The position numbers and the translations under genes were made by a program. A stretch of 16,595 nt of DNA from a bacterium (GTDB lineage: Bacteria > UBA10199 > 2-02-FULL-44-16 > DYJF01). The notes beneath the pieces were generated by a model, which was given only the letters and a program-made list of their open reading frames with translations, did no database searches and was not told the origin of the DNA. The stretch lies in assembly GCA_041739675.1 (NCBI GenBank), contig JBGSNL010000032.1:1-16595 (forward strand), given 5' to 3'. Shown one piece after another: positions 1-16,595 of the stretch (position 1 is the stretch's first letter; each line of letters begins with the position of its first letter).

Positions 1-195
1 CTCCAGAAATGACGGGTGCGTTGTGATCCCCATATCGGGTGGATAGGCGCCAAGCATGTTGGGTTTCAGAAGACAGGTTTTGCCGCGAACCGATTTGGTG
101 TCGAAGCCGATGAGGTTTAAGGCGTCCGAAAAGACCGTCAAAAGTGCTGCGACGTCGTAATCAGCGCAGCGGAGAAGACCTACGGTGTGAGCCAT
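1..195 (-). CDS. DUF362 domain-containing protein (5' part only; runs off the left edge)
   Basis: Not in the ORF track; translated by hand from ATG at 195: MAHTVGLLRCADYDVAALLTVFSDALNLIGFDTKSVRGKTCLLKPNMLGAYPPDMGITTHPSFLE. The LLKPN...TTHP pair is the DUF362 N-terminal signature. Confidence 0.85.
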   Translation of the reverse strand, partial: MAHTVGLLRCADYDVAALLTVFSDALNLIGFDTKSVRGKTCLLKPNMLGAYPPDMGITTHPSFLE

Positions 196-202
196 AAAAA
201 TC

Positions 203-243
203 TAGTTACCCTATTGCGGATTCTGGGTCAATCGCGCTATATG
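203..243. promoter_or_regulatory. Overlapping divergent sigma70-type promoter candidates for the DUF362 and DUF4416 genes
   Basis: Minus strand: TTGACC(231-226)-17 nt-TAACTA(208-203)-7 nt-ATG(195). Plus strand: TTGCGG(214-219)-18 nt-TATATG(238-243)-6 nt-ATG(250). Neither gene has a Shine-Dalgarno. Confidence 0.5.
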
Positions 244-249
244 ACTTTT

Positions 250-780
250 ATGGACAATGCGAAGTCAAAACCGATCGTTGCAATTTTATCGGCAAGAGAG
301 GGTCTCCTGGGCGAGATTTTGTCTTCACTCAATGCCCGCTTCGGCAAAGAAGATCTTGTAGGGCCATGGCATCCGTTCGTGCATACGAATTATTATGCAC
401 CGGAGATGGGAGATAATCTTCAGCGCTGCATCGTCTCTTTTGAAAATAATATTTCGGCGGACGGACTTCCAAAACTCAAGATGTGGACCAAAGATATCGA
501 AGATAAATACCGCGTTGGCGACAAACGCACCGTGAATCTCGATCCCGGTTACGTCGATCTCCACAAAGTTGTCCTGGGTTCGGCCAAGGGCGGCGGGCAC
601 ATGATCATGGTGGGGGAAGGTGTCTATGCCGACATGCTCTTATATTACAACAAAGGCTGGCAGCCGATGCCCTGGGCGTACCCCGATTTCAAAGACGGGA
701 CGTATTCCGAAGAACTCGAAGAGATTAGAAAAATATTCAAATCCGGTCTTCACCGCACCGTGGCAAATGCGGGGCGCTGA
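250..780 (+). CDS. DUF4416 family protein
   Basis: Motifs TNYYAPEMG, RTVNLDPGY and PWAYPDF match my recollection of DUF4416. Start moved from 187 to ATG 250 (ATG 241 also possible) because the longer ORF would overlap the divergent gene start and promoter. Confidence 0.8.
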   Translation: MDNAKSKPIVAILSAREGLLGEILSSLNARFGKEDLVGPWHPFVHTNYYAPEMGDNLQRCIVSFENNISADGLPKLKMWTKDIEDKYRVGDKRTVNLDPGYVDLHKVVLGSAKGGGHMIMVGEGVYADMLLYYNKGWQPMPWAYPDFKDGTYSEELEEIRKIFKSGLHRTVANAGR

Positions 781-3065
781 AGGGTAAAAAGACTCCGCAA
801 TGTATTTGCAGCCGACGACGCCGGCCTCCTGCACAAAAATCCGCCGGAAACAATAGCTCTTTGGCGCGCTCTTGCGATATAAGCGGAGCGAGCGAGCGGA
901 ATCTCCACTGTTCTTCTGGCACCTTGTGAACCCGACGACACCTCGTTCGGATCGAAAGTGCCGGTTACCGTGCTCCCGCCCCCTTGCGCGGCCGGGCTGC
1001 CGTTGTTACCATTTTCACCGTTCCCGCCGGAACCTTGTCCATTGTTGCGAATTGCGCTTCTTGTGTCGACGCCCAGGCCCGCATTTATTTCAACCCACAA
1101 CTTTGCAAATTGTTCGAGACCGAGGGCATCTTTCTTTTCGGAGTCGAAATCCTCCCAGTCATCGATCAACGATTTTGCTCTCTGTTCGAGAATCCCGGGA
1201 TATGAACGAAGAGAGGGGTTCTTCTTTGCAATTGCGTCCATCATCTCCGCCAGACGGATATCTTTATAAACTGTCTCATCATTTTCGGCGTACTCCCAAG
1301 ACGTCTCCGCCTGCGCCATGTCGTAACGCTCGGACGTGCCGACCTCGAAAGAGGATTTTGCAATTCTCACAAACGAAGCCGGCAGGTGTCTTGAATCATC
1401 CCGCCTTCCGAATATCCTGCGCAGATTGATATTAGGAGGTGGGTTTTCCCAAACTGCGTTGAGACGTTCCGCTCTTGCATTGACGATTGAAAAGTCGAGT
1501 CTTTGCAGTTGAGGATTGAGTCTCAAAAGCTGCGCATAGATCGGCGCGAGCTTTCGCACATTGGCCATGTTTATACGCTGCTTCATGGCACGAATTTGCA
1601 ACTGCGGCAACTCGTCGGCGTTGATGCGCAAAGGGCTTTGCATAAAAATGTTCAGTTGCTGTTCGACCCCGTAACTGTTCCACTCTTCGGTTGTCATAGC
1701 TGCAGCATACATCCCCATCTCTTCAGTGAAATGCTGATCGGTCAAAAACTGTCTTCTCACGCCTTCGAGCGAGATCGCGGCATGGTGTCCGAAGATTTTC
1801 GACTCCGCTATTATTTTTTTGACCTCCAGCGCGAATTCCGAATCCGGCGACTCCTTCAACTCTTTCTTTATTCTGGCCAGCGCGGATGACCTTAGCTTAC
1901 TGACCATGTCGGGCGTCAAATATTTCGCGGCAACATACTTTATATGGCTGTGCGGCAGGTAACCGAAGAAAGGCCTGCTGTCCGCATGAAGCATCTGTTC
2001 AGCCGACTCTCGCTGTTTCTGAAGCCTTTCATCCCATCTGTCCACTGCAAGCAACGCGATGAACAACTGGACGAGTTCATTTTCCCTCATGAATATTTCG
2101 CTTTGCGCTGCCAAGTTTTCAAGTGTGATTCTTTCCCTGCGGTCCAAACTGGGATTTACCAATGCTTCATCGGCCTCCTGTCTCAATGCGCCGAACTGTG
2201 AGATGACGACCGACAGTTCGGGATTCCCCCTCAACGGATCGTTGGTGGGCTGAAATATCCTGATCTCGGGGTTCGTCTCGCGCAGCCTTCTTCTGCCCTG
2301 CGTCTCCTGGGTCTGACCTGTTCCGGTTGCATTCTGCGTCTGTTCGGCCCCGCGGTTTTGCTGTGGAGCCTTCTTTCTGAATATTTGGCCGGTGAATATA
2401 GATTTTGCCAATCTGCCGATTTTCACCAAGACATGGCCGAAGAAATACTTGATATTCTCGATCCCGCCTTCGAACGCCTTCATCAAATTCTTGGTGGCCG
2501 CGTTGAGCTTCGTGATCACGACGGCGAGTTGATTCACTACGCCTGCAAGGGCCTCCAGAATTTTTGTAAGAATGCCCAACTTATTAAGAAGATAAAGCGC
2601 GCCTGCTGTGGCACCGGTTATGATGCCAGGGATGCCTAATTTTTGGAGCCAGGAGGGCTCCTCATCGGGCGGCGGCGGCGGCTGGGTTCCTTGTGGGGGC
2701 GTCGCCTGGGCAAACGAGGATCCATTTTTTTCCCTGCAGCGATCATCGATGAGCTGGGCGACTTTTTCCTTATTATCTATAGCCAGTATACAGGTATATG
2801 AATCTGCGGCAACGCTGCGGGCGAGTATGTTCTGAATAAAAAGATTTTTGTCCGAATCTGAAAGGTATCTGCACTGCGGCGCATTGTTGACGATCGATTG
2901 CATGTCCTCAACAAGTGTGGCGCAGTCGTTTTTGGTAAACCAGTCTATAGGATTTTCCGAACAGGAAGAATCGTCTGAGCAATAAGTGCCGCTCAATGGA
3001 TAGATATAAGGCCTGATCGTGGGGAGCCACCCCTCATCGACGAGGCGAGATTCTGGTATGCCCAT
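750..3065 (-). CDS. Orphan paralogue A (771 aa), predicted membrane-anchored hypothetical protein with conserved C-terminal motif
   Basis: Long ORF with RBS AAAGGAGG (3077-3070). Six Cys in the N-terminal region, then PPQGTQPPPPPP, a hydrophobic stretch LGIPGIITGATAGALYLL, a helical body, STVTGTFDPNEVSSG (930-974) and an Arg-rich tail. No recognisable family. Confidence 0.85.
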   Translation of the reverse strand: MGIPESRLVDEGWLPTIRPYIYPLSGTYCSDDSSCSENPIDWFTKNDCATLVEDMQSIVNNAPQCRYLSDSDKNLFIQNILARSVAADSYTCILAIDNKEKVAQLIDDRCREKNGSSFAQATPPQGTQPPPPPDEEPSWLQKLGIPGIITGATAGALYLLNKLGILTKILEALAGVVNQLAVVITKLNAATKNLMKAFEGGIENIKYFFGHVLVKIGRLAKSIFTGQIFRKKAPQQNRGAEQTQNATGTGQTQETQGRRRLRETNPEIRIFQPTNDPLRGNPELSVVISQFGALRQEADEALVNPSLDRRERITLENLAAQSEIFMRENELVQLFIALLAVDRWDERLQKQRESAEQMLHADSRPFFGYLPHSHIKYVAAKYLTPDMVSKLRSSALARIKKELKESPDSEFALEVKKIIAESKIFGHHAAISLEGVRRQFLTDQHFTEEMGMYAAAMTTEEWNSYGVEQQLNIFMQSPLRINADELPQLQIRAMKQRINMANVRKLAPIYAQLLRLNPQLQRLDFSIVNARAERLNAVWENPPPNINLRRIFGRRDDSRHLPASFVRIAKSSFEVGTSERYDMAQAETSWEYAENDETVYKDIRLAEMMDAIAKKNPSLRSYPGILEQRAKSLIDDWEDFDSEKKDALGLEQFAKLWVEINAGLGVDTRSAIRNNGQGSGGNGENGNNGSPAAQGGGSTVTGTFDPNEVSSGSQGARRTVEIPLARSAYIARARQRAIVSGGFLCRRPASSAANTLRSLFTLQRPAFATVR

Positions 3066-3091
3066 AGAACCTCCTTTGCCCCCATCCAGCC

Positions 3092-3123
3092 AAAAATAAG
3101 GCCCTCCGCACTTGGAGGGCCCC
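3092..3123 (-). terminator. GC-rich stem-loop with U-tract just upstream of the orphan A RBS (intrinsic terminator/attenuator, or 5' leader hairpin)
   Basis: Minus strand GGGGCCCTCC-AAGTGC-GGAGGGCCTT followed by ATTTTT: 8 Watson-Crick pairs plus 2 G-U pairs. The hairpin is certain; its function is not. Confidence 0.5.
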
Positions 3124-3131
3124 CAATAAAG

Positions 3132-3160
3132 GCCTTATTTGAATTAGCGACCGTAGTCAA
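3132..3160 (-). promoter_or_regulatory. Candidate sigma70-type promoter of orphan A
   Basis: TTGACT(3160-3155)-17 nt-TAAGGC(3137-3132), 66 nt before ATG 3065. Same geometry as the candidates for orphans B and C, but a weak -10. Confidence 0.35.
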
Positions 3161-3455
3161 TTCCCAATCCATACGGCGCCTCCTGTTTCTTCGTTTCACT
3201 CAGGTTTGCGCCATCCCCAGAATGGGCAGCAGGGGTTTCAGCTTATCACGTGAAATTTTCCGGGTTATGACGCGGGATATCAATGAGAAAAAATCGGGTG
3301 TGTATTTTACCACCCATTTGCATAAAACGTGCTGAAAAAAAGGATCGGAGGCTGAGGTATTTTCAACCCGTGATAATTGAAGGAATATGGACGCGGCTGT
3401 ATACTTGGTTCGGCCCAAAACATCTTATCGTGAAGAATGGATTTGCAGGATAAAT

Positions 3456-3839
3456 TCAGTCGGAAGAACTCCCGGCCGTTATCTTTCGAAGGGTCAGTGA
3501 AAGTTGGCCGGCGGACTTATTCCCTTTTTGCTTTGGAGTTTCTACGGCGAAGCGGTCCTGTGCAAGGCCCCTTATTTCATCGACAAGCGATTCACTCGAG
3601 CCGTGATAGCTTCCTTGATATTCTATGAGTCCCTTGCTTGATAAGGTTGGGGAGAGCCTCGTCACCTGCGCGGACCTTTTGAGATTTGTGATGAGATAGC
3701 GCACGTCGTTGAAATTTGCGGCCCCTATAACGGTGACGCTTAAAGGGAGATCTTCCGATAGCTGGGATTCTTGCGCTTGCGCCGCGGCAAGAAACGAGAG
3801 AAGAGCAAAAATTGTGAGGACAAGTGTTTTTATCTTCAT
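3456..3839 (-). CDS. Small exported protein (127 aa) with Sec signal peptide
   Basis: MKIK-hydrophobic core-AQA cleavage motif. The mature part alternates beta and alpha segments, reminiscent of a ferredoxin-like or DUF2066 C-terminal domain (unverified). Start overlaps the upstream stop (ATGA, 3839-3836). Confidence 0.75.
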   Translation of the reverse strand: MKIKTLVLTIFALLSFLAAAQAQESQLSEDLPLSVTVIGAANFNDVRYLITNLKRSAQVTRLSPTLSSKGLIEYQGSYHGSSESLVDEIRGLAQDRFAVETPKQKGNKSAGQLSLTLRKITAGSSSD

Positions 3840-4057
3840 AATGATGAGAGTGAAAACGATTCGACGCGTTCAATTTCTATCATGGCCCTGTCTTCGCCGT
3901 TCGCGATTATAATTGTTCCGTTTTCCACGTCAACGCGTTTCAAAACGCCAGTGTAGAGTATGCCGAAAGCTATGATCTCGACGCGTTTTCCCTTTGCGTC
4001 GATGAGGGCGGCGATGAGAGGATCGTCTTCAATTGGTTCAGCTTGCTTCTTTGCCAT
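3836..4057 (-). CDS. Small hypothetical protein (73 aa), probable Sm/LSm-like beta-barrel
   Basis: An N-terminal helix followed by GKRVEI...GILYTGVLKRVD...TIII...AMIEIERVESF resembles the Sm1/Sm2 pattern. Coupled to the next gene and preceded by its own promoter candidate. Confidence 0.65.
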   Translation of the reverse strand: MAKKQAEPIEDDPLIAALIDAKGKRVEIIAFGILYTGVLKRVDVENGTIIIANGEDRAMIEIERVESFSLSSL

Positions 4058-4063
4058 GCGCCC

Positions 4064-4092
4064 TTAGTAGCGTATCGGCAATTTGAGGTCAA
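4064..4092 (-). promoter_or_regulatory. Candidate leaderless sigma70-type promoter for the 73-aa/127-aa operon
   Basis: TTGACC(4092-4087)-17 nt-TACTAA(4069-4064)-6 nt-ATG(4057); no RBS. Confidence 0.5.
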
Positions 4093-4104
4093 GGAAAGCC
4101 GCTT

Positions 4105-5619
4105 TCAACGCACGGACACTCTGAAAGATGTCGGAGGTGCCACACGCACTGGCGCTAGCGCGAAGGCGCGGGCGCCCAGGAAAGCGCGGTGCGAAACCTG
4201 CGGCGCTCGCGCTCCCCAAAAAACCCTGAGGCTTGAAGCTATTCTGTGGAGCGTACCCTGCGGTGTGCCCGACGCGCCGCCCGACGAAGTTTCATTGGGT
4301 TCAACCAATCCTGTGACCGTGCTGCCACCTGCGGGGGTTGCCCCTCCCGAACCATTTCCGCCGTTCGAGCGGGGTGTCATGGCTGCTGCGGCGCGACGCG
4401 CCAACTCTATGTTTTCATCGGTCAAAGCCAGATCGATTATGTTTTGAGGAAGCTCGCCGTACCTGAAAACACGGGTCAAATCGATGGAGGCTATTCTATC
4501 CTCCTCCAACTGTGTCCGCCAGAAGACGACGGCGGATAAGTAAAGGGCGTGCTTAATCTCGCGCGATTCGTTTTTAAGTGAAGCCTTTTTAACTACGAGC
4601 TGATCGACAATTTTCCCCTCGTCTAACTGAGCGTCTATTTTCGCCGCAATTCGGAGTGCGGCTTCGTCACGGAGAATCTCCCGATTCTTTGCGGTGAGCA
4701 TGTTCTTGGCGAACGCCCTTGCGTAACCCCAAGGCAGGCTGTGCGGCGGCCTCCCCTCTTTATCCAGATAAATGTGGATTCTCTGTGTTATAGGACGCTG
4801 GGCCTCGAATCTCTCGATGGCCAGATCGGAAACATAATTTTCCACTTCGCGCTCAAGCCCTTTGAAGAACTCAGGCGCCTCCGCTCTGAGTTGATCCAAA
4901 ACCTCACCACGTCCCAACTGCAGATTTTCTTTCTTACTGCTGAAAATATTGGCGATGTTTTCCAACGCAACGAAAGCGCCGACAAGCTTGGTGAGCCCCG
5001 CCTGAAATTTTCTAACCGCAATGGCTGCCGCGGAAAGCAGTCCGCCGACGGCGGTCAGGGTAGCGACGACTGCGGTCGTGTTCTCGTCGAGAAAGCTTAC
5101 AAAATCCTCCCACGGCGAAGTGGCAGGCGGTGTCTGCGTTGGGGGAGGGGGTGGAGGATTTTGACCGCTCGCGGGAATTGTCTGTCCCGCCTCGTCATCT
5201 TCATCACCCCGTGCCTCCTCAACACTTCGGCAGAAATCGGAAAGTTTTTCCATTCCATCCACGTATCTGTCTGCGTTTTCACCCGACGGATCGATCTCTC
5301 TCAGGTATGAGACGGGCTCGTGCGTGTGCGGTCCGGTCGGCGCGATGCTTCCAAGCCATCTCAAATAGTCCGCACAAAAATATTCCGTTCCAAGATATGA
5401 ATGCTCCACACCACCGGTTTCGGGGTAATCAAGTTGCACTTGCTCGTGGCCGCCGTCAACCGGCGCAACGGGCCAGTTTTCGCTATTGCTCCCGCAAAAG
5501 GTGTCCGCTCTGGGTTCTGTGAACTCTGCGACGGGGTGATTTTCAACCAGGCTACATATCGGTCTTTGAAGCGCGCAAACGAGATCTTTGTCTGCTGTGA
5601 TTGATATGGGGGTGCTCAT
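4105..5619 (-). CDS. Orphan paralogue B (504 aa), predicted membrane-anchored hypothetical protein with conserved C-terminal motif
   Basis: Start reassigned from 5847 to ATG 5619 (MSTPISI...) because RBS AAGGAGG lies at 5630-5624 and the longer version overlaps orphan C. Five N-terminal Cys, GQNPPPPPP, hydrophobic TAVVATLTAVGGLLSAAAIAV, STVTGLVEPNETSSG (4279-4323) and an Arg-rich tail. Confidence 0.85.
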   Translation of the reverse strand: MSTPISITADKDLVCALQRPICSLVENHPVAEFTEPRADTFCGSNSENWPVAPVDGGHEQVQLDYPETGGVEHSYLGTEYFCADYLRWLGSIAPTGPHTHEPVSYLREIDPSGENADRYVDGMEKLSDFCRSVEEARGDEDDEAGQTIPASGQNPPPPPPTQTPPATSPWEDFVSFLDENTTAVVATLTAVGGLLSAAAIAVRKFQAGLTKLVGAFVALENIANIFSSKKENLQLGRGEVLDQLRAEAPEFFKGLEREVENYVSDLAIERFEAQRPITQRIHIYLDKEGRPPHSLPWGYARAFAKNMLTAKNREILRDEAALRIAAKIDAQLDEGKIVDQLVVKKASLKNESREIKHALYLSAVVFWRTQLEEDRIASIDLTRVFRYGELPQNIIDLALTDENIELARRAAAAMTPRSNGGNGSGGATPAGGSTVTGLVEPNETSSGGASGTPQGTLHRIASSLRVFWGARAPQVSHRAFLGARAFALAPVRVAPPTSFRVSVR

Positions 5620-5678
5620 GATGCCTCCTTGATGCGGGCCGATCGCACCCCCCGGATGAATCGCCCGAAAACACCAGT

Positions 5679-5707
5679 TGTCTAGCGCATTGGGCGCCCA
5701 CCCGCAA
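5679..5707 (-). promoter_or_regulatory. Candidate sigma70-type promoter of orphan B
   Basis: TTGCGG(5707-5702)-17 nt-TAGACA(5684-5679), 59 nt before ATG 5619. An imperfect leader hairpin at 5635-5667 precedes the RBS. Confidence 0.5.
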
Positions 5708-5716
5708 GCGGTTTTT

Positions 5717-8700
5717 CTAGAGTGCAGGTACCGTTGAGACCGCCGGCCGCGCAAGAACGGCGGGCCTGAATACCGAAGCCGGGCGAGCCGTATAGGTCGC
5801 CGGCCTGTGAGCGACCTGTCTTTGACGTCCGAAAAGAATTGAAGCACCAGTGGTCACGGGCGAGCTGTCCATGGGGGCCAAACCGGCGCCGGTTGACAGC
5901 TCTTCAGGATCGAAAACCCCGCTCACCGTGCTTGTGCTCTCTTGTTCCGGCGATGAAGCTCTTTCACTTCCATCGACTGGTTGCCCACCACCCGCGACCT
6001 GTCCGCCCTGTGCAGCAGGTGCGGCGCCGCCGCGAGGCGTGCCGCCGGATCCTTCCCCGCCGCGTTTCTTCGCATCTTCTCGCTTCTCGGCATAATGCCA
6101 CATGAGTACGTCAAGGACGTGCGGATAATGTGCAAGACCCGGGTGTTCCGCAAGCAGTTCCCCTTTGGCCTGTCTTCGTCCGTCGACAAGTATCCCGGAA
6201 TCATAATTTATGTCGAACCTACTGCCTTCTTTGAAATAGAAACCCAGTTCGTCGTTGCGGTCCGCAACGGCCAGCATAAAGTCAGTGAAGAGGGGCGGAT
6301 AATGACCGGACTGTTTGCCACCCAAGGCGTCCTGAAGCGGCCGGGGCATTTTTCCCCAGACCTCATCCAACTCTCTCAATTTCGGATGGGCATATTCATT
6401 AATAAATAGATGCATGAATAAGCGAGGCACTCTGAAAACTCCGTCATGTTCAGAGAAGAATGGTTTTCTGAACGCAAGAACGGCAAGCTGACCCAGGTAG
6501 TTTCCGTTTGTTTCGGTTCCGCCGACGGAAGACGAAGAAAAGATGGCCCTGATTCTGGAGCTCAGATGCTCTTCATCGAGAGTTTCGATCTCATCGGCGG
6601 TATCGCGGAATTGTCTCAAGAAAGGATCCTTCGAGAGAGATGCGGCCTGCTCCCTTATGAATTGGGCATCCGGCGGATCGATCGACCTTCCTTTCAGGAG
6701 GAGCCATCTGAATTCTATGATGCGTGCTATTGTGGGTACGTCCGAGTAATCTAATTCCAGCGTTCGACTGAGCGTGTCACTTATGACCAGCACGTATTGT
6801 ATGTTGTATGACAAAATACCGTAGAGTTGCGCGAACGGACGTGTGCTTAAGACACGATAGTGCGACTGCGCGGGTTGTGCCGGGGATACCGGCCGGCTGC
6901 GCGTCAGCACAGGACGAGATCTCTCCGGCTCGCTCCGCGCCGATTCTGTCGCGGTTGACGTTGCTTCTTGTTGTGCGGCTCTCACAGGAGCCGATTTGAT
7001 GGAGTGCGCCATCGTTTCCTGGCGCTCAGTCGCGATGTGATCGGAGAGCCGTCTGAAAATGTTTCCGTAATGGAGAAGGACCGGATTTCTGTGCGCCAGC
7101 TCGTCATCCACAGCTTTTGCTATTGGCGATCTTGGATCAACAACGCTGCGCGGATAATCGATTCTGATCGGCCTTTCATCTCTTTGCAACATGTGGTCGA
7201 TATCAAGTCCGTGTTTTGCGGAAAGCATCAGCTCTATGAAAAGTGACGGATATTTGTTGCCGCTCTCTATTGTCCCGAGCGCCCTTTGAAGCTCTTCAGG
7301 CATCCTGTTCCACACATCCTGCAATTCTTTCACTTTCCGCAGTGCGAATTCGATTCTGAATAAAGTTACAAATAGGCGGTCAATATTGAAGCGTGAATTT
7401 TGCCTACTGAAAAAGGAACGTTCAAATGCGGACATCGCGAGTTGAGAAAGATACCGCGCAGTTTGAACATCATATGGGTCGAAAGTGATCATGCGATCAT
7501 AAATGAAGCGATGCAAACCTTCGCGGTCTTGAGGTATTTCAACAAGGCCGGGAAATTTATTCCGCAGTGCCCAGGCCTCTTTTATTACGAATACGTCGGG
7601 AGGGATGCGCTCTTTCGAAGACATGTGATTAAGGGATGTGTTCGGGTGCGTCGTTACCAAGTGCAATTGCCAACGGAACATGACGGCTTGCGCTATCGTT
7701 TCTATGTATTCATCCGGAAGACCAATATAGGCAAACTCACGCTTGACCATGTTGGTAAGATAAACATAGGACGCCGGAGAAATATCGAACGCCTCTAGAT
7801 TCATTATATAGCGCGCCGGCTCCGGCGTTTGAGACTCGGTTGACTCCTCGACGCGCGAAGGGGCGGCCACTGAAACTTCAGGTTCGCGGCTGGCACTTAG
7901 AAAAGGAACATCCGACGCGGGAGGGATTGAAAGGATTCCCGATGGCGCCTGCGGTGCCGGCCTTATCCTTGGCGCCGGAGCGTGCAGTCTCGCAAGATAT
8001 CTTTGCGGGATCGGACCGCCTGTGTAGCCGTAATCCTTTTTTTGTGTCTTGTGCGGAATTTTGTTCCAGCCCTTTACAATCTCTTCCGCTCGTTCATCGA
8101 TGGCTTTGAAACCTTTGCGCGCAACTTCAGGCTCGTTTCCCTCAACCCATCTGAAAACATGAGCCAACTTCAAAAGGGGCGGAATTATCTGCGGCCAGAG
8201 TGTTCTTCTATGTGTCCGCGTCGAACGAGAAACTGTGTGAATGAGCCATTGTTCAGATTGCTCGACAATCTTCTGCGAGAGTTCGCCGCCCGGCGTTTGT
8301 TTTCCCACATAGGGGGCCATTCCCATTGCGGCAAAATACGAAATGACGACATCCATATCTTTATCACTACCGATGCCTAACGCTCGCAGCCGCTCACCAT
8401 AAGTTGTCCTATATTGCAGAGCCACCTTCTGAGGGTCGAGCTGAGAATTTGCGGGGAGACCTTGCGGCGTGGCTGGAGTATCCGGCGCCGGGGGAGCTTC
8501 CGAATCCGAAGCGGGAGGAACCACTGAGAACAGTTTGCGCAAACCGGACCATATACCAAGCGGCGCCGGGGCAAAAGGCATGAAAGCATGTGCCCACCAT
8601 GGATCACTCGCACCTGCTCTCACAGTGCTCGTCGTGACGGTTCCTCTTGAAGGAACTGCTCCCGGCTCACCACTTCCTGCCGTTCCCGCACCGCCTGCTC

Positions 8701-10108
8701 CGCTGGTGCCGCTTGTTCCATTGCCGTTTGTCGCAGATCTGTTTTGCGCAACTGCAAGGCGCGCGTTCGCAAGGACGACCACAAAATGTGAATACGAGGC
8801 GAGCTCCGGGTTGGCCGCGACTATCGAGCGGCGTTCGGCAGTCAGGGCGCCGGTTTGCGGCAGGCCGTCCATGTCAACCGGTGCTGCGTCACGCTCGAGG
8901 ATCCGGGCAAGATTTTTTTCAAGTTCAGCATTCAGATCCAGCGCAAGCATCATTTCGTAGAAGACATCAGGGTAAGAATCGGATTGGCCGGCAGGTCTTC
9001 CCATTGCATTGCGAAAAATTTCAGGCATCAGGGCCCACGCGTTTTTCAGCTGATCTTCCAGCCTTGGCTTGGCATTATTCAAAAACCATGTCTCAAGGAG
9101 AGGAGGTAGCTCGCCGGGCCTCGCGATAAGATCCTGAGAGGTGTTCGATACGAACCATTCCCGCCGGCGGGGAGCCATGATGTCGCGCCACATTAGAAAC
9201 GCCGTCGAGCCAAGATAATCGCTGAAGTAGGATCCGTTGCCCATGCGCCTTCTGAACTGCGCTCTTACGACCCTTTCCTTTGTCACCCGCGTGACGGCAT
9301 TTGCCATGACCTCTTTAGAGACGCGAACGTAACCGCCCGCCCTCTCGTTTGCCGCTATGCGGCCATCGGGTGAGGCCAGCGGATATTGGGCAATGTAGCC
9401 GCCGATATCCAATGATGGCAAAGCGTTGGTGGCGTTAGCGGGTTTATAGTGATCGATCACTTCTTGAACATAACTATCGATCAGGCGCTGGACATAGTAT
9501 TGTCTAGCGTTCTGCGAAAGATCGAAGAGAGGCAGACGAAAATCAGTGCTTAAACGATCCTGAAGGAGATCGTAGTTGGGGATATACCGCCCCACATAAA
9601 GATTAAAATCGTCCATCAGTTTTAACAGGGTCTGGGCCGCCGGGCGCGGCGCGCTTTGTGGGGAAGATGCAACGGATGCGCTGTCTCTGCGCCGAAAAAG
9701 CGATGAAAGCCCCATGAAAATCATCATGGGACCCGGTGAAAGCGGGATGCCGCGTTTTTTTAACCACTCTGCCAATTTCGGGATGCGCTTCGTCATCCAA
9801 TCGGGCATGGATGGAGGAGTTTTTTCATGCCAGAACTTGTCAGGCCAGAGCCTCTGAAGGCACCAGTAAATGCCGCCGACAGCCAGGAAGCCAAGGCTCA
9901 TGCCGACGAATGCCCAAAAATATGTTCCCCTGTCGATTTCCTCTTCCCCGCTCGGCGGGGGGTTGTCGGTTCCGCCCACTTGTGTGCATGAGCAGTAAGA
10001 ACCTCTTTGCTCGTCATCTACGCATTCACATTCTTGCGAAATTGTTGGTTGATCCGGGTCGATAAACTGCAGAGGGATTTTTGAAGATGTGACACCTGGG
10101 GTAGTCAT
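5717..10108 (-). CDS. Orphan paralogue C (1463 aa), membrane-anchored repeat protein with conserved C-terminal motif
   Basis: 4.4-kb ORF with RBS AAGGAG (10125-10120). Contains CECx9CSC, DNPPP, transmembrane-like YFWAFVGMSLGFLAVGGIYW, three internal domain copies, STVSGVFDPEELSTG (5888-5932) and an RPA-rich tail. Confidence 0.9.
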   Translation of the reverse strand: MTTPGVTSSKIPLQFIDPDQPTISQECECVDDEQRGSYCSCTQVGGTDNPPPSGEEEIDRGTYFWAFVGMSLGFLAVGGIYWCLQRLWPDKFWHEKTPPSMPDWMTKRIPKLAEWLKKRGIPLSPGPMMIFMGLSSLFRRRDSASVASSPQSAPRPAAQTLLKLMDDFNLYVGRYIPNYDLLQDRLSTDFRLPLFDLSQNARQYYVQRLIDSYVQEVIDHYKPANATNALPSLDIGGYIAQYPLASPDGRIAANERAGGYVRVSKEVMANAVTRVTKERVVRAQFRRRMGNGSYFSDYLGSTAFLMWRDIMAPRRREWFVSNTSQDLIARPGELPPLLETWFLNNAKPRLEDQLKNAWALMPEIFRNAMGRPAGQSDSYPDVFYEMMLALDLNAELEKNLARILERDAAPVDMDGLPQTGALTAERRSIVAANPELASYSHFVVVLANARLAVAQNRSATNGNGTSGTSGAGGAGTAGSGEPGAVPSRGTVTTSTVRAGASDPWWAHAFMPFAPAPLGIWSGLRKLFSVVPPASDSEAPPAPDTPATPQGLPANSQLDPQKVALQYRTTYGERLRALGIGSDKDMDVVISYFAAMGMAPYVGKQTPGGELSQKIVEQSEQWLIHTVSRSTRTHRRTLWPQIIPPLLKLAHVFRWVEGNEPEVARKGFKAIDERAEEIVKGWNKIPHKTQKKDYGYTGGPIPQRYLARLHAPAPRIRPAPQAPSGILSIPPASDVPFLSASREPEVSVAAPSRVEESTESQTPEPARYIMNLEAFDISPASYVYLTNMVKREFAYIGLPDEYIETIAQAVMFRWQLHLVTTHPNTSLNHMSSKERIPPDVFVIKEAWALRNKFPGLVEIPQDREGLHRFIYDRMITFDPYDVQTARYLSQLAMSAFERSFFSRQNSRFNIDRLFVTLFRIEFALRKVKELQDVWNRMPEELQRALGTIESGNKYPSLFIELMLSAKHGLDIDHMLQRDERPIRIDYPRSVVDPRSPIAKAVDDELAHRNPVLLHYGNIFRRLSDHIATERQETMAHSIKSAPVRAAQQEATSTATESARSEPERSRPVLTRSRPVSPAQPAQSHYRVLSTRPFAQLYGILSYNIQYVLVISDTLSRTLELDYSDVPTIARIIEFRWLLLKGRSIDPPDAQFIREQAASLSKDPFLRQFRDTADEIETLDEEHLSSRIRAIFSSSSVGGTETNGNYLGQLAVLAFRKPFFSEHDGVFRVPRLFMHLFINEYAHPKLRELDEVWGKMPRPLQDALGGKQSGHYPPLFTDFMLAVADRNDELGFYFKEGSRFDINYDSGILVDGRRQAKGELLAEHPGLAHYPHVLDVLMWHYAEKREDAKKRGGEGSGGTPRGGAAPAAQGGQVAGGGQPVDGSERASSPEQESTSTVSGVFDPEELSTGAGLAPMDSSPVTTGASILFGRQRQVAHRPATYTARPASVFRPAVLARPAVSTVPAL
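6075..9540 (-). repeat. Three diverged protein-level domain repeats (about 250 aa each) inside orphan C
   Basis: Cores: WALMPEIFRNAMG..YPDVFYEMML..NPELASY (W at 9037); WNRMPEELQRALG..YPSLFIELML..NPVLLHY (W at 7312); WGKMPRPLQDALG..YPPLFTDFML..HPGLAHY (W at 6358). Boundaries approximate. Confidence 0.8.
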
Positions 10109-10170
10109 GTCTTATGGTTCTCCTTGTTTCAGGCGGTAAGTCCCCAGTGCCTTACGCCCGCGATTGGCGG

Positions 10171-10199
10171 CATATAGCGAATATGAGCTTGATCCGCAA
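10171..10199 (-). promoter_or_regulatory. Candidate sigma70-type promoter of orphan C
   Basis: TTGCGG(10199-10194)-17 nt-TATATG(10176-10171), 62 nt before ATG 10108. Both hexamers are identical to those upstream of the DUF4416 gene. Leader hairpin at 10131-10159. Confidence 0.5.
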
Positions 10200-10210
10200 G
10201 TATTTTGTGG

Positions 10211-11230
10211 TTATTTCAGGATCGATCTCAGCTCGTCTTTTAAAGGCAGGGAGCAGAGCCATGTTACGGCGTCTTTGGGCTTGAAATCTCTATGGAGCAT
10301 CCTGTACATCGCCTCGCAAATGGGGGCGCTGATGCCGTTTTCCACGACGAGATGATATACCGCCTTTGCGGTCGGGATCCCTTCAGCCTCCATTTTCATA
10401 TCTTTGAGTATTGCGTCGAGAGTCTCCTCCTGCCCCAGCCTCTTGCCCACGGTGTGGTTTCTGGAAAGATCCGCCGTGCAGGTGAGGACAAGGTCGCCTA
10501 TGCCTGATAGGCCGATGAAGGTTAAGGGATTTGCTCCCAGCGCTTTTCCGATCTTCACCATCTCGTAGAGGCCGCGCGTGATTATCGCCGCGCGCGCGTT
10601 GTGGCCGAACCCCAGCCCGTCGCTCATGCCGGCGGCGATCGCGATGACGTTTTTCACCGCACCGCCAACCTCGACGCCGATGACGTCCTCATTCGTGAAT
10701 GTGAGAAACGTGTTTGTCCTGAATGTTTCCTGAACTTTTCCAGTAACACCCTGATCTTTTCCCGCAATCACGACAGATGTCGGGAGCCCTTTTGCGACCT
10801 CTGGGGCAAAGCTGGGTCCCGATAAAAATGCGCGATTGGATTGCGGGTGAGAGGGCAGGCAATCGGACAGAACTTCGCTCATAAGTTTTTTTGTGTCCGA
10901 CTCTATTCCCTTGGTTGCGCTGACAATTATTGTTTCCTTGTCGACAAATTCCGCCGCATCGCTCCACACCTTCCTCACGAAGCGCGACGGGACGACGGAA
11001 ACGACTATCTCTTTGCCGGCCACGGCATCTTTAAGCTCCGTTGTGGCCGCAATTTGCGCAGGGAGATCGATGTTTGAAAGATAGAGAGGGTTCTTATGGT
11101 TTTTATTTATGCCGGCGGCGACTTCCTTCTCCAGGCACCAGAGAGTTACCGATTCGCCCTTTTCCGCCAGCATTTTTGAAAGTGCTGTGCCCCAACTACC
11201 CGCCCCGACAACACCAATATTTTTAGCCAT
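10211..11230 (-). CDS. gpsA: NAD(P)H-dependent glycerol-3-phosphate dehydrogenase
   Basis: GAGSWGTAL Rossmann motif, SATKGIE, LSGPSFA, GGAVKNVIAIAAG, GLSGIGDLVLTC...SRN. Confidence 0.97.
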   Translation of the reverse strand: MAKNIGVVGAGSWGTALSKMLAEKGESVTLWCLEKEVAAGINKNHKNPLYLSNIDLPAQIAATTELKDAVAGKEIVVSVVPSRFVRKVWSDAAEFVDKETIIVSATKGIESDTKKLMSEVLSDCLPSHPQSNRAFLSGPSFAPEVAKGLPTSVVIAGKDQGVTGKVQETFRTNTFLTFTNEDVIGVEVGGAVKNVIAIAAGMSDGLGFGHNARAAIITRGLYEMVKIGKALGANPLTFIGLSGIGDLVLTCTADLSRNHTVGKRLGQEETLDAILKDMKMEAEGIPTAKAVYHLVVENGISAPICEAMYRMLHRDFKPKDAVTWLCSLPLKDELRSILK

Positions 11231-11273
11231 AAAGGCTAATTACATCCAAGGGGATATAAATTGCAAGAAGTGC

Positions 11274-11300
11274 GCAACTTTTTTGCGGGGCTGCCGATCA
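11274..11300 (+). promoter_or_regulatory. Sigma28 (FliA)-like promoter candidate upstream of the PilZ gene
   Basis: GCAA-N15-GCCGATCA versus consensus TAAA-N15-GCCGATAA: correct spacing, 7/8 match at -10, weak -35. Confidence 0.4.
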
Positions 11301-11353
11301 ATAGGGTGAAAGCTCTTGCAACGGGGAAAGTTGGGGTATAAAAGGAGAGGGCA

Positions 11354-11671
11354 ATGGAAAAGAGAAGGCACCCCAGGGTCGCGCTGGATCTTCCCGTGAC
11401 TGTCCGTCACAAGGGAAAATTGATCCCGGCAACGGCTGTCAATGTGAGCTGCGGCGGCATGTATCTCGTAACTGAAGGTGAAACCCTCTCTGAAAATTCC
11501 TCAATCGAAGTCACGTTCGACCTTAACGACGAGGCCCGGGACGTGTCGCTCTGCGGTGTCATTTCACGCGTTGAAAGCACGGATCGTCCGCGCATCGGCG
11601 TCCAGTTCGGCAACTTTTTCTCATCGGGCCACAAAGCGCTCCGCGAATTCTTAAGACGTCATCTCAACTGA
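11354..11671 (+). CDS. Stand-alone PilZ domain protein (predicted c-di-GMP binding)
   Basis: RRHPR (RxxxR) and NVSCGG (D/NxSxxG) motifs, GVQF near the C-terminus, RBS AAGGAG. Confidence 0.92.
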   Translation: MEKRRHPRVALDLPVTVRHKGKLIPATAVNVSCGGMYLVTEGETLSENSSIEVTFDLNDEARDVSLCGVISRVESTDRPRIGVQFGNFFSSGHKALREFLRRHLN

Positions 11672-11680
11672 CGCTTCTCT

Positions 11681-12625
11681 ATGGGGGAAAATCAATATCT
11701 GATGTGGCTTGTGTTCGGGGTCCTGGTCGCGGGGCTTCTTGTGCTGGACCTTGGCGTTTTTCACCGCAAGGCCCACGTGGTGAAACTCAAGGAAGCGCTC
11801 CTTTTCAGCCTCGGGTGGATCTCGCTGGCACTCATTTTCAACGGCTTCGTCTGGTACGAGATGGGCCACGTAAAGGCGCTTGAATTTTTAACGGGCTATC
11901 TCATCGAGGAATCGCTCTCCGTCGACAACCTGTTCGTCTTCATCGTTATTTTTTCCTATTTCGGTGTCGCTTCAATACACCACCACAGGATACTTTTCTG
12001 GGGAATCGTGGGCGCGATAGTCATGCGCGCGATTTTCATCGCATCCGGCCTCACGCTGATCGCCAGATTTCACTGGATCATCTACGTTTTCGGTATCTTC
12101 CTTGTCATAACCGGCATCAAGATGCTCCTCTACAAAGAACAGGAGATCCATCCCGAGAAGAATATTTTTGTCAGACTATTTAAAAAATTCGTGCCGATCA
12201 AAACCGATTATGAAGGGAAAGATTTCATAACGAGAGAGAACGGGAAGCTGATGGCGACGCCCCTTCTCGTCGTGCTCCTCGTCGTGGAGACTACCGACGT
12301 CATGTTCGCGGTAGATTCCATTCCCGCAATTTTTGCCATCACGAACGATCCGTTCATAGTCTACACGTCTAATATATTCGCAATTCTGGGGCTCCGCTCA
12401 CTCTATTTTCTGCTGGCGGACATCATCGACCGCTTCCAGTATTTGAAAGTGGGGCTCGCATTCGTGCTAACGTTCGTGGGAATCAAGATGCTGATATCGG
12501 AATTCTATAAGATTCCAATAGCGATCGCGCTTGGAGTGGTCGCCGCGATTCTTGCGGCGTCGATCGTAATTTCTCTCGTCAAAAAACCTAAACCTCTTGA
12601 AGGCCGCGATCCATCTCCTCGATGA
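11681..12625 (+). CDS. TerC/Alx family integral membrane protein
   Basis: GYLIEESLSVDNLFVF, ILFWGIVGAIVMR, TDVMFAVDSIPA and VYTSNIFAILGLRSLYF motifs; many hydrophobic segments. Confidence 0.95.
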   Translation: MGENQYLMWLVFGVLVAGLLVLDLGVFHRKAHVVKLKEALLFSLGWISLALIFNGFVWYEMGHVKALEFLTGYLIEESLSVDNLFVFIVIFSYFGVASIHHHRILFWGIVGAIVMRAIFIASGLTLIARFHWIIYVFGIFLVITGIKMLLYKEQEIHPEKNIFVRLFKKFVPIKTDYEGKDFITRENGKLMATPLLVVLLVVETTDVMFAVDSIPAIFAITNDPFIVYTSNIFAILGLRSLYFLLADIIDRFQYLKVGLAFVLTFVGIKMLISEFYKIPIAIALGVVAAILAASIVISLVKKPKPLEGRDPSPR

Positions 12626-13874
12626 GAATGTTGGGCTCTTCCAAACCCACTGCAACTCTCACCCCGCCCGGATCGATGCCGGCCTTCGCCTGATCTTCAA
12701 GGCTTATGGCGGAATGGCTCATCGAAGACGGATGCTCGATAAGCGTTTTGCAATGGCCGAGCGATACGGCCAAGGTGTAGGAAAGAGCGTTCTTTGCGAG
12801 CCAGTTCATGAGCTTTGCGCCTTTGCGCCCCGCCTCGTCGGGTTTTCCCTTCAATACGAAATACAAAATTGAAGACGGCGCGAATTCACCGGTAAAGGTG
12901 CGCATCTGTTTCCTGGCGAGATCGTATTGCGGGAACGTTTCGAGGCCGGGATAAAGGACCTTTTCCACTTTCGGGTGCTCCGAGAGATGCTTTGCGAGCA
13001 CGGTTGCCGATTTCATCGTCTGGCGCATGCGAGTGGAGAGGCTGGGGAGTCCGTAAACCAGAAACGGCCATGCGTGCTTGCCCGAAAGTACCGCGCCGAA
13101 ATCCTTTCGATAAAGCATGATGTCGCGGAAAAACTTTTTAGGGCCGATAACCACGCCGCCCATGTCCGTCCCGAAACCTGACAAATGTTTTGTGAGCGAC
13201 GCGACGACAAAGTCCGCGCCGAACTCCATGGGCCTCTGGCAGAAGGGGGACGCAAACGTGTTGTCCACGACGATGAAGATTTTATCTTTTTCCGATCTCT
13301 TTTTATTCGCCTCGTCCACCTGCCTTTTGATCTCCGCTATATCTATCAGCTCAAGTGTTGGGTTGATGGGTGTTTCAAAGAAGACCACGCGCGTGTTGGG
13401 CTTTATAAATTTTGAAAGATCGGCGCCGTTCATGTGCGCGAAAGAAACTTCGACCCCGTTCCTGGGCAGCCAGTTTGTGAAGAGCGAATATGTGCAGCCG
13501 TAAACCGAATCGTTCGATATCAAATGCGATCCCTTCCCAGTCAGAACCGAGACGACAGCGCTGATGGCCGCCATGCCAGTGGAAAAGCAAATCCCCGTCT
13601 CGCCCCCCTCGGTGGTCGCAAGACGGTCCTCCAGCATGCCGGTGGTCGGTTCGTCGATCCGCTCATATATATAGATGGGATCGTTCTCCATCTTGTCATA
13701 ATCGCCGAACTGCGCAAACCCCTGCGCCCCGCGCTCCGTCGTGCCAAGGCGGTAGATGACCGACGCCGTCATCGGGGGGACGACGTGATGGCTGTAATCC
13801 CACTTCGGCGTGACGTCTTCGCCGTGGATCAGAAACGCCTCCATGAATTTTGGCGGTTTGTTTTCATGTGTCAT
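12588..13874 (-). CDS. Cys/Met-metabolism PLP-dependent enzyme, probably methionine gamma-lyase
   Basis: FSTGMAAI, VYGCT (the YGC is typical of methionine gamma-lyases), FETPINP, VDNTF, PLP-lysine SLTK, LAVSLG, VRVAVGLE. Start set at ATG 13874 after AAGGAG. Confidence 0.88.
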   Translation of the reverse strand: MTHENKPPKFMEAFLIHGEDVTPKWDYSHHVVPPMTASVIYRLGTTERGAQGFAQFGDYDKMENDPIYIYERIDEPTTGMLEDRLATTEGGETGICFSTGMAAISAVVSVLTGKGSHLISNDSVYGCTYSLFTNWLPRNGVEVSFAHMNGADLSKFIKPNTRVVFFETPINPTLELIDIAEIKRQVDEANKKRSEKDKIFIVVDNTFASPFCQRPMEFGADFVVASLTKHLSGFGTDMGGVVIGPKKFFRDIMLYRKDFGAVLSGKHAWPFLVYGLPSLSTRMRQTMKSATVLAKHLSEHPKVEKVLYPGLETFPQYDLARKQMRTFTGEFAPSSILYFVLKGKPDEAGRKGAKLMNWLAKNALSYTLAVSLGHCKTLIEHPSSMSHSAISLEDQAKAGIDPGGVRVAVGLEEPNILIEEMDRGLQEV

Positions 13875-14580
13875 GGGAGTCTCCTTTATTATATGGGCAT
13901 GCCTTCTGGCACAGATCGCAGCCATACTGTTCCGGTTTGATGTATTTTGTCAATTTGTCATCGATCGGACCTTTGTGTTCGATCGTCAGGTACGACAGAC
14001 AGCGTCTGGCATCTATAATATACGGCTCAAGGATCGCCCCGGTGGGACAGGCGCCGATGCATTTTTTGCAACCGCCGCATTGGTTTGAAGAAGGCTTGTC
14101 CGGTTCAATTTCAAGATCGGTTATTATCTCACCCAAGACAAAAAACGATCCGTGATCGGAATTGATAACGACCGAGTGCTTACCCTGCCAGCCGATTCCG
14201 GCCTTCACCGCAAGGGCCTTTTCAAGAATGGGGCTCGTGTCCACACAGGTTTTGAAGCGCGCGGACGGATGACGTTTTTTAATGACATCGGTGAGAATAC
14301 CCAGCTTGCCCCTGACAAGGTCGTGATAATCTCTTCCGCGCCCCAATTTGTATTCCAGCGCCGCACAAATTACCGATTTCGCCCCAGGCAGAAGAGATGA
14401 GGGATCGCATCTTGCCTCGGGGCTCCGTCTTATCCAGTCCATTGAAGCGCAAAGGCCGTTTGCGAGCCATTTATCCAGGTGTTCCAGTTCGGAAAGCGGT
14501 TCGGCTGCAGAGACACCAACGGCAAAAAAACCGTTTTTCAGCGCGGCTTCGCGTACAATATCTTTAAGAGCGTCGTCCAT
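13864..14580 (-). CDS. queG: tRNA epoxyqueuosine(34) reductase QueG (short form, 238 aa)
   Basis: GRDYH, VDTSPILEK, AGIGWQGK, GSFFVLGEI, CGGCKKCIGACPT, DARRCLSYLTIE, YGCDLCQKACP. Start moved to ATG 14580, downstream of a TTGACT-17-GATAAT promoter candidate (14618-14590). Confidence 0.9.
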   Translation of the reverse strand: MDDALKDIVREAALKNGFFAVGVSAAEPLSELEHLDKWLANGLCASMDWIRRSPEARCDPSSLLPGAKSVICAALEYKLGRGRDYHDLVRGKLGILTDVIKKRHPSARFKTCVDTSPILEKALAVKAGIGWQGKHSVVINSDHGSFFVLGEIITDLEIEPDKPSSNQCGGCKKCIGACPTGAILEPYIIDARRCLSYLTIEHKGPIDDKLTKYIKPEQYGCDLCQKACPYNKGDSHDT

Positions 14581-14666
14581 TTCGCGGAAATTATCGGTTC
14601 CCGGCGAGCCCAAGTCAACCCCTCTTTGGGTTGCGAAAATAGCAAAGATGAAGTAGAGATAATCTT

Positions 14667-15383
14667 ATGACCGTGAACAAAATAGGTTCGGCGACGATGG
14701 GCCTGCCGCCCACATGGATGGCAAGGGCGGCCGCGGCGGGCGGGGCGATAGGAAACGCCGACGAGATCAAAAAGATTTTGGGCGAACCCATCCCGCAGAT
14801 CGCCGATCCCAAGACAATTCCGCCTCACATCGCGGAGATGTTCGAAACCGGCGGCCTGCTCGATCGGATGAGAAGAAAGTTGGCGCTCATATCGAGAAAG
14901 CGCGGGCGCAAGATCATTCCCGCAAGAAACACCATTGCATCCGTTGATGAAGAGGATAATCTCTACGTTGGCGTGGATTTTCTGGAAAAGTACGGCGATA
15001 ACGAGGCGCTCATCGCCGCTGTTCTCGCGCACGAATGGGGCCACATGATGAGCGATCTGCCGCGCGGGATAAACTGGTCGCGCCTCACATGGGACGAGCT
15101 CCACGCTATAAGGAGAGAGGAAGAGGCCGACGCGGACGGTTTTGCGGGCAGGGCGCTCTTTCTCATGGGATTCAAACCGGACGAGATGATAAAATTTTTA
15201 AAAGACCTCGATAAGAAGAGGAATAAAAATATTCCATGCCACAAATACCACAACACTCCCACGCGCGTTGAAATATTGAAACAATCCTACGATGCCGAGA
15301 AACGCGCAATGGAAGTGGCGCGAAGGCTTTTCTTCGGTTCCACCGTCGGCGCAAAAGTTGGCAGGGTTATCACTTCAGGATAA
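14667..15383 (+). CDS. M48-like zinc metallopeptidase domain protein
   Basis: AAVLAHEWGH (HExxH), downstream REEEADAD third-ligand motif, LFLMGF-P and a late H..R segment (YHNTPTR). No signal peptide or transmembrane segment seen. Confidence 0.75.
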   Translation: MTVNKIGSATMGLPPTWMARAAAAGGAIGNADEIKKILGEPIPQIADPKTIPPHIAEMFETGGLLDRMRRKLALISRKRGRKIIPARNTIASVDEEDNLYVGVDFLEKYGDNEALIAAVLAHEWGHMMSDLPRGINWSRLTWDELHAIRREEEADADGFAGRALFLMGFKPDEMIKFLKDLDKKRNKNIPCHKYHNTPTRVEILKQSYDAEKRAMEVARRLFFGSTVGAKVGRVITSG

Positions 15384-15695
15384 AGTTACGTCCTTGACCC
15401 ACTGCAGATAATCAGGCAGGGCGTCATTGATATCCACGACCATGAATTCCGGAACTTCGTAGCTGTGATGCTTTTCGATGAATTCCTTGAGTTTATCCGT
15501 CTTGCTCTTGAGGGATTTGATGACGAGAAGATGCTCCTGCTCGTCGTGAATCTCCCCTTCCCATTCATAGACAGATCTGATGTTGGGAAGGATGTTCACG
15601 CAAGCCGCGAGTTTTTCCTCCACAAGTTTTTGCGCGATGGAGGTTGCTTCCTTTTCCGTGTTGGTCGTGACAAACGCTACTATTAGATCCGCCAT
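15375..15695 (-). CDS. cutA: Divalent-cation tolerance protein CutA
   Basis: LVEEKLAACVNI, SVYEWEG, HSYEVPE and YLQWV motifs; 106 aa. Confidence 0.96.
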   Translation of the reverse strand: MADLIVAFVTTNTEKEATSIAQKLVEEKLAACVNILPNIRSVYEWEGEIHDEQEHLLVIKSLKSKTDKLKEFIEKHHSYEVPEFMVVDINDALPDYLQWVKDVTLS

Positions 15696-15698
15696 TTT

Positions 15699-16238
15699 CT
15701 ACTCCTTGGCATCGAATTTCACCCCTTCACCGACTTCGGCCCGGCGCGCAAGCATGAAGAGATAGTCAGAGAGACGATTGAGCCATATGAAAAGATTTCC
15801 GCTCTCATATACTTTTGCGTCTTTCATGGCAACAGCTTCCCTTTCAACTCTTCTGGCGATCGCCCTGGAAAGTTCCAGAGCGGAGGCACAAGGCGTGGTG
15901 CCCGGGATCACAAAAGATTTCGGCAGCGCTATCTTCGCTTCAAGCGCCGAGATTTTCTTCTCTATTTTAGAAATATCGGTCTCCGATATCGGCTCGAACA
16001 AACGTGACGGTTTGCCTCCTGCAGAGATTTCAGCCCCGGCCCTCATGAGATCCATTTGAAGCTCCCTGATCTCGGACGAAAGGCGCTTGTCTTTGGAGTG
16101 GCTTCTTGCAAGGCCCAGCGCAGCCGTCAGTTCGTCCAATACCCCAACGCAGATGAGGCGGGGATCGGCCTTTGAAACCGTCTCGCCCGACAGGAGGGAG
16201 GATTTCCCTTTATCGCCCTTTTTTGTGACTATCCCCAT
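15699..16238 (-). CDS. PduO-type ATP:cob(I)alamin adenosyltransferase
   Basis: IVTKKGDKG.S, G.LDEL, FVIPG, RAIARRVER and LNRLSDYLF motifs. Confidence 0.93.
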   Translation of the reverse strand: MGIVTKKGDKGKSSLLSGETVSKADPRLICVGVLDELTAALGLARSHSKDKRLSSEIRELQMDLMRAGAEISAGGKPSRLFEPISETDISKIEKKISALEAKIALPKSFVIPGTTPCASALELSRAIARRVEREAVAMKDAKVYESGNLFIWLNRLSDYLFMLARRAEVGEGVKFDAKE

Positions 16239-16291
16239 GGCGCAAATTGTTAGTCATAAACGGCGACACTTGCAAGATTTTACTTACTTCA

Positions 16292-16321
16292 TTGACAGTT
16301 CGGGGTGGGACACATTAGAAT
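16292..16321 (+). promoter_or_regulatory. Near-consensus sigma70 promoter
   Basis: TTGACA(16292-16297)-18 nt-TAGAAT(16316-16321), followed by hairpin GCCCGCC/GGCGGGC (16346-16370) and RBS AAGGAGG (16371-16377). Confidence 0.7.
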
Positions 16322-16381
16322 TGCGAACCAATAACGGAGAATTTGGCCCGCCACTAAAACGTCGGCGGGCAAGGAGGCGTT

Positions 16382-16595
16382 ATGGACAGGTTCCGGGCGC
16401 TTGCTTTTGCAGTTATTATTTTTCTTCCCGTCGGTGCGGCTGCTTCTGTCGCCAGAAATCCACTCGATGTTAACGGTATGAATCCGGCCCAGGCCGATAA
16501 ATATTTTCAAAGTATTTCGGGCCGGGAGCTTACGGTCCCGGGTGTGGTGAAAGACGCGTCAGACATGAGGGCCGTCTCCTCCTCAATGCTGTATG
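16382..16595 (+). CDS. Exported hypothetical protein (5' part only; runs off the right edge)
   Basis: Hand translation MDRFRALAFAVIIFLPVGAAASVARNPLDVNGMNPAQADKYFQSISGRELTVPGVVKD... is open to the edge, with a strong RBS and a signal-peptide-like N-terminus ending AAA. Confidence 0.7.
   Translation, partial: MDRFRALAFAVIIFLPVGAAASVARNPLDVNGMNPAQADKYFQSISGRELTVPGVVKDASDMRAVSSSMLY

Follow-up and report, generated by a model that had tools for sequence, protein, structure and literature searches.

Positively charged C-terminal signals are a feature of type IV secretion (T4SS) substrates, among them the VirF-type signals and the Bartonella BID domain with its basic tail. In the bacteria-killing T4SS of Xanthomonadales, one conserved C-terminal domain (XVIPCD) is found on diverse effectors and is read by VirD4 (PMC8047123). 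For type III secretion (T3SS), the known signals and chaperone-binding domains are N-terminal, and the available text of the same source describes no C-terminal domain shared by dozens of substrates (PMC8047123). Myxococcus xanthus possesses a needleless T3SS*, which has an export apparatus and a sorting platform but no secretin of its own, and for which a handover of effectors to the Kil pilus has been proposed; the effector route is described as open, and the available text of these papers names neither effectors nor a C-terminal tag (PMC12075869, PMC12428579). In Bdellovibrio, the attack-phase FliA regulon has the promoter TTAAG-N16-CCGATA before many uncharacterised genes (PMC3627812). Here we describe a C-terminal tag carried by three genes of one locus in a member of the UBA10199 lineage, and by about 40 proteins of its genome, and compare it with these systems.

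The window (16,595 nucleotides) is the entire contig C2 of a genome of 1.91 Mb (G000, 94.6% complete); a sister genome of the same genus (G001) is 83% complete. An initial annotation had reported three same-strand genes of 771, 504 and 1463 aa with little overall identity and a shared order of parts. This description is borne out: A (750..3065), B (4105..5619) and C (5717..10108) are all on the minus strand, as are the other features of the locus given below, and a Cys-rich head, poly-Pro stretch, single hydrophobic segment and 15-aa motif can be located in each. In A, the head (residues 29-110, with 6 of its 7 Cys) is followed by poly-Pro at residue 129, a weak membrane segment (~147-187), a repeat body, a Gly linker and the tag, of which the core (930..974) spans residues 698-712 and the Arg-rich, acid-free tail occupies 753..929. 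B is read from an ATG with an AAGGAGG site, its open frame beginning further up (a GTG at 5847 would give 580 aa); all five Cys lie in residues 15-130, poly-Pro is at 155, and the tag core (4279..4323, residues 433-447) precedes a tail at 4108-4278. C has a short Cys-rich head (4 of 5 Cys in residues 27-41, the remaining one in the membrane segment at 66-84), poly-Pro at 50, several copies of a repeat unit, and a tag core at 5888..5932 (residues 1393-1407) with its tail at 5720-5887. The repeat unit, W-x2-[ML]P...[LYI]P-x2-F, is common to all three bodies. Over 19 residues the hydrophobic segments reach Kyte-Doolittle values of 1.63 (A, weak), 2.13 (B) and 1.75 (C), and each is followed by Lys/Arg. 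Because of this, and because Cys is confined to the heads, the predicted topology is head out and body in. Judged by eye, the N-termini have no Sec/Tat signal.

Upstream of A, a terminator-like hairpin (3098..3123) lies 33 nt before the start, is also present in G001, and is possibly an attenuator of the gene; Rfam shows no family in the window, nor in the A leader or hairpin. Further up is a promoter-like box (3319..3333), which we take to be sigma-54-like, followed by a GGGT..ACCC inverted repeat and conserved in an 8-genome alignment.

Pairwise BLAST among A, B and C is significant for the C-terminal motif alone (E 1e-5 to 3e-4). Taken by itself, the alignment of the A and B bodies quoted in the initial annotation is insignificant (BLAST, E 0.3-0.6), but the relationship that it was meant to illustrate stands: a profile built from eight A orthologues and trimmed to the body matches the bodies of B (E 4.4e-7) and C (E 9e-8), the best of 1000 shuffles being 0.18. 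On these profile scores, the paralogy of the three is distant but genuine. As first proposed, none of the three matches a characterised family (Pfam, NCBIfam, PHROG). PDB sequence searches with A, the tag and the two small genes between B and A (E and D) gave nothing below E 0.4, an Atlas search with A gave no usable match, and no homologue of A beyond itself was found in a set of 5.8 billion proteins with either a protein or an alignment as query (about 8000 candidates scored per query). Orthologues of A are present in 8 of 92 other class genomes searched (9 of 93 including this one), all in one order. G001 keeps the syntenic block C, B-slot, E, D, A, with a C counterpart of 2137 aa and, in the B slot, a different tagged protein of 283 aa. 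Identity to the same-genus orthologue is 25% for A and 35% for C, versus 65-88% for housekeeping neighbours, in agreement with the idea of a diversifying, lineage-specific family.

The last ~75 residues of A, B and C consist of the core STVTGLxxTGETSGG and an Arg/Ala/Val/Pro-rich, non-membrane tail that is free of acidic residues and Lys. Among 9065 ORFs, the strict 15-aa core pattern matches A, B and C alone. A profile made from the three C-termini and iterated to convergence over the same ORFs (iE<1e-3) finds the tag on 37 of them, in every case starting 67-78 residues before the C-terminus, while reversed-ORF decoys score 0.46 at best. With six weaker cases, of which one is truncated by a contig end and one lies 128 residues before the C-terminus, the genome-wide tally of tagged proteins, A, B and C included, comes to 43, or 4.5% of the genome. 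Within the core, Gly and Glu never vary, their codons use all synonymous forms, and third positions are scrambled; the tag is under selection at the protein level. Tails of tagged proteins contain 14.6% R, 0.2% K and 1.6% D+E and lack a membrane helix (the maximum 19-residue hydropathy (KD) in 37 tails is 1.23), and a motif-free screen for tail composition picked 40 of 857 proteins, of which 33 are tagged. LPxTG, MYXO-CTERM, PEP-CTERM and GlyGly-CTERM signals likewise place a short motif near the C-terminus with basic residues after it, and some tag cores read LAETG or LIETG. The tag differs from these signals: its motif is not followed by a membrane helix, a signal peptide is absent and Thr-Gly is not invariant. 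No sortase, as distinct from exosortase-type enzymes, is found in any of 6 genomes.

No Pfam or NCBIfam family corresponds to the 37 tags (one weak single-member match each, E 0.054 and 0.016). Among 1.84 billion representatives the tag profile has 32 matches, 31 of them this genome's own proteins; the 32nd is an internal repeat in an unrelated protein and was rejected. In the available text of the literature on UBA10199, C-terminal signals, T3SS effectors and regulons, and Bdellovibrionota T3SS, no description of the tag was found. It is a real, undescribed C-terminal tag system. The tagged bodies form a few small families and are mostly unrelated orphans, and many of the genes lie in tandem arrays. 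Pfam domains over cut-off are present in 3 of 39 tagged proteins of this genome (RelA/SpoT-type HD, HATPase, SNF2) and in 5 of 17 of G001 (HATPase twice, ABC1 kinase, DUF7790 twice). Only 3 of the 37 are Cys-rich, 4 have poly-Pro and 7 a hydrophobic segment; the complete design (Cys-rich head, poly-Pro, transmembrane segment) is limited to A, B and C, and the tag alone is genome-wide. Of the three-member membrane-protein system originally postulated, the paralogues are real, but the tag marks ~40 mostly soluble, mostly unrelated proteins.

At least 23 proteins of G001 carry the tag with a drifted core (consensus V[ST][GA]LL[PD]SGE[AT]), which in 20 of the 21 measured lies 48-63 residues before the C-terminus, and the tag profiles of the two genomes align over a 16-column core alone (E 4e-5). 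The cores sort by genome, not by orthology. In leave-one-out assignment, 54 of 55 go to their own genome, a contrast reached by none of 5000 permutations, and of 9 orthologue pairs, 7 have a G001 core closer to the mean of its own genome than to the core of its orthologue, figures that include a bias toward by-genome sorting because G001 tags were mostly found via profiles holding G001 tags. The profile of this genome finds no tag in 40 relatives and misses even G001, which means that single-genome profiles miss drifted tags and that absence elsewhere is weak evidence. With the G001 profile, 22 genomes of the order gave five matches outside the genus (E 0.12-0.35), none of which is a tag on inspection, and a degenerate DNA pattern run over metagenomes gave three matches, again none a tag. 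The tails of A orthologues, used as profiles, found themselves alone; about 400 kb of G007 inspected by eye held no such tag, nor did the genes behind a sigma-28-like promoter (described below) in G002, G005, G006, G007 and G013. A orthologues outside the genus are without the core, their tails being acid-poor in G005, G013 and G021 and acidic in G007. A restriction of the tag to two genomes of one genus is weakly indicated.

Strain contigs (three runs, two other studies) span A, D and E, mostly at 95-99%. B, a strain-variable slot, is uncovered in three strain runs, and stretches of B and C that lack strain coverage were counted as evidence only where a contig joins across them. In one contig, the first 45 codons of C (9974..10110, 4 differences) and the tag region (31 differences over 5803-5952) flank a different middle, about 1450 nt long versus 4020 nt here. 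A second contig runs from 4101 straight to 5742 and omits B; its short side has only 26 letters. Bodies are therefore exchanged as cassettes between fixed ends, and the conserved ends around variable cores to which the initial annotation drew attention recur at the level of strains.

A sigma-28-like promoter, GCAAC(T/C)TTT-N10-GCCGATAA, lies before 16 of the 39 tagged genes and before 44 of the 1531 others (p 5e-14), as scored with a matrix trained on sites not before tagged genes. There are 77 such sites in the genome versus 13 in the reversed genome, and the box occurs in all 6 genomes of the order and in none of the controls. The other 23 tagged genes, many of them inside arrays, have no direct box, and A, B and C are all without one. 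The sole FliA-type sigma factor found is encoded inside the T3SS cluster. Two T3SS genes, a filament-subunit-like one and the gene next to it, have upstream of them a variant of the promoter whose spacer is 12 bases long. This variant occurs in 8 of 8 T3SS loci of relatives examined, two loci carrying identical sites. T3SS genes have the 12-base form and tagged genes the 10-base form. Like the FliA regulon of Bdellovibrio, the promoter has a CCGATA box ahead of many uncharacterised genes; it differs in its upstream box (GCAAC), in the location of the sigma gene in a T3SS cluster, and in that no flagellin was found in this genome. Since the regulon includes Sec-exported and housekeeping genes, it marks a stage rather than a route.

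The N-termini of tagged proteins are also distinctive. G, S, P, T and D make up 43% of residues 2-21 in tagged proteins (38 genes), versus 27% in other genes (1300) and 31% in the untagged part of the regulon (p 1e-13, a bias that depends on heuristic start calls), and a start of the form M-x(0-2)-[SAP]-[GA]-[GDAEP] is seen in 13 of 38 tagged versus 24 of 1300 other proteins. T3SS substrates have N-termini of this Ser/Thr/Pro-rich kind (PMC8047123). The tagged set resembles classical T3SS effectors in its N-termini, its diverse bodies and, for 16 of 39 genes, a promoter akin to that of the apparatus apart from its spacer, and differs in its shared C-terminal domain (PMC8047123). Two features of T3SS effectors are found together here, a non-flagellar T3SS in the genome and biased N-termini without Sec/Tat signals.

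Of the secretion loci for which the initial annotation proposed a scan, a T3SS is present elsewhere in the genome; T4SS and T6SS were not found, the latter including any contractile injection sheath protein. For the T3SS, SctV is over cut-off, SctU and SctJ are best matches just below it, and a cluster of SctN/R/S/T-like genes (by motif and similarity) is conserved in relatives; a TPR chaperone-like gene is present, as is the filament-subunit-like gene (an Atlas lead, PF09392 in 11% of one cluster). SctU lies directly after a four-gene tagged array on contig C37, no chaperone gene was recognised beside tagged genes, and SctV is found in 40 of 41 class genomes. The genome has T2SS and type IV pilus genes. 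A secretin belonging to the T3SS itself was not found in it; each of 4 genomes of the family has two secretins, here best matching GspD and PilQ, and such a GspD- or PilQ-like secretin could be shared with the T3SS. The apparent absence of a dedicated secretin among the genes found recalls the Myxococcus T3SS*, from which this genome differs in the presence of the filament-subunit-like gene and the lack of a Tad-type ATPase among its PF00437 matches (only GspE, PilB and PilT types).

The explanation that we prefer, which we judge to have an even chance of being right, is that the tagged proteins are cargo of the T3SS and bear at the C-terminus a docking label that a single partner reads. Their disordered Ser/Pro/Gly/Thr-rich N-termini would start export through the T3SS, and the short core (strand-turn) would bind a putative receptor. 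A single receptor would read all tags, and any change in it would move all tags of that genome jointly to a new consensus; that cores drift by genome is probably best accounted for by a single reader that many tags follow. At the last step, the 50-residue basic tail would act either in passage through a borrowed T2SS or pilus secretin, proposed because no T3SS secretin was found, or in entry into and anchoring in a target cell. A, B and C would be a membrane-inserting subclass, with the head outside and the repeat body and tag in a cytoplasm. The target would most likely be another prokaryote in view of the bacterial-type cargo domains (ppGpp-hydrolase-type HD, histidine-kinase-type ATPase, ABC1 kinase, SNF2), which point to action in a cytoplasm, likelier a prokaryotic one. 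The promoter that many members share with T3SS genes, the T3SS-type N-termini, and the position of SctU directly after a tagged array all argue for T3SS cargo. Arguing against it are the lack of a sigma-28-like box before A, B and C, with A having its own conserved promoter-like box and terminator-like hairpin; the class-wide occurrence of the T3SS versus the genus-limited tag; and the 12- versus 10-base spacer, the mixed regulon and the lack of a recognised chaperone gene beside tagged genes. We infer both the export of the tagged proteins and its route. More tentative, and somewhat unlikely as a whole, is a picture of an uncultured predatory or parasitic lineage with a two-signal, two-step type III pathway. 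N-terminal export via a secretin-less T3SS would come first; the 75-residue tag would then bring ~40 effectors, interchangeable with one another, past the outer membrane or inside the target cell, and co-evolution with a single receptor would adjust the whole tag set species by species.

With the tag, some 4.5% of a genome rich in orphans becomes a cargo list that is defined and can be tested. Should the tag serve the T3SS, the substrates of a route normally thought to use N-terminal signals only would have a C-terminal domain in common, and the tag would offer a handle on how a secretin-less T3SS gets its effectors out, described as open in the available text of the Myxococcus papers. Genome-wide drift of one motif would be a clear example of a single reader that many substrates follow, and co-variation should in turn make that reader findable.

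The tag might instead be an internal address or turnover label that brings late-stage proteins together inside the producer, at a scaffold, a nucleic acid or a protease, with A, B and C as resident inner-membrane proteins whose Cys-rich heads lie in the cell's own periplasm, perhaps with D as a partner. We consider this unlikely. Arg-rich tails can bind nucleic acids, A belongs to an E-D-A block that is conserved across the order and has its own promoter, several cargo domains are like the cell's own signalling proteins (the HD domain matches C41:6639), and 18 of the 33 variant codons listed for A are synonymous. However, exported conflict proteins would better account for the exchange of cassettes among strains, the 25-35% identity of orthologues, the tandem arrays and the T3SS-type N-termini, and heads of 60-230 residues without a signal peptide need an export route.

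Injection of the cargo into a eukaryotic host, where the tail would be an organelle- or membrane-targeting peptide, is improbable. The tails do have a composition like that of mitochondrial and plastid targeting peptides, with a slightly raised helical moment (0.594 vs 0.551 +/- 0.017 in shuffles), and the bodies are Lys-poor (K/(K+R) 0.31 vs 0.53), but such peptides have no conserved core upstream of the tail, no eukaryote-like domains occur in the 39 + 17 tagged proteins scanned, and neither G000 nor G001 has a match to the ATP/ADP translocase family.

Very improbable is a classical C-terminal signal of a T4SS or T1SS that is missing from the assemblies, for which the incompleteness of the two genomes (94.6% and 83% complete) leaves some room. 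The tag shares an Arg-rich C-terminal tail and the lack of a signal peptide with basic T4SS signals, and differs from them in the conserved 15-aa core before the tail and in that no T4SS was found here. Basic C-terminal tails and conserved C-terminal domains such as XVIPCD are T4SS features (PMC8047123), and like XVIPCD the tag is a shared C-terminal domain on diverse proteins, with one reader, which is our proposal in the case of the tag. It has no sequence match to XVIPCD, however, its tail is basic and acid-free, and the genome (94.6% complete) has no match to the VirD4 or VirB4 families. Coupling proteins have no match in G000 or G001 and one weak match in 22 genomes, no HlyD-type T1SS adaptor is over cut-off in 6 genomes (best 36 bits vs 209), and inspection by eye of 62 P-loop candidates revealed no unexplained large ATPase. 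Scarcely credible is the idea that the shared ends have no function as protein and stem from a DNA repeat or a low-complexity artefact that gene conversion has spread: the tags on C36 and C37 are near-identical in DNA beyond the stop codon, but the scrambled codons of the invariant Gly and Glu contradict it, the distance from the stop is fixed, the second genome conserves 16 columns only, and decoys are negative.

The two small conserved genes between B and A were absent from the initial annotation. Gene D (3456..3839, 127 aa) has a signal-peptide-like N-terminus, and its match to PilN is below cut-off, at E 0.06. It is fast-evolving (30-41% identity) and adjoins A in the loci of 5 relatives. 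Gene E (3836..4057, 73 aa) is LSm-like by weak matches alone (LSm6/SmAP, E 0.4-0.7), and, as part of the E-D-A block, is 56-86% conserved.

The sigma-28-like regulon, which takes in many tagged genes as well as T3SS genes, comprises about 77 sites genome-wide in the source genome (G000) and is kept across the order. Its sites fall into two spacer classes, 10 and 12; the positions named are 16691 and 18777 on contig C5, and the one site in the window (11274, plus strand) precedes a PilZ gene. The sigma gene of the regulon lies within the T3SS cluster and is broken over contigs C5 and C87. The product of a 174-aa T3SS gene (C5:16755–17279, equal to L025:8756–9280) has a C-terminus resembling a needle or filament subunit, and its Atlas neighbours are Myxococcota hypotheticals, with PF09392 in 11% of one cluster. 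The T3SS of G000 may not be needleless. The window also encodes a 238-aa protein with a HEWGH zinc-protease motif (14667–15383, plus strand) and a weak M48 match; its 65% orthologue in a relative (G002, L163) lies two genes 3' of a sigma-28-like site.

Three large regulon proteins without the tag (C25:17610–21590, C20:10285–13734 and C45:653–4465) have a common C-terminal ending that differs from it, two of them sharing the similar end SLFGIF..ET...LL.K...E, and the C25 protein also has an N-terminal leader and body similarity in common with the C36/C37 tagged family. The proteins at C86:9037–10260 and C34:289–2664 have the basic acid-free tail without the core, which is present in the orthologue of the former in the sister genome, G001. 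Some G001 proteins (L068, L072, L074 and L047:11025–17438) have the core in duplicate or at internal positions, which suggests that an older tag was extended by domains placed after it. Two large orphans 3' of tagged genes, both cut by the contig end (C47:12837–16865 and C18:7957–9572), are probably further members of the tagged set; the first matches SipB weakly (E 0.009, below the cut-off). In G001, the coding sequence for glycerol-3-phosphate dehydrogenase (L047:17535–18570) is split between two frames (frameshift or assembly error).

The E-D-A gene block of the window is retained across the order. It consists of the large gene A, the fast-evolving, putatively exported gene D (3456–3839) and the small conserved gene E (3836–4057), which overlaps the start of D and whose product is LSm-like as a lead only, the matches being weak. 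The long leader of A (3066–3340) contains a conserved, sigma-54-like promoter-like box, a GGGT..ACCC inverted repeat kept in 8 genomes and, shortly 5' of the start codon, a terminator-like hairpin; it has no Rfam match. In G012, the 1120-aa orthologue of A (L059:700–4062) lacks the tail and ends instead in an additional region that is hydrophobic and coiled. Another relative, G007, has a prophage-like region (L097–L102) with, by eye, gas-vesicle-like and restriction-like genes.
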